Virus record (IMG/VR): IMGVR_UViG_3300029554_000003 | Coordinates: 13,064-77,063 of that record | Length of the DNA stretch: 64,000 nucleotides | Strand: one strand, 5' to 3' | Source: a virus | Taxonomy: Duplodnaviria; Heunggongvirae; Uroviricota; Caudoviricetes | Shown here: in pieces, positions 1-64,000 of the stretch | Layout of the letters: each line of letters starts with the position of its first letter | Position numbering within the stretch: position 1 is the stretch's first letter | Made by a program: the position numbers and the translations under genes | The notes under the pieces: model-generated | Database searches by the model: none | Told to the model about the DNA's origin: nothing | The model's input: the letters and a program-made list of their open reading frames with translations, nothing else

Positions 1-2
1 TA

Positions 3-536
3 AAGCGACAAAAGGCTGCGACAATTGAAGCGTTTCAACGTGAACAGGCGGTTCAAGATTCTAAAGATGATTATCGTATCATTGTCGAAGATAGTGATAA
101 AGCAGATATTGATATTTTAAATTCGTTTAAGAACCGCCTTTCTAACCCAGAAATTCTTTCAAAGCTAATCTGGTCAACGTATTTCCAGAAGAAAGCAAAG
201 GCTTTATTTATCAATATTGTTGGCACTGAAAAGACTTGCGGTATCTATAAGATTACAGACATAAATGATACAAAATGCTATATAGGTCAGTCTGTAGATA
301 TTGTAAATCGTTTTACACAGCACTGTCGTTGCGGATGCGGTATAAAGACACCTAAAGATAACAAGCTGTATGCGGCGATGCTTAAAGATGGTTTAGACCA
401 ATTCACATTTGAGGTTGTAGAACTTTGCCCGCAAGAAGAATTAAATGAAAAAGAAAAATATTATATTGATGTATATAATTCAGTTAACTATGGTTTCAAT
501 TCACAGGATGGTGTAAATGGGAAAAGTAACGATTAA
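3..536 (+). CDS. GIY-YIG nuclease-domain protein, 5' truncated by window edge
   Basis: Frame 3 open from window start: ...KTCGIYKITDINDTKCYIGQSVDI..RF.QH...LY.AM.K.G...FTFEVVE...LNEKE.YYI..YNS...GFN; TAA at 534-536. Not in the ORF track (no start in window). Confidence 0.85.
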   Translation, partial: KRQKAATIEAFQREQAVQDSKDDYRIIVEDSDKADIDILNSFKNRLSNPEILSKLIWSTYFQKKAKALFINIVGTEKTCGIYKITDINDTKCYIGQSVDIVNRFTQHCRCGCGIKTPKDNKLYAAMLKDGLDQFTFEVVELCPQEELNEKEKYYIDVYNSVNYGFNSQDGVNGKSND

Positions 537-1197
537 TAGTAATACTATTAAGAATCCTATTACGTTAATTGGAGAAATGGCTGGCCCTTGTTATGGCACA
601 GATACCAGTAACGTAGAGAAGAATTATAAACGTGGTCTTTCTTGTATCAAAGATGGGCATTTCCGCACACTTGAGTTTGGAGAAGTATGGTTTGTTCTAG
701 AAGGGTATTCAGCGAAGGTAATTCGAGAATTTTATACCCATAATGGTGGAGCGCCTACACGTCTACAGGCAAGTACGCGTTATATCAAATATCAAGATTT
801 TGATTATGTAGTTCCTCCTAAGATTGCAGCAAATGAAGATGCTAAGCAAATGTACGATTCTTGTATGAAAGCTATTGCCGAAGCTACTACTTATATGCAA
901 AAGGAATGTGGAATTCCGCAGGAAGATGCAAATATGGTTCTCCCTCTTGGAATGACAACGACTGTTAGTTGTCGTTTCAATAGCCGCACACTTATGACAA
1001 TGGCTGAACAGCGTCTATGTACTCGTGCCTATTGGGAGTTTAGACAGCTAATGAAAGACATTATTGAAGCACTATCTGAATATTCTGATGAATGGAAAAC
1101 TATCTGTGATTTATTCTTTAAGTGTAAATGCGACAAAGCCGGTTATTGTTTAGAGCATAAATCATGCGGGAAATACCCTAAAAAAGTTATTGACTAA
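517..1197 (+). CDS. thyX: Flavin-dependent thymidylate synthase (ThyX-like, variant motif)
   Basis: GH..TLEF, QASTRY, E.A..VLP, N.R.L, RLC.RA.WE.R motifs; canonical RHR replaced by THN. Confidence 0.85.
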   Translation: MGKVTINSNTIKNPITLIGEMAGPCYGTDTSNVEKNYKRGLSCIKDGHFRTLEFGEVWFVLEGYSAKVIREFYTHNGGAPTRLQASTRYIKYQDFDYVVPPKIAANEDAKQMYDSCMKAIAEATTYMQKECGIPQEDANMVLPLGMTTTVSCRFNSRTLMTMAEQRLCTRAYWEFRQLMKDIIEALSEYSDEWKTICDLFFKCKCDKAGYCLEHKSCGKYPKKVID

Positions 1198-1218
1198 AAT
1201 TTAAAAACGTGTTATAAT
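1190..1218 (+). promoter_or_regulatory. sigmaA/70-type promoter
   Basis: TTGACT-17 nt-TATAAT with extended -10 TG. Confidence 0.8.
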
Positions 1219-1258
1219 ATGTGATATATATTGAAAGAAAAATTAGAAAGGAAATTGA

Positions 1259-2212
1259 ATGTTTTCAAAGACAAATAATTCATGCCATGTTGAGGGATAT
1301 GTATTTTCAACTGACCGCCTTGCCCAGCGTGTCTCTAAAAAAACCAACACTCCTTTTATTAACGGCACAGTAAATGTAGCCACTGATGATAAGGGCCTTA
1401 ACGTTGTCCCTGTATTTTTCCGTTACGTTACTGAGACTTTTAAGAGTGGCAAGCCTAATCCCGCATGGGAGATTCTAACTGCCCTAATTGACCATGAGGG
1501 TTCAGATACGTTTGAAGTTGTAGGTACTTCTGCTCTCAAGGTTCGTATTGATGGTTCTGTCGGCACAAATGATTTTGTATCTCGTGATGGTGAAGTTGTT
1601 TCTCCTAAGCGTGTCGAGGGCCAGTTTATGCACGTTATGACCAACGAGATTTCTGAGAATCCTGCGACATTCGATGTCGATATGCTTATTGCAAATGCGG
1701 CTGAGCGTGAGGTTGAAGATGGTGATGATTTTGTAAATCTTCGTGGCTACGTCTTTGATTATCGTGGTGGCATTCTTCCCGTTGATGTTAATGTCCGTTC
1801 TAAGGGTGGTATGGATTATTTTATCGACCAAGATATTTCTAATAAGAATCCTCTCCTAACTCATATCAAGGGTTCTATCGTGTCTCAGGCCATCACGACT
1901 GAGAAGACTGAAGAATCTGCATTTGGTGACCCAGTAGTTCATAAGGTCGTTCGTCATGTTCGTTCTTGGGATGTTACTTGGGCTGCGGTCGAACCTTATG
2001 AGTGGGATGATGAATCTACCATCACCAAAAAGGAATTCAAGCAGAAGTTAAACGAGCGTGAAGAGCGTATGGCAGAGGTCAAGCGTAATCATGACGAGTA
2101 TCAGGCTAATCGTAACGGTGGTCAGAACTTTGCAGCAGCAAAGGTAGTCGCAAATGTTGAAGCTCCAGTAGATGAAAATGAAGATGATGATGACGAGGCA
2201 TGGCCTTTCTAG
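1259..2212 (+). CDS. Single-stranded DNA-binding protein (putative)
   Basis: Beta-rich OB-like body, acidic tail ending DDDDEAWPF, replication context. Confidence 0.7.
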   Translation: MFSKTNNSCHVEGYVFSTDRLAQRVSKKTNTPFINGTVNVATDDKGLNVVPVFFRYVTETFKSGKPNPAWEILTALIDHEGSDTFEVVGTSALKVRIDGSVGTNDFVSRDGEVVSPKRVEGQFMHVMTNEISENPATFDVDMLIANAAEREVEDGDDFVNLRGYVFDYRGGILPVDVNVRSKGGMDYFIDQDISNKNPLLTHIKGSIVSQAITTEKTEESAFGDPVVHKVVRHVRSWDVTWAAVEPYEWDDESTITKKEFKQKLNEREERMAEVKRNHDEYQANRNGGQNFAAAKVVANVEAPVDENEDDDDEAWPF

Positions 2213-2381
2213 TCAAGTAGCAGACAATTAAATAAATAGGGGAGAGATTAAGTTCTATCCCCTATAAGATAGAAAAGGATTTAAAATGGAATTTAATTTT
2301 ATGTCATATGCGGTCCTGCTGCCAAGTGCTCGGAGTGCGCCGCAAGATAGCGAATAAGTTGCGTAAAGCCGGTGAAGGGGG

Positions 2382-2651
2382 ATGACCGAGAAATACATCG
2401 GAAAGGCCAGACACTACAAGCACAACAACGACTTGTTCTGGAAGTATAGAGACATCGTACTTGACAATAATGGCAATCCTGTTACGGACGATAACGGCAG
2501 ACTTGTATGGCTCCTGCTCAGATGGAAGGGTTGCGACAACGCTGCATGGTGGACGAAAGGGTACAAGGATTGCAAGCTGTGCCGCGATGAAGGCAAGACG
2601 TACCGCATCGACTTTACCAACTGCAACGTCTACGAGGTCGTAAGCGAATGA
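2382..2651 (+). CDS. Hypothetical protein in GC-richer patch
   Basis: 89 aa ORF preceded by GAAGGGGG. Confidence 0.45.
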   Translation: MTEKYIGKARHYKHNNDLFWKYRDIVLDNNGNPVTDDNGRLVWLLLRWKGCDNAAWWTKGYKDCKLCRDEGKTYRIDFTNCNVYEVVSE

Positions 2652-2676
2652 GCTGTGGAGTGAAGGCGGTGAGCAA

Positions 2677-2995
2677 ATGCTAACAGCGGATGGAGTCAAA
2701 TTCCTAAAGGAGCTTCAAGACAAGTTGAATACGCAAGAGACGTTTTTGTCAAGCGGACCCACGTTTCTGAGTAGTTGAGCAGGATCGCTGGTACACATGC
2801 CCAAATGGTTACGAAGACCGCGTTGTTGTCGTAGACAACGAAAGGTGTGACACAATGACTCTTGGGCAGGGCGTGAAAGCAGCATTTTCTAGCATCCAAA
2901 CGAAGTTTAGCAGCGAGGACGCAACTGAGTGGCTAAGCAATTGGGGACATAGCACTTGCCGCCGATACAATGTTATTTATCTAAATCGTATTTAA
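2677..2995 (+). pseudogene. Degraded phage hypothetical gene
   Basis: MLTADGVKFLKELQDKLNTQETF, frameshift in T5 run (2743-2747), then CQADPRF-TGA(2768)-VVEQDRWYTCP...NRI*; resembles the FLKELQ..LNTQ..DCQA.PRFW phage protein start as I recall it. Confidence 0.6.
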
Positions 2996-3043
2996 TAGTA
3001 GATAGCAAAAGATTAAACCAAGAGAGAAAAGAGAAAGCAATAT

Positions 3044-4060
3044 ATGTCAATTGATATTTTTAATATTGAACCTCACAAAGTTAGTCGTTCGCTAGAGGGC
3101 TATACAATCATGTTTTATGGTGAGCCTAAGACTGGAAAAACATCAACAGCAGCCAAATTTCCAAAAGCCTTACTATTAGGTTTTGAGGTTGGCTATCTAG
3201 CAATTGGCGGCGTAAAACCGCAACCTATTAACAAATGGTCTGAATTTAAACAGGTTCTAAAGCAGTTAAAAGACCCGAAAGCTCATGAGCTATACAGCAA
3301 TATTATTATTGATACTGCTGACATTGCTTATGACCTTTGTGAAAAGTACATCTGCAATCAGGCTGGAGTCTCTGCTGTAAATGAGCTACCTTATGGTCAG
3401 GGGTGGTCTAAAACTAGTAAAGAGTTCGATGAATGTCTTCGTTCCATTCCTCAGATGGGCTATGGTCTAGTAATGATTTCACATAGTCAAGACAAGACTT
3501 TTACTGATGAAAATGGTAGTGAATATAACCAGATTGTTCCTACTCTTGGCAATCGTCCACGTCTAATCGTTGACCGAATGAGTGACGTTATCGGTTACGC
3601 CCATCCAGTAGAAGAGGAAGATGGCCGCACTCATACTGTCCTGTATATGCGTGGAACCCCTCGATTTGTGGCTGGTTCTCGATTTAAGTACACGCCTGAT
3701 TCCATTGATTTTACCTACGATAATCTTGTCAAGGCTATTGGTGATGCAATCGACAAGCAAGCAGAGGAAGATGCTGGCAAGTTCGTGACTGACGCACGTA
3801 CTACCGCATATGATATTAACGATGGCCCTGACTTTGAAGCTATGAAAAACGAGTTCAAGGAACTGACTGTCAAGATTCAGCACAGCGTTTCTAAGGATGA
3901 ATTCAAGAAGTTATGGGCGCCTAAGATTATCGAGATTACAGATAAGTATCTTGGTGTCGGCAAGAAGGTCAATGACTGTACTGCTAAGCAAGCTGAGCAG
4001 CTTTCACTTATCCTTGATGACCTCAAAGACTTACTGTCTAATGGAATTGATGTAGCTTAA
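3044..4060 (+). CDS. AAA ATPase, Sak4/AAA_24-like recombination protein
   Basis: Walker A GEPKTGKT, Walker B IIIDT, ISH motif; near SSB. Confidence 0.8.
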   Translation: MSIDIFNIEPHKVSRSLEGYTIMFYGEPKTGKTSTAAKFPKALLLGFEVGYLAIGGVKPQPINKWSEFKQVLKQLKDPKAHELYSNIIIDTADIAYDLCEKYICNQAGVSAVNELPYGQGWSKTSKEFDECLRSIPQMGYGLVMISHSQDKTFTDENGSEYNQIVPTLGNRPRLIVDRMSDVIGYAHPVEEEDGRTHTVLYMRGTPRFVAGSRFKYTPDSIDFTYDNLVKAIGDAIDKQAEEDAGKFVTDARTTAYDINDGPDFEAMKNEFKELTVKIQHSVSKDEFKKLWAPKIIEITDKYLGVGKKVNDCTAKQAEQLSLILDDLKDLLSNGIDVA

Positions 4061-4066
4061 TTTTAG

Positions 4067-4096
4067 AGACCGTCCACAATTGGGCGGTCTTTTTTA
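4067..4096 (+). terminator. Intrinsic terminator
   Basis: AGACCGTCCA-CAAT-TGGGCGGTCT followed by T run. Confidence 0.8.
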
Positions 4097-4125
4097 TTGA
4101 CAAAATCTCCTGAATATGTTATAAT
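4097..4125 (+). promoter_or_regulatory. sigmaA/70-type promoter
   Basis: TTGACA-17 nt-TATAAT with extended -10 TG. Confidence 0.85.
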
Positions 4126-4149
4126 TATATTATAAAGTTAGGAGAAAAT

Positions 4150-4668
4150 ATGGCGAAACAAAGACTTGTTAAATGTCCATATTGCGGCCAGATGATTGAC
4201 CGTGATTATGAGTTCGATTGGAAAAAGATTGGCAACCGATATTGGCATGATGAATGTTATGCTAAAAGCCAAGAGGAAAAAGAAAAAAATAAAGATAAGC
4301 TGAAAAAGCAGCGAGAAGCAGTTATGAAAATGGCTGGAAAATATCTCGGTGCATATGCAGATTATCAGAAAATTGCCCTGAACATGGGGCAACTCATTCA
4401 AGCTGGTGTTACATATGAGCAGATGGCTAAGGCTTTAAAGTATTGGTATGAAATAAAGCATAATGACCCGAGCAGGTCAAATGGCGGCATATGGATTGTC
4501 AAATCAATTTATATCGAAGCAGAAAATCATTTCAAACGATTGGACGAGATTAAAGCTATACAAAGTAAAGAACAAGTGAATACAGATATTACAGATGAAC
4601 ACCGTGTATTTGTGCGGCCAAGGGATGTAAATATCTATAGGAAAAAGCCACGTTTCAACTTAGAATAG
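4150..4668 (+). CDS. Zn-finger protein upstream of helicase (possible loader/initiator)
   Basis: CPYC...WHDEC; RBS AGGAG. Confidence 0.55.
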   Translation: MAKQRLVKCPYCGQMIDRDYEFDWKKIGNRYWHDECYAKSQEEKEKNKDKLKKQREAVMKMAGKYLGAYADYQKIALNMGQLIQAGVTYEQMAKALKYWYEIKHNDPSRSNGGIWIVKSIYIEAENHFKRLDEIKAIQSKEQVNTDITDEHRVFVRPRDVNIYRKKPRFNLE

Positions 4669-4680
4669 AAGGGAGGATAT

Positions 4681-5364
4681 TTGATTAGTAAATACTATGA
4701 TTCTGTCGCTGCATTACAGGTAATTGGATGTTGTATGCGGAAACCCGAATACTTGGCGGCAGATGGACAATACTTCTTTTCAGAACACGACTTTTGCAAT
4801 GACTTACATAAGGTAGTATTTGGTGCATTGTATAGTCTATATAATGCGGGTGTAACTGACCATCTTGCACGAGAAATTGAGAATTATCTTAAAGATAAGC
4901 CGAAAGCATATGCAGTCTATAAAGCTAACAAAGGTAGAGAATGGATGTTTGAAACTCATGCGAATGCTCACCTAGATGCTTTCGAGTATTATTATAATCG
5001 TTTAAAAAAGATGTCTCTGCTTCGCGCGTATGATGATGTTGGCGTAGATGTATCTGATATTTATGACCCAGATAATATCTTAGATTCTGCAAAGAAGCAG
5101 GCACAAGACGAGTACCTTGATGGTACGACATTAGAGCAGTTAGCAGATGATGTAGAAGGTAAGTTTTATTTTATCAGGGACTTATATGTAGACAATAACG
5201 ATAATGATTCTGTTGCTATTGGTGATAATGTTCAAAAGATTGTAGATGAATTAGCACAGCATCCTGCTCGTGGCTGGGCAATGTTTGATATGTATGAAGA
5301 TGCAATCGCTATGGGCGCACGACCTGGCCGCTTTTATTTAAGAAGTGCAGCGACAGGTGTCGGT
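4681..5364 (+). CDS. dnaB: DnaB-like replicative helicase, exon 1
   Basis: Ends inside Walker A (SAATGVG); joined to exon 2 gives GVGKSRT and a 520 aa protein. Confidence 0.85.
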
Positions 5365-5594
5365 AAAATGATTTGCCGACAATAAACTGGGGAAAAATCT
5401 GGAACCCTAAACCAAAAGGCAGGGGAATCAGAGGTGAAGGTTAATTTTAAATTAACCAGCCGCAACGCATAGCAGGTGAAAAGATATAATCCTGCCACGA
5501 GGCCCCAGCTTTCTTTATAAGAAAGAAAAGATATGCTGAACTTGCGGGAAACCGTAAGAACCGTAGGATAAAAAGCCTATGGGGTAACAAATTG
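5365..5594 (+). ncRNA. Group I intron, 230 nt, no ORF, in helicase P-loop
   Basis: Exon ends in U, intron ends in G; IGS TGATTTGCCGACA pairs with TGTCGGT|AAATCA (P1 and P10); P3 CTGGGG/CCCCAG; P7 GCATA/TATGC preceded by AAGA; removal restores frame. Confidence 0.9.
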
Positions 5595-6473
5595 AAATCA
5601 AGAACTGGTGTTGCTGATGCTTGTTTTTTCTCATGTTCTGAGTATTATTCAGATGAAGGTAAATGGGAACGTTTATATAATCGAGTACCTACTTTATATA
5701 TTTCGGTAGAACTAGACATTGAAGAGCTTACAACTATGGCATTAGCTTTTATCGGTAATATTCCAGAAGACCATATTGTTGAAATGGATTTACTTACTTT
5801 TGACGAGGAAGAGAGATTAAAGAAAGCAGTACAGATTCTAGAAGAAGCACCACTTCGTATGGAATATCTTCCTAACTATGGCATGAAAGATGTTGAGAAT
5901 TGTATCAAACGCAATATGCGTAAATATAAATATCCACGAGTAAATGAACAAGGCAATACAGATTACCTAACTTTTCAGTGTGTTGTCTTTGACTATTTAA
6001 CTTCATCTATTAAGATGATTGAGGAAATTTCACATGGAACTGGGATGAAAGTACGCGAAGACCAAATTCTATTTCTTATGTCATCTAAACTTAAAGAAAT
6101 AGCTGTCGATAACAACGTTTTTCTTCTATCATCTACTCAAATCAATGGTAGTTACAAGCAAGAAAAAATCCTAGACCAGAACATGCTAGCTGGCGCAAAA
6201 TCAATTGCAAACCGAATCGACTATGGTGAAATCATGGTCGATTGCACAGATGAAGATATTCAAGATATTGAAGGTGTTTTGGCACAGCATCCTGGAATGT
6301 GTCTACCAAATGTAAAAAGAAGCGTATATAAGAATCGACGAGGAAAATTCAATCGTGTTATTTGTTGGATGCGCGCAAATAAAGGTACTTGTCGATATAA
6401 GACTTTATTTGTAACTGATTTCTCTTTTAAACCAATAGACAAAGATGAAATTTTCCAAAAGAAGAAAGAATAG
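5595..6473 (+). CDS. dnaB: DnaB-like replicative helicase, exon 2
   Basis: KSRT..., LYISVEL, Walker B VVFDYL, STQIN, GAKSIANRID, KNRRG. Confidence 0.85.
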   Translation, partial: KSRTGVADACFFSCSEYYSDEGKWERLYNRVPTLYISVELDIEELTTMALAFIGNIPEDHIVEMDLLTFDEEERLKKAVQILEEAPLRMEYLPNYGMKDVENCIKRNMRKYKYPRVNEQGNTDYLTFQCVVFDYLTSSIKMIEEISHGTGMKVREDQILFLMSSKLKEIAVDNNVFLLSSTQINGSYKQEKILDQNMLAGAKSIANRIDYGEIMVDCTDEDIQDIEGVLAQHPGMCLPNVKRSVYKNRRGKFNRVICWMRANKGTCRYKTLFVTDFSFKPIDKDEIFQKKKE

Positions 6474-6476
6474 GAG

Positions 6477-7556
6477 GTGCGGGAATTGGGATACGATAAA
6501 GCAAAAGTAAAGGAATCAATTGAACCAGAAAACGTATATGATATTCTAGAATACTTTGGAGCAGAACCAGAAATGTATTCTGATTATATCATTTCCCGCA
6601 CAATCTGTCACAATGGCATCGGTGAAGGTTCAAAGAAGTTATATTATTATTTTGAGAATAGTATATTTAATTGCTATACTGAGTGCGGCGCATTTGATAT
6701 TTTTGAACTTGTTGAGAAAGTTAAAAATGTAGACCTTAATTCCGCAATCTATTTTGTGGTTAATTTCTTAAATCTTCAAATTGATTTAGATAATGATATT
6801 GATTTAAAAGATAGTCAAGAAGACTGGAAAATATTTAATAGATATAAAGAGCAAAAAGATGTAACTGTCAATGATAATACTATTGAGCTGCCAGAATATG
6901 ATATATCTATTATTCAGCATTATCCTCAACCTATTATTTCCTCTTGGTCTAATATCTCAAAAGAAGTATGCGATTTTGCGCAAGTTCATTATGACCCTCT
7001 TGGCGGCAATATTCTTATCCCGCACTTTGACCAGAATGATAGATGTGTAGGTATTCGACAAAGAACTATTATCCAAGAGCAAGAAAAAAAAGGAAAATAC
7101 AAGCCTTGGCGAGTTCACGGTGAACTTTACAATCATGCTCTTGGCTTTAATTTGTATGGTCTTAATTGGGCTAAGGAAAGAATTAGAGAAATACAGACTG
7201 CGGTTGTAGCCGAATCAGAAAAGTCGGTTCTTGCCTATATGTCATATTACGGTACAGGTAATAATATTTGTGTCGCAACATGCGGCAGTTCCTTGTCTAA
7301 ATATCAATTCAAACTTCTTAAAGATGCAGGATGTAAAGAAATTGTTATCGCATTTGACCATGACTTTGATGAATATGGTTCAGATGAAAGTCTTAAAGTT
7401 GAAGAAAAGATTGCCAAGATTGGTAACAAATACAAGCCATATATGAATATGTCTGTAGTTTTTGACAGAGAAAATATCTTAGGATATAAGGCAAGTCCAT
7501 TAGACCAAGGTAAAGATGTATTTATGTATCTATTTAAGAATAGGATTATGCTATAA
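6477..7556 (+). CDS. DNA primase (Zn-binding plus TOPRIM)
   Basis: TICH...CYTEC Zn finger; AESEKS and IAFDHD TOPRIM motifs; start may be TTG at 6486. Confidence 0.85.
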   Translation: MRELGYDKAKVKESIEPENVYDILEYFGAEPEMYSDYIISRTICHNGIGEGSKKLYYYFENSIFNCYTECGAFDIFELVEKVKNVDLNSAIYFVVNFLNLQIDLDNDIDLKDSQEDWKIFNRYKEQKDVTVNDNTIELPEYDISIIQHYPQPIISSWSNISKEVCDFAQVHYDPLGGNILIPHFDQNDRCVGIRQRTIIQEQEKKGKYKPWRVHGELYNHALGFNLYGLNWAKERIREIQTAVVAESEKSVLAYMSYYGTGNNICVATCGSSLSKYQFKLLKDAGCKEIVIAFDHDFDEYGSDESLKVEEKIAKIGNKYKPYMNMSVVFDRENILGYKASPLDQGKDVFMYLFKNRIML

Positions 7557-7780
7557 TGGGTATTATAATTGGACAAATCGTAGTTTTAATACTTATACTT
7601 ATGTTTCCGATTCTTTTATGTCTTGCTATCATTGCAGCTTGTATTATTATAGATAAATGGGTAGATATTATATTTTATCCTTTTGAAATTCTTCGTGATA
7701 AGATTGATAATTATAGGCAGCAAAGAGATTTAGAATCATGGTACGAAGAAAACGAAAATCGCCAAGAGGATGATAAATGA
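7556..7780 (+). CDS. Small membrane protein
   Basis: Long hydrophobic N-terminus; TAATG coupling to primase. Confidence 0.55.
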   Translation: MGIIIGQIVVLILILMFPILLCLAIIAACIIIDKWVDIIFYPFEILRDKIDNYRQQRDLESWYEENENRQEDDK

Positions 7781-8012
7781 TATGACAGAAGATGATAAAT
7801 TAAATATTCTTAGCTATCGCCGCAAGCATCAGCGCTGTCGATATTGTAAATATTATTTTTATCCGTATGTGCCGCATGAGTTAAAATTGACTAGTGCCGT
7901 TCCTCCTGAATGTGCTATTAAAGATAAGAAAATTTATCCTTATATTCTAGGTTTTAAAACGTTAGCAGGATGTATGTGTAAAGAGTTTGGAGTTGATGAA
8001 GATAGATTATAA
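7770..8012 (+). CDS. Small Cys-rich hypothetical protein
   Basis: CRYC...C...CMC; overlaps both neighbours. Confidence 0.55.
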   Translation: MINDMTEDDKLNILSYRRKHQRCRYCKYYFYPYVPHELKLTSAVPPECAIKDKKIYPYILGFKTLAGCMCKEFGVDEDRL

Positions 8013-9744
8013 ATTATATAAGCCAACATTAGATAGCTTAACACCTCAACAACAAATTTTATATAATAGAGATATTCCAGTAGAAGAGCAAAGTAGTTGG
8101 CTTAATGCCTACTGGAATGATGTAAATGATTTTCATTTACTAAAAAATATTAAAGAAGCAGCTGTAATGATTGTTAATCATTGTATGTGGGCAAGTTCTA
8201 AGATTACTATTTTACAGGACTGCGATTGCGATGGATTGACTTCGAGCGCTATTATGGCTAATTATATTTATCATATTTGTAGCAAGGAACCGACCATCTT
8301 AATTCACGAAGGAAAAGCTCACGGACTTGCAGACATTGACTTGGACAATATTATAGACACTACTAGTCTTATTATCCCAGACGCGGCAAGTAATGATTAT
8401 GAACAGCTTAAATATTTGCATGATAATGGTGTAGATATTGTAGTTTTAGACCATCATCATTGCGAAAAATATTCTGAAGATGCTATCGTAGTAAATAATC
8501 AATTAGATGATTATCCTAATAAGAACTTTAGTGGCGCAGGTGTTACATGGCAGCTTTGCCGTCAAATTGATGAAGATGCTGATTTTGATTATGCGAATGA
8601 CTTAGTTGATTTGTGTGCTCTTGGTTTATGTGGTGACATGATGGATTATCATGAAAAAGAAGTGAGAGCGCTTGTCAATATTGGTTACGCTAACGTTAAA
8701 AACAAATTTTTTAAAGCATTTGTAGATAAACAAGAGTTTTCTTTAAATAAGATGAATGGACTTAATTATCTAAGCTCTAGCTTTTATGTAGTTCCTTATA
8801 TTAATGCATGTTGTCGAACTGGTGAAATGGTAGAGAAACGTCTTCTTCTTAGCGCTCTTTTGGATTATAAATGTGATACGATGATTCCATCATCCAAAAG
8901 AGGTGAAAAAGGTAAAGAGGTTCCTATTTGGCAAGAAGCTATCACTGTTATTGAACGAGTAAAACGTAGGCAAACCAAGCTACAAGATGAAGCTATGGAG
9001 TTCTTTGAATATCAGATTCAGTCTAAGAAGCTGACTGATAACGCTATTATTACCTGTGTATGCGGCAAAGACGATGCTGAACCAGGCATCTTGGGTTTAA
9101 TCGCAAATAAAATCCAAGCCAAGTATCAGCATCCTACATTAGTCTTGCAGGAAGTCGAAGAGGAAGACGAAGTACATCTAAAAGGGTCTGCTCGTAATTA
9201 CTCTTATTGTCCTGTCGAAGATATGCGTAGTCTTTGTGAAGATACTGGTATTGTCGATTATGCTGCCGGGCACGGGTCTGCGTTTGGACTTTCATTGCCT
9301 TTATCGAACTTTTATGAGTTCTTAGATAAGACCAATGAGCAATACAAAGGCGTTGATTTTAAACCTGTCTATCTCGTGGATTACGTCTGGGATTATGATA
9401 GAGTCAATCCTAAATATGTTCTTGATATTGCAGAATTGAATATCTATGGTCAAGATATTCCAGAGTCTAAAGTTGTAATAGAAGATATTGCATTAGACAA
9501 TGTTAATGTCCAGCTTCTAGGCGAAGCCAAGGGACATCCTACTATTAAGATTTCTCTACCTTCTGGTGTAGATATTATGAAATTCAAGTCTTCTAGAGAA
9601 GAGTTTGAGGAATGGACAAGTGGAGAAAAGAAGCTAACCATTGTCGGCAAATGTTCCAAGAACGAATGGATGGGAAACGTTACGCCGCAAATTCTAATTG
9701 ATGACTTTGAATTAAAAGACTATGAAGAGGAATGGGTATTTTAA
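7996..9744 (+). CDS. recJ: RecJ-like ssDNA exonuclease (DHH family)
   Basis: DCDCDG, LDHH, SGAGV, GSAR, GH..AFG motifs. Confidence 0.9.
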   Translation: MKIDYKLYKPTLDSLTPQQQILYNRDIPVEEQSSWLNAYWNDVNDFHLLKNIKEAAVMIVNHCMWASSKITILQDCDCDGLTSSAIMANYIYHICSKEPTILIHEGKAHGLADIDLDNIIDTTSLIIPDAASNDYEQLKYLHDNGVDIVVLDHHHCEKYSEDAIVVNNQLDDYPNKNFSGAGVTWQLCRQIDEDADFDYANDLVDLCALGLCGDMMDYHEKEVRALVNIGYANVKNKFFKAFVDKQEFSLNKMNGLNYLSSSFYVVPYINACCRTGEMVEKRLLLSALLDYKCDTMIPSSKRGEKGKEVPIWQEAITVIERVKRRQTKLQDEAMEFFEYQIQSKKLTDNAIITCVCGKDDAEPGILGLIANKIQAKYQHPTLVLQEVEEEDEVHLKGSARNYSYCPVEDMRSLCEDTGIVDYAAGHGSAFGLSLPLSNFYEFLDKTNEQYKGVDFKPVYLVDYVWDYDRVNPKYVLDIAELNIYGQDIPESKVVIEDIALDNVNVQLLGEAKGHPTIKISLPSGVDIMKFKSSREEFEEWTSGEKKLTIVGKCSKNEWMGNVTPQILIDDFELKDYEEEWVF

Positions 9745-9996
9745 ATGAAACTTCAAATTGAAGAAGCTGAGCTTAGGAATCTTGCACACAAGGCATCGCG
9801 TTATGATATTATTATGGATGCTCTTATTCGTGAAAAGTTTGGTAAAGTTGATATTTATAGCGATTGGGAAATAACTGAAAACTATATGCAAGATATTATC
9901 AATCAGCAGCCGAGTAATATTATACCAGTAGATAAAGATAAAATTAAAGAAACTCAAGAATGGTTTGACAAGCATCCTGACTTTGGCACAATGTAA
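9745..9996 (+). CDS. Hypothetical protein
   Basis: 83 aa ORF abutting recJ. Confidence 0.6.
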   Translation: MKLQIEEAELRNLAHKASRYDIIMDALIREKFGKVDIYSDWEITENYMQDIINQQPSNIIPVDKDKIKETQEWFDKHPDFGTM

Positions 9997-10004
9997 TTAA
10001 ATAG

Positions 10005-10041
10005 AAAGCCCTCTAGTTTTTATTGACTAGAGGGCTTTTTT
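10005..10041 (+). terminator. Intrinsic terminator overlapping next promoter
   Basis: AAAGCCCTCTAGT...ACTAGAGGGCTTT plus T run. Confidence 0.85.
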
Positions 10042-10051
10042 GTGTTATAAT
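10023..10051 (+). promoter_or_regulatory. sigmaA/70-type promoter
   Basis: TTGACT-17 nt-TATAAT with extended -10 TG. Confidence 0.8.
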
Positions 10052-10092
10052 ATATTTATAAAGAAATCCAATAGAAAGGAGTAGCATAAATT

Positions 10093-10491
10093 ATGCGAAT
10101 GGCAAAATGTCCTATGTGCGGGCAGCATAATGTCAACGGTTTTAAAAAGCACAACAAGTGGTATTCAACTTGTTATAATAAGGAGTGCCGATACACTACA
10201 GAAGTAGGTATGCCGACACGTAAAATGAGTCGCTTTAATTGGAATCTAAACTATGAACATTTAACTGGCGAGATTCTTCCTGATGAAATGACTGGTCGGC
10301 AGAAGGGCGCTTATATGAAAAAGGAGATTCGTTATGGCGTACCAGAATTAGTACAATGTTTTTCTCAAGAGGACTTTGAGAAGTGGGAAGAAAAGTACGA
10401 TATTTCTAAGGTTGATTGGGTAAAGGAAAGCGGTAAGCATTGCAAACGAGGTAAGCGAGTTGTTTTTATAGGCCAGAAGAAGGACAAATAA
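10093..10491 (+). CDS. Zn-ribbon hypothetical protein
   Basis: CPMC...CYNKEC; RBS AAGGAG. Confidence 0.6.
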   Translation: MRMAKCPMCGQHNVNGFKKHNKWYSTCYNKECRYTTEVGMPTRKMSRFNWNLNYEHLTGEILPDEMTGRQKGAYMKKEIRYGVPELVQCFSQEDFEKWEEKYDISKVDWVKESGKHCKRGKRVVFIGQKKDK

Positions 10492-10655
10492 TGAGTGCAG
10501 AAATTTGCGGAGACAATCGTTTCTTAGTGATTGAGCGAGCAAAAAACGATTTATTTGAAAGCACCAACATTGAAACGGCTCCAAGAGAAGTTGAAGTTAT
10601 TGATAGTATTCTTTTTCGTTGTTGGCAAATGGGCTGGTTAAAAAAATATGAATAG
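10491..10655 (+). CDS. Small hypothetical protein (54 aa)
   Basis: MSAEICGDNRF...FRCWQMGWLKKYE; TAATG-coupled; fills the gap before dnaE; not in ORF track. Confidence 0.65.
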   Translation: MSAEICGDNRFLVIERAKNDLFESTNIETAPREVEVIDSILFRCWQMGWLKKYE

Positions 10656-10665
10656 AGGGACAGAG

Positions 10666-13175
10666 ATGCCAATGACAAATCAATATCCCGGCAGTCTTCA
10701 TAACCACACAGATTTTTCAAATCTTAGGCTTAAAGATTCAATTAATACTGTAGACCGTTTAATGGATTATGCTTTGGAGCTTGGTCAAGACGTATTAGCC
10801 TTTACAGAACATGAGTCAGTAGCTAATGCAGTTAAAATTCAAGAAGCATATGAAAAGCGCAAACAAGATAATCCAAATTTCAAAGTAATTCTGGGCAATG
10901 AGATATACCTTGTCCGTAATGGTCTTAATAAGGATAATTTTAATCCAGAAGAAGATAGGTATTTCCACTTCATCCTTTTGGCTAAAAATGCAGAAGGTCA
11001 CAAACAAATTCGTGAGATTTCAACACGAGCTTGGATGCGCTCTTATATGGCTCGTGGTATGCGGCGAGTGCCAACATATTATCAAGACTTAATTGATATT
11101 ATTAGTAAAAATAAAGGCAATATTATTGCTTCAACCGCCTGCCTTGGTGGGCAATTACCAGCTTATCTTCTTAAATATAAGCAAACGCATGATAAAGCAG
11201 ACATTGAACAGGCTATCAAGTGGCTCAAAGGAATGGTTAAACTTTTTGGCAAAGGTAACTTTTTTCTAGAAATGCAACCTTCTCACAACGAAGAACAAAT
11301 TTATGTTAATAAATGGATTAAAAAATTATCTCATAAATTAGATATTCCATATATTATCACTTGTGATGCTCACTATTTAAAGAAAGACGAAGCATTTATC
11401 CATGAGACATACCTAAAGTCTCAAAACGGCGAGCGCGAAGTCTCTGAATTTTATGCAACTACTTATCTTATGGGGACAAAAGAGCTTGAAGGATTCTTTG
11501 AGTATTTTACCAAGGAAGATATTTATGCCGCATATGAGAATATTGAATATATTAAGAGTCAATGCGAAGATTATAATCTGAAAAAGCCGTTAAAGATTCC
11601 TCAGCTACCTTGGAAAGATAGTTATATTACAGATGAACAGGTAAAGTCTTTTCAAGATAAAATTCCTAATCTGAAATATCTAACCGAATCTGATTTTGAT
11701 GGTGATAAACTTCTTGGTCGATTGATTCTTCAAGGCATTCAAGAGAAAGAAGATTTACAGAATCAAGATGCCTACGATGAAATCAATGTTGAATTAGAGT
11801 CTGTTTACCAAAGTTCTCTTGTAAATAAAACGCACTGGTCTTCATATTTTCTTAATTTACAGAAAATTATTGATACCATTTGGGAAGCTGGTTCCATTGT
11901 TGGCTGCTCACGAGGAAGTGGCGGCGGCTTCCTTATCTTGTATGTTCTGGGCATTATTCAGATTAACTGTTTAAGGGAAACTACAAAGACCTTTCATTGG
12001 AGGTTCCTTAATCCCGCACGTGTCTCTGTCTTGGATGTAGACATTGACGTATCTGGTCTTCGCCGCAAGCAGATTCTAGATAAGTTTAGAGAAGTCTATG
12101 GCGAAGATAGAGTTTGCAATGTTCTTACTCTTGGTACAGAAAGCACAAAATCAGCTATTCTAAGTGCGGCAAGAGGTCTTGGAATTGATAATGATGTGGC
12201 ACAATATATTGCTTCTCTAGTTCCTTCTGACCGTGGTTTAATTCGTTCTTTGCATCAGTGCTACTATGGTGATAGTAAAGAAGGAATAAAACCAGTTATT
12301 CCTTTCGTCAATGAAATGAAACAGCGTCCAAAATTATGGGAAGTTGCTTGTCGAATTGAAGGTCTAATCTGTCGCTCTGGAATACACGCGGGAGGACTTG
12401 TCTTTGTTGATGAGCCATTCACGGAGACGGCTGCTCTTATGCGTGCTCCTGATGGGACTATTATTAGTCAATTTGACCTCCATGACCTTGAAAAATTATC
12501 ACTCATTAAATACGACCTACTTTCTGTCGAAGCAATGGACAAGATTCAGGTCTGTCTTGAGCTGTTAGTAAAATATGGTTATCTCAAATGGTCTGGAACA
12601 CTGAGAAAAACTTACGAAGATGCTATCGGTATTTACAATCTAGAACGAACAGATTCTAAGATGTGGAAAATGGTATGGGAACATAAGATTCAATCTCTAT
12701 TCCAAATGGAAAAGTCAAGTGGAATTCAAGGTATTGCACTGACGCATCCTAAATCTGTTGATGATTTAGCTACTCTTAATAGTGTAATTCGACTTATGGC
12801 GCAAGAGAAAGGTGCAGAAACGCCTCTTGAAAAGTATGCAAGATTTAAGAAAGATATTTCTTTATGGTATCAAGAAATGGACTCTTATGGTCTAACAAAA
12901 GAAGAGCAAAAGATTCTTGAGCCTGTTCTTAAAATCTCTTATGGCCTGTGCGAAAGTCAAGAGCGTTTCATGATGCTTGTCCAGATTCCAGAATGTGGTG
13001 GCTTTGACCTAAATTTCGCAGATAGGTTAAGAAAAAGCGTAGCCAAAAAACGTCCAGAAGAATACAAAAAATGTGAAAAAGAATACTTTAAACGAGTCCG
13101 AGAACAAGGCTTAAGTAAAAACCTTTGCAATTACGTATGGAACGTATGCGTAGCTACAAGCAGAGGATACGGGTT
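10666..13175 (+). CDS. dnaE: DNA polymerase III alpha subunit (family C), exon 1
   Basis: PHP LHNHTDFS, SRGSGGG, catalytic DVDID, GIHAGG, KYDLL; ends SRGYG-F. Confidence 0.92.
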
Positions 13176-14378
13176 TGAGAAAATTGGACCCTACACGCTA
13201 AAATATTTATCAATATGGTTTTACACTTTATGTTTCTAACCTTTAGCCAAGGAAGAACGTGTAAAGCTAACGAGGGTAAAATCTCGTGGCAAAATTCAAA
13301 AAGGTTATTTACTATATAATATATATGAAGGAGGTGACAATATGCTTTATATTTATAAGTTTACAAATAAGGTTAATGGAAAAATATATATAGGACAAAC
13401 CAATGATATAGAACAAAGAAAGCGTGGGCATAAATCTACAGCCTTCAATGAAAAATCGCATAATTATCATTGTGCTTTCCATAATGCAATTCGTAAATAT
13501 GGATGGAATAACTTTGATTTTGAAATTTTAGAAGAAATAGATGATAGTTTTGGAAGAGAATATTTAAACGAAAGAGAAATTTTCTTTATTTCATACTATC
13601 AATCTCTAACCTCTCAAAACGGTTATAATATTACAAAAGGCGGCGATGGCTGTGCGAAAGAGCAAAAAACTTTTGAAGAATGTGTAGCTTGCAGTAAAAT
13701 ATTTACTTTAAACGAAGTAATTGATATACAGACAATGCTCGTTGAAGGTTACGCCTATTTTGAAATTTATAAAAAGTATCCTAAATTGACAGATAGTTTT
13801 TTATCTAATATTTCGTCTGGTTTAAATTTTTATAATGAAAAACTAGAGTACCCATTAGGCAAAAATAAGACAAGGTTTTCAAAAGATACTCAAGATGAAA
13901 TTATATCTAGTATTAAAAGTGGAATCCAATATAGCGAAATTAAAGAAAAATTTGGGATAAGTACTGGATATATAAGTTCTATCAATTCTGGCAAAAGGTG
14001 GCATCGGGATAATGAAATGTATCCGTTATGCTTTAAGGCATGTGCCAATAATGATTTTGGACAAAAAGCAATACATGATATTATTTTTACAACTTTGTCG
14101 ATGGAAAAACTTGGAAAAGTTTATCATAAGTCTAAAGCAACTTTTACTGCAATTAATGTTGGTAGAAATCGTAACAACCCAGCTTTTAAATATCCATTGC
14201 GTACAAATACTGTAGAAAATCAAAAAATATGGAATGACCTTTTTGAATAATGCTGTATCGACTATCTTGGGTTAGACCGAGAGTACATTTACTATTGATA
14301 CGTAAGTGGAAACAGCGTGCGTTTTCTGGGTGGCACCCAAATTAAAAACGTAAGAAATAGTCAGTTATTAGTATAACG
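13176..14378 (+). mobile_element. Group I intron (1203 nt) with homing endonuclease in dnaE
   Basis: GGGTT|TGAG...TAACG|TAAT; IGS ATTGGACCC; P3 CACGCT(13194)/AGCGTG(14314); P7 GACTAT(14260)/ATAGTC(14357); splicing gives GYGFNLSHTLGY. Confidence 0.9.
13342..14250 (+). CDS. Intron-encoded GIY-YIG homing endonuclease
   Basis: YIYKFTNKVNGKIYIGQT; three C-terminal HTH-like repeats each ending YPL; RBS AAGGAGG. Confidence 0.9.
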   Translation: MLYIYKFTNKVNGKIYIGQTNDIEQRKRGHKSTAFNEKSHNYHCAFHNAIRKYGWNNFDFEILEEIDDSFGREYLNEREIFFISYYQSLTSQNGYNITKGGDGCAKEQKTFEECVACSKIFTLNEVIDIQTMLVEGYAYFEIYKKYPKLTDSFLSNISSGLNFYNEKLEYPLGKNKTRFSKDTQDEIISSIKSGIQYSEIKEKFGISTGYISSINSGKRWHRDNEMYPLCFKACANNDFGQKAIHDIIFTTLSMEKLGKVYHKSKATFTAINVGRNRNNPAFKYPLRTNTVENQKIWNDLFE

Positions 14379-15732
14379 TAATCTTTCACACACTTTAGGA
14401 TATTCGCTTGTAGCTCTTCAAGAAATGAATCTTGCTTACAAATATCCTATTATCTTTTGGAATTGCGCGAACTTAATTGTAGACAGCGGCACAATTGAAG
14501 GTATTGATGACAAAACATCTGATTACAATAAAATCGCACGTGCCGTCAATAAAAATAAATTAGCAGGAATTAAAGTATCGCTTATTGACATAAATAAATC
14601 AGAGCTATCTTTTACACCAGATGCAGAAACAAACACAATTCATTATGGTCTTGGCGGCTTACAAGGTGTAGGCAACGAAGTCGCGCAAATGATTATTGAT
14701 AATCGTCCATATGATTCAGTAGAAGATTTTATGGATAAGACAAAAGTAAATAAAACAGTTATGATTTCTCTAATCAAATCTGGAGCTTTTGACCAATTCG
14801 GAAAACGCAAAGATATTATGAAGCAATATCTATATACTACAATCAATCTCAAAAAACGTTTGACTATGCAGAACTTTAATGCCCTTATCGAAAATAGCCT
14901 TGTGCCGCAAAAGCTCAAATTCCAAAAGCAAGTATTTAATTTTAATAAAGGGCTGAAAAAAGATTGTAAATATAATGTAGATTATTTTGCATTAGATGGT
15001 GTTTACTATAAGTTTTATGTTAAGTTTTTCAACGAAGATAACATTGAACCAATAGACAATAAGTTATGTTTAAGCAAAAAGGCATGGAAAAAAGAATATG
15101 ATTCTGTAATGAGTACAGCCAAACAATATATTACTGATAATCAGCAGGAACTATTGGATAAGTTAAACAATAAAATGTTACAAGATGCTTGGAATAAATA
15201 CGCGGCAGGTACGATTTCTCATTGGGAAATGGAAAGTCTTGGTATGTATTATCATAAGCATGAGTTAATTAATATTGATAATTCATTATATGATATTGTA
15301 GATTATATGAAACTTGACCGCACACCTATTGTAGATTATACGTTCAGACGTAACGGCGCGGAAATTCCCATTTTCAAGACTTTTAAAATTGCGGGAACGG
15401 TTATTGCAAAAGATGAAATGCACTCCCAAATTACACTGCTTACCACTACTGGTGTAGTAGAAGTTAAAATGTCTAAAGAGTATTTTTCACAATACAATAA
15501 ACGTATTAGTGAAGTCAGACCAGACGGTACTAAGAAAATTATGGAGCAAGGTTTCTTCCAGCGTGGCATGATACTGGTATGCAATGGTATTAGACGTGGA
15601 GATACCTTCGTATTAAAGGCGTATAAGCGTAAAGGGAATGCACAGCATCAGCTATATAAAATTACGAAAGTGAATAAAGATGGCACCATAGAAATGACTA
15701 ATAACCGCTATGGCGAAAATGTTGACAATTAA
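14379..15732 (+). CDS. dnaE: DNA polymerase III alpha subunit, exon 2
   Basis: NLSHTLGYS..., HhH GLGGLQGVG, LIKSGAFD, E.ESLGMY, C-terminal OB fold. Confidence 0.9.
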
Positions 15733-15785
15733 ATAAAGTTATGTTATAATATAGGAGTAAACAAAAAGGAAAGGTTTACTCCTAT
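15722..15785 (+). promoter_or_regulatory. sigmaA/70-type promoter followed by a 12-bp hairpin
   Basis: TTGACA-17 nt-TATAAT (15722-15750); ATAGGAGTAAAC/GTTTACTCCTAT stem. Confidence 0.75.
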
Positions 15786-15797
15786 ATTTTTGGAGGT

Positions 15798-16421
15798 TTG
15801 ATGTATCCAATAGTAATTGGCATTTGCGGCAAATCGGCGGCAGGCAAGGATTCAACTGCCACTCACTTAGTCGAAGAGTATAAGAAGATTGGCATCCCAG
15901 CAAAAAAGGTAATCAGTTATACAACCCGTCCTCCAAGAGAGGGAGAAGTTGATGGTGTTGATTATCATTTCGTTGACTTGGAAACTTTCGTTGAAATGCA
16001 ATATGATGATAAGTTTATCGAGCATACTGAGTTTCGTGGGTGGCGATATGGCACTGCAATCAATTCATTCGATGATGATTGTATAAATATCTGTGTCCTT
16101 AATCCTGTTGGTATGACAAAGCTCGAAAGACTTTGTCCTTGGACATTACAATGCGAATGCTTTTATCTGAAAGTTCCTTTACTTGTGCGACTCAAGCGTT
16201 CTATTAACCGAGAGCATACTTTCAAGTGGGAATTCATTAGACGAGCATTCGCAGACTGGGAAGATTTTAGTGGAGGATATGATGATTACTTTGGATATGG
16301 TTCACATGAGCATGTGCTTCGCTATCGAGGTAGCCGCACAGATTTTGTATCCAGTATTATGAATACTGACGAATTAATTCATACAGTTTCACAGCTAAAA
16401 CGTAAACATTTATCCAAATAA
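15798..16421 (+). CDS. gmk: Guanylate kinase-like nucleotide monophosphate kinase
   Basis: GKSAAGKDS, SYTTRPPREGEVDGVDYHFV, YGT. Confidence 0.85.
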   Translation: MMYPIVIGICGKSAAGKDSTATHLVEEYKKIGIPAKKVISYTTRPPREGEVDGVDYHFVDLETFVEMQYDDKFIEHTEFRGWRYGTAINSFDDDCINICVLNPVGMTKLERLCPWTLQCECFYLKVPLLVRLKRSINREHTFKWEFIRRAFADWEDFSGGYDDYFGYGSHEHVLRYRGSRTDFVSSIMNTDELIHTVSQLKRKHLSK

Positions 16422-16427
16422 ACGCAT

Positions 16428-16466
16428 GGGCATAAGTTTAGAAAGTTTATTAACCAATTTTTATAT
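16428..16466 (+). promoter_or_regulatory. GGGCA-N25-TTTT motif copy
   Basis: GGGCATAA...TTTTTATAT with the same spacing as six minus-strand copies. Confidence 0.55.
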
Positions 16467-16483
16467 AAGAGAAAGAGGATAAA

Positions 16484-16936
16484 ATGATTTTTCAAGTACG
16501 ACAAGGAGTGTTTGAAACTAATTCAAGCTCAACACATACGTTAACTATCTGCTCAAAAGATGATTTTGACAAGTGGAGACGCGGCGAGGTGTTTTGGCTT
16601 GACAATGATTGGCACAAGTTAGATACAAATAAGAATTTTGTCACTCCAAAAGAGCTAGAAGAGCTTGCAGAAAAGTACAATGAAGAACAGCAGGAGCGCA
16701 TTGACGCAGGAGATAAGTTCGCTAAGGTGCTTGATATTGACAAAGTTCTTAATGAGCGTCCAGATTACGATAGTTGGAGAGATAGCTATTGGGACACTGA
16801 GCGTAGTTCGCTTGAAGCATATACAACAGATGATTTCTATGTGCGTAATGGCGACCTTGAAACCTATAGTGAAACTTTTACTTCTCCTTCTGGTGACGAA
16901 ATGGTAGCGTTTGGAGCGTTTGGATATGATGACTAA
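16484..16936 (+). CDS. Conserved phage hypothetical protein (FETNSSSTH motif)
   Basis: N-terminal R.GVFETNSSSTH and C-terminal VAFGAFGYD. Confidence 0.7.
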   Translation: MIFQVRQGVFETNSSSTHTLTICSKDDFDKWRRGEVFWLDNDWHKLDTNKNFVTPKELEELAEKYNEEQQERIDAGDKFAKVLDIDKVLNERPDYDSWRDSYWDTERSSLEAYTTDDFYVRNGDLETYSETFTSPSGDEMVAFGAFGYDD

Positions 16937-17888
16937 AGATTGGAATATGACAGCCAAAGGTTTTGACCCTCGCCCTTCCAATTGTGTTTCTTACAATAAT
17001 GGTAACTATACAGTTACGTTATCTCTTGCAGACGGGACTATGATTCGATACAGTAAAGATGATAAATTAGTTCCGTCTTTTCCTGACTCAATGGATATTA
17101 AAATTACCAACTGCTGTTCGCTGAACTGCCGCTATTGTCACGAGAAATCGACAAAGGATGGACAGCATGGAGACATCTTATCAAATAGCTTTATTGACAA
17201 ACTTCATCCTTATACTCAATTAGCTTTGGGCGGTGGTAATATCCTAGAGCATCCCGACCTTGTACCTTTTCTAAAGAAGTGTAAGGAACTAAAGTTAGTC
17301 CCATCTGTAACAGTGAACCAGATTCATTTTATGCAACAGCATAAGTTTCTCAAGCAGTTGACAGATGAAAAGCTAATCTACGGTTTAGGTATTTCTTTCC
17401 ATCACCCTGATAAGAATTTCCTGCTTATGCTCCGCAGCTTTCCTAATGCGGTCATTCATACTATCGCAGGTATCACCAAGGAAAGAGATTATGAGTTTCT
17501 TTATGACAATGGCTTAAAGATTCTTATTCTTGGATATAAGAAATTCGGTCGTGGAATTCAAGCCTACCAAGAGTCTCACCAACACATTGATTATAGTATC
17601 ATAAATCTTAAACACCTTTTACCATATATGGTAAAAGAAAAATGGTTTGATAGTATTTCATTTGACAACCTTGCATTAAAACAACTTGACGTAAAGAACC
17701 TTGTACCACGAGATAAATGGGACATGTTCTATATGGGCGATGAAGGTAGTTCCACGATGTATGTTGATATGGTCAATCGTGAGTTTGCGGCGAATTCTAC
17801 GTCTGAAACTCGCTATCCTCTTTTGGACAACATAGAAGATATGTTAAAAGTAATTCACCAAGAGAAGAAGGAGAAAGATATTGACTAA
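16926..17888 (+). CDS. Radical SAM protein
   Basis: CSLNCRYC (CxxxCxxC), ALGGGN. Confidence 0.85.
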   Translation: MMTKDWNMTAKGFDPRPSNCVSYNNGNYTVTLSLADGTMIRYSKDDKLVPSFPDSMDIKITNCCSLNCRYCHEKSTKDGQHGDILSNSFIDKLHPYTQLALGGGNILEHPDLVPFLKKCKELKLVPSVTVNQIHFMQQHKFLKQLTDEKLIYGLGISFHHPDKNFLLMLRSFPNAVIHTIAGITKERDYEFLYDNGLKILILGYKKFGRGIQAYQESHQHIDYSIINLKHLLPYMVKEKWFDSISFDNLALKQLDVKNLVPRDKWDMFYMGDEGSSTMYVDMVNREFAANSTSETRYPLLDNIEDMLKVIHQEKKEKDID

Positions 17889-20070
17889 ATATATTACAAA
17901 ACGAAATGGAAATAAAGTAGAGTTTGATATTTCTAAAATTGAAAATGCGGTATTTCGTGCAGCGTATGATGTTTCTGGTACTCTTGGATGGACATGGACG
18001 TTTTGCCATGAGGTTGCGAAAGATATTGCGCATGACTTTGAGAAAGCCGAATACTATCATGATGGTATGACAGTCGAAGAAATTCAAGATGCTGTTGAAG
18101 AACTGCTCATGGGTGATTTCCCGCATGTTGCAAAGTCATATATGATTTATCGCTATGAGCATCAAATTGCACGCCAAGAAAATTTTGAAGATGAATTACA
18201 AAAAATTGTAAATAATGATACTTCGAGTGCATATGCGTATGAAAATAGCAACAAAGATTTTACGTCTGTTGCTATTCAGAGAGACTATATTGCTGGCATG
18301 ATGTCAACAAAATTAGCTTTAAAATATATTTTTCCAAAAGACGTTGTGCAAGCTCACAAAGATGGTTACCTGTATTTACATGATTTAGATTATTCATTCC
18401 AGCATACTTTAAATAATTGTGGCCTATTAAATCTCGAAGATATGTTGAATAATGGTACTGTAATTAGTGGGGTCAAAATTGAAAAACCGCATTCTTTATT
18501 AACTGCCACTACTATTGCAACGCAAATTATGATGCAGGTAGCAAACTTTCAGTATGGCGGCCAAACAATTAATTTGGGCCACTTAGCTCCATTTGTAAGA
18601 ATTTCTTATGAAAAGTATTTACAGAAATATAAAGATTATGGTTTAGATGAAAAACAGGCAAAGTCTTTTGCGGAAAAGGATATTAAAAAAGAGATTCGAG
18701 ATAGTATTCAATGCCTTAATTATCAGTTAAGTACACTGTTCAGTGCTGGGTCAGGGCAGACTCCTTTTGCATCTGTATTTATTTACCTGAATGATAATCC
18801 TGAATATATAAAAGAGCTTATTGCGTTAACAGAGGAATTACTTGAACAGAGACTTCTTGGTATGCCTAATGAAGATGGTGTGCGAGTAACTCAGGCTTTT
18901 CCTAAGATTTTGTATTGTCTAGATGAAGATAATTATAAGCCAGGCACAAAATATTGGTGGCTTACAGCAAAAGCAGCCAATTGCTCTATTCATCGTCTTG
19001 TCCCAGATTTTATCTCAGTAAAGAAAAGCAAGGAGCTAAAAGAAGGCTATGTTGTACCCAACATGGGTTGTCGTTCGTTCCTCGCTCCTTGGTACGATAA
19101 AGATGGAAAAGCAAAATTCTGGGGTCGTTGGAATTTAGGAGTTTGCTCTTTAAACCCACTTCTAATGGCTTATGATAGTCATAAAGATGAAGATAAGTTT
19201 TTCGAGATTTTAAAAAATAAAGCGGAATTGGCAAAGAAAAGTCTTGAAGTGCGAGCTAAACGCTTAGCTAATACTAAATCAGATGTAGCTCCTATCCTTT
19301 GGCAGCATGGAGTCTATGCTCGTTTAAAGCCAGGCGAGACATTAAAAGAAATGGTGTACAATGGTTATTGCTCCGCTTCTTTAGGCTTTATCGGCCTAGC
19401 AGAAGTAACACAATATATGAAGGGCGTTAGTATTGCAACTCCCGAAGGTGAAGCATTTGCGACAAAAATTATGAGTTTCTTGAGCGATTTATGTGCCAAA
19501 TGGAAAGAAGAAACCGGAATCGGATTTTCACTTTATTCAACCCCCTCAGAAAATTACTGTGGTAAGGCTTGTCATGCTGTAAAAGCCAAATATGCGGAGC
19601 AATTTAAATCTGATTTTGGGGAAACAAAAGATTACTTAGAGAACTCCTATCATATTCCTTCGTGTGAAGAAATCGACCCGTTCTCAAAAATTACCATTGA
19701 AGGAAGACTACAGGCACATAGTCTAGGCGGTTGCCTAAGCTATATCAATTGCGCTGATATTACAACTAATCCATCTGCTATTTACAAGGTGCTTGAATGT
19801 ATCTATAATAATTGTCTATATTGTGAAATTAATGTTATTACTTCCTATTGCCATACATGTGGACAGAAACAAACAATTCATGTCCATGAAAAGGAAGACG
19901 GCAGTACTTGGTGGGAATGTGATAATTGCGGTGAAACAGACCAAAACAAGATGGACGTAGCAGCGCGTACGTGCGGCTACATTGGCACTAATTGGTGGAA
20001 TAGTTCTAAGACCCAAGAGATTGCTAGAAGGTATTATAATTTAGATAACCATGAGATTGGTGAAGAATGA
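17881..20070 (+). CDS. nrdD: Anaerobic ribonucleoside-triphosphate reductase
   Basis: ATP cone ITKRNG...FD..KI, HDLD, NNC, MGCRS, CxxC pairs, glycyl-radical RTCGYI. Confidence 0.95.
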   Translation: MTKYITKRNGNKVEFDISKIENAVFRAAYDVSGTLGWTWTFCHEVAKDIAHDFEKAEYYHDGMTVEEIQDAVEELLMGDFPHVAKSYMIYRYEHQIARQENFEDELQKIVNNDTSSAYAYENSNKDFTSVAIQRDYIAGMMSTKLALKYIFPKDVVQAHKDGYLYLHDLDYSFQHTLNNCGLLNLEDMLNNGTVISGVKIEKPHSLLTATTIATQIMMQVANFQYGGQTINLGHLAPFVRISYEKYLQKYKDYGLDEKQAKSFAEKDIKKEIRDSIQCLNYQLSTLFSAGSGQTPFASVFIYLNDNPEYIKELIALTEELLEQRLLGMPNEDGVRVTQAFPKILYCLDEDNYKPGTKYWWLTAKAANCSIHRLVPDFISVKKSKELKEGYVVPNMGCRSFLAPWYDKDGKAKFWGRWNLGVCSLNPLLMAYDSHKDEDKFFEILKNKAELAKKSLEVRAKRLANTKSDVAPILWQHGVYARLKPGETLKEMVYNGYCSASLGFIGLAEVTQYMKGVSIATPEGEAFATKIMSFLSDLCAKWKEETGIGFSLYSTPSENYCGKACHAVKAKYAEQFKSDFGETKDYLENSYHIPSCEEIDPFSKITIEGRLQAHSLGGCLSYINCADITTNPSAIYKVLECIYNNCLYCEINVITSYCHTCGQKQTIHVHEKEDGSTWWECDNCGETDQNKMDVAARTCGYIGTNWWNSSKTQEIARRYYNLDNHEIGEE

Positions 20071-20591
20071 GATATTTTCAAATAAGGTCAATGGATATTA
20101 GCAACGGTATCGGCATTGGTACTAGCATCTTTCTATCTGGCTGTCATTTTCATTGCAAGAATTGTCATAACCAAGAGCTATGGGATTTCAATTGCGGCAA
20201 TGAATATACTAATGATGTTAAGAATAAAATCTTAAAGACTATCCAGCCAAAATGGGTAGAAAGATTTTCAATCCTAGGTGGGGAACCATTAGAGACAATC
20301 AACTTAAAAGAGCTATTAGCTCTTATCGAAAACATTAAGGTCTTACGTCCTGATATTAAGATTTGGATTTATACTGGGTACACCTATGAACAACTCCAAG
20401 AGAGAATCAAAAAGAATAAAGACGATTATTATCTAGAACCTATTTTGCGACTCGCCGATGTTCTAGTAGATGGCCCATTTATCCAAGAGAAGAAAGATTT
20501 AACGCTTGCTTTTAAAGGCAGTTCTAATCAACGAGTAATTGACCTTCAAAAGACACACGCGGCAAATGACATTGTGCTTTTGGATATTTAA
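20067..20591 (+). CDS. nrdG: Anaerobic RNR activating enzyme
   Basis: NGIG, GCHFHCKNC, LGGEP, DVLVDGPF, GSSNQR. Confidence 0.95.
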   Translation: MRYFQIRSMDISNGIGIGTSIFLSGCHFHCKNCHNQELWDFNCGNEYTNDVKNKILKTIQPKWVERFSILGGEPLETINLKELLALIENIKVLRPDIKIWIYTGYTYEQLQERIKKNKDDYYLEPILRLADVLVDGPFIQEKKDLTLAFKGSSNQRVIDLQKTHAANDIVLLDI

Positions 20592-20660
20592 AAATGAGGG
20601 ATAGATTTTGTTCTATCCCTCATTTTTTTTATTGACTTTTGTAGAGCGTTATGATATAAT
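20590..20660 (+). terminator. Terminator followed by sigmaA-type promoter
   Basis: ATGAGGGATAGA/TCTATCCCTCAT plus T run; TTGACT(20632)-17 nt-TATAAT(20655). Confidence 0.8.
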
Positions 20661-20691
20661 ATAATTACAAACAAGAAAGAAAGGAAAATAT

Positions 20692-21066
20692 ATGGGCGAA
20701 GCAGTAATTGACAATTATGCTATCAATAAAAAAATGTATGCCAAGATTACGCCACCTTCACAGGATGAAGTAAATGCAATGTTCGTCAATGTAGGGGCAT
20801 GGCTTTCAACGCATCATAAAAAGCATTACTATATGCTACTTAATAATGAACTTCATTATTACACTACATTCAATCTTAAAAACCCGAATTATGATAAGAT
20901 GATTCAAGAACTCAAAGAATGTCTTGCATTCCGTGGCCGCATTCTCGACATTGAATATCAGCACGCAGAAGACACTTATCAGATTTGGGTTAAAGAATAT
21001 AAGACTGATAATGTTTATATGTTTATGCTATTTGAAGCAGAAGATTTTGTAATTGAGGTAGAATAA
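20692..21066 (+). CDS. Hypothetical protein
   Basis: 124 aa, RBS AAAGGA. Confidence 0.7.
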   Translation: MGEAVIDNYAINKKMYAKITPPSQDEVNAMFVNVGAWLSTHHKKHYYMLLNNELHYYTTFNLKNPNYDKMIQELKECLAFRGRILDIEYQHAEDTYQIWVKEYKTDNVYMFMLFEAEDFVIEVE

Positions 21067-21314
21067 TGAATAAGTTAATCGTGGCGGCTTTTCCCGCGTC
21101 AGCTATTAAGTTTATGGTACAAGGTGACACAGAGCAGGTCGATTCACAAAAGATGTGTTGGTTCCCTGAATTTGAAGAAAATCTTACACCGTATCTAGAA
21201 AAAGAATATGGTATTCAAGAAATTTATGTTCTTGGTCCTAAGAGTTATATTCCAGAAGTAGTAAGTAAAATTAAGGGTCTTACGACTCTACCTGTTATTG
21301 AGGAAGGTATTTAA
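21066..21314 (+). CDS. Hypothetical protein
   Basis: 82 aa, TAATG coupled. Confidence 0.65.
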   Translation: MNKLIVAAFPASAIKFMVQGDTEQVDSQKMCWFPEFEENLTPYLEKEYGIQEIYVLGPKSYIPEVVSKIKGLTTLPVIEEGI

Positions 21315-21316
21315 TT

Positions 21317-21628
21317 ATGCGCCATTATGTTATCAAGAATACTGCCGAGTATCGTGTTGAAACGATTGAAGACGTGGTAGCTTTTCGTGAAGAACTACAG
21401 AAGCAGGCCGCACAGGACGGTTATTCTCTGTCTGCGTTCAGCTATTCAGAGAAGCTAGTCAAAGAGCGCGGAGAAGTTGTAGATAATTTTTACGCTGTTA
21501 AGGCTGTTTTCACAGTCAATGATATGAAGGAGCCTACAATTCCTATCTTCGATGTAGAACTGCCTTATGCGGCAGAATCTATGCGTTCTACTAATGACGA
21601 TGATAGTGAGGATGATATTTTTGAGTAA
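21317..21628 (+). CDS. Hypothetical protein with acidic tail
   Basis: 103 aa, RBS GGAAGG. Confidence 0.65.
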   Translation: MRHYVIKNTAEYRVETIEDVVAFREELQKQAAQDGYSLSAFSYSEKLVKERGEVVDNFYAVKAVFTVNDMKEPTIPIFDVELPYAAESMRSTNDDDSEDDIFE

Positions 21629-22052
21629 TTCAGAAACTATTAAGATTCGATATGTTGATTCCCCCGCGCTAGAGCAAAAAGACGGGTCAGATTGGATTGA
21701 TACGTATATCGCAGAAGATGTTTCAATGCAGCCAGGCGAATTCAAACTTATTTCTCTTGGTTTTGCTTGTCAGCTGCCTGATGGATATGAAGCTATTCTA
21801 GCACCTCGTTCTTCTACTTTTAAACGATATGGTCTTCTACAGACTAATTCAATCGGCGTAATTGACAATTCATTCGCATCCAATTCAGATATTTGGATGT
21901 TTCCTGCTTATGCTACTCGTCCAGTAGTTATTGCAAAAGGCACTCGTATTTGTCAATTCCGTATCCAAAAGAAACAGCCTAAGATTAAGTTTAATCCAGT
22001 TGATAATCTCACTGCGGTTGAAAGAGGTTCTTTTGGCAGTACGGGGATTTAA
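21612..22052 (+). CDS. dut: dUTPase (trimeric family)
   Basis: SDWID, PRSS, GVIDNSF, RICQ, RGSFGSTG. Confidence 0.9.
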   Translation: MIFLSNSETIKIRYVDSPALEQKDGSDWIDTYIAEDVSMQPGEFKLISLGFACQLPDGYEAILAPRSSTFKRYGLLQTNSIGVIDNSFASNSDIWMFPAYATRPVVIAKGTRICQFRIQKKQPKIKFNPVDNLTAVERGSFGSTGI

Positions 22053-22061
22053 GGAGGATAT

Positions 22062-22913
22062 ATGGACAAGATAATTGAATCTACTATTAAAAAGCTAGAG
22101 ACAGTTGTTATTGACCCGCATCCTACACTTAATCCTACTCTTGGTATTATTTATCGAGCGAATGATGCGGCAGCTGGTTCGTATCTCCGTTCCATTGAGC
22201 GCAATGCCGAGAAATATAAATCAACGACAATCTCAGCTCAATGCGACACAATTCAAAATGCAAGTCTACAAATTCGCAGATGGTCACAAGACCCAAATAT
22301 TAATGGAATAATTCTTATCTCAGATTATGGTGAAGCGACTCAATCATTATATAACATGATTCCAATGCGTCTTGATATTGATGGTCTTTCCAATAAGTCT
22401 GCGGCGCACCTATATGGCAGCAAAGACCCTATTGCATATCGTAAGGCTCCCTGTACTGCTGCGGCATGTCTAAAGATTATTCAAACGCTTTATGATAATA
22501 ACCTCGCAGGCCTTAATGTCGCCGTTGTTGGCAGGTCTATGCGAGTCGGGCGACCTCTCGCAGAATTATTATTGCAGCAAGATTGCACTGTAACACTTTA
22601 TCACAGTAAAAGTAAATTTATTTCAACAGAAGGAATGAATAATTTTAGCAATAAAGATGTATTTATTTCTGCTATTGGACAACCAAAGTATTTCAATACT
22701 TCCAATCTTGACGCATTTCGTTTAAACATCATTGATGTTGGCATTAACTATGATGAACAAGGACATATTTGCGGCGATGTAGATTATGATAGTGTGAATT
22801 ATTTGGCTGATTATATCACACCAGTCCCAAATGGTGTAGGCGCAGTTACGAATACTGTGTTATTTGCCAAGCTATATGCAAATAAACTCGACTTCGCTGG
22901 GATTGATGTTTAA
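22062..22913 (+). CDS. folD: FolD-like methylene-THF dehydrogenase
   Basis: DIDGL, PCTA, VVGRS..VGRP, IIDVGIN, GDVD, ITPVPNGVG. Confidence 0.9.
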   Translation: MDKIIESTIKKLETVVIDPHPTLNPTLGIIYRANDAAAGSYLRSIERNAEKYKSTTISAQCDTIQNASLQIRRWSQDPNINGIILISDYGEATQSLYNMIPMRLDIDGLSNKSAAHLYGSKDPIAYRKAPCTAAACLKIIQTLYDNNLAGLNVAVVGRSMRVGRPLAELLLQQDCTVTLYHSKSKFISTEGMNNFSNKDVFISAIGQPKYFNTSNLDAFRLNIIDVGINYDEQGHICGDVDYDSVNYLADYITPVPNGVGAVTNTVLFAKLYANKLDFAGIDV

Positions 22914-23407
22914 TGCGTCTCTTAGCATTAGACCAAAGCCTGAATACAACAGGCATTGCAGTTTTTGATAATAATGAAATCTTAAATTGCGGAGTTTTTA
23001 CTATTCATTCTAACCAAGAGCTGGGAAAGCGTCTTACTGAATTTCTCTATCAATTAGATGATTTATATACTGCCTATCATTTTGATGCAATTGTATATGA
23101 AGATATTCAATTGCAAATGGGCAACGTTGAAACATATAAGAAATTAGCATATGTTCAGGCTATGATTTTATTTTGGTGTGATAAGCATGAAAAGAATCTA
23201 TACTGTTTATCTCCATCACATTGGCGCAAGGTGCTGAAAGATAAATATGGTATGTCATGGGGCAGGAAGAGAGCAGAGCAAAAACAAACTGCCATTGACT
23301 TTATCCAAGAGCACTATGAAAAAGAAGTGGATAGCGATACCGCAGATGCTATTTGTATTGGATGTGCGGCAAATATCGAAATCAATAAAACTGAATCGGC
23401 TTTTTAA
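22913..23407 (+). CDS. ruvC: RuvC-like Holliday junction resolvase
   Basis: LLALDQS..TG, IVYED, P..WR, D.ADAI. Confidence 0.85.
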   Translation: MRLLALDQSLNTTGIAVFDNNEILNCGVFTIHSNQELGKRLTEFLYQLDDLYTAYHFDAIVYEDIQLQMGNVETYKKLAYVQAMILFWCDKHEKNLYCLSPSHWRKVLKDKYGMSWGRKRAEQKQTAIDFIQEHYEKEVDSDTADAICIGCAANIEINKTESAF

Positions 23408-23413
23408 AGCTAT

Positions 23414-23457
23414 AAAAAAAGAGGGGTATTCTCAATTAAGAGAATACCCCTTATTTT
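23414..23457. terminator. Bidirectional terminator between converging arms
   Basis: AGGGGTATTCTC/GAGAATACCCCT flanked by A and T runs. Confidence 0.85.
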
Positions 23458-23463
23458 ATTTAA

Positions 23464-24510
23464 TTAAAATGGATTAGCATCAGAAATGCAGACTTGTAGG
23501 CGGTCAAGAGCTTCACCATACATACCAGCGAAATCATCGCCGCCATATGTAGAACCGTCATCGCATACAGAATTTAGCCAACCTTCACGGTCAACAGTTT
23601 GAGAACGATAATATGCTTGCTTATATTCTTCACCATTTGGTGTGATATAATACATGCGGACACCATCAATTGCGTGACCACCGATACCAGCACAGCCATT
23701 AACAAGGTCATTCTGATTACCTTGTGATACGTAATCTAGCCAGCCGTCCTGTTGAGTGTGAACCTGATACTTGAGAGTACCGTGGTCAACCCAAGCACAT
23801 AGATAATCATGCTTGCCGCAAGGAACGCCAGCAAAACCGTTGGAATCAGAATTATTGAAGTTAGTAATTGTACCATTCCAACCACCGTTAAGATTGCGTA
23901 AAGCATAATGGACATTAACGATAGCCTTGCCGGGAGCAGGCTTATTAGTAGGAGCAGGCGCAGGAGTAGGCTTGTTTGTAGAAGGAGCAGGAGCAGCTTG
24001 TGAACCATTCTTCATTGCATCATACCATTGCTGCGCACGGTTAATATACTCGTCTTTCTGAGAACCATATAGTTCACCCGGGCACGCCGTAGCAGACCAG
24101 TAGCGATGCGGGAAGACATTGACTAGCCACTGAGGACGGCCAAGATTATAATAGAGACAAAGAGCAGCTACAAGATGCGCACCAGACTCTAGAGCAGCAG
24201 GGAAGACGGTCCAAGGATTGCTGTTGTTGTTAGCGTGCTCAATAGAGATAGTATGCGTATTAGCATACCAATTGCCGCAAGCCCAAGCAGTATCCCAATC
24301 ATTGACCATCTGGCCGATTTTGCCATCAGACTGAACCGCATAGTGAGCAGAAGTCTGTGAACGGCTCCACAGATTATAGCATTGGTCGATAGAAAGATTA
24401 CCAGCCATATGGTGAATGGTAATACCAGTAATATTAGCACCTTCACGACCTGCGGTATAGTCGCAAGGCAGAATCTTGGTTACATCAGCTTGAATGTTTT
24501 TCCAATCCAT
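23464..24510 (-). CDS. Endolysin: Amidase_2 domain, Pro-rich linker, ChW-like cell-wall-binding repeats
   Basis: ITIHH, SAHY, AWACG..N...ISIEH, H....ATACPG; PAP linker; YQVHTQQDGWL repeats. Confidence 0.88.
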   Translation of the reverse strand: MDWKNIQADVTKILPCDYTAGREGANITGITIHHMAGNLSIDQCYNLWSRSQTSAHYAVQSDGKIGQMVNDWDTAWACGNWYANTHTISIEHANNNSNPWTVFPAALESGAHLVAALCLYYNLGRPQWLVNVFPHRYWSATACPGELYGSQKDEYINRAQQWYDAMKNGSQAAPAPSTNKPTPAPAPTNKPAPGKAIVNVHYALRNLNGGWNGTITNFNNSDSNGFAGVPCGKHDYLCAWVDHGTLKYQVHTQQDGWLDYVSQGNQNDLVNGCAGIGGHAIDGVRMYYITPNGEEYKQAYYRSQTVDREGWLNSVCDDGSTYGGDDFAGMYGEALDRLQVCISDANPF

Positions 24511-24532
24511 AATTTTCCTTTCTGTTGGAAAT

Positions 24533-24558
24533 AAAAAAGGGAGCCGTTAGGCTCCCTT
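24533..24558 (-). terminator. Terminator between holin and endolysin
   Basis: AAGGGAGCC-TAAC-GGCTCCCTT plus T run on minus strand. Confidence 0.75.
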
Positions 24559-24566
24559 GTGTAACA

Positions 24567-24857
24567 TTATTTAGATTCTTTATCGGAACCGTTGAGAAGA
24601 TTTTTATAGGCTTCAAAAAGACCTGTACTTGCCAAACCACTACTTAATCCTGCAACTACAACATCAACAGTAATTGGAACACCTGTTGTGACCGCAGTAA
24701 AGATTGTGGCGGCAACGCCAAGCACACCTACGATAAGAGGAATAAAACGGTTAATAGAATCATTTGGAATCAAGTTCTTAATAATGTAGCCGACCAAAAG
24801 ACATAGAATAACTACACTAGGAACGAGATAGGTAGAGATAGTTGATAAATCAAACAT
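24567..24857 (-). CDS. Holin
   Basis: 96 aa, 2-3 TM segments, N.FIPLI...G and GLASTGL; directly upstream of endolysin. Confidence 0.85.
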   Translation of the reverse strand: MFDLSTISTYLVPSVVILCLLVGYIIKNLIPNDSINRFIPLIVGVLGVAATIFTAVTTGVPITVDVVVAGLSSGLASTGLFEAYKNLLNGSDKESK

Positions 24858-24868
24858 TGTTAAATCTC

Positions 24869-25045
24869 CTATTCAGATTTATAATTCTTGAATTCCTCAA
24901 GAATTTCATCAGCTTGAGCCTGAGATAGCTTAGGATAACTGTGTAAAATATCATCAAGAGTTTCACCACGGTCTAAACGAATCTTAACGGCCTTCTTGAC
25001 GATTTTAAAAGCGAGCGCAGAAACACCTTTAGTTGGACGTGCCAT
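24869..25045 (-). CDS. Small protein (58 aa), paralog of 25203-25364
   Basis: MARPTKGVSALAFKIVKKAVKIRLDRGETLDDILHSYPKLS...; not in track. Confidence 0.75.
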   Translation of the reverse strand: MARPTKGVSALAFKIVKKAVKIRLDRGETLDDILHSYPKLSQAQADEILEEFKNYKSE

Positions 25046-25200
25046 TATTCATCACTTCCTGATACAATTTCAGAAACAAGTTCGTTTAGGTCGTCAATAT
25101 CAGATTCCATCTGGATAAAACGATTAACGACAAACTTCTTAACAGTGCCGATAATGGTAATTAGCAATGCACAAGCAATTGCACCTAATATAAAATCCAT
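25045..25200 (-). CDS. Small membrane-anchored protein (51 aa)
   Basis: MDFILGAIACALLITIIG...VSEIVSGSDE; tail matches 25364-25885; not in track. Confidence 0.7.
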   Translation of the reverse strand: MDFILGAIACALLITIIGTVKKFVVNRFIQMESDIDDLNELVSEIVSGSDE

Positions 25201-25202
25201 AG

Positions 25203-25364
25203 TTACTCACTTTCTTTTGGAGTATAGAATTCACGAAGTTCAGTAGTCTGTTCCGCAGACAGTTTAGGATAGCTGGCAAGAATGTCTTCCAGTTCTTCGC
25301 CGCGTTCAAGACGGATACGGACTGCGCTTTTGACAATTTTAAAGGCCATAGTTGATACTGCCAT
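25203..25364 (-). CDS. Small protein (53 aa) in XkdX-like position
   Basis: MAVSTMAFKIVKSAVRIRLERGEELEDILASYPKLS...; TAATG coupled; not in track. Confidence 0.75.
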   Translation of the reverse strand: MAVSTMAFKIVKSAVRIRLERGEELEDILASYPKLSAEQTTELREFYTPKESE

Positions 25365-25885
25365 TATTCATCACTTCCTGCAACGATTTCGGATAGCATA
25401 ATAGTTAAATCACCAATAGAAGTAGTATTAGCATCAAGCTGGTCTGGACCCTTTTCCATAAACGCAGCCTGCTTTGCCTGCTTTTCTTCCATTTCTTTAC
25501 GTTCTTTAAGCTCGGCTTCGGTATATAGAATATAACGCTGAATATCTTCATATTCATCATATGCATCTTTATGCTCTACATGCTCTTGATCGATTACAGA
25601 TTTAATTTCTGCACCGTGATAAACATTACCTTCGCCTTTGTCTACGTATTCAAAAACGCCAGCTTGGTCATCAATAACCTTTACGTGCGGGTCTTCGTTA
25701 GTTTCAATAAGCATTTGCGAGCCATCATCGAATATAAAACGTTCAACTTCATAATGTTTTTTCTCTGGAATTTCAAGTTGCGCATCGTGATGCATGACAA
25801 ATTTCTTATCAGGCTTTAAATAGCCTTTCGTTGTATCAACGTCAGATTCTTTAATCTCAACGTCTTCTTCGTTTAAAATCTTCAT
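25364..25885 (-). CDS. Tail-associated hypothetical protein (fibre chaperone/XkdW-like position)
   Basis: 173 aa acidic, YDEYEDIQRYILYTEAEL then coiled coil. Confidence 0.6.
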   Translation of the reverse strand: MKILNEEDVEIKESDVDTTKGYLKPDKKFVMHHDAQLEIPEKKHYEVERFIFDDGSQMLIETNEDPHVKVIDDQAGVFEYVDKGEGNVYHGAEIKSVIDQEHVEHKDAYDEYEDIQRYILYTEAELKERKEMEEKQAKQAAFMEKGPDQLDANTTSIGDLTIMLSEIVAGSDE

Positions 25886-25911
25886 TTATACTCCTTTTAT
25901 TTCTTAAAAAA

Positions 25912-26898
25912 TTAACCTTTATTGATATAAATGGCTTTAATTTTAGCCCCGGCAGGAATGTTTACATAGGCTATTGGTTGCGCATACGTAGAAATTGCAG
26001 CAGCTGATGACCAAGTAGAAGCTCTTGAATTATCTGCATTATAAGTCCTTGTCCTTACACGAGCATTACTATTATGTTTTAATCCCATAATAAAAGAATT
26101 AAGAGATGAATTAGAAGAGCTATGATTAACAACGGTTCCTTCATTTGCCTGTACAGTAGACCAAGATGAACCTTTATCTGTAGAATATTGCCATTCGTTC
26201 TTTTTTGAAGGATAATTTGTATTATTGTTATCAATTGTAAAACTAACATTACCGGCTGTTGGCAGAATTGTAGCGTTTGCATTAACAATAGAGGGTGCAG
26301 GTGGCTCAGTATAAATAGTGTTTGTAGCTTGATGCGCTGACTGCCCAGCAGAGTTATATGAATTAATTCTAAATTGGTACCTATGATTAGCAGAGACAGT
26401 ATATGTCGTGCTGGTAGCTTTTGTATTTAAAATATTTTTCCAGTCATCATTATCAATTTTCACGTCTACGTAATTACCTGTTGGATTGCTTGTACCAGAA
26501 CCATTATTTGTCCAAGAGATAGTAACTGTTGAACCAGATAATATAGCTTTTTGATTAGTTACTATAGGAGGGGTTGTGACAGATGGAGGTGTTGCAGGAA
26601 CATATACATTTCCAGAACCTTCTGTAGCTCCAAAAGAACCAATAGCGCCACCGCCGCCCTTAAACCAAAGTGTCCTTGCAGACGTACTATTGCCAACAGA
26701 AAAACTAAAAGTTCTTGATATACTTTGACCATATGGAATGGCAACTCCTGAAATAGACTGTCTAGAACATCCTTGTACTTCTGCCCAAAAAGTGACGCCG
26801 CCAGCGTCCCAAGTTATGCCATTGTTATTCATAGTTACTACTACCGTTACGGTATTTTGATTAGCGCTAGCAGAAGCACTATAATAAGAATAGCCCAT
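25912..26898 (-). CDS. Fibronectin type III/Ig-like virion protein
   Basis: VTISW...Y.V...YQFRINSYNSAGQS FN3 signature; S/T/N rich. Confidence 0.7.
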   Translation of the reverse strand: MGYSYYSASASANQNTVTVVVTMNNNGITWDAGGVTFWAEVQGCSRQSISGVAIPYGQSISRTFSFSVGNSTSARTLWFKGGGGAIGSFGATEGSGNVYVPATPPSVTTPPIVTNQKAILSGSTVTISWTNNGSGTSNPTGNYVDVKIDNDDWKNILNTKATSTTYTVSANHRYQFRINSYNSAGQSAHQATNTIYTEPPAPSIVNANATILPTAGNVSFTIDNNNTNYPSKKNEWQYSTDKGSSWSTVQANEGTVVNHSSSNSSLNSFIMGLKHNSNARVRTRTYNADNSRASTWSSAAAISTYAQPIAYVNIPAGAKIKAIYINKG

Positions 26899-26939
26899 TC
26901 AATTCCTCCTTTCCTTTTAAATCGTATTTTACTAATTAT

Positions 26940-26979
26940 ACATAAAAAATGGGCAGAACTATTTACATAATTCTGCCCA
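26940..26979 (-). terminator. Terminator hairpin doubling as GGGCA motif copy
   Basis: TGGGCAGAA...TTCTGCCCA-TTTTTT. Confidence 0.75.
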
Positions 26980-26989
26980 AAAATTTAAG

Positions 26990-27283
26990 CTACTTGTACA
27001 TATCAATTAATGTCTTGACATGTGCCGCACCGTCAATTAGTTTTTTGTTTTGCCAATCAAATAGATTCTGCACTATATCAGTTTGTTCTCCAAGAGATTC
27101 ATAAACCTTGAGTAAATGTGAATGTAATATCTGTATGTGAGAATACTCTTGCTTAGACAAATCATTATACATACTAGACAGTTGCGGTGAATCGTCTTTC
27201 AATGACAGCGCTAGCTCCGCATACTCCTTTGCACCGCATATTTCATCATCGACTTGGTCAAGTAGCGTTTTAAAAATTTCCAT
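26990..27283 (-). CDS. Small ferritin-like four-helix protein
   Basis: DDEI.GA.EY...QEYSH pattern. Confidence 0.6.
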   Translation of the reverse strand: MEIFKTLLDQVDDEICGAKEYAELALSLKDDSPQLSSMYNDLSKQEYSHIQILHSHLLKVYESLGEQTDIVQNLFDWQNKKLIDGAAHVKTLIDMYK

Positions 27284-27690
27284 TACGCAATCTTTACCAC
27301 AATAATGTTGGCAATACGGACACTCGTAGCACTTAACGCCTTAACGTTAATTGTTGCTTGCGGAGCATTGCAAGGAACCGTGACAAGTGCGGAAAACGCT
27401 TGAGACACAAGGTTACTTGCTGCGGCGCCTGTGTCGATAGCATGTGCCGCTGGAAGAGCGTTGCCGTTGCGATACATTTGTGTTTCTATTGGTCCTTCTG
27501 CTGTTGCGGCAAAGGTGAAATTCGCCACAATCTGATACAGACCGCTATTGTTAATAGTGATGTTCTTACCATCGCACGAGACACACTTATTAGATACTGT
27601 CGAGTTAGGCACTGGAATGGTGTCGCCAGCAGCTAGCGTAACAGCAGTAGCGCTGTCATAAGTGAATCTGCCTACTGTTTTGATGCCCAT
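27283..27690 (-). CDS. Beta-sandwich protein (BclA-C/C1q-like)
   Basis: ITINNSGLYQIVANFTF...NG..LP...ANIIVVKI. Confidence 0.55.
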   Translation of the reverse strand: MGIKTVGRFTYDSATAVTLAAGDTIPVPNSTVSNKCVSCDGKNITINNSGLYQIVANFTFAATAEGPIETQMYRNGNALPAAHAIDTGAAASNLVSQAFSALVTVPCNAPQATINVKALSATSVRIANIIVVKIA

Positions 27691-27715
27691 AATAAACTCC
27701 TAAAGATAGATAGGA

Positions 27716-28336
27716 TTAAAAAGTAGCTCCATTGCAGCCACAGCCACAGGGAGTAGCGAAGTTAGGCACTACGCCATAGCCATAAGGGGAAATACGAGGT
27801 ACGCCGCAGAACATGTTCTGGGTTTTAAGCTCGGAAACCTGAGCCTGTAGAGACTCAATCTTATTCTGTGCAAGTGCATCTAGAATCTTTTGGGTCTGTG
27901 CGGTGGTGTTCTCGTTAATAGAAGCAGCGTTCATTGCAGCGCTGTATTTAAGGTCTGCTGTGGCCTGCTTATTCTCGCAGCAACAATTCGCTAGCTGGCT
28001 AGAAAGCGCATAGTTACCATCTTTAATGGCATCCTGAGTAGATGCGAAGTTGCGTAGATTCTCATAACCAACAGATGCTAGACCTTGTGAAGTCTGCATA
28101 AACTGTGTCTGCATTAGGTCAGACATGCGGCCAACGCTATTTTCAAGATTATTGAAATTCATAGCGTTGCAAAGACCTGCTTCGGTAACAGGCTGTTCTG
28201 CCGTGGTGTTGCGATTCCAGCCATTACCATACATAAATAGGAAAAGAACAATAATCCAAATCCAGCCACCAGCACCGCCCCAATTGTCGTTGTCTTTAGT
28301 GACTGCCGCAATATCGGATAGAGACATATTTTCCAT
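27716..28336 (-). CDS. Membrane-anchored coiled-coil Cys-rich protein
   Basis: SLSDIAA, GGWIWIIVLFLF, NCCCE, coiled coil, PCGCGC tail. Confidence 0.75.
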   Translation of the reverse strand: MENMSLSDIAAVTKDNDNWGGAGGWIWIIVLFLFMYGNGWNRNTTAEQPVTEAGLCNAMNFNNLENSVGRMSDLMQTQFMQTSQGLASVGYENLRNFASTQDAIKDGNYALSSQLANCCCENKQATADLKYSAAMNAASINENTTAQTQKILDALAQNKIESLQAQVSELKTQNMFCGVPRISPYGYGVVPNFATPCGCGCNGATF

Positions 28337-28398
28337 AATAATCTTCTTTCTATCGTGGTATATAGAAATATTTTATCCTGTGCGCACAAGTGGATAAA

Positions 28399-28608
28399 CT
28401 AATTGAAGAATTTGGCTATATTCATAGCCTGTTGTTTTAGCGTCTCAAATTGCTGTTGAGACATTTGCCCAGAAGAGATAAGAGATTGAACCTTCTCTTG
28501 GGCTTGTTGAGGTGTGATGTTATTACTTTTAATGAAGTCCAACAACTCGGTCATTGGGTTGTTTTGCGGCATTTGTGTTTGCTGCAATGTTTGAAATAAT
28601 TGATTCAT
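28399..28608 (-). CDS. Small Gln-rich protein
   Basis: NPM...PQQ..Q.L.SSGQMSQQQF..L. Confidence 0.65.
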   Translation of the reverse strand: MNQLFQTLQQTQMPQNNPMTELLDFIKSNNITPQQAQEKVQSLISSGQMSQQQFETLKQQAMNIAKFFN

Positions 28609-28912
28609 ACTGCTCCTTCCATTTGTTGAATTCATCTTTTGTTATATAGTTATCCGCAGTTTGCGGCTCAACTTTTTTGAAGGAGTATTCTGAAATAGTA
28701 GATATACCATTCATATCAGTTTCTTTCAAATAAAAAATATCCTTATTTGAATCCATAAGCAGCGCTTTCGTTCCACGAGGAACGGCACAATTCTCCGCCT
28801 CTTGACGATTAGACACAAATCTAACGCCTTGAATTTGGTTTGCGGATGTGTACGCGCCATTTTGCATAGGCATATATGGCGCATATGGATTGAAATAAGG
28901 ATATTCGTTCAT
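28529..28912 (-). CDS. Hypothetical protein with Pro/Tyr-rich N-terminus
   Basis: MNEYPYFNPYAPY...LLMDS....FYLK.TD..G...YITKDEF; RBS AAGGAG. Confidence 0.7.
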   Translation of the reverse strand: MNEYPYFNPYAPYMPMQNGAYTSANQIQGVRFVSNRQEAENCAVPRGTKALLMDSNKDIFYLKETDMNGISTISEYSFKKVEPQTADNYITKDEFNKWKEQYESIISNIAANTNAAKQPNDRVVGLH

Positions 28913-29099
28913 GGTGTTTCTCCTTAGTGATATGCAGTGATACATATATATAAAAGAAGATATGGTAAGAGTTAATCTGTTTTATTATATGGAATCTGAT
29001 TTAACTTCATTACCATATCTTCGTAGTGTCGTTAAGATTTTTCTCTCTATTGTATCTAAAAATTAGATGGTAAAAATTATAATACTTTGCCCAATAATT

Positions 29100-31340
29100 T
29101 TAAATTTTTATCCATAACTTACAAGTGCTAGCGCTAGGCTGAGTTGAAGAAATGATTACCTCTTCTGGGCGCCAAGTATTAATATCAGAAGTAGGAGGTG
29201 TATAACCAAGAGCCGCAGTCACATTTGCCTTAGTAAGAGAAATAGTGCCACTACTATTGGTGATGTTAGAACCGACCTTAACGCCACCTAGAACACTTGA
29301 AGTAGCAGTTGGCAGGCTGTATACAGTGTTATTATCCGTAAGTGCGATGGTCGTATTGCCAGCCTGATTAAGAGTGAATGTACCCTTTGTCGCACCATTC
29401 TGTGTAATAGTAACAGTACCGTTGCCAACAGAAGGAATCGTAGGTTTACCGCTGATTTCACTCCAAGAGTAAGAAGGTTTACTTGAAGCCTTGGCCCAAA
29501 CGTGTACATCGCTAGCTGGCATAGAGGAAGGTCTACCAGAAACATTGTTCCACGCGACAGAGCCAGCTGAATTAGCATGGCTTACAGACTGTGAACCAAT
29601 GGTAGCAGAAGTGATAATTTCCTGTGAGTCGCCACCAACAGGTAGATAAGTTTTATTACTAGAATTTGTACCTGCATTAAAATTCGTATCGGTGTCATAA
29701 GAGAACACTAGACGTTCATCACCTTCTAAGTTACCAACAGTCCAAGCACCCTTAGAAGTCTTTTGACCTACAACTGGATTATATAAGTGCGAATTAGCAG
29801 TAGTACCGAAAGCGATAACGTTATTACGAGCTTGAATCCAAATGCCACCAGCACCACGATTGATTTTACCAGTCATAGTGCCGCCAGCAAGCGGTAGATA
29901 AGAGTGAGAGTGGCTTGCGGCAGCTGCGCCTACGTCCCCAGCAGAAAGCGTGATATTTGCGCTCAGTGCCTTACCGTTAACTGTGCGGCTAGTGGGAACA
30001 TACGAACCAAACTTCTCGTTTAAAATTTTACCTTGTGCCGCAGATAACGATTGGTCTGTATATGTAGAAGTAAGGTTATTCTGAATGCCACGCCAAGTAT
30101 TTGTGTCAGTAGAGTTAACTGTGACATTGCCGCTTGCGTCAGATGTTACTGTTGTCGCACCAGTACCCTTAATGGTAACTCCGCTACGGAATGTATTATC
30201 ATCTGTAACATTGATATGAGTATTGCTATTCGTAGTAGCAGCATTTGCGATACCACTTGCGGCGCCAGCTACGATGCGAGTAGTATAGTGTGTATTAGTA
30301 TCAATCGTTGGCGGCGTATAGCCTAAAGCAGTAGTAACATTAGCTTTAGTAAGTTCACCACGAATTGTTGCAGAAGACTTGTTTTCAACATTGCCAAGAC
30401 CTAAATCGGTCTTTGTGGTCTTGTGCGGATTGCCAGTAGTAGTAGAGTGATTATATGCGGCACGAGATTCATCACCATAACCAGCAGTACCATGAGTTGT
30501 ACCGAGAGTGATTGTATCTGAAATGACTACATATGTTGTACCACCCCAACGATAGATTTTATTCGTATCTAGAGCAGTATAAATCTTACCGCTTTCACCT
30601 TTAGTAGGGAATTTAGCAAATGAATCAAATTCCAGAACATCGTCTACGTAGCTAGGAAGATTTGCCGAATCAATTACACCGCTAAGACGAGCAACAGGAA
30701 GGTTGCCACTAATTTCGCCAATTGAATAACTGGGCTTTGAAGCTGCTTTAGCCCAAGCGTATACATCGCTAGCTGGCATACTCGTGGGAAAATCTGTAAT
30801 CTGAATCTTCGTATGCGTGTGGCTTGAATTAGCCTTTGCATTCAGCTTTGTATTGATTTCGCTCTCAGTATAATACCTGTCATCATGAGTGTGACCAGTA
30901 TTTGACTTGCCATCAAGCGCAGATTTAATTACCTTATTCTGTACAGGATTCGTTGAAGTAGTAGAAAGTTCTGCATCAATTGTAACACGATTTGAACCTG
31001 CGGCAACACCGTCAAGTTTAGCCTTATCTGCGGCAGACATAAGACCTGCGGCACTAGCAGTAGCATTGCCGTATACAGTATTTGAATCTGTAACATTAAA
31101 TGTACTGCCATCGCTACCCCTGAGAGTGATTGTACTACCGCTCTTGGTTAAGTTATAAGTTGTATTTGTATTGATATTGTCTTTAATCTGAATCAGAGAG
31201 GATGAAGAAATACCCATCCACAAAGTGCCAGTATCGGTGGCAACATATAATGCACCGTCCAATACTTTATTTTCGGCAGTAAGTGCTTTGATATTAGGTT
31301 CTTTATCTCTGATAAATTTTACTCTTGCTATCTTGCTCAC
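29100..31340 (-). CDS. Tail fibre protein
   Basis: GLMSAADKAKLDG, HTHDDRYY, YLPLAGGTMTG, LPSYVDDVLE fibre motifs; internal repeats. Confidence 0.8.
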   Translation of the reverse strand: MSKIARVKFIRDKEPNIKALTAENKVLDGALYVATDTGTLWMGISSSSLIQIKDNINTNTTYNLTKSGSTITLRGSDGSTFNVTDSNTVYGNATASAAGLMSAADKAKLDGVAAGSNRVTIDAELSTTSTNPVQNKVIKSALDGKSNTGHTHDDRYYTESEINTKLNAKANSSHTHTKIQITDFPTSMPASDVYAWAKAASKPSYSIGEISGNLPVARLSGVIDSANLPSYVDDVLEFDSFAKFPTKGESGKIYTALDTNKIYRWGGTTYVVISDTITLGTTHGTAGYGDESRAAYNHSTTTGNPHKTTKTDLGLGNVENKSSATIRGELTKANVTTALGYTPPTIDTNTHYTTRIVAGAASGIANAATTNSNTHINVTDDNTFRSGVTIKGTGATTVTSDASGNVTVNSTDTNTWRGIQNNLTSTYTDQSLSAAQGKILNEKFGSYVPTSRTVNGKALSANITLSAGDVGAAAASHSHSYLPLAGGTMTGKINRGAGGIWIQARNNVIAFGTTANSHLYNPVVGQKTSKGAWTVGNLEGDERLVFSYDTDTNFNAGTNSSNKTYLPVGGDSQEIITSATIGSQSVSHANSAGSVAWNNVSGRPSSMPASDVHVWAKASSKPSYSWSEISGKPTIPSVGNGTVTITQNGATKGTFTLNQAGNTTIALTDNNTVYSLPTATSSVLGGVKVGSNITNSSGTISLTKANVTAALGYTPPTSDINTWRPEEVIISSTQPSASTCKLWIKI

Positions 31341-31355
31341 ATCCTTTCTGATATA

Positions 31356-32117
31356 TTATTCAATAGAAGACCAAGTTAAATCATCTGGCGTGGCAAAATC
31401 AGATGCATCATGATATGCGGCAGATTTTAAACCATATACTGCCACAGATTTATCTTTAACTTTGATTGTACCATTTATAGTGCCAGTAGTAATAGAAGGA
31501 ACTGTTAAAACATCAGATGGCAAAATGCCGCTTGCAACGGTATCGACATACGCCTTAGTAGCAATGTCATTATTATCACTAATAACCTGACCAGCCGCAT
31601 ATTTGATTTTACCAGATAAAGTGCCACCAGTGAGGGGAAGATATTTCGCTTTCTCTTGGTCGGTATATGCCTTTGCATCTTTAAGTGCTTTATCTGCCTT
31701 GGCTTGCGCGTCTGTCGAAGATGCACCAGATGCGGTCTTGATTGCTGAATTCATCTCGCTCTTGGTTGGATAGTTCGATAAATCGGTCTTAGACCCGCCG
31801 AGCTTTTCAAACTTACCATTAACCCAAAAGTATTCAGTATATTCATTATTAGATTCGGTTAAATCTGGCAACATATAAATTGTATTTTCTTCGCCAGTAG
31901 AAGGAAGAGTTGACCCTTTTGCCAAAACAACACGTTTAAGATGCGGAGCACCTGCTACTGCATTTGCAATAGCCGTGTTCATAGCATCTTTTTTAACGTA
32001 TTCTGCTGGAACTTTATCACTCGGAATGTTAACATCCCAGTTAATATCAGAAGCATCTACGAGTTTGAAAGTGCCGTTATTCTTTTGTTTGATTTTATCA
32101 ATAAGTTGAACAGGCAT
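31356..32117 (-). CDS. Fibre segment protein
   Basis: HLKR..LP..NTIY..EY..FEKLG..DLSNY module shared with 32960 and 34965 genes. Confidence 0.7.
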   Translation of the reverse strand: MPVQLIDKIKQKNNGTFKLVDASDINWDVNIPSDKVPAEYVKKDAMNTAIANAVAGAPHLKRVVLAKGSTLPSTGEENTIYMLPDLTESNNEYTEYFWVNGKFEKLGGSKTDLSNYPTKSEMNSAIKTASGASSTDAQAKADKALKDAKAYTDQEKAKYLPLTGGTLSGKIKYAAGQVISDNNDIATKAYVDTVASGILPSDVLTVPSITTGTINGTIKVKDKSVAVYGLKSAAYHDASDFATPDDLTWSSIE

Positions 32118-32935
32118 TATTTCACCTCCACCGTAGTTGCACCTAATCCTGCATTAGTTGACCTATAGATATTATAAGAAGCGGTATAGCCACTTGCATT
32201 TGTGAAATCAAAAGTCTTTACTTTGTTAAAACCGCCCTCGAAACCTCCAACATAAAATGCGGGAGTTCCAAAAGAAGCAGGGATAGCAAAGTAAATATAT
32301 TGCCCAGCATTGGCTGTGACGCTCCATGAACCCGTGCGGCCAGATACTAGATTTCTAGTAAGCCCTTTGACAAATGCCGCGTCTATCTTAGAAGTGTCTG
32401 TTATATTGCTCACACCATAGTATTTACCATTTAAAAAGTAAATTATAGTCTGCTTAGTAGATGTGGCTTTGCGAGCGTCAGTAGCAGTCAAAGTAAATGC
32501 GGTCGTTGCGGTAAGAGGTGCCGCAAATGTAATTGCCGCAGTTCCAGATTGTGTCTTATTGATTTCAAATGATTGGCTACCTGCTGTAATTGTCAGTTTA
32601 GAAGGTTGCTTGTTCAAATTCCAAGAGAAGTTGGAAGATGGAAGACGAGAACCTATTTCAAGTGTGCCGCTATTGTTAGAAAAACTATTAACGGACATCG
32701 CTTTATAAATTGAAAGTGTGCCGTCAGAGGTAATATCAAAATCTCCGCTTGGTTTGATAATACCAGCGGCAGAGCCAGTGGCAATTTTAATATCGCCACA
32801 GCTGTATTTGATATTATTTTTCATGATACTCGTGGTATCTGAAAGAAAATAGATGCCGTTGGGATCTATTTTGGTAGACCCCAATGCATCATACTCTGAT
32901 TGCACGCCTGTGTAAAATCTAATATCAGCAGACAT
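32117..32935 (-). CDS. Fibre segment protein with Ig-like C-terminus
   Basis: C-terminal YYG..GLT..GQYI.FA.P domain paralogous to 36334 gene. Confidence 0.7.
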   Translation of the reverse strand: MSADIRFYTGVQSEYDALGSTKIDPNGIYFLSDTTSIMKNNIKYSCGDIKIATGSAAGIIKPSGDFDITSDGTLSIYKAMSVNSFSNNSGTLEIGSRLPSSNFSWNLNKQPSKLTITAGSQSFEINKTQSGTAAITFAAPLTATTAFTLTATDARKATSTKQTIIYFLNGKYYGVSNITDTSKIDAAFVKGLTRNLVSGRTGSWSVTANAGQYIYFAIPASFGTPAFYVGGFEGGFNKVKTFDFTNASGYTASYNIYRSTNAGLGATTVEVK

Positions 32936-32959
32936 ACAATCTCCTTAATCTAATTTAAA

Positions 32960-34522
32960 TTAGAGCGTACCCCACTCAATTAAACCATCAGCATATTTTT
33001 TAGCAGCAGTCAGAGCATTATTAGCTTTGGTAGTAGCATCCTTAGCGGCAGCGTCAACGGATTCAGTCTTCTTTGTATCAGCATAGGCCTTAGCTTCAGT
33101 AAGAGCACCAGCAGCAGCACCAGAAACATCAAAGGCACCGCTATTTTGATAAGCAGCAGAGCCTAGACCCTTAACAGCAACGTCTGAACCCTTAACAGAG
33201 ATTGTACCATTAGCGGTACCAGAAACAACATCTGCGGCTTGAACAGCAGAGTCAGCCTTGGCGCCCTGAGCAGCGGTAGCAAAATCATCAGTGGCAGCAT
33301 ATGCGGCGGTACCTAGACCGTGAACCTTAACGGAAGTGCCTTTAACGGAAATAGCACCGTTGACAGTACCCTCGACAACATCAGCAGCCTGTAGAGCAGA
33401 ATCAGCTTTAGCGCCTTGGGCGGCAGTAGCATAATTCTTGGCTAGACCATCGGAATAGGTCTTGGCATCTTCAAGAGCCTTATCAGCTTTTTTACCAGCT
33501 TCGGTAATAGCAGCAGCTTGAGCAGCGTCAGCCTTTGTGGTGGCATCGGTAGCAGCCGCAGCAATGGCAGCATCCTTAGCGGCATCTGCCTTGGTCTGAG
33601 CGTCAGTAGCAGCTTCACCCTTAGCGGTAGTAATAGCACCAGTTACTTGGTCTTTGGTGAAGTAGTTGCTAAGGTCTACGTCAGAAGTACCAATACGCTC
33701 AAAGGCACCATTGACAAGCATGTATTCAGTATAAACAGACTTGTTGGAGCCTGCGGCATCGGTGCTACCAGCATCGGGAACCATATAGATAGTATCTTCG
33801 TTGGCTTCGGAAACCTCGGGAAGAACACTAACGATTTCACGCTTGAGGTGGTGCGCATTAGCTACGGCAGCAGCAATAGCGGTATTGGCTTCATCTTTTG
33901 TATAGGCATCGGCGATACCGTAACCAGCAAGAGTAGTAGCTTTGTCAGCTTTCTTGTCGATATTGGCCTGTAGCTCGGTTTTAGCAGCACCAACTTGCTT
34001 AGTAGTTTCAGCAGCCGCAGCTTCGATGGCTTCTGTTTTCTTGGTAGCAGAATCAGCTTTAGCGTCTTCTAGAGCTTTGTCGGCTTTAGAAGTAGCGTCT
34101 GTGGCAGCAGCGTCAATAGCAGCCTGCTTAGCATCAGCAGCAGCTTTCTTGATAGAGCCTTCGCCTTCACCTTGAATAACTGTTAATTTTTCATTTGCGG
34201 CAGAAATATTACCTTCTGCTGTAGTAACGCGCTTGGTAAGGGCAGAAAGGTCTTCGGAAACAGTTGTTGGCTTAACAACTGTGATGTACTTAGTACCATC
34301 CCAATAGGCAACATTATCTCCTTTGTCACCTACAATATATAGAGTATTAATTTTACCTTGTTCTGGAAGTGCATTTACTTTCTCATAAATGCCACCAGAG
34401 TATGGGGTATCACCTTTGTAAATACGCTGTTCTTCTTCTACAAAATAAAGAGTATTAGCATCTTTATCTGTAAGACCTTGATAGCCGGCAAGAGTAGCAG
34501 CTACAAATTTAACTTGACTCAT
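32960..34522 (-). CDS. Ala-rich coiled-coil fibre protein
   Basis: ADKATTLAGYGIADAY, AK.YAD and ATAAQGAKADSA repeats. Confidence 0.75.
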   Translation of the reverse strand: MSQVKFVAATLAGYQGLTDKDANTLYFVEEEQRIYKGDTPYSGGIYEKVNALPEQGKINTLYIVGDKGDNVAYWDGTKYITVVKPTTVSEDLSALTKRVTTAEGNISAANEKLTVIQGEGEGSIKKAAADAKQAAIDAAATDATSKADKALEDAKADSATKKTEAIEAAAAETTKQVGAAKTELQANIDKKADKATTLAGYGIADAYTKDEANTAIAAAVANAHHLKREIVSVLPEVSEANEDTIYMVPDAGSTDAAGSNKSVYTEYMLVNGAFERIGTSDVDLSNYFTKDQVTGAITTAKGEAATDAQTKADAAKDAAIAAAATDATTKADAAQAAAITEAGKKADKALEDAKTYSDGLAKNYATAAQGAKADSALQAADVVEGTVNGAISVKGTSVKVHGLGTAAYAATDDFATAAQGAKADSAVQAADVVSGTANGTISVKGSDVAVKGLGSAAYQNSGAFDVSGAAAGALTEAKAYADTKKTESVDAAAKDATTKANNALTAAKKYADGLIEWGTL

Positions 34523-34533
34523 TCATGTCTCCT

Positions 34534-34956
34534 TTAAATAGTTGTCCATTCTGTATTATTAGCAACACACATATATGTATGAAGGGCCGCATTCCATTTA
34601 TAAATTGCTTTATCGGCAATATATATCATAGTTTCTTTTCCTTCTTTTGGAAAATCTTCAACGGAAGTACCAAAAGTTATGGTTTGTAAATTAGAAGGAG
34701 TAAGCTGTTTCCAACCGTCTTTATAACGCCACATCACGCCAGTTTCTTCTACATAATAATAGCCTTCAACTGGTGCTAATTTATCAATTCTATCTTTGTC
34801 TGTAGGAAATTCTTGGATACAATTATATTTAATTCGTAGACCGTTATAATCTAAATAGAGGTGACGGGTATCGGAAACAAAAACTAAATTTCCATCGCTA
34901 ACTGGTAATTTATTTAATTTTGCGGCCACAGTTGTATATACACGAACTACAGCCAT
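34534..34956 (-). CDS. Small fibre connector protein
   Basis: DGNLVFVSDT, FP.EG...IY..W motifs. Confidence 0.65.
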   Translation of the reverse strand: MAVVRVYTTVAAKLNKLPVSDGNLVFVSDTRHLYLDYNGLRIKYNCIQEFPTDKDRIDKLAPVEGYYYVEETGVMWRYKDGWKQLTPSNLQTITFGTSVEDFPKEGKETMIYIADKAIYKWNAALHTYMCVANNTEWTTI

Positions 34957-34964
34957 TTTAACTC

Positions 34965-36317
34965 CTAAAATTCTACAATTGTTAAAGCGTTATCCGTGTA
35001 AGTTTTAGAAGTTTCAATGGCTTCTTTCTTTGCTGCTGCAATTGCTTCTGCACTAGCAGTTCCACCGGAACCTACGCTTGTATCAATATACTGCTTAATA
35101 GTAGTACCTTCGGCAATGTCACCGACTTTCTCAGAAAGAATAGTCTTTACTTGAGCAGCATCGACTTTAGTATTTAAATTCTCTTGAATGGGAGAAATTT
35201 GACCATCGGTATATGCTTTAGCTTGTTCAAGTGTCGTAGCATCTTGAGTATCGGTATATGCTTTTGCATCTTCAAGAGCCTTAGCGGCAGCACCCGCTTT
35301 TTCATAATTAGCAGCAAGGCCGTCGGCATATTCTTTTGCGCTTGTCAGAGTAGCAGTATCTTTTTCAACAGCAGCAGCAATGGCAGCAGCTTGAGCCGCA
35401 TCGGCTTTTTTCTGCGCTTCTGCAATCGCGGCAGTTTGTGCGGTATCTGCCTTGGTCTGAGCATCCGCAGCGGCAGCATCAATTGCAGCTTGCTTGGCGG
35501 TCGCAACTTCATTTTTAGTCGCGTAATCAGAAAGGTCTACCTTGCTGTCACCGATTTTTTCAAATTTCTTGACTTCATTAGTTACAACGAGAATGTATTC
35601 ATCATAATGGTCATCAACTGGAACCATATAGATAGTATTAGCATCAGCTTCATCGACAGCAGGGAGAGCATCGACAATAGCACGCTTTAAATGGTCTGCT
35701 TTCGCAATAGCAGAAGCGATTGCAGTATCAGTTGCTTCTTTTGTATAAGCATCAGCAATGCCGTATCCAGCCAAAGTAGTTGCTTTATCAGCCTTGCCAG
35801 CGACAGTAGTATCTGTATATGCCTTTGCATCTGCAAGAGCTTTCTTTACAGAACCTTCACCTTCACCAGCCAAACTATCTAATTTAACTTGAATAGCTTC
35901 AATGGTTGCTTTAAGATTCTCAACTTGTTCAAAAATTACCTTGAAACCAGAACCAGTATAGATATATCCTTTGTTATCAGTAATATTAATATAGATAACG
36001 CCCTGCTCTTGGTCTGCTTCTGGAAGAGCTTCTACTACCTTAACATACTCTTTTACCTTGGTTGGGTCAATTTCACCATCAATTCCAATAGGAGAAAGAT
36101 TAAAACCTGTACCCTCAGCTTTTGGTTGAAGCATATATGCTTTATACTTACCATCAACCAATGCGGTAATGACTTGACCGCCATAAGCAATAGCTGAATC
36201 TGCATAGGTCTGTGCGGCTGCTAATGTCTCATGGACACTCGAAGCATCAAGTGGAAGAGCATTACCACGAGAATAGGCTTTTACAGCAACCAATAGTTTT
36301 GTGCTATCAATAGCCAT
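34965..36317 (-). CDS. Ala-rich coiled-coil fibre protein
   Basis: Paralogous core to 32960 gene. Confidence 0.75.
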   Translation of the reverse strand: MAIDSTKLLVAVKAYSRGNALPLDASSVHETLAAAQTYADSAIAYGGQVITALVDGKYKAYMLQPKAEGTGFNLSPIGIDGEIDPTKVKEYVKVVEALPEADQEQGVIYINITDNKGYIYTGSGFKVIFEQVENLKATIEAIQVKLDSLAGEGEGSVKKALADAKAYTDTTVAGKADKATTLAGYGIADAYTKEATDTAIASAIAKADHLKRAIVDALPAVDEADANTIYMVPVDDHYDEYILVVTNEVKKFEKIGDSKVDLSDYATKNEVATAKQAAIDAAAADAQTKADTAQTAAIAEAQKKADAAQAAAIAAAVEKDTATLTSAKEYADGLAANYEKAGAAAKALEDAKAYTDTQDATTLEQAKAYTDGQISPIQENLNTKVDAAQVKTILSEKVGDIAEGTTIKQYIDTSVGSGGTASAEAIAAAKKEAIETSKTYTDNALTIVEF

Positions 36318-36333
36318 AATTTATAACTCCTTT

Positions 36334-37338
36334 CTAAATGGTTACTGTAAATGTCATTGGGGCCGCGGCAGGAGCAGCCATAGCGTAGCTATAGACTTTA
36401 TAGTTTGCAGCTGTTGCTCCGTTGGCACCTTCGACAGACACGGTTTGCTTGGTAAAGCTAGAAGCCATACCAATATCATTTGTTTCTTCATATTTAACTT
36501 GGCTTACATCACGAAGAGCCGCAGGATAGGCGAAAACAATATACTGTTGCCCTTGAGCGACTTTAATGGTAAGTTTGGTACCAGCAGTAGGATTAAGAGA
36601 CTTACCAGTAAGACCACGTATAATTGCAGAATTTAATTCAGGGACAGAGCCTACGCCAGTACCATAAAAAGCGTTCCGTTTTCCAACATAAGAAAGTACA
36701 TTTGATGTAATAGAGCCAGCAGTAATATGACCAGATGGGGAATCGTCCCCAAGATTATCCTGCTTGATTGCACCCTCAGCATAAGAAGCGATAGCTTTAA
36801 AAGAAGTGGTACCTTCTCCAACAGTAATTGAATGGTCAGATAGAATCAGAGGGCTAGTGGTACCCTCAAGTACATCAACAGTTCCATCAGAAATTTTAAT
36901 TGCGGTAAGAGCGCCAGCATCTTGCTTTGTAAAGTTTGCTGTCATTGTTGCCGTAAGTGTAGTACCAACTTCATAATTACCTGGTTGAGCACCTTTTGAA
37001 ACCGCAAGAGAAATCTTAGGTGCAATATATGTAGCGGGTACACGTTTCATAATAATCTTTTTGATTAACGTGTCTAAATCAGTACCAGCTTCAATAACAT
37101 CGCCAGTCTTGATACCGCCAACACTTCCGCCAACGCCTAGTTGAACAGTGTGAGCTTCTTTAGACTTAGCATTGCCAAGCGTATGCGGCACTTTAGAATC
37201 ATCTACATAAATCATATTATCTTCTGTAGAAATAACGACGCTATTTGTACCAATAGTCCCAGCGGTAATACTGTCATTTAGTTTTGTTTCAGAACCGTGA
37301 AAAAAACTAATCTTTTTTGCATTTTCTGCGTCAGCCAT
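36334..37338 (-). CDS. Fibre segment protein with Ig-like C-terminus
   Basis: Beta-rich; paralog of 32117 gene. Confidence 0.7.
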   Translation of the reverse strand: MADAENAKKISFFHGSETKLNDSITAGTIGTNSVVISTEDNMIYVDDSKVPHTLGNAKSKEAHTVQLGVGGSVGGIKTGDVIEAGTDLDTLIKKIIMKRVPATYIAPKISLAVSKGAQPGNYEVGTTLTATMTANFTKQDAGALTAIKISDGTVDVLEGTTSPLILSDHSITVGEGTTSFKAIASYAEGAIKQDNLGDDSPSGHITAGSITSNVLSYVGKRNAFYGTGVGSVPELNSAIIRGLTGKSLNPTAGTKLTIKVAQGQQYIVFAYPAALRDVSQVKYEETNDIGMASSFTKQTVSVEGANGATAANYKVYSYAMAAPAAAPMTFTVTI

Positions 37339-37398
37339 TTATTATAACCCCTCTCTATTGAGTATAAAAATTTTATATATATAAAATAAACCATATAA

Positions 37399-38007
37399 CT
37401 AAAATTCCCGAATCTTAACTTCTGCGCTGATAGCTATCTGGTCTAGTTTATTTTCTACTGAAACGGCCTTATCATATGCACTTGTTGCAATTTGTTTAAT
37501 TTCTTTTGTTTCCTTTGTCCATTTTTGAAATTCTTTACGTTGTTCATCCATTTGTTTTTCCATCTTGTCCCCAAGAGTAGCAAGATGGATTACAGCATTT
37601 TGAAAAGCGCTAAAATCATCAGAAACGACAAACGCAGAGCCGTCATTTGGGTCGGACAATACATGTACAAGAAAATTCGTGCTAGAAGCAATTGATACTG
37701 AATCAACTAATTCGACACAACAAAGCACGTCTCCTTCATGTAACATGGCTTGCGGCCATTTAATTTCCCATACGATAGGGTCTTCATGTGTTTTTGTAAA
37801 AACATTATATCCTTTTATATCTAGTTGAACATGCCGCCAACTCAAATAAACTTTTGTATCTGCGACACATTGTGCAGCAGCTTCTTGGTCGAAAATAATT
37901 CTAAAAGTACGACCATTTGCATCTGCGCCGCCAGCCACAATAGGGTCTTGAATGTCTTGGTCAAGAGACTTCAAATTGACTGTAACTGCTTTTAATTCCT
38001 GACCCAT
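37399..38007 (-). CDS. BppU-like upper baseplate/fibre anchor
   Basis: N-terminal beta domain (DANGRT.RI...F.V.V) followed by coiled coil. Confidence 0.55.
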   Translation of the reverse strand: MGQELKAVTVNLKSLDQDIQDPIVAGGADANGRTFRIIFDQEAAAQCVADTKVYLSWRHVQLDIKGYNVFTKTHEDPIVWEIKWPQAMLHEGDVLCCVELVDSVSIASSTNFLVHVLSDPNDGSAFVVSDDFSAFQNAVIHLATLGDKMEKQMDEQRKEFQKWTKETKEIKQIATSAYDKAVSVENKLDQIAISAEVKIREF

Positions 38008-38532
38008 TTATTCACCCCTTTCATTGTTCTTTTGGCTTACAATAAATTGTGGATTGGAAAGATTGATTCTCGGTAGTTCGCGTATCTCTTCCATTAAGCC
38101 ATCAATGAATGAGTTGCCGCCTGCCGCTTTATAATATAAATATCTGCGCTCTAAAGATTCTAGATTAAGGTCATCAATAGCCTTGATTTCATAGCAAAAA
38201 TAGTGATGCTTGTCAATGATATAACTGCGGGAGTTCTCCTGTAATCTTTCAAGAGTAAGTTTTTCGTGCTCTTGGAGTGCTTTAATATCATTCGATTGAT
38301 TGCTAATTTCTTGGCTAAGACTCTTAATTTCTGCTTGTAACGAAGCAATACTTTCTACAATCTCAGAGTGCTGTGTATCTTTAAGTGTCTGATAATTGAA
38401 GAATTTTTTTAATTTATTATAAAAATATTCCAACAGCTCACTTAAGAATTTAAAAGCGACAGCTAAAGTCACAACTAACATAACGATAGCCCCGAAAGAG
38501 TATTGCGACACCAGTTGCGACAAAGCATCCAT
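38008..38532 (-). CDS. Holin-like membrane protein
   Basis: N-terminal TM, coiled coil, Y..YKAAGGNSFI...M.EI..LP; start taken at MDAL. Confidence 0.6.
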   Translation of the reverse strand: MDALSQLVSQYSFGAIVMLVVTLAVAFKFLSELLEYFYNKLKKFFNYQTLKDTQHSEIVESIASLQAEIKSLSQEISNQSNDIKALQEHEKLTLERLQENSRSYIIDKHHYFCYEIKAIDDLNLESLERRYLYYKAAGGNSFIDGLMEEIRELPRINLSNPQFIVSQKNNERGE

Positions 38533-38655
38533 TCTCGGCAATATCCCTTCTTCTCTACATAATCTAATATAATATGAAAATAATTTACATTTGATTTTAG
38601 GAATTTGCCCATAAAAAAATGAGGGAAACATAAAGCTTCCCTCGAATAAAATAAG

Positions 38656-39048
38656 TTAAACAGTTCTATGCCACACATAACAGTTTTGATAAACTGGTAA
38701 ATTATTGTGAGCTTTGCCACACCAGTTGATTTATTAAAAGTCTCATTTCGACTACAAGAGTTATCAGTAACCCAAGTCAATCTGTGACCCCTTTGAACAC
38801 CACCATTTACAAGGTGAGCGTAATATACCAATGTTGCATTTCCATGAATGTAAGCTGGCATCTCGTTGAGACTCAGCTTATGCGTTGCTTCGCCGCTGTT
38901 TGCTTGGCGGCTATAGACCCATACAGGAAAGTTTTCAATTGAGTCCATGTGCCGCCAACCGTAGGAAAGCAGGAGATGTTGCATTCATGCTTTGGTAGAT
39001 TAAGCCTACTGGATATACAATATCCATAAGGTTTACAAAATTACTCAT
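38656..39048 (-). pseudogene. Fibre-tip (gp10-C-like) cassette 3 with three frameshifts
   Basis: MSNFVNLMDIVYPVG..SPA / TVGGTWTQL / GEATHKLSLNEMP / GKAHNNLPVYQNCYVWHRTV in successive frames. Confidence 0.8.
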
Positions 39049-39092
39049 TTATATCTTTTCTAATTAAATAGAAAGAATATTATAAAATTTTC

Positions 39093-39560
39093 TTAGGCTG
39101 TTCTTCTATATATATTAACAGAATAGTGATATGGAATATAATTATTGCCTTTGCCAGCACTGTCGGTAGTGAAGGAGTGCGTATGCGCCCCATTGGTAGA
39201 TGTTCCTTGCCCACCAAAAGAACCAACAGAACCAAAATAATTACCAGCACCTTGAAGAACGTTGCCACCACCTGGACCGTACCATGCGATAATTCGTCCA
39301 TCAACATTGTGATTGTGGTTGCCACCACTATTAGTAGTACCAGTATGTTTATGTTCGGGCATTTGACTAGTAGCAATAGTCTTACTGCCGCCATAACTTG
39401 CAACTGCTGAAGAATATGTTGAGCCACTTGCAGCAATAACAGCATCTTTAATTTGCGTCCATGTGCCACCTACGCTACTCGCAGGAGAAACACTAGATGT
39501 ACTAAAATATATACTTCCTACTGGATAAATAATATCAAGAAGATTTACAAAATTACTCAT
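39093..39560 (-). CDS. Fibre-tip (T4 gp10 C-terminal-like) cassette 2
   Basis: YPVGSIY..SP...GGTW...QMP.H.H...PY....YRRTA. Confidence 0.8.
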   Translation of the reverse strand: MSNFVNLLDIIYPVGSIYFSTSSVSPASSVGGTWTQIKDAVIAASGSTYSSAVASYGGSKTIATSQMPEHKHTGTTNSGGNHNHNVDGRIIAWYGPGGGNVLQGAGNYFGSVGSFGGQGTSTNGAHTHSFTTDSAGKGNNYIPYHYSVNIYRRTA

Positions 39561-39639
39561 ATAACCCTCCTAGATTGAGGGCATTAACTAAGAGGAATGC
39601 CCCCACCAGAAGAGTATGATTTTTCATGGTATCTAACAT
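39553..39639 (-). CDS. Putative leader peptide of cassette 2 (28 aa, in frame)
   Basis: RBS GAAAGG; MLDTMKNHTLLVGAFLLVNALNLGGLYE; contains GGTGGGGG; stop overlaps cassette ATG. Confidence 0.55.
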   Translation of the reverse strand: MLDTMKNHTLLVGAFLLVNALNLGGLYE

Positions 39640-39683
39640 CTTCAATTACCTTTCTTAGATAATTTGATATTAGATTTTAGATT

Positions 39684-40070
39684 TTAAGCAGTTCTTACCC
39701 ACACTTTACAAGCATATGAATAAGGAATATAATCTTTTCCTTCTCCTGTTAGCGCAGAATCGCCAAATTCTCTAAGGATTCTTCCTGAATGGTATCTTCC
39801 ATAATATAATCTATCAGTAGTTGCATTAGTACCATCCCATCCGCAACCAAGATTATTGACCAATGGATGATTATGCCTAGGCATTTGACTAATACTAATT
39901 GTTTTACTACCAGTATAGCCAGAAGTATCCTTATATGCCGCAATACAGGCGCCATCTTTAATTTGCGTCCATGTGCCACCGATAGACGTTGCAGGCGAAA
40001 CAGTACTGGTAGTGATATGCATACTATGTACAGGATAAATAATATCTAAAAGATTTACAAAATTGCTCAT
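39684..40070 (-). CDS. Fibre-tip (gp10-C-like) cassette 1
   Basis: MSNFVNLLDIIYPV...GGTWTQI...QMP.H.H...WVRTA. Confidence 0.8.
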   Translation of the reverse strand: MSNFVNLLDIIYPVHSMHITTSTVSPATSIGGTWTQIKDGACIAAYKDTSGYTGSKTISISQMPRHNHPLVNNLGCGWDGTNATTDRLYYGRYHSGRILREFGDSALTGEGKDYIPYSYACKVWVRTA

Positions 40071-40187
40071 TATTCAACCTCCTTATTTAGGAGGTCGTCT
40101 AAAATCATAATATCAAATTGATTTATAGATGATAAGCTACCGCAGTAGCCCCCCCCCTAGAGAGGTCAATTCATTAAACTTATTCAC
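40070..40187 (-). promoter_or_regulatory. Poly-G leader ORF plus anti-SD hairpin of cassette 1
   Basis: AAGGAG-6 nt-GTG(40187); G9 at 40149-40157; GACCTCCT-AAATA-AGGAGGTT hairpin at 40076-40096. Confidence 0.6.
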
Positions 40188-40227
40188 ATAAAACTCCTTT
40201 TCTTTCTCAGAATTATATTCTATATCT

Positions 40228-40266
40228 ATATGAAAAAAGGGCAAAACCCGTAACAGGATTTTGCCC
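40228..40266 (-). terminator. Terminator hairpin doubling as GGGCA motif copy
   Basis: GGGCAAAATCC-TGTTAC-GGGTTTTGCCC-TTTTTT-CATAT. Confidence 0.8.
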
Positions 40267-40275
40267 AAAGTTATA

Positions 40276-41835
40276 TTAGATTTGTACCCACAGTTTAACG
40301 TGTTCTTCTGTTGGCTTGCTCATGCCAACATAGACAGTGCCAACATCATCCGCAAGTTTGCCATTGGTCACAGCTTTGCTTGCAATTTTGCCTGATGAAA
40401 CAGCTCCATCGGCAATCTTAGCCGCAGTCACTTTACCGTTACCAATAGTAGTAGCCATTGTGATAGGACTTGCCGTATTGAAACTTGTAGCTGATGCTGT
40501 AATATCTCCGCTCAATGCGACAGTATTATTAAATTTGTTTGCAGATTGAGCATTTGTTGCGCTAGTCGCATTGCCTTCTACATTGCCAGTAAGAGTACCG
40601 ACAATTTTATTAGCATAAACATAATTCCACTTGGCGTTAGAAGAACCAAGAGAATAAGAATTGGTAGCGCTAGGAACAATATTCTGACCGGTTAGCGAAC
40701 CTGTCAGTGTGCCGCCAGATAGCTTTAAATAACTCGTATCGTGATTGTGGCTAGCAGTTGCAGCACCAATATTAGCACAAGTAAGATTTACATTGCCTGT
40801 GCGGTAGCTACCTTCCGCATTGCCTTTAACACCAGTGACCTCACCAGCGACTTGCCATGTACCGTCTCCACGGAGAAATTTGTTTTGACTTCCAGCCGCA
40901 GGAGCAGGAACAAGACCAGAGTGACCAGCTGCATTAGCGGTAGCACCTGTCATGACTTCTGGTTTAGTTGTATCTATATCAAATGACACATCAGTAGAGC
41001 CATTAAAACTAAATGTCCGTTTGCCAGTAGCTGATGTTGTTCCATATGTCACTCCAACACTTAAACTATGACCGACTTTACCAGCAGTAGTTGCGTTGGT
41101 GGCATTGTCGGCATTAGTTGCATGACTTGCATTAAGTGCTGTACCAGCTTTATACTCTTGGTATCCTGCGTCAGAATTTAGCTTGGTATCATCAACAACA
41201 ATATACATAATGCCAGTATCGTCTTGAATGACGCTATCGCCAGTCTGCACTCGCTGATTAGTTAGCTGAAAGCGTGCTGTTTTATTAGCGACATGAACCA
41301 ATCGTTCCAACGCACCTTGCGGAATAGTGCTTAGAGGTAACACCCCAGTGACACTCGCAGCATCAATTGATGGAATTGTAATTGAAATATTACCAGAACC
41401 ATCAAAATTAGCACTACCTGTACCACCATTGTTGCCGCCCTTAACACTGATTGAACGTGCGGTCTTTAGTTTTGTAGCAGTGTCGGCGTTACCAGTGACG
41501 TTACCAGTAAGATTTCCCGTAAATCCGCCATTGCCAGTAATCCTGCCTGCGAATGTAGTAGGAGACTTAACTGATTGCGCGTTAGTAGTTGTCTTGTCTA
41601 GCTTATTGTTCGCATTGTCATTGACAGCTTTAACTGCTTTTGGTGTAGCGGCGACAACGCCTGTGGCCGCATTATCTGTTGCATTTGTTGCGTCTGAAAG
41701 CCAGACTTCACCACGCTTATTATCGGTAGCATCTGGCGCAACGTAAATCGGCCTATATGTTTTAAGTGTAGGGTCATACACCTTAGCAACAAAATTATTT
41801 TTCATCGTAGAATCATTTGGATTACCTTTAGCCAT
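40276..41835 (-). CDS. Tail fibre protein
   Basis: AATPKAVK, GNADTATKL.TAR, GLVPAP..G...FLRGDGTW, VT..KIADGAV; ends KLWVQI. Confidence 0.85.
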   Translation of the reverse strand: MAKGNPNDSTMKNNFVAKVYDPTLKTYRPIYVAPDATDNKRGEVWLSDATNATDNAATGVVAATPKAVKAVNDNANNKLDKTTTNAQSVKSPTTFAGRITGNGGFTGNLTGNVTGNADTATKLKTARSISVKGGNNGGTGSANFDGSGNISITIPSIDAASVTGVLPLSTIPQGALERLVHVANKTARFQLTNQRVQTGDSVIQDDTGIMYIVVDDTKLNSDAGYQEYKAGTALNASHATNADNATNATTAGKVGHSLSVGVTYGTTSATGKRTFSFNGSTDVSFDIDTTKPEVMTGATANAAGHSGLVPAPAAGSQNKFLRGDGTWQVAGEVTGVKGNAEGSYRTGNVNLTCANIGAATASHNHDTSYLKLSGGTLTGSLTGQNIVPSATNSYSLGSSNAKWNYVYANKIVGTLTGNVEGNATSATNAQSANKFNNTVALSGDITASATSFNTASPITMATTIGNGKVTAAKIADGAVSSGKIASKAVTNGKLADDVGTVYVGMSKPTEEHVKLWVQI

Positions 41836-41846
41836 TTACTACCTCC

Positions 41847-42200
41847 TTATTCTTCTTCGTCTTTATAGATAACGTCTATAATTGTTTCTGGCGGCATACT
41901 CTTCTCAAAAGTAAATTTTAGCTTTGAACCGAAATTACCATCAAGCTCAAGTATACCTGTTTCATTTACCTTATATGAAAATTCACTCTCATTTGTAGTG
42001 ATTGTAACGTCATAATCAGGAATTTGCGGGAAAAGGATAATATCTTCTTTGCCTTCGTTTAATGCACGGTATTCAGAATAAGCAATCGGTTGACGCTTTG
42101 GAATCTGAATACCGATATGTACATAAGAATTACCCGCGCCAGCCTTAAACGTATGACTAGATTTAATTGAAAATGGGCCTTTAATCTGTTCAAGTTTCAT
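41847..42200 (-). CDS. Tail/baseplate hypothetical protein
   Basis: 117 aa, HIGIQ...ETGILE. Confidence 0.6.
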   Translation of the reverse strand: MKLEQIKGPFSIKSSHTFKAGAGNSYVHIGIQIPKRQPIAYSEYRALNEGKEDIILFPQIPDYDVTITTNESEFSYKVNETGILELDGNFGSKLKFTFEKSMPPETIIDVIYKDEEE

Positions 42201-42202
42201 GT

Positions 42203-44497
42203 CTATGCTCCAAACTTATAGGTACTAGACCAATAGGAAGGAATCGAACTATCTGAAACAGTAACAGAATTCTGTAAGAAAGCAAGGCCATCAGAAGTTA
42301 AAGTTTTCAGGCTTTCATAAGTTGCTGCACTTTCATCCATTAGCTTAACATCGCGCATATCTGTGTCCGCAATCTTGCCAAGATAATACCACGTACTTAA
42401 ATTATAGTCAAATGCATAAAATTCTTTATCGCTCTTGGCTTCATTATATGGCTGATACGTAATAATTTTGCCTAAATTAGATTGACCACCAGGCTGGTTT
42501 TGCGCACCAGTAAGGCCAAAGGGAAATTCACGATTTAGATATTCAATAATATTAGCATCTGTAAAGCCTGCTGCATGTAGCTGAGTCTTTGTGACGTTAA
42601 AGCCAATTAAGATACCAGCTTGGTCTTTAATAGTGCCAAGGTCTTTCCAATAGACATTTGAGCCATAATTAGGAATAGATGTGTCGTACTTCATCGCATC
42701 ATTATTTGAAATCCAACCATCAGTCGCATTTTTAACACGGTGTGATGGGTCGCTGTAAAGAACAAATAGATGCCAATCAGATGGACGAACCACAAGACGT
42801 TCAATTGAGTTAATCGGGTCACTGACTTTTACAGGGTTTGGATTACTATTGTATTTAACATAAATGCTCTTATCATCACTAATTCCGGTACCCATATAAA
42901 TAGATTTAACGGTAGTGATTTTATAATTCTCACCGCCATTTTCAGTCTTCAAATTAATTGTTTCGCCAGTATTAAAGATAAGAGTCGTTTCACCAATATC
43001 GTTAACGCGCGCAGCTGTCAAAAGTTTCAATTTAGCTGGGCTAATTTTATCACCAGTAGTCGTATTGATTGTAATCTGACCATTTGTTTGATTAATTGTA
43101 ATATCTTTAACCCAAGTAAGGCGTTTATCCACAGAAGCGGTATCGTCATTAAAAGAACATACAAAATGACCAGTATTTTCATCTAACGTAACTGCACTAA
43201 TCCAACGGATGTGACCAATTTTGTTCCTACCATCATTTGATAATTTACCACCATCTGTACCAGCAAATGTTCCAATAACATCACCATTATTTTGAATTTC
43301 AAGACCCTTTACCCATGTAAGGTTTGTTTCATATGCAGGAGAGTCATTGTTAAAGTCCATCTTAAAATGTCCGCCTGCGGCACCGTTACCAGTAGAAAGG
43401 GCAACGCCTGTCACCCATTTAATTTTCTTATAAAAGACAGTATCATTATTGTGTGTATAAGATACAGTTAAAGTGCCTTTATCGTCAAGCGTAATATTCT
43501 TAATAATATTAAAATCACCGAGATAAATTAAAATTGGGTCCGGATTGATTCGCTTATCATAGATATATAATTCATATACTACAATCTGACGATGTTTGGC
43601 AATATCATCTTCCATATTAGGATAACCAGATTGACCAACAGTAGCAAGACCAGTAGTAGGATTGACTGTAATATGCTCAGTTGAATATACTTTATTACGT
43701 AATGCTTCCGTCATTTCAATAACTTTAAGATTACGAAGCGTATCACCCTTTAAGCCTTTTGGAATACCCATATCCCAGTATTCCCAGAATGGGTGGGTCT
43801 TATCGTCAATACGTGTAATAGAAGCCATAGCATTTTCTTGCTTAATATTACCAGCTATATCATACTGGGAAACTGCATGAGCTTTATAATCAATTACAGT
43901 ATAAGGAAACTTCATTCCCACATAGAACCAAGAGTCCGCATCTTCATCATCCTTACGAATATTGACCCATGTATATTCAATATCATCATTAAATGAATTG
44001 CCACTTTTGCCCGGAACTAACGTGCGATTTTTGATATTGAATTTGAAATCTTTTTTAAGCGTACCGCCACCATCATGCCAGTTGCCATTATCATCTTGTT
44101 TCCAGTTAGTGATAACAGTACCATCGGCATTTTGACCAACTGGATACCTACGATAAGTATTTTCTTCAAGTGCCTTTGTTGACATATGCGTTACATTGTC
44201 AATAGTATCTACTTGAAAGAAAGGCGTGCCGCTAGACGGGCCAACGATTTGTCCTACGTAAATACTGCCAGCAGTCTGTGTATTCTGGTAATCTAGTCCG
44301 CGTCTAAAAACCTTTCCGTTATCTGGATGATTTTTATTCTTTGTAGAAATCAGACAGTATTCTCCATACCAGACTTCTGTGAAATTACTACCACGCGAAA
44401 ACATCTGTCGCATTTCATTTACAGAAGTGAAAGAAGCCTTAATTACAAAGCTAGTTCCTTCATGTCCACCATAAAGTGAATCCATTGGTCTATTCAC
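42203..44497 (-). CDS. Tail/baseplate structural protein with beta repeats
   Basis: Repeated W(V/I)..(V/I).L...G motifs. Confidence 0.6.
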   Translation of the reverse strand: MNRPMDSLYGGHEGTSFVIKASFTSVNEMRQMFSRGSNFTEVWYGEYCLISTKNKNHPDNGKVFRRGLDYQNTQTAGSIYVGQIVGPSSGTPFFQVDTIDNVTHMSTKALEENTYRRYPVGQNADGTVITNWKQDDNGNWHDGGGTLKKDFKFNIKNRTLVPGKSGNSFNDDIEYTWVNIRKDDEDADSWFYVGMKFPYTVIDYKAHAVSQYDIAGNIKQENAMASITRIDDKTHPFWEYWDMGIPKGLKGDTLRNLKVIEMTEALRNKVYSTEHITVNPTTGLATVGQSGYPNMEDDIAKHRQIVVYELYIYDKRINPDPILIYLGDFNIIKNITLDDKGTLTVSYTHNNDTVFYKKIKWVTGVALSTGNGAAGGHFKMDFNNDSPAYETNLTWVKGLEIQNNGDVIGTFAGTDGGKLSNDGRNKIGHIRWISAVTLDENTGHFVCSFNDDTASVDKRLTWVKDITINQTNGQITINTTTGDKISPAKLKLLTAARVNDIGETTLIFNTGETINLKTENGGENYKITTVKSIYMGTGISDDKSIYVKYNSNPNPVKVSDPINSIERLVVRPSDWHLFVLYSDPSHRVKNATDGWISNNDAMKYDTSIPNYGSNVYWKDLGTIKDQAGILIGFNVTKTQLHAAGFTDANIIEYLNREFPFGLTGAQNQPGGQSNLGKIITYQPYNEAKSDKEFYAFDYNLSTWYYLGKIADTDMRDVKLMDESAATYESLKTLTSDGLAFLQNSVTVSDSSIPSYWSSTYKFGA

Positions 44498-45434
44498 CGT
44501 CCTCTTCTACGTCTTTTTGTGTAAATTCATAGTCAATAGTAAATGAATCAGTATAATCACGAGCCACAACGCCAATAGAAGAAACAGGCACTTCTGATAG
44601 TTCATAGAATCCGCTCGGACCAATCCTAATCTCTTCACCATTAATAGCCATCATCAAACCAGAATGGCCCCAAATACCAATTCTATCAAGCGTAGCATTA
44701 TTGTTCATACTTTCCACTAGATTACTTAATTGACATAGCTCACATTTAATTTTATCTAAATCTACAATGCGACCATAAGTCGTACCATTTGCTGTCGTAT
44801 GTTGAATATTGTAGTCTTCTGCTTGTCTTGTCATTGATAGCACAACAGAAATGAATCCATCTTCTATTGGCCTGAAAATCATTTCAAACAGACCATAACG
44901 TTCACCAACATTTGTTTTCCAAGATGCTGCCATAGCTACAATATTGCGTTTATCTGTCTGTGTATACGTATTGCCACCTGTGCCCAGATAATATTTTTTA
45001 TTCTGTTCTCGATAATATAAAGCATCTTTAATAGTAGTTTTACCATATTCATATTTAAGCGGTATCATAGCATTAATGCTACCATTACTTTTCTCATATA
45101 ATGCAACGTTATAAACGTTACTCCCGTCTCCACCTGCGTTAACGTTAACGGTCTTAATATACTGATACGAGCCTTGGTCTGTATCTGAATTTTTTGTTAA
45201 TTTAATAGTAAATTCCATAGCATAATTCATGTCTTGCGGAATTTGAACTTTTAAATAATAATCTTGACCTTTAACAAATTGCTTGTCGGGAATGATAGCA
45301 ACGTCTTTGAAACCTGTATTTTGTTCATCTAATCCAGTAATATCAGCATTAGAGTCAACATAAGATTTTTTGAAAGATAGTTCAGTAAGGCCTTCTCCAG
45401 CATACCTATATTGACCGATATTTGTGGTTGCCAA
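44490..45434 (-). CDS. Baseplate structural protein
   Basis: TTG start after AGGAGG; C-terminal INGEEIRIGPSGFYE. Confidence 0.6.
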   Translation of the reverse strand: MATTNIGQYRYAGEGLTELSFKKSYVDSNADITGLDEQNTGFKDVAIIPDKQFVKGQDYYLKVQIPQDMNYAMEFTIKLTKNSDTDQGSYQYIKTVNVNAGGDGSNVYNVALYEKSNGSINAMIPLKYEYGKTTIKDALYYREQNKKYYLGTGGNTYTQTDKRNIVAMAASWKTNVGERYGLFEMIFRPIEDGFISVVLSMTRQAEDYNIQHTTANGTTYGRIVDLDKIKCELCQLSNLVESMNNNATLDRIGIWGHSGLMMAINGEEIRIGPSGFYELSEVPVSSIGVVARDYTDSFTIDYEFTQKDVEEDGE

Positions 45435-45470
45435 TTTCCCTCCTTTTATTTCCAAAATATACCTAATATA

Positions 45471-45511
45471 AAATAAAAAATAGGGCAAACCAATTATACG
45501 GTTTTGCCCTA
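45471..45511 (-). terminator. Terminator hairpin doubling as GGGCA motif copy
   Basis: TAGGGCAAAACC...GGTTTGCCCTA-TTTTTT. Confidence 0.75.
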
Positions 45512-45514
45512 TTT

Positions 45515-47800
45515 TTAGAATCTTTCTATTGACTGATTACACGAAACGGTCATTGCATTGCCGGACCCAAGAGGAATAGAAAGTGTATTTAAATTATAGT
45601 CACCATATGTATTTGTAGAAGTATCATTTAATTCAACTCTAGAATTAGGCTCTAGGTAGAATACTGGCAGCGCAGTAATCGACACTGAATTTTGATAAGT
45701 CGTATGAAGATATAGCTCATACTTTACTTGGTCAAAAGCACTATTCTTGTAGCCGCCAGTAGCAAGACTATAAAAAACCTCACCGCGTACCTGGGTATAT
45801 GGCATACCATTGTCTTCACATTCTTGTTGCTTTGTCCTTCCCTTATCATCTTCATCGGCATTGATGAATACAATATTAGGAATCTCAGGAGCAAACAAAC
45901 AGTTTACGGCATCAGATGATACGGCATCTGTTCTGCGACCAATGGCAGAGACAGAGAATCTTCCTAAGTCAGATGTTGAAGAATCAATAAAATCTAAAAA
46001 ATAATTACCATCAGTCAACGCAGAAGTAAGCAATTCAGCATTTTCTTTCTCACCTATGAACTTCTGACCTGCAAGGTCATAAATTTGCGGCCAAAACGCA
46101 TCTAATTCTTCAAAATAATAATCTGTATCTATCTTACAATTATGTGCATATTGTAGAACATCTCCCTGCCAACCAGAAATACCATCAATTTTAGCATAAT
46201 AATTGCCAGAATCAATTCCATTTTTCTTAGCCAATAGGCCTTCAAGATAAAGCTCGGTACGCCAGTCTTTTACAGTATAACCATCAATGATAATCGGTAT
46301 TGCCGCAGAACTGATGTCTCCTTTATCATCTACAACAACGGCAGAAGTTGAAGCATCTATTGGAGGATAATATGCTGTACACTTTAATGCTTTATAAGTA
46401 TCATCTTTCCAATAATAAGCAGTTTTATTAGTAGCATCAAAATAAATAGTATTGAAATCACCAATAGTAGGAAAATCTTTTACGCTTGTATATACAATCG
46501 GAAACGCGGCTTTTAGTTCTTGAGTAGACTCTTCTGTATATAATAAAACGTTGTAATAAGTATTATAGTAACTATTACCTTGTTCATCTATTGTAACGGG
46601 TGTCGGCTTGCGGTCAATACAAAGATGATAACGAACGTCTACCTGTTGCTGGCTATTTGTACCTTGGCGCTTACCTTGAATAATAAAGTCATTTTTGATA
46701 TTATTGAACTGCGGCGTTTTACTAATACTAATAATATTATCTTTGTCATTAAAAGCATATACACTTTTACCTGTAGTTGTTTCTACAAGATAATCATGCT
46801 TCTTCATGTCATTGACTAAAGTTGTCGCTTGTGTAGTATTAAGATAATTTTTAATTTCCCTAAAATGAAACACACCAAATTCATCATAAAAATATTCAAA
46901 ATTACCAAGATAACTTTTAATTTTATCTAATACAGACGTTACACTTTCGCCAAGATTCGCAGATAGTTCAGAATCATATACAAAATCATCATAAATATAG
47001 CCGCAATCTTGACCGCTTAAAATTTCAATCGTACCATCTTCTAATTTTTCTGGCTTATCGACATACGCCGCATACCATATCCTGCCTGCGCTTCCACTTT
47101 GCTTAGGTACAAGATAAAGCGGATTAGAGCCAGTCCATTTCATAACCCTTTTAATGCGGCGAGGCACATCTTCAATAACGATATTGTTTAAATCTTCCCC
47201 GCCGTAATGATTCACTAACTCTTGGATAATATCGTAAACTAATACTTTTTTAGTAATATATGCACCGCTTGCGTCCTGTGTATCCATTTCATCGAATATA
47301 ACAGCCGCAGGCAACGTGCCAGAAACATCACCTGATAGTCCACACATTTTGTCTTTCAATGTCAATTGCAATGACACGGCAGATGAAACAGAAGATGATG
47401 CACTCGCACTCGCAATAAAGAAAACGCCTTGAGGGAACCATAAGATAGGATAATCTAAAAATTGATTGCTATGGTTTTCAACACCAATCTCAATAAAAAT
47501 TTTCTTGTTAATTGCAAAATCATATGACATATTTTCAATGTCATAATCGCCACTACTAATAGATGCAGTCAATGAGCAAGTACGTCTAATAGACGAAGAA
47601 CCGTCTTTAGAAAGACTACCAGACGCAATAACACCTTGAATCTCCTTCAACGGTTCTTCATTCCAATTGAGAAGGGTTAGCCGCACATATTGTTTTTGAT
47701 TGACAAAATTATCAATAGTCTTGAGAAAGTTTCTACGCTTTAATGCACTATTGGCATCTTCATAAAAGCTGTCATTTAAATAAGGATACGTCCTTCTCAT
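45515..47800 (-). CDS. Baseplate hub/Tal-like protein
   Basis: GS.S.DGSS.IRRTCSL, EYFYD..G.F.F, LP.FYLEPN.RV; position in tail module. Confidence 0.65.
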   Translation of the reverse strand: MRRTYPYLNDSFYEDANSALKRRNFLKTIDNFVNQKQYVRLTLLNWNEEPLKEIQGVIASGSLSKDGSSSIRRTCSLTASISSGDYDIENMSYDFAINKKIFIEIGVENHSNQFLDYPILWFPQGVFFIASASASSSVSSAVSLQLTLKDKMCGLSGDVSGTLPAAVIFDEMDTQDASGAYITKKVLVYDIIQELVNHYGGEDLNNIVIEDVPRRIKRVMKWTGSNPLYLVPKQSGSAGRIWYAAYVDKPEKLEDGTIEILSGQDCGYIYDDFVYDSELSANLGESVTSVLDKIKSYLGNFEYFYDEFGVFHFREIKNYLNTTQATTLVNDMKKHDYLVETTTGKSVYAFNDKDNIISISKTPQFNNIKNDFIIQGKRQGTNSQQQVDVRYHLCIDRKPTPVTIDEQGNSYYNTYYNVLLYTEESTQELKAAFPIVYTSVKDFPTIGDFNTIYFDATNKTAYYWKDDTYKALKCTAYYPPIDASTSAVVVDDKGDISSAAIPIIIDGYTVKDWRTELYLEGLLAKKNGIDSGNYYAKIDGISGWQGDVLQYAHNCKIDTDYYFEELDAFWPQIYDLAGQKFIGEKENAELLTSALTDGNYFLDFIDSSTSDLGRFSVSAIGRRTDAVSSDAVNCLFAPEIPNIVFINADEDDKGRTKQQECEDNGMPYTQVRGEVFYSLATGGYKNSAFDQVKYELYLHTTYQNSVSITALPVFYLEPNSRVELNDTSTNTYGDYNLNTLSIPLGSGNAMTVSCNQSIERF

Positions 47801-47808
47801 TTTCCCTC

Positions 47809-50800
47809 CTATTGATAATTTGTAGTCATTACAGTGCCATAATAGTTAATCATACCTTCTACTGGCATAAAAGCAATACCAATAGTTTCTGTAGAATTAT
47901 TATTCTCTATATTATCAATCATACCAAAAGCAAAATTATACCATTGATAATTATAATAAATCTTTAAGTCGCCATTGATATTATATACAGTGTTTAGTAT
48001 CGGCTTCTTAACTTCGCTAACATCCATATATTTTACAACCTGAACTGGTCGTTCACCAATATCGTTCCATGCATTTACAAAACTATCCTGCGGTGGATTA
48101 TTGTCTTGAATTACAGATACCGGGTCTTTTGTTTCAGCAGAATCAATAACTCTAATCCAATTAAAATTGTTAATTGTCGCGTCATTAAGCGAAGCATCAA
48201 CTCGAAATTCATTCTCTTGCAGGTACTTGGTTTTATTCACCTGCTTCATACGGATTCCTAAGAAGCACATATCATCTACTGGAACGTCTCTCAGCATATG
48301 TAAAACACCTGTGCCACCTACGAGATAGTTTTTATATTCTGTTTCATTATGATATTTAATACTAGCAACCGCATATGGAGTGACATCTAAGCAAATACCC
48401 TTCCAATATTTCATGCGCTTGCTTGAAATCATAACATCACCATTCATCTGAATAAAGTTATATTTATTCCTAATCTTTCTGCCAAGATAAATATTAGACT
48501 TAAAGATACCTCTCTCTTGACCGACTACTACTCGGTCAACAGACGCGCTTGAAACAGCTTCTTTTGAGCTAGAGCGCTCTTTATAGCAAAGCGTGTATTC
48601 AACAGTGATAACATCACCAATTTGAAAATAAAGACCAATAACATCTAACTTGTTTGGAATCTGATAATATCCACGCTCGTTAACGAAAATATTATGATTA
48701 CCATTACTACCACGAGTCATAACACCAAAATAGTATCCTTGCTGGACTCGCTTTTCAGCAATCATCTGAGACACACCATTTGTTTTATCTGTCACTTCTG
48801 TAAGTCCATCTGAACCACTTTGGAAGGTATAGTAACGAGGTTTAGAATGATAATAAATTTTAATATCTTTAAGTACGATTTCTTCTGCTTTGCGTTTTGT
48901 GAGAACTCCACTATATTTTTTACTTAATAAATCATTAATGTCATTTCTAATATCATTGTTATTCGTAACAGTAAATTTATATGTTTGACCAGGTTTAATA
49001 ACTTCAATGTAATCTTTAGGCTCGTCCTCGGAATCTTGTTTACCATTACCACTAATAGAACCAATCATCTTACGATTATAAATACCAAGAGTATCAAGAG
49101 TGTCTAGAGAAGAAGCATCTTCCACCTCGTAAATTGTAGCAGAAAAATTCCATAGTCTTCGGCCAACGGTTTCATTAGGCGTCAACGTAATATCTGTAAG
49201 CATAACGACCATAGAACCTTCTGCCATTGAGCGATACAGTTTAGGCTCACCGTCATTCAACCATGCAATTAGCTTTTCACGGAATGCACGTTCATAAAGC
49301 CAGTCATTCGTTGTAGTCGTTAAATACTCTTGTGAAGTAATACTGGAAACAGGTGCGTTAGGATACTGATTGCCGCCAATCTTTTCCCAATTCTTAAAAT
49401 CGTTACGAACTAAATCTTTAACGCCAGTTTCATCTTTATATTCTGAGTATAGGTCTTTAAGTGTATCATTATTATGATGAATAAGTTCTGTCTTATCCGC
49501 AAATTCAGAATAAACATCAGACTCAGCACTAATCAGGCCTGAAATACTAAACTGTTTATAATTCAATACAGCATTTTCTGCAAACTTAGGATATTTACCA
49601 CCAAGGGTATCAATCTTAGCTCTATTAACTACTGGCTTAAAATTACTCACCTGATAATTATACCTTACCGCATATTGCTCTTTTCCACGAGAAAAATACG
49701 CGTCATAGAATTGCGGCAAAACGACTTTTGACATTTTAGGCTTAGCAATCGACATTCCAGTAGAGCTAAGAGCTTCTACACGATAGCGATACCATGTCAG
49801 GCTTTCTACGGTATTATCTACAATTGAAAAATCGACTTTTTGTAACTTTGCACTATAGATTGTTTCCCATTCTTTGAAATTGTCTTTATCAGATGCACGC
49901 CTTACGTATACAGATATGCTATCACTAAATGAATATTCATTTTTAACTGAAACTTTAATTGATGCAGTTTCATCGTCAACCTCTGCAACAATTGTAGGTT
50001 GCCATTCATCAGCACCACTATATTCACCTATTTGGAATTTATATTCTTTACTAAGCTGATACTGATTCTTTGTGCGGCAAGTAACGCGGCATACATAATA
50101 TGTACTGGTAGGGTCTGAGGTAGAACCATCTGAACTGTTCTTCAAAGATGAAAAATCAATATTATATACAATATTATTTGGATTAAGATTTTCACCAGTA
50201 TAAATTGTAGGAGTAGAGAACAATACTTTATCTGAATCATCTAAAATATCAAACTGATATGCTTCAAGAGTTTCAGTTTCAGTATTTAAAACTACCTCTT
50301 CGCCACTTTCATTTTTAGTGACAAAAAGAAGACCTCCCGCAATTTGCGTTAAGCCTTTATTAAATGTCATATATGAATTGCCTGTATAATTTTCAAATAC
50401 AGACAGATAAATTTTAGGTTGGTGAATAGGTCTAATTAGACAAACAGAAGACCATTCTGAAAAATATTGCGTATGTGATAAAAGATAACTATTCTTCTTT
50501 GCTTCATCGTTGATAGGCACTTCATCAGTTCCATTATAGCTATCAAATCGAATCTGAACCTTATAGAATTGATTTGTATTGAAAGCATTGCCCTCGATAT
50601 AAGCGGTAGGTATTGTTACATAATACATACCGCTTACTTTATCGAATTGTAAATCTTCAATGAGGATGCCAGAAAGTTTATTCAAGGCATTCTCATTGTT
50701 GAGTTGATTTACGCAACTGACATGTACATGTTTAATCTCAGATGCAGAATTAAAAGAAGAAAGAGTAAAATATACAACAGCATCTTCTGTGTTCACGAAA

Positions 50801-50856
50801 GCATTTTGAAATGTCGAAACCACAGGTGGATACAGTGTACTAACGACTGTTGCCAT
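47809..50856 (-). CDS. Large tail protein (FN3-like plus distal-tail-like region)
   Basis: D.TVES...YRY; TLGGKYP...NY..F.ISGLIS; WLNDG.PKL.RS. Confidence 0.65.
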   Translation of the reverse strand: MATVVSTLYPPVVSTFQNAFVNTEDAVVYFTLSSFNSASEIKHVHVSCVNQLNNENALNKLSGILIEDLQFDKVSGMYYVTIPTAYIEGNAFNTNQFYKVQIRFDSYNGTDEVPINDEAKKNSYLLSHTQYFSEWSSVCLIRPIHQPKIYLSVFENYTGNSYMTFNKGLTQIAGGLLFVTKNESGEEVVLNTETETLEAYQFDILDDSDKVLFSTPTIYTGENLNPNNIVYNIDFSSLKNSSDGSTSDPTSTYYVCRVTCRTKNQYQLSKEYKFQIGEYSGADEWQPTIVAEVDDETASIKVSVKNEYSFSDSISVYVRRASDKDNFKEWETIYSAKLQKVDFSIVDNTVESLTWYRYRVEALSSTGMSIAKPKMSKVVLPQFYDAYFSRGKEQYAVRYNYQVSNFKPVVNRAKIDTLGGKYPKFAENAVLNYKQFSISGLISAESDVYSEFADKTELIHHNNDTLKDLYSEYKDETGVKDLVRNDFKNWEKIGGNQYPNAPVSSITSQEYLTTTTNDWLYERAFREKLIAWLNDGEPKLYRSMAEGSMVVMLTDITLTPNETVGRRLWNFSATIYEVEDASSLDTLDTLGIYNRKMIGSISGNGKQDSEDEPKDYIEVIKPGQTYKFTVTNNNDIRNDINDLLSKKYSGVLTKRKAEEIVLKDIKIYYHSKPRYYTFQSGSDGLTEVTDKTNGVSQMIAEKRVQQGYYFGVMTRGSNGNHNIFVNERGYYQIPNKLDVIGLYFQIGDVITVEYTLCYKERSSSKEAVSSASVDRVVVGQERGIFKSNIYLGRKIRNKYNFIQMNGDVMISSKRMKYWKGICLDVTPYAVASIKYHNETEYKNYLVGGTGVLHMLRDVPVDDMCFLGIRMKQVNKTKYLQENEFRVDASLNDATINNFNWIRVIDSAETKDPVSVIQDNNPPQDSFVNAWNDIGERPVQVVKYMDVSEVKKPILNTVYNINGDLKIYYNYQWYNFAFGMIDNIENNNSTETIGIAFMPVEGMINYYGTVMTTNYQ

Positions 50857-50872
50857 ATTTCACTCTTCCTTT

Positions 50873-51130
50873 CTATTGGTTAGAAGAACTTGTGTCAATC
50901 CAAATGCCAACATGAGTATTAGCAGGCTGTGTTTTACCAGTATATACAAACGTTGTATTTTTCATGAAGTCCATGTAATTGTCGAAAAATTGGGCAAGAG
51001 AATAATTGCCTTTATCCCTACGCGTGTCCACTACATTTTCAAAGCCAACTCCAAATTCAGAGTAAGGCATGGTAAGTGAACCATCTTTGGCCTTTTGACC
51101 AACCTTTTTAACAAAGGATTTTACTGCCAT
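50873..51130 (-). CDS. Small tail protein
   Basis: Ends TQPANTHVGIWIDTS. Confidence 0.6.
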   Translation of the reverse strand: MAVKSFVKKVGQKAKDGSLTMPYSEFGVGFENVVDTRRDKGNYSLAQFFDNYMDFMKNTTFVYTGKTQPANTHVGIWIDTSSSNQ

Positions 51131-51387
51131 TATTTAACTTCCTTCTCCTTGGGAGTGGCTTTTTGCTCTACTTGATTGATTTCTTGCGCCTGCTGTTGAG
51201 CTTTGGCCGCAGTTTCCATATCAATAGCTCGCAACATTTCACCCTGAGCTAATGGATAAAGACCGACAAGAACAGAATTAAGAGCATCTACCATAACAGT
51301 AGCGCCAATTCCATTCTTTGCCATAAAATCGTAAATCATATCTTTTGCGAGAGCATGAACCCTCATACGTACTTCTAGTTCATTCAT
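51130..51387 (-). CDS. Hypothetical protein
   Basis: 85 aa, coupled to both neighbours. Confidence 0.6.
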   Translation of the reverse strand: MNELEVRMRVHALAKDMIYDFMAKNGIGATVMVDALNSVLVGLYPLAQGEMLRAIDMETAAKAQQQAQEINQVEQKATPKEKEVK

Positions 51388-54300
51388 ATCCTTTTATCTC
51401 CTTTTTAATCTTATACTTCTCATTTGAAGTGCTTGAAACATAACTACCACCAGTAGCTAAACCACTAACAAATAAATCAGTAGAGTTCTTACCATCAATA
51501 CGAACTTTGGTCATTGAGTAATTAACATTATGATAGTGATTCTTTTTAGCATAAGAACTATCGTGATTGTGATTTGCATTTGCCTTACCATCAGCTGTCC
51601 TTTGTGCCGCAGCAGCTTTATTTAAAGCATTTTGTACACCAGCGGCACGAGTATTTGCTTCATTAGTAATCTGTGTCTGTAAGTTATTTAATAAATCATA
51701 AATATAGCCTAAGTGCTCTGAAATCTTTGACGAACTTCTATTGGCTCCCATGCACCAATGTGCATAACCATTATTATAACAATATTCGTTACTATAATTC
51801 CAGCCATTGATACTACGTATATCTCGTTCAGCAGTAAGTGAGGTAGTTGATTGTGAATCTGGCGTACCTGTAAACACACCCCAATTTGAAACAACGCCAT
51901 GACCGATGCTAACATATGTTCGTTTACCGACATGTGGCACTTCATCATAATTAGATTGAATAGTACCAGTACCAGACCTGATATAAAAAGCACCATTACC
52001 GCCAGACTGTGGAACAAGACTAATGCTTACGCCACCTTGTGCTTCATTGTCCTTAATTGCAGTAGCAATTAACTTAATACCATTAGGCGAAGTATCGCTT
52101 ACGATATTAATTCCATTATTTGCCGCATTAAATTTAAGACCTTCACCAATGAGGGTAGTGTTTTGTCCTTTATTATCATTCAAAGTTAAGACGGCTTTGG
52201 CATTATTTGCACCAATAGTAAAAGTACCATCTTTATTGTTTGTGACAGAAGAGAAAGCCTTTGAATACATCAAATAGTCTTCCCCTGCTTTAATCTGAAA
52301 ATCTTTATCTGCGATATTTCTGATTGAATTGGTTGCATTTAATCTTAAATTACCGCCAATGGTATAAGTATAGTTATCATCTTTATCTGTCTTATCATCT
52401 TTTGGCGTTCCAATAGCAGAAAGAGTAAAATCACCAGTAGACATAGTAGTTTTTCTGTCTTTTGGACTCATAAACTCAAAATTATTATTTAGATATAAAA
52501 CCGATGTTTTCATCTTTCCATCTGTTGTATCGTCTGCCGCAGATAACGCAGATAATCTTAAATAAGAATTTTCATGACCAATAATTGCCTGTTCTGAATC
52601 TATATGCAGTCTATGTGTTGAGCTACCTGTTGATTCCTTGCCTAAGTCTGGCGCATAAAGGCTAACATGCTTACCGTATACATTGAAACCTCTTGGGTAT
52701 TCATTGTTGACATTAGTACCAGTAGAAAGATATAAATCAGTTGTCTCTTTTTCAGTATTTTTAACCGTGCCATCAACAAAGAATTTAAACAGGTTAGTAT
52801 CTGCCCAACCAAACTGTGCGCCAATATACTTAGCATCGAGCGCGCGTTTACCAAAGGCACCAACTTTGCCAATGCCCATTGAAGACTCTTGGTCTTGAAT
52901 GGCATTTGTATAGAATTGACCAAACTGATTGATGCCGACTAGCGGATAACGATGCCACTTGTTGTCTTTCTTATAATGCCTATAGATTGAGAATGTTGAA
53001 TCTTTACGAGGGTCAATTTCTACCTCAAGACTATCACCTTCAGCAAGTGCTGCATTCGCACCATCAAATGCAATGTTTGAATTTTGCTTAGTAAGCGGTT
53101 TGCCTTTAACTGAAATATAAGCAGGATTAGCTCCTAAGATAAGACCTTGCTTATCTGATGGAATTGAAAACTGAGAATCCTTTACAGGATAATCAGCATA
53201 TGGTCTATCTACAGTTGCTTCTGTGAAATTACCTTCTTCATCAACTTCTGCATTTGCAATGTTGTATAATGCACGAGAACCGATTCTCCATGCACCAATA
53301 TAGCTTTCTCCACCCGGTACTAGTTTAATGCGGCCTTCCTCGAAATGATTATTTTGCGATGCCTGCTGTTCTGGCAAACCAAAAGTAGCAGAACCATCTT
53401 TTGCGTCTAAGAAGATAGATTGCTTACCTTCTGAGAAACCCATTAAACCAATCTGAGACTTATCAGAATCATAAGTCTTAGAAGTTCCCATAACAACACC
53501 AGTGAATTGATTGTTTTTATTCTTTTCACCAGCACCAATTTGCGGCGCAAGGATGTAATTTTCATCTTCATTGATTTCTAGATGTGTTCCATCCCAGTCA
53601 TTTAGTGATTTAAGACCGTAAGTATTCAGTGACATATAAATAGGAATATATAGCTCTACAACAGGATTGGCCGCATCTGCTGACGTATAGACTTTACAAT
53701 GAACTAAATTGTTTCCATATTCACCATCATATACATCATTTGGGAGGATATAGACTTGACTTAATCCTTTTGTGCGGACTGTCTTTTGTACACCATCAGA
53801 TGTATTCTTTTCTATAATAATTTTAAAACAAGCGCTTAATGGATTCTCGTCATATGTTTGACCAGTCTTTGAAGGTTCACCGCCCTCTGCTATCCATTCA
53901 ATGAATAAGTCTTCAATACCAGAACCAATAAGTGTAACACCTTGATTCTTATTATATAACGGATTACGTCCATCTGCGTTATAAGTAATAGACTTTAGAA
54001 GAGAAGTCTTATCAATTTGGATGTCATTATCGGCATATTTTTTAATCACTGGGATACCATAAAAAGCATAATATTTATATGAAGAATCTCCAACGGTATA
54101 AGTTGTTTGAGCCTTTACAATTTGGTTCATAAACTTACGTTTGGTCGCGTCAGTTGTATTCCAAGAGACAACACCATTGTTACAGCTCATATATTTACTT
54201 TGACCGTAACCCATATACCAAGAAACAGTAGAGTCATCATTTATTTTTTCATTACGTTGATAGAGCTGGAACTGTAAAACTTGTTGCGAGATTGCCTGTC

Positions 54301-56539
54301 CTGTATTCCACACAACTTTATTATTCTTGTCGATAATAAGCGCAAGCATTTTATTCTTTAGACTCTTGGAAGTAGGAGAAATCTTAGCAACAATATCTGT
54401 ACCATTCGTACCATTTTCTCCAACCTTTGTGAACAGAAAATCAGTCATTTGACTATATGTAACGCCTTGATATGTTACAATAGCTTCAATCTGATTTGAC
54501 ACTGCGGAATAATCGAAGTTTGCGGCAATTGCCATAGGATAAATCTGCGATGTACAATACTCGATTTTCTGATTAGACTGATTGAGTACCATTCCTTCTT
54601 TTGGAATTGTAATCATTGAGTCTGTTAATGGTACTCGCCATTTAATATCATATGTATCTTTATTGACTTCAAGGCCAGCAGGGTCGAAGAAATGGCAAGT
54701 AAGTGGTTTAACCTCTAATGGGTCTTCGTATCTATCATCGTCAGGAGATACACCAGATTCGCTATACTGGAATACTTGGTCACCATTTTCAATAGTGATA
54801 TAATAATCGGTAGGGTCTGCGGCAGTTGCGTTCTTTAGAGTAAGTGTTGCAACACCGATATTATATTCAATATCTTCTACAGATTTATCTTTTGAAGGTT
54901 CCCTATCGCGCAAATAGACAGCGCATTTGAAAGTAGCCTTAGAGTCAATACCTTTCACTGGATAAGTGAGTGTATTTTTATCCCATGAGACACCTTCGAG
55001 CGCATTCATTTGATTTTTCAAAGCTGACAGATTATTATATCCAATACCCTGTTTTATACCATCTTCATAACGAGCTTTAAGCTCTTCTACCGTTTCAATG
55101 AAAGATAACGTCTGACCATAATCGTCAACTTTAGACCAAACAAATCTAAAGAAATTATCTGGATGCCCATTTGCTTTACCAGTTTCAAAGTCAGAAGATT
55201 TACCATCCAAAAGACAAGTTAAAGTAGGTTCGCCACGGTCAAAACTAAAACTGACTCCAAGAGAAGAAATAATTTCAATGTCACGTTTTGCTGCTTCATT
55301 ATATAGCGTGAAATAGTCCTTTAAAACCATTTGTTCTTTATAAACGCAAACGCACATATATTTATTTTCATAGGCACGATTCTCTGCACCAGTAGTAACA
55401 AAGCTATATTTATTACCTTTGGCTTCAAGATAAGACCAACCAGCTCCACCGTACATCTTATAATCTTTAGAACTTGCGGTCACTCGTCCATCTTCTTTGA
55501 ACCAGTAAAACATTGCATCGCCTGAAAGGTCTTCATTCTTGTGACGAAGAGTGCTGACAACGCTTAAAGAAGAGTTTTCAGTTAAGTCTCTAAGAGTTGA
55601 GCCTTTCGGCATAGACAGGTGCATTTGGTAATCACCATTTGCCGCACTGATTTTTCTAAGGCCATAAAATTCAACATCTTTAATAAAAATATCATCGCCC
55701 CAGCCAATCGGTCTGTCCTGTGATTGGATTGGGTCAGTAGTTTCTACAAAATCTTTACAATAGAAAATAATCTGGTCGATATATAAGAAATTCTCAACGT
55801 CTACTGGAAAAATCTGATATTGGTCAAAATAGCTTTGATATTGAAGCGGCGAACCAGTCATGCTATTACTGTCAATAGTATACGATAGCTTTTTAACTAA
55901 CGCCTGACCTTTATCGTCTGTGGCATCTCCGTCTTTAAAAGCTAAGATAAAAGTAATACCATACTCACCAGTCTTTGTAAGTTTGTGCTCTCGCGGCAGA
56001 GATGTGCGGAAAGACGCTTCAATTAGCACCGCTTCGGCCTGTTTAATATTATTCTCTAACTCTTGGGTGTCAATAGATAGAAACTTAGGTTTAGAGCCGC
56101 TTACATCTTCATCTTTCTTATATAGAACTTTATAATCTTCTTTTTTATAAGAACGAAGTCCCGCAGGCGTGACTTTATTTTTATCACTAAGGCAATTGCG
56201 GCCAATGAGATTATAATTACTAATAGCTGAAGATACAAAGCTAATATTGTTATCATCTTCTGCTGCCTGCGCAACACCTACGATATTCTTTTTCTTGGTG
56301 AAATCACCTTCTGGGATAAGGACATACACTGATTGACCTTGAGTATATGTATTTCCTTCTTGGGCATATGCTTTTAGTTTGCCACCATTATAGGAAACGA
56401 GATATTCACCTGTAAGTGAATTAGTACAGCCAGCGACAGTGGCGGTAACTGTTTTATCCGTAGCTATCTGTTCTATTCTATTGGATACAATTGTATCCAC
56501 AGCTTCAAGAACAACGTCTTGTAGATTCGCCATTGTCAA
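51380..56539 (-). CDS. Large tail tip/central spike-like protein
   Basis: 1719 aa directly after tape measure; N-terminal OB-like region, beta-rich C-terminus, terminal coiled coil. Confidence 0.65.
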   Translation of the reverse strand: MTMANLQDVVLEAVDTIVSNRIEQIATDKTVTATVAGCTNSLTGEYLVSYNGGKLKAYAQEGNTYTQGQSVYVLIPEGDFTKKKNIVGVAQAAEDDNNISFVSSAISNYNLIGRNCLSDKNKVTPAGLRSYKKEDYKVLYKKDEDVSGSKPKFLSIDTQELENNIKQAEAVLIEASFRTSLPREHKLTKTGEYGITFILAFKDGDATDDKGQALVKKLSYTIDSNSMTGSPLQYQSYFDQYQIFPVDVENFLYIDQIIFYCKDFVETTDPIQSQDRPIGWGDDIFIKDVEFYGLRKISAANGDYQMHLSMPKGSTLRDLTENSSLSVVSTLRHKNEDLSGDAMFYWFKEDGRVTASSKDYKMYGGAGWSYLEAKGNKYSFVTTGAENRAYENKYMCVCVYKEQMVLKDYFTLYNEAAKRDIEIISSLGVSFSFDRGEPTLTCLLDGKSSDFETGKANGHPDNFFRFVWSKVDDYGQTLSFIETVEELKARYEDGIKQGIGYNNLSALKNQMNALEGVSWDKNTLTYPVKGIDSKATFKCAVYLRDREPSKDKSVEDIEYNIGVATLTLKNATAADPTDYYITIENGDQVFQYSESGVSPDDDRYEDPLEVKPLTCHFFDPAGLEVNKDTYDIKWRVPLTDSMITIPKEGMVLNQSNQKIEYCTSQIYPMAIAANFDYSAVSNQIEAIVTYQGVTYSQMTDFLFTKVGENGTNGTDIVAKISPTSKSLKNKMLALIIDKNNKVVWNTGQAISQQVLQFQLYQRNEKINDDSTVSWYMGYGQSKYMSCNNGVVSWNTTDATKRKFMNQIVKAQTTYTVGDSSYKYYAFYGIPVIKKYADNDIQIDKTSLLKSITYNADGRNPLYNKNQGVTLIGSGIEDLFIEWIAEGGEPSKTGQTYDENPLSACFKIIIEKNTSDGVQKTVRTKGLSQVYILPNDVYDGEYGNNLVHCKVYTSADAANPVVELYIPIYMSLNTYGLKSLNDWDGTHLEINEDENYILAPQIGAGEKNKNNQFTGVVMGTSKTYDSDKSQIGLMGFSEGKQSIFLDAKDGSATFGLPEQQASQNNHFEEGRIKLVPGGESYIGAWRIGSRALYNIANAEVDEEGNFTEATVDRPYADYPVKDSQFSIPSDKQGLILGANPAYISVKGKPLTKQNSNIAFDGANAALAEGDSLEVEIDPRKDSTFSIYRHYKKDNKWHRYPLVGINQFGQFYTNAIQDQESSMGIGKVGAFGKRALDAKYIGAQFGWADTNLFKFFVDGTVKNTEKETTDLYLSTGTNVNNEYPRGFNVYGKHVSLYAPDLGKESTGSSTHRLHIDSEQAIIGHENSYLRLSALSAADDTTDGKMKTSVLYLNNNFEFMSPKDRKTTMSTGDFTLSAIGTPKDDKTDKDDNYTYTIGGNLRLNATNSIRNIADKDFQIKAGEDYLMYSKAFSSVTNNKDGTFTIGANNAKAVLTLNDNKGQNTTLIGEGLKFNAANNGINIVSDTSPNGIKLIATAIKDNEAQGGVSISLVPQSGGNGAFYIRSGTGTIQSNYDEVPHVGKRTYVSIGHGVVSNWGVFTGTPDSQSTTSLTAERDIRSINGWNYSNEYCYNNGYAHWCMGANRSSSKISEHLGYIYDLLNNLQTQITNEANTRAAGVQNALNKAAAAQRTADGKANANHNHDSSYAKKNHYHNVNYSMTKVRIDGKNSTDLFVSGLATGGSYVSSTSNEKYKIKKEIKGYE

Positions 56540-56559
56540 CTCTCCTTTTCAATCCAAAT

Positions 56560-56591
56560 AAAAAACGGGAGAACATAAAGTTCTCCCGTTT
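56560..56591 (-). terminator. Intrinsic terminator after tape measure
   Basis: AAACGGGAGAAC-TTTAT-GTTCTCCCGTTTTTT. Confidence 0.8.
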
Positions 56592-56654
56592 ATAAAATTA
56601 TGCTCTAAGACATATCAAAACCACAAATATTCGATTATAAAATTTTGCCCATGT

Positions 56655-59600
56655 TTATCTGAACTTATAAGCGTATTGAACGGCTCTATCATTCAGAGAC
56701 ATTAGTGCAGATTCAATTTCTGCCGCACTATTCGCAGCTGGGAATTCAGCCGTGATATGTACGTTTTGGTCAATTGTCTCGGATGCGTTATTCGCTCTCG
56801 CACCACTCACCGCTCCAAGAGCAGTAGAAAGTGATTGCGCAAGACTTGTAGATTTAAGGCTGTCCGCAAAAGACCTTACGGATTCAACTGCCGCAAGAAT
56901 ATTTTGCGTATCTGTAGCATTAAGAACAAGTTCCTTCTGGTGCAGAACTGCTAGTTTGCCATTTTTGGCATCTGCGGTTTTATCAGACCAAGAACCAGTA
57001 TAGCCGCCTGTATCATAGCCGATTAGATTCTTGGAACTATATTTCATAGAACCATAATCAACAAGTTTACCAGACCTAGAATATTGGTTGATAATATCCT
57101 GAACGTGGCGGGCAAAAGCGGTGCCATATGCGCCAGTCAGCTTGCTAGAACGTACAGGGTCATTGCCCCAGCCAGAAGCCCAACCATAAGTCCAAATTGC
57201 CTTGGCAATGCCCCAAGCGGTATCTTCATTGGCGCCGGCTCCACCGCCGCCACCGCCAGATGAAGGGCCGTTAGCGTTACCATAGTGTTCATAGTTGTAA
57301 TTCTTTTGTTCAGCCTGCTTTAGAGCTTCGCTTAGATTGGCGTTCTCTTGTTCTTTCTTAGACAGCTTGTTTGCAGTTTCATCAGCGAGTTGCTTGAATG
57401 CCTGCATATTGTTGTTAGCATCTGTAATACGATTGGCGTAATCAGTCATCGTAGATTCGGTCTTTTTGACCTCGCCAGATACATCTTTAAGGATGTTGAC
57501 GAATTCTTTTGTGCTATCCGCAAGTTCTTTTGTCTTATCAGTTGTGCCGCTAATACTATTGGAAATATCATCAAAATTAGTCTTTGCTAGGTCAGCGATA
57601 GTCTTTGTACCATCCGCATAATCTTTGCCAGCTTGCGTCAAATCGCCAAGCATCTTATCTGTATCGGCTTTGAACTGGTCCATATTCTGTAACCAAGAGG
57701 TCAAAGAAGTAGACCAACGAGTGTCAATCTGGTCAAAAGCATCAGTGCTGCCATTAACAATCTGGTCATACACGTCTTGCAGATTGTCTTTATTTTCGCC
57801 AGTTAGCATGTCGCACATGCCGATGAAGTCATTAATAATGTTTTTCTGGGACGTGCTTAGCTGTTCGCTGGTTCCCGCAAGATATTCCTTGAGCGAGTCA
57901 ATGATTGCCTGCGTTCTCTTGGTTTTCTCTTCAAGAGATAGATTAGCATTATTCCAAATGTCATTGACTGTAGATTGAGCATCCTGTAGCGCAGATAGTG
58001 AATCTGCCTGAGTCTGTTTCATCTGGTCTTTAGACATATTATATGCGTTGTTCTGTGCATCTAGAAGGTCAGATTGTGCGGAACGTACATTATCATCGTT
58101 CGCTGTATAGACATATGAATAATTACCCTGAGTATCCCTGCGAAGTTTCATTTGAGACTTATTGCGCTGAGCTTCTTCAAGCGCAATTTGTTTCTGTAAG
58201 ATTTCAAGCTGTGCGTTTGCATAGTTTACATCATATTCAGATAGCTTAGTCTTGTCGCGCAAATATTCAAGCTGTTCTTTCATTTGCGCTGAAATCTTCT
58301 GCTGGATAGCTAAATCATTTGAACCATCCAAGAGGTCAAGATACTTACTCTGTAGCTTTTGGATGTTATAGGATTTATTAACATCATCGAGATAATAGTC
58401 AGCATTGCGATTGATTAGCTCCCACTGTGTATTCATCCAATCAAGGTCAGTGCCGACAGCTTTGGTTCCCCATGCTTTAGTAATCTTTGAAACTGTATTT
58501 GAATACTGCTTCTGTAGATTCTCTAAAGAGTTTTGAATAAGGTCGTTAATGTCGGAAGTAGCATCTTTAATCTTGTCAGATACTTCATTCCACTCTTCCG
58601 AACCTTCTTTCATGGAGCCAAGCATATCTTTCCAAATATCACGCTGCTGCATTAATTCATTCAGCTGTGCTTTATAATTGTTCTGCTGTGCGCCAAGGAT
58701 GGTATTTAAATCATCATAAGATTCTTCGCCATGAAGCATCTCAGTGATGTCTAACCAATGCTCAAGTTCATCAGTAATAGCTTCGTACTGGTCTTTACGC
58801 CTATCCATCTTATCGCTAATATCATCAATCATATCCATGACGTTATCATGGAGATTTTCAATCAATGACCAATAGTCCTGAGCAAGTCCTGCGGCCTGTT
58901 CGTATACTGTCTTAGCTACGTCATAGAGGTCTGCGGAATTCTCACCGAAAATATCAGATTTACCAGTCTCTTCAAACTGCTTCATCTGAGCGTTAATATC
59001 AGTTAGATTCTTCATAGACATATCGAAATAACCAGTGCCGTAGTAGTCTACACTCTTGTCACCATTGAGCGCACGCTGCTTAGCAGCTTTTAGTTCGTCT
59101 ACGCGACCTGCTGACCATTTCTTATATGCGTCAGATGTACCTGCGGCATTTGCTGCATCCTCTTGTTTCTTGATAAGATTGTCATAATATTCATCAACAC
59201 TCATGGTAGCAACGTCAAAGTATTTGCCGAGCTTGGCTACATTATCTGCTGCTTCTTGATAAGGTGTTAGCTTGATACCACGATTGAACGCACGGTCAAA
59301 ATCAACGAGACTTTCTTGAATATCTTTCAGATTATCAAGAGCTTCGATTTGGGTCTTAAAAATATTAATACGCAAGTCTTCAATTTCATCATTGAGGTCT
59401 TCAATCTGCTGGATTGTATCTCTCAAATCGCTTGAAATCAAAGTATCATAGCGCTGATACAGTGTCTTAAATTTGTCAAGATTGTCATTGGCAGCATCAA
59501 TTTGGTCGTTAATAGCATCTTGCGCTTCTTCTGTACCAGCTGCATTATATTGACCGATAAGATTATTGACGTTATCAATCAAACCTTGATGAATTTTTGC

Positions 59601-62600
59601 ATAGTTAGAGATATAACCCTCAGCATCAAATTGAATACCATATCCAGATAGCTTAGATTGAAGTTCATTCATTTCATCATTCTGAATACTTAACTTTTCT
59701 TTCTGTAAGTCAATTTGACGTTTCAAAAGTGAAGTCTGTTTAGAAAGATTCTCAACTAACTTATCACCAGTTAAGCGCTCCTGCTCTTTATTGATACGCT
59801 CATAGTCATTTGCAATTGCGTCAAGAAGTGTATTAACACGTTCATAACGGTCAATTTCATCATCAAGAGCTTCTTTTGTATCTGGAGTGAAGGAGCTACC
59901 GCCACCTCCACCACCGCCTCCTCCACCGCCTGAGCCAGACGAAGGAAGTCCGAAGTTGGATGGTGACGCAGCGCCACCAACACCAGAAGGCGCCCAGTTT
60001 TTAAGGCTAGGAGTTGAAGACCCAAAGAGTGAGCTTAAACCTTTTGCAAGTTGCTTAGAATGTTCCTTAACAGACGCTTGTGAGCCAGCATTCGCGGCTG
60101 CCCAATATGTTTTGCCAGTATTTTTATTGTAATACTGTTCCATGACTGCACCGTTTTTGGCTGTTTTCGTTCTGCCAGTAGCAGTAGAATTTTTACGCGC
60201 GCCGCCACCGCCACCAGAATTATCAGAACCCTTAATATGCATCTTAAACTTTGGAACTGTAACATAACCTACATGGTCTGTAGTACCTTTTTCTGTATCA
60301 GTGGAGGTAATTTCTTTCTTTTCTGAACCTGCATCATCAACAGAGCTGGTAACGTCACCATCAATGGCACCAAACATTGCCATAATATCTGTAATGATAC
60401 CAGAAATACCACTAGCCATATCAGAAACAGCGCCCTCAGTTTCAGACATGGTTCCTTGCATTGCAGCGCCAGCAACTTCGGTATTAGCCATCATAGCTTC
60501 TGCTAAGCCTTGACCAGTGGTAAGCATTGCATACGCCTGCTCTTGGGTCATAGCACCAGTAGCGGCAATTGAAGCAGCTGTATTTTGTGCAGCATCAGCA
60601 TTTGTCTTATAGAAAGTTGTCATTGAACTGGCTAAGCCAGAAATAGTATCAGCATATTGAGCTTTAATGCCACCCATTTCATTAGTGGCATCTGCGGCAA
60701 CTTTACCAGTATCATCAAATACTTCATTGATTTTCTTAAAATTATCCGTAACAAAATTATTAAAATCGGCAGCAGCATCAAGTTTCTTCATCTGATTAGA
60801 TAAATTCTTAATTTGGTTTGCGGCTTTTCTTTGAGATTTTGTCATTGAATTTGTGAGTTTAGAAATATCCTCAGTGTTTTCAATTTGTTCGACTTGTTCA
60901 TCAGTTAAACCGCTAGTTGCCTGTTCCATTTTAATAGATTGCTTTGCGGCTTTACTCATGGTTTGAGCATATTGCGTGACATTCATTTTACCGCTCTTGA
61001 ACTGCTTATTAGCTTGCTGTAGGCCAGTATACAATTCATTTGTCATAATCTGAGCGAAATTAGAAATGTCATCATCATTTAATACATCAGAAAGTTTTTG
61101 GCCGCTATTAACAGCATTATCAATTTTGCTTGCTAAAGTATCAAAACCAGAATTTAACCTATCTAAGAAATCAGTATTTGAAATAGTTCCATTAGTAAGC
61201 AAATCATTAAGCTGCTGTATTTCTTGAAGTGGCTGTTGTAAATCAAGATTATTACCAGAAAGATTCTGATATGCTGCAAGAATATCTGTGTTAGCTTGAG
61301 ACATATTGACAGCTTCGCCAGTGGCTTCTTTCATCGCAGCGGTCTGTTCACGAGTTTTTTGTGTCCATTGTTCAACCGCACGCTGATTTAGCTGATACTG
61401 ATTGCCAACTTTCTGTAAGAATTCAACATATTCAGGATGTTCTACCATAATGTTAGCAGCTTCATCTTCTGTAAAGCCACCATTCTTTTGATAAGCGGTC
61501 TGATAATCTTCAAGGACGTCTTTCATTGAAGATTTACTTTTAGCCGCACTCTCTAGGTTATCAATTAAAATATCAGAACTTAGTCCAGCCATAACAGAAT
61601 TTTGAACATCGTCTTTGCCGCCTTGCATGGCAGAAACAAGTCCATCTATATATTCTTGTCCAGCTTCTTTTCCAAGAGACTCATACTTAGCTTTAATGGC
61701 TTCATTGTCTAGTAAAGAATCTTCAATTTCTTTCTTAGATTTATTAACAAAATCACTCTTATTTAAGCCGTCTTCTGCGGCACTAGCCATATTGTCAATA
61801 ATGGTTTTTGCATTAGCGACATTTTCATCATTTAAATAATCCTGAGCATCAGAAACATGTTGTTTTGCTTCGTCTAGCTTTGACTTTGTATGTTCATACA
61901 TGACATCGTCTTTGCTCATGCTATTAAGTTTTTTCTGATACTTATCTACTTCTTTTTGAGCTTTAGCAGATGCTTCTGTAACATTACCGATTTTCTCTTG
62001 GATAGATAATCCGCTAGTGTCTTGACCAATCCAATTTGTAGTTAAACCAGCTTGACTACTTAAAAAGTCATTCTCATATGCAATTCTAGCAGCATTATTA
62101 ACAAAAGGCGTATAAGTAGAAGCACCTTTATCTAATGCAGTTAGAGCTTGTTTACCTTGAGACGCAGCTAACTCTTTAGATGCTGTACTAGCTTTATTAA
62201 TTTTTTCAGCTAAAGTATCAAAGTCTCCTGAATTCTCAAGAGCCTTACCGCCTGCAATATCAAGAGAATTAATTAAAGTATCAGTAGAATTCTTTAATTC
62301 ATCAGTAACTTCACCAGTCTGTTTATAAGAAGCATATGCCGCATCAAAAGAAGAGGTGTCAACAGACGCAGTTTGCTGAGTATTTGTATATGTTTCAACT
62401 TGTTTATCTCTTGCAGCTTGATTCTTTTGGTGAAGGAAATTAAGTAAAGCGCCACCAGCAGCCGCAATTCCAATTGTTGCCATACCAAGAGGACTGCTTA
62501 GACCTTCAATAAGCGCTTTAAATACTTGAAGACCAGCAGATGCAATTTTAGCTCCTGCGCCAAAAGCCTTAAACTTAATGGTGGTCGCTGTAAGTCCGTT

Positions 62601-63998
62601 CGCAAAAGAACCAAGTTGCATTGAATCTAATGCTGTCTGCATTTTTGCAATTTCGTTTGTTTTAATCGAAGAGAAAAGATTTTCAAAATCTAATTTTGAT
62701 GCTTCTTTTAACTCAATAAAACTAGAAATCAGCTGCGGAACAGTCATAGAAAGATTCATTATAGTCTGTTCAACTTTTTCGCCAGTGGTTAAATCAGCAT
62801 TTGTCCATATAGAACCCAAATTTTGGAAAGATTGCCAAGCAAAACTAAGTTGTCCAATAGCTGCGGTAGCTTGAACAATATTTTGTACATCCATTTGTTT
62901 TTTCAGCGTGTCTTCAAGACCTTCATTTTGGCCTTTGACCCCTTCAAGCACTACATTAGCACCAGTAACTTTTTGGTTTCTACGAGTCAAATCTGAAGCA
63001 GAACCCACGGCAAGACGATTTTTAATTAACGCATCATTTGCCTTGTTTAAAGCACCTTCCGCTCCTTGATTTACTTCATTCATACTGCTTTGAAGCGTAT
63101 CTACAAGGCCAATAGCTTCACCTAGATTGTCAGAGTTCAAACCATTTTTTCTAACGGTGCTATTCGCAAGTGGAGACAATTGGCGCAGTGCTTGAATTAC
63201 TTTTTCTATTGGCTGTAGACAATCTGTAGCTTGCTCGTCTAAAACGGCAAAAATAGAATCTTTACCATAGATACTTTCTGTTATTCCATACGCTTTAAGC
63301 AATCTTTGAGAGTCTTTTAATATAACTTTTAGACTTGCTCGACCTTCTGTCATGATTTTCATTGGGTCAGAATCAGCACCAAGGGCTGCAATTTTATCAC
63401 GATGTTTTGGAATAGTTACTGAGCTAATACCAGAAGATTCATTTGCGATTCCTTGGAGTCTTTGCTTTGCTTCATTAGAAGAAATATTTTTATATAATTC
63501 TTCCCTACCAGCATTTACGTTATTATAATACTCTTGAGTACCTTTTGCTTGAAGAACTCCATTTTCGTCTCTTAAAAGCTGAATATATTCTTTATATTCA
63601 CCAGTCGCAGCACCAATAGCCATATTAGTTTCATTAACAGCTTCACGAAGTTTAGCTTCTGCATCAGTCACGCCATTAATCGCGTGGCTTGTATCAATAA
63701 GTAATTTATTATATTGTGTTTGCTGTTCATCACTCATGACTGATTGATATGTTGTTCCAACATCAATCATATCTTTTAACGGGTCTAAAGACTTATCGTC
63801 AATCTTTTGATAACCCATTGCATTAAGTTTTTCTTGTCTTACTTGAGCATTATTTTTCTTAATTTGTCCAAGAGAAAAATTCTGCGCCATAGCTGTTAAA
63901 CCATGAGCTATCTGTTTACTAAACACTCTTGAAGCCGTTGCACCAAGTAACGTAAGTGCGGCAGAACCGCCACCAATAGAATCAACTAATTTCTGCAT
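56655..63998 (-). CDS. Tape measure protein, 5' truncated by window edge
   Basis: >2447 aa helical; poly-Gly linkers; C-terminal GYDTGGYTG...LH.KE.VLN. Confidence 0.9.
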   Translation of the reverse strand: MQKLVDSIGGGSAALTLLGATASRVFSKQIAHGLTAMAQNFSLGQIKKNNAQVRQEKLNAMGYQKIDDKSLDPLKDMIDVGTTYQSVMSDEQQTQYNKLLIDTSHAINGVTDAEAKLREAVNETNMAIGAATGEYKEYIQLLRDENGVLQAKGTQEYYNNVNAGREELYKNISSNEAKQRLQGIANESSGISSVTIPKHRDKIAALGADSDPMKIMTEGRASLKVILKDSQRLLKAYGITESIYGKDSIFAVLDEQATDCLQPIEKVIQALRQLSPLANSTVRKNGLNSDNLGEAIGLVDTLQSSMNEVNQGAEGALNKANDALIKNRLAVGSASDLTRRNQKVTGANVVLEGVKGQNEGLEDTLKKQMDVQNIVQATAAIGQLSFAWQSFQNLGSIWTNADLTTGEKVEQTIMNLSMTVPQLISSFIELKEASKLDFENLFSSIKTNEIAKMQTALDSMQLGSFANGLTATTIKFKAFGAGAKIASAGLQVFKALIEGLSSPLGMATIGIAAAGGALLNFLHQKNQAARDKQVETYTNTQQTASVDTSSFDAAYASYKQTGEVTDELKNSTDTLINSLDIAGGKALENSGDFDTLAEKINKASTASKELAASQGKQALTALDKGASTYTPFVNNAARIAYENDFLSSQAGLTTNWIGQDTSGLSIQEKIGNVTEASAKAQKEVDKYQKKLNSMSKDDVMYEHTKSKLDEAKQHVSDAQDYLNDENVANAKTIIDNMASAAEDGLNKSDFVNKSKKEIEDSLLDNEAIKAKYESLGKEAGQEYIDGLVSAMQGGKDDVQNSVMAGLSSDILIDNLESAAKSKSSMKDVLEDYQTAYQKNGGFTEDEAANIMVEHPEYVEFLQKVGNQYQLNQRAVEQWTQKTREQTAAMKEATGEAVNMSQANTDILAAYQNLSGNNLDLQQPLQEIQQLNDLLTNGTISNTDFLDRLNSGFDTLASKIDNAVNSGQKLSDVLNDDDISNFAQIMTNELYTGLQQANKQFKSGKMNVTQYAQTMSKAAKQSIKMEQATSGLTDEQVEQIENTEDISKLTNSMTKSQRKAANQIKNLSNQMKKLDAAADFNNFVTDNFKKINEVFDDTGKVAADATNEMGGIKAQYADTISGLASSMTTFYKTNADAAQNTAASIAATGAMTQEQAYAMLTTGQGLAEAMMANTEVAGAAMQGTMSETEGAVSDMASGISGIITDIMAMFGAIDGDVTSSVDDAGSEKKEITSTDTEKGTTDHVGYVTVPKFKMHIKGSDNSGGGGGARKNSTATGRTKTAKNGAVMEQYYNKNTGKTYWAAANAGSQASVKEHSKQLAKGLSSLFGSSTPSLKNWAPSGVGGAASPSNFGLPSSGSGGGGGGGGGGGSSFTPDTKEALDDEIDRYERVNTLLDAIANDYERINKEQERLTGDKLVENLSKQTSLLKRQIDLQKEKLSIQNDEMNELQSKLSGYGIQFDAEGYISNYAKIHQGLIDNVNNLIGQYNAAGTEEAQDAINDQIDAANDNLDKFKTLYQRYDTLISSDLRDTIQQIEDLNDEIEDLRINIFKTQIEALDNLKDIQESLVDFDRAFNRGIKLTPYQEAADNVAKLGKYFDVATMSVDEYYDNLIKKQEDAANAAGTSDAYKKWSAGRVDELKAAKQRALNGDKSVDYYGTGYFDMSMKNLTDINAQMKQFEETGKSDIFGENSADLYDVAKTVYEQAAGLAQDYWSLIENLHDNVMDMIDDISDKMDRRKDQYEAITDELEHWLDITEMLHGEESYDDLNTILGAQQNNYKAQLNELMQQRDIWKDMLGSMKEGSEEWNEVSDKIKDATSDINDLIQNSLENLQKQYSNTVSKITKAWGTKAVGTDLDWMNTQWELINRNADYYLDDVNKSYNIQKLQSKYLDLLDGSNDLAIQQKISAQMKEQLEYLRDKTKLSEYDVNYANAQLEILQKQIALEEAQRNKSQMKLRRDTQGNYSYVYTANDDNVRSAQSDLLDAQNNAYNMSKDQMKQTQADSLSALQDAQSTVNDIWNNANLSLEEKTKRTQAIIDSLKEYLAGTSEQLSTSQKNIINDFIGMCDMLTGENKDNLQDVYDQIVNGSTDAFDQIDTRWSTSLTSWLQNMDQFKADTDKMLGDLTQAGKDYADGTKTIADLAKTNFDDISNSISGTTDKTKELADSTKEFVNILKDVSGEVKKTESTMTDYANRITDANNNMQAFKQLADETANKLSKKEQENANLSEALKQAEQKNYNYEHYGNANGPSSGGGGGGAGANEDTAWGIAKAIWTYGWASGWGNDPVRSSKLTGAYGTAFARHVQDIINQYSRSGKLVDYGSMKYSSKNLIGYDTGGYTGSWSDKTADAKNGKLAVLHQKELVLNATDTQNILAAVESVRSFADSLKSTSLAQSLSTALGAVSGARANNASETIDQNVHITAEFPAANSAAEIESALMSLNDRAVQYAYKFR

Positions 63999-64000
63999 TA

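Follow-up and report, generated by a model that had tools for sequence, protein, structure and literature searches.

Variable G tracts in short leader frames as a likely translational switch for predicted fibre-tip genes of a tailed phage

Translational coupling is well known from the coat and lysis genes of phage MS2, where a ribosome that terminates melts a hairpin and so makes a hidden start accessible. Kastelein 1982 and Berkhout 1987 are cited for this system in PMC5009743. The locus described here is like this case in that a terminating ribosome would open a start; MS2 has, however, no heritable repeat and makes no selection among paralogues. Repeats that shift the frame of a leader are found in Streptococcus gallolyticus: according to the accessible part of the Pil1 study, a GCAGA repeat shifts the frame of a leader ORF; in its longer version the leader has its stop on a terminator hairpin, which the ribosome melts, and the downstream surface genes are turned on (Danne et al. 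2014, PMC3894217). Among phages, Fletchervirus is described in the excerpts available as carrying G runs of 7–11 nt in genes for receptor-binding proteins (RBPs), which vary RBP display (Sorensen 2021, Cell Rep 35:109214, via PMC12633550, PMC11959909 and PMC11868660; cited in PMC12823448 and PMC10877375). Slippage-prone homopolymers have also been treated as phage contingency loci that serve bet-hedging (Gomez, Barrick, Waters 2025, PMC12633550); in the accessible portion of that article a frameshift inactivates the repeat-bearing gene, repeats are under-represented in coliphage tail fibres, and the term "translational coupling" occurs 0 times.

In a window of 64,000 nt (the whole stretch of phage DNA that was analysed) there is a tandem array of predicted tip genes preceded by short leaders with G tracts, which we consider, with good confidence, to be a heritable phase-variation switch: the length of the G run sets the frame of the leader, and only the frame coupled to the start would yield the predicted host-binding tip. 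Replication slippage (slipped-strand mispairing) would alter the length of the G run, and at the new length the leader frame would end either early (OFF) or on the hairpin-folded start of the tip gene (ON). A ribosome terminating on this start would melt the hairpin and re-initiate (translational coupling). The products would be interchangeable fibre tips, and their exchange would alter host range. In an in-gene variant the run lies in the end of a tip gene n, so that n would be left intact or the next gene, n+1, would be coupled; in some of these loci a third frame would couple n+2.

The likeness to Fletchervirus is that phage G runs vary the display of receptor-binding proteins, a role that is predicted here. 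As far as the excerpts on Fletchervirus go, the tract there lies in the RBP gene, whereas the tracts of the window lie in separate leader ORFs and the tip gene stays intact; in relatives the in-gene tracts are found at the 3' end of the tip gene, and a shift of frame there is predicted to turn on the tips that follow. With Pil1, as its accessible part presents it, the locus shares a repeat in a leader ORF that moves the stop onto a hairpin, a likeness seen here in sequence layout alone. Pil1 is, however, a bacterial system, in which GCAGA repeats and a transcription terminator make up a single switch for an operon. The phage arrays have homopolymeric G, hairpins without a U tail that occlude the Shine-Dalgarno sequence (SD) or start, and one switch per gene in series, and they also have either/or and three-way forms. 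The contingency loci of PMC12633550 differ, in the portion of the text at hand, in that the gene bearing the repeat is the one inactivated.

The phage genome around the window comprises 141 kb with 38% GC and is split by strand, with the replication genes on the plus strand and the tail and lysis genes on the minus strand. The DNA polymerase is split (863 aa and 435 aa, window 10648–15732) around a GIY-YIG homing endonuclease (13342–14250), possibly an intron. Close relatives come from gut-type metagenome assemblies. The catalytic part of the endolysin has its best match, with 65% identity, in Eggerthella phage PMBT5, which is a weak hint at an Eggerthella-type host; a search for the cassettes among cultured phages gave no match, and a GTDB search for prophage loci found none. 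The array in the window consists of the fibre gene, a terminator-like hairpin, two intact stand-alone Gp10_C genes and one frameshifted third copy. Its features are the following:

40276..41835, minus strand: tail fibre, 519 aa (Pfam Phage_fiber_2 and PHROG tail fibre matches)
40239..40266, minus strand: intrinsic-terminator-like hairpin, 11 bp plus T run, between fibre and tip array (terminator scan; also in relatives)
40194..40200, minus strand: SD of leader 1, AAAGGAG, 6 nt 5' of GTG 40187
40137..40187, minus strand: leader ORF 1 in its assembled G9 form, 16 aa, ending 69 nt short of the cassette 1 ATG, predicted OFF
40149..40157, minus strand: G9 tract, putative slippage site
40070..40148, minus strand: 3' half of leader 1, a single open frame to a TAA overlapping the cassette ATG (TAATG), the other two frames closed
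40076..40096, minus strand: hairpin predicted to sequester the SD of cassette 1 (opening cost 14.8 kcal/mol)
39684..40070, minus strand: tip cassette 1, stand-alone Gp10_C, 128 aa (PF21939 above cut-off)
39553..39639, minus strand: leader ORF 2, 28 aa, SD 39653–39648, stop at +5 of cassette 2, predicted ON
39600..39607, minus strand: interrupted tract GGTGGGGG of leader 2, a G8-ON allele with one G changed to T
39564..39582, minus strand: hairpin over the SD of cassette 2 (opening cost 8.1 kcal/mol; consensus fold)
39093..39560, minus strand: tip cassette 2, Gp10_C, 155 aa (PF21939 above cut-off)
39051..39080, minus strand: 12-bp AT-rich hairpin over the SD of a tract-less "default" tip start (folding)
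38656..39048, minus strand: tip cassette 3, frameshifted pseudogene, 37 aa (comparison with relatives)
38621..38643, minus strand: terminator-like hairpin closing the array (terminator scan)

All coordinates in the initial annotation of this DNA held on recheck. Leader 1 has, as had been described, its own SD, starts with GTG at 40187 and runs through G9 at 40157–40149. With G9 it stops after 16 aa and 69 nt short of the cassette, with G10 after 21 aa and 55 nt short, and with G8 or G11 it reaches 38 or 39 aa and ends in TAATG at −2; G5 gives the same ending (37 aa). In L021 the GTG is ATG with the frame unchanged. Not noted in the initial annotation is an ATG-TGA start-stop at 40189–40184, which overlaps the leader 1 GTG and persists in most relatives. 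The hairpin of cassette 1 has the arms GACCTCCT (40096–40089) and AGGAGGTT (40083–40076), to which RNAfold adds a ninth base pair. Leader 2 is likewise as first read, with 28 aa and an interrupted tract in frame. This tract lies at 39607–39600, and the stop at +5 (ATGAG-TAA) is inside codons 2–3 of cassette 2, the hairpin of which has the arms GCCCTC (39582–39577) and GAGGGT (39569–39564). Read in this way, cassette 1 would be OFF, a single slip away from the ON state; cassette 2 would be ON and slow to switch, and cassette 3 would be dead. The frameshift of cassette 3 is common to L014–L017 and L193, and the cassette is intact in L013 and L021.

The two intact cassettes have scores of 29.6 and 47.2 bits against Gp10_C (PF21939; gathering cut-off 27), and the cassette profile matches solved chains (C-terminus of T4 gp10, PDB 7z47 chain I) with E values of 2e-4 to 6e-3. 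That T4 gp10, a baseplate wedge protein, is among the closest solved relatives was counted against the receptor-binding reading. The cassettes have conserved ends around a hypervariable middle. Here Gp10_C stands alone and in tandem arrays; most of the other phages fetched carry it as the C-terminus of a longer protein. These features suggest that the cassettes are likely receptor-binding fibre tips. Their docking partner is likely the 519-aa fibre, which ends in the motif VYVG..P....KLWVQI; the tract-controlled extension modules of relatives have this motif at their C-termini. A domain split between the KLWxxI end of the fibre and the N-terminus of the tip was considered and rejected (0/83 upstream segments in fused homologues).

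The relatives were sampled in two ways. A query with the fibre gave 76 loci, of which 26 (L012–L037) were nearly full-length and were used, and the other 50, matches to short segments, did not enter the census; in metagenome contigs scanned for a motif there were 60 further loci (L168–L227), which overlap with one another and in part with the first set. Duplicates were removed within a contig and kept across the two locus sets. It should be noted that all P values are optimistic because the relatives are close kin and the data sets partly overlap. Each array in the relatives comprises 1–6 modules, which are either Gp10_C tips or extension modules ending in the KLWxxI motif of the fibre. The extension modules, which in L012–L037 lie just after the fibre gene, are tract-controlled, have 131–419 aa and end in the motif S..QP....CKLWIKI. 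An end of this type is also found in the fibre and in a 746-aa protein at window 29100–31340, and the common motif suggests a chain of optional fibre segments.

G/C runs are concentrated in the arrays. Only two places in the 141-kb genome have G/C runs of at least 6, the G9 of leader 1 and one distant C9/G7 inverted pair; and in the 26 relatives there are 68 G/C runs of at least 7 in 66,048 nt of tip arrays (the span between the fibre and the next conserved gene) versus 0 in 281,197 nt of flanks. The distant pair (G000:C1:97735–97830, outside the window) is a C9-TATA-G7 hairpin in a GC-rich patch following two GTCGGTAATTTGT copies. Both layouts, leader and in-gene, recur in the distant contigs L103 and L104, at 9/9 scorable tracts. 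The switch is no general property of the Gp10_C domain: among the other Gp10_C loci fetched (the best 80 of 550), the stand-alone arrays, such as those of L112 and L140, contain no G run of at least 7. An unrelated phage of 30% GC has two tandem Gp10_C domains, and a G8 (L145:3970–3977) lies just 5' of the second one and in its frame.

The tracts vary in length. Between relatives with identical 20-nt flanks the lengths differ at 17/37 G sites versus 2/59 A/T sites, the A/T control runs being mostly inside coding sequence and hence constrained. Pure tracts range from G5 to G11, plus one G20, with G9 as the mode (91/174); for the tract of leader 1, variants of G5–G13 occur in relatives. Thus two of the features by which simple-sequence-repeat (SSR) contingency loci are recognized, a slippage-prone homopolymer concentrated at the locus and length variation among close relatives, are found here. 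Leader 1 is G9-OFF in 20/41 occurrences and ON in 9/41. The initial annotation had allowed that G9 might be a sequencing error for G8, which can be set aside because G9 is the commonest natural allele of leader 1. Leader 2 is in relatives a pure G7–G10 tract in 13/20 occurrences and GGTGGGGG in 7/20, which supports the description of cassette 2 as "stabilised ON" for its own lineage. As a general rule it fails: alleles with a longest run of at least 7 (pure) are ON in 21/76 cases, and those with a longest run of at most 5 (short or interrupted) are ON in 9 and OFF in 8 (n=17), so that interruption is no general sign of stabilisation. Two more decayed alleles, which the search pattern had missed and which were read by hand, are in frame (L018/L019/L174 and L029/L031/L192/L213). 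When four contig sets were compared, one 73-kb contig (depth 159) was found to end at a G tract and one other contig was 2 letters shorter at 40149; as a sign of heterogeneity these cases are suggestive at most, since repeats also break contigs.

The frame around these variable tracts is conserved. From 150 leader tracts 89 distinct 5' halves were obtained (4 of them from L103/L104), and 84 have an SD, a start and an open frame; counted by family, this holds for 12/16 versus 0.6 expected from shuffles. On the 3' side, 13/15 distinct halves have exactly one frame that ends at −4 to +8 of the next start and two that close earlier (2.2 expected), which gives P ~1e-11 if the halves are independent, an optimistic value because some of them share ancestry. 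The other two miss by overshooting the start, by +17 and by +22/+35. In all 20 distinct variants of the 3' half of leader 1 the coupled frame has 0 stops and the other frames have 3–6; the amino acids vary, and the identity of the leader peptide is probably of no consequence. The frame-dependent switch that the initial annotation had proposed is therefore supported by comparison: the coupling frame, SD and start, and hairpin are conserved in relatives, and the length of the tract is variable. In L026 and L033 the leader at the tract before gene 1 has a stop that comes no later than the tract, so that the tip would be locked OFF. In L012–L037 the 5' and 3' halves of leaders are swapped at the G tract, for example a 5' half encoding MNNTFL with three different 3' halves; judged from such exchanges, the G tract may also be a recombination junction.

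The starts of the tip genes are predicted to be sequestered in a conserved structure. The opening cost, i.e., the folding energy needed to open the region −16 to +2 of a start, has a median of 9.4 kcal/mol for leader-type (n=50) and 13.0 kcal/mol for in-gene-type starts (n=12) as compared with 4.9 kcal/mol for 109 other starts of the genome, which served as controls; the values in the window are 14.8 (cassette 1) and 8.1 kcal/mol (cassette 2). In alignments, pairing is kept in 93–100% of cells, changes being one-sided, with two-sided changes in at most 1 pair per family, so that covariation is weak. For example, the hairpin of cassette 1 keeps its pairing in 21 variants with no two-sided change, and the consensus for cassette 2 (9 variants) has 96% of cells paired. 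In L022 an in-frame deletion takes out the 5' arm, and the opening cost drops to 4.9. The terminator scan found no intrinsic terminator at the tip-start hairpins, which lie over the SD or start and lack a U tail. It should be noted, however, that tract-less "default" starts are equally occluded (median 11.8 kcal/mol, n=12), and only 6/28 have an alternative frame that reaches them; a hairpin alone thus does not imply dependence on a tract. One possibility is that default starts are opened by termination of the previous tip ~45 nt upstream. The AT-rich hairpin over the default start of the window also occurs at the corresponding junction of relatives; the SD of this start is weakened in the window (AAAAGA versus AAAGGA in relatives).

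Opening cost is flat with tract length (12.1–13.8 kcal/mol from G5 to G12). This excludes that tract length acts through RNA structure alone, and the tract must therefore act through the frame. Promoter spacing was also considered and rejected: a promoter-like site at 40244–40217 precedes the tract, and promoter hits are about as frequent as chance predicts (9 versus 7.7). The stop that overlaps or abuts the next start, by which translational coupling is recognized, is present in 13/15 leader halves and in 60/60 in-gene tracts.

The picture that emerges from the relatives is wider than that of the initial annotation in that it includes putative in-gene toggles and three-way selectors. In-gene tracts occur in many relatives and are absent from the window; the run is part of glycine codons, some 20 codons from the end of tip n. 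At all 60 of these tracts one frame completes tip n and another ends on the start of n+1, a layout found in 40/40 distinct segments versus 6/28 tract-less control junctions at the same position (null probabilities for coupling 0.06–0.69 per family). At 10/60 the third frame stays open through n+1 as a whole and reaches a TAATG on n+2; these ten tracts are assembled in the n state once, in the n+1 state 4 times and in the n+2 state 4 times, one being unscored. The frame that has to be crossed, the junk +1 frame of n+1 (~135 codons), is free of stops in 10/12 genes that precede an n+2 start versus 0/114 other tips, each of which has at least 2 stops in this frame. It is open in 3/7 similar genes without n+2, and in L212 and L219, where the upstream tract gene is missing, it has 2 stops. 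The 19 genes tested are 54–100% identical (median 66%), and under a null of synonymous recoding the probability of an open +1 frame is at most 0.008 per gene. The stop-free junk frame is the strongest sign that passage of ribosomes is under selection. It thus appears rather likely that a G run at the end of tip n picks one of three paralogous tips, namely n, the occluded n+1, or n+2 via a stop-free junk frame kept by selection, and that together with the leader switches this forms a combinatorial, recombinase-free tropism selector with mutually exclusive outputs.

Other explanations have to be weighed against these findings. If the frame were changed at the level of the RNA or the ribosome, by transcriptional slippage or ribosomal frameshifting, the tract would be a dimmer that gives a little of each tip and virions with mixed tips. 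Low-level frameshifting on a G run is known for herpes thymidine kinase (as given in the accessible part of PMC5009743), and a modal leader 1 allele that is OFF could suit a design based on leakage. We nevertheless regard a dimmer as improbable since genomic lengths differ among near-identical relatives and all three frames are present as assembled states; leakage could add to heritable switching, yet it leaves the length variation unexplained. Very unlikely is also that the chief role of the G runs is in recombination, as hot spots or as marks of the junctions at which cassettes are shuffled, the leaders being remnants of ordinary coupling without switching. Leader halves do recombine at the tract and the order and content of cassettes vary widely, but shuffling predicts neither coupling of one frame in three nor junk frames without stops over ~135 codons, nor their decay in L212 and L219, which lack the upstream tract gene, and it is already largely contradicted by the stop counts of the junk frames.

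Slightly less credible still is control of transcription by leader translation, where the coupled frame would block Rho-dependent or hairpin termination. There is the precedent of Pil1 with a similar leader-frameshift logic (in the accessible part of PMC3894217), and OFF states leave 55–70 nt untranslated; against it, the hairpins lie on the SD or start, lack a U tail and are absent from the terminator scan, the stops are within a few nt of start codons, and several serial genes under independent control fit control of initiation better. That G9 and the length differences are homopolymer errors of sequencing or assembly is hardly conceivable: the G20 run in L028 looks like an assembly artefact, but G9 is the commonest length across many separate assemblies, and the enrichment, the leader layout and the open junk frames are independent of exact length. 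A heritable, frame-setting G tract coupled to occluded tip starts thus is the explanation that we prefer.

Repeat-driven phase variation is as such known, both as polyG in Fletchervirus and as the leader of Pil1. New is the combination of leader and coupling in a phage, chiefly in its either/or and three-way forms; no description of tract-controlled translational coupling of phage tip genes was found in titles and the beginnings of abstracts, a scope that takes in few subscription papers.

If the switch operates as proposed, phages vary their host-recognition parts by a mechanism that is invisible to gene callers. With tip genes that appear intact and leaders below the size that is annotated, host range would not be readable from gene content alone; it would instead be predictable from tract length modulo 3. 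In the in-gene form one homopolymer would provide mutually exclusive two- or three-way choices without a recombinase, and the selector, compact and stochastic, is one that synthetic biology could use. An overlapping open frame of ~135 codons would find its explanation in selection on the passage of ribosomes rather than on a protein. And the G tracts would constitute a third route to tropism switching, beside invertases and diversity-generating retroelements.
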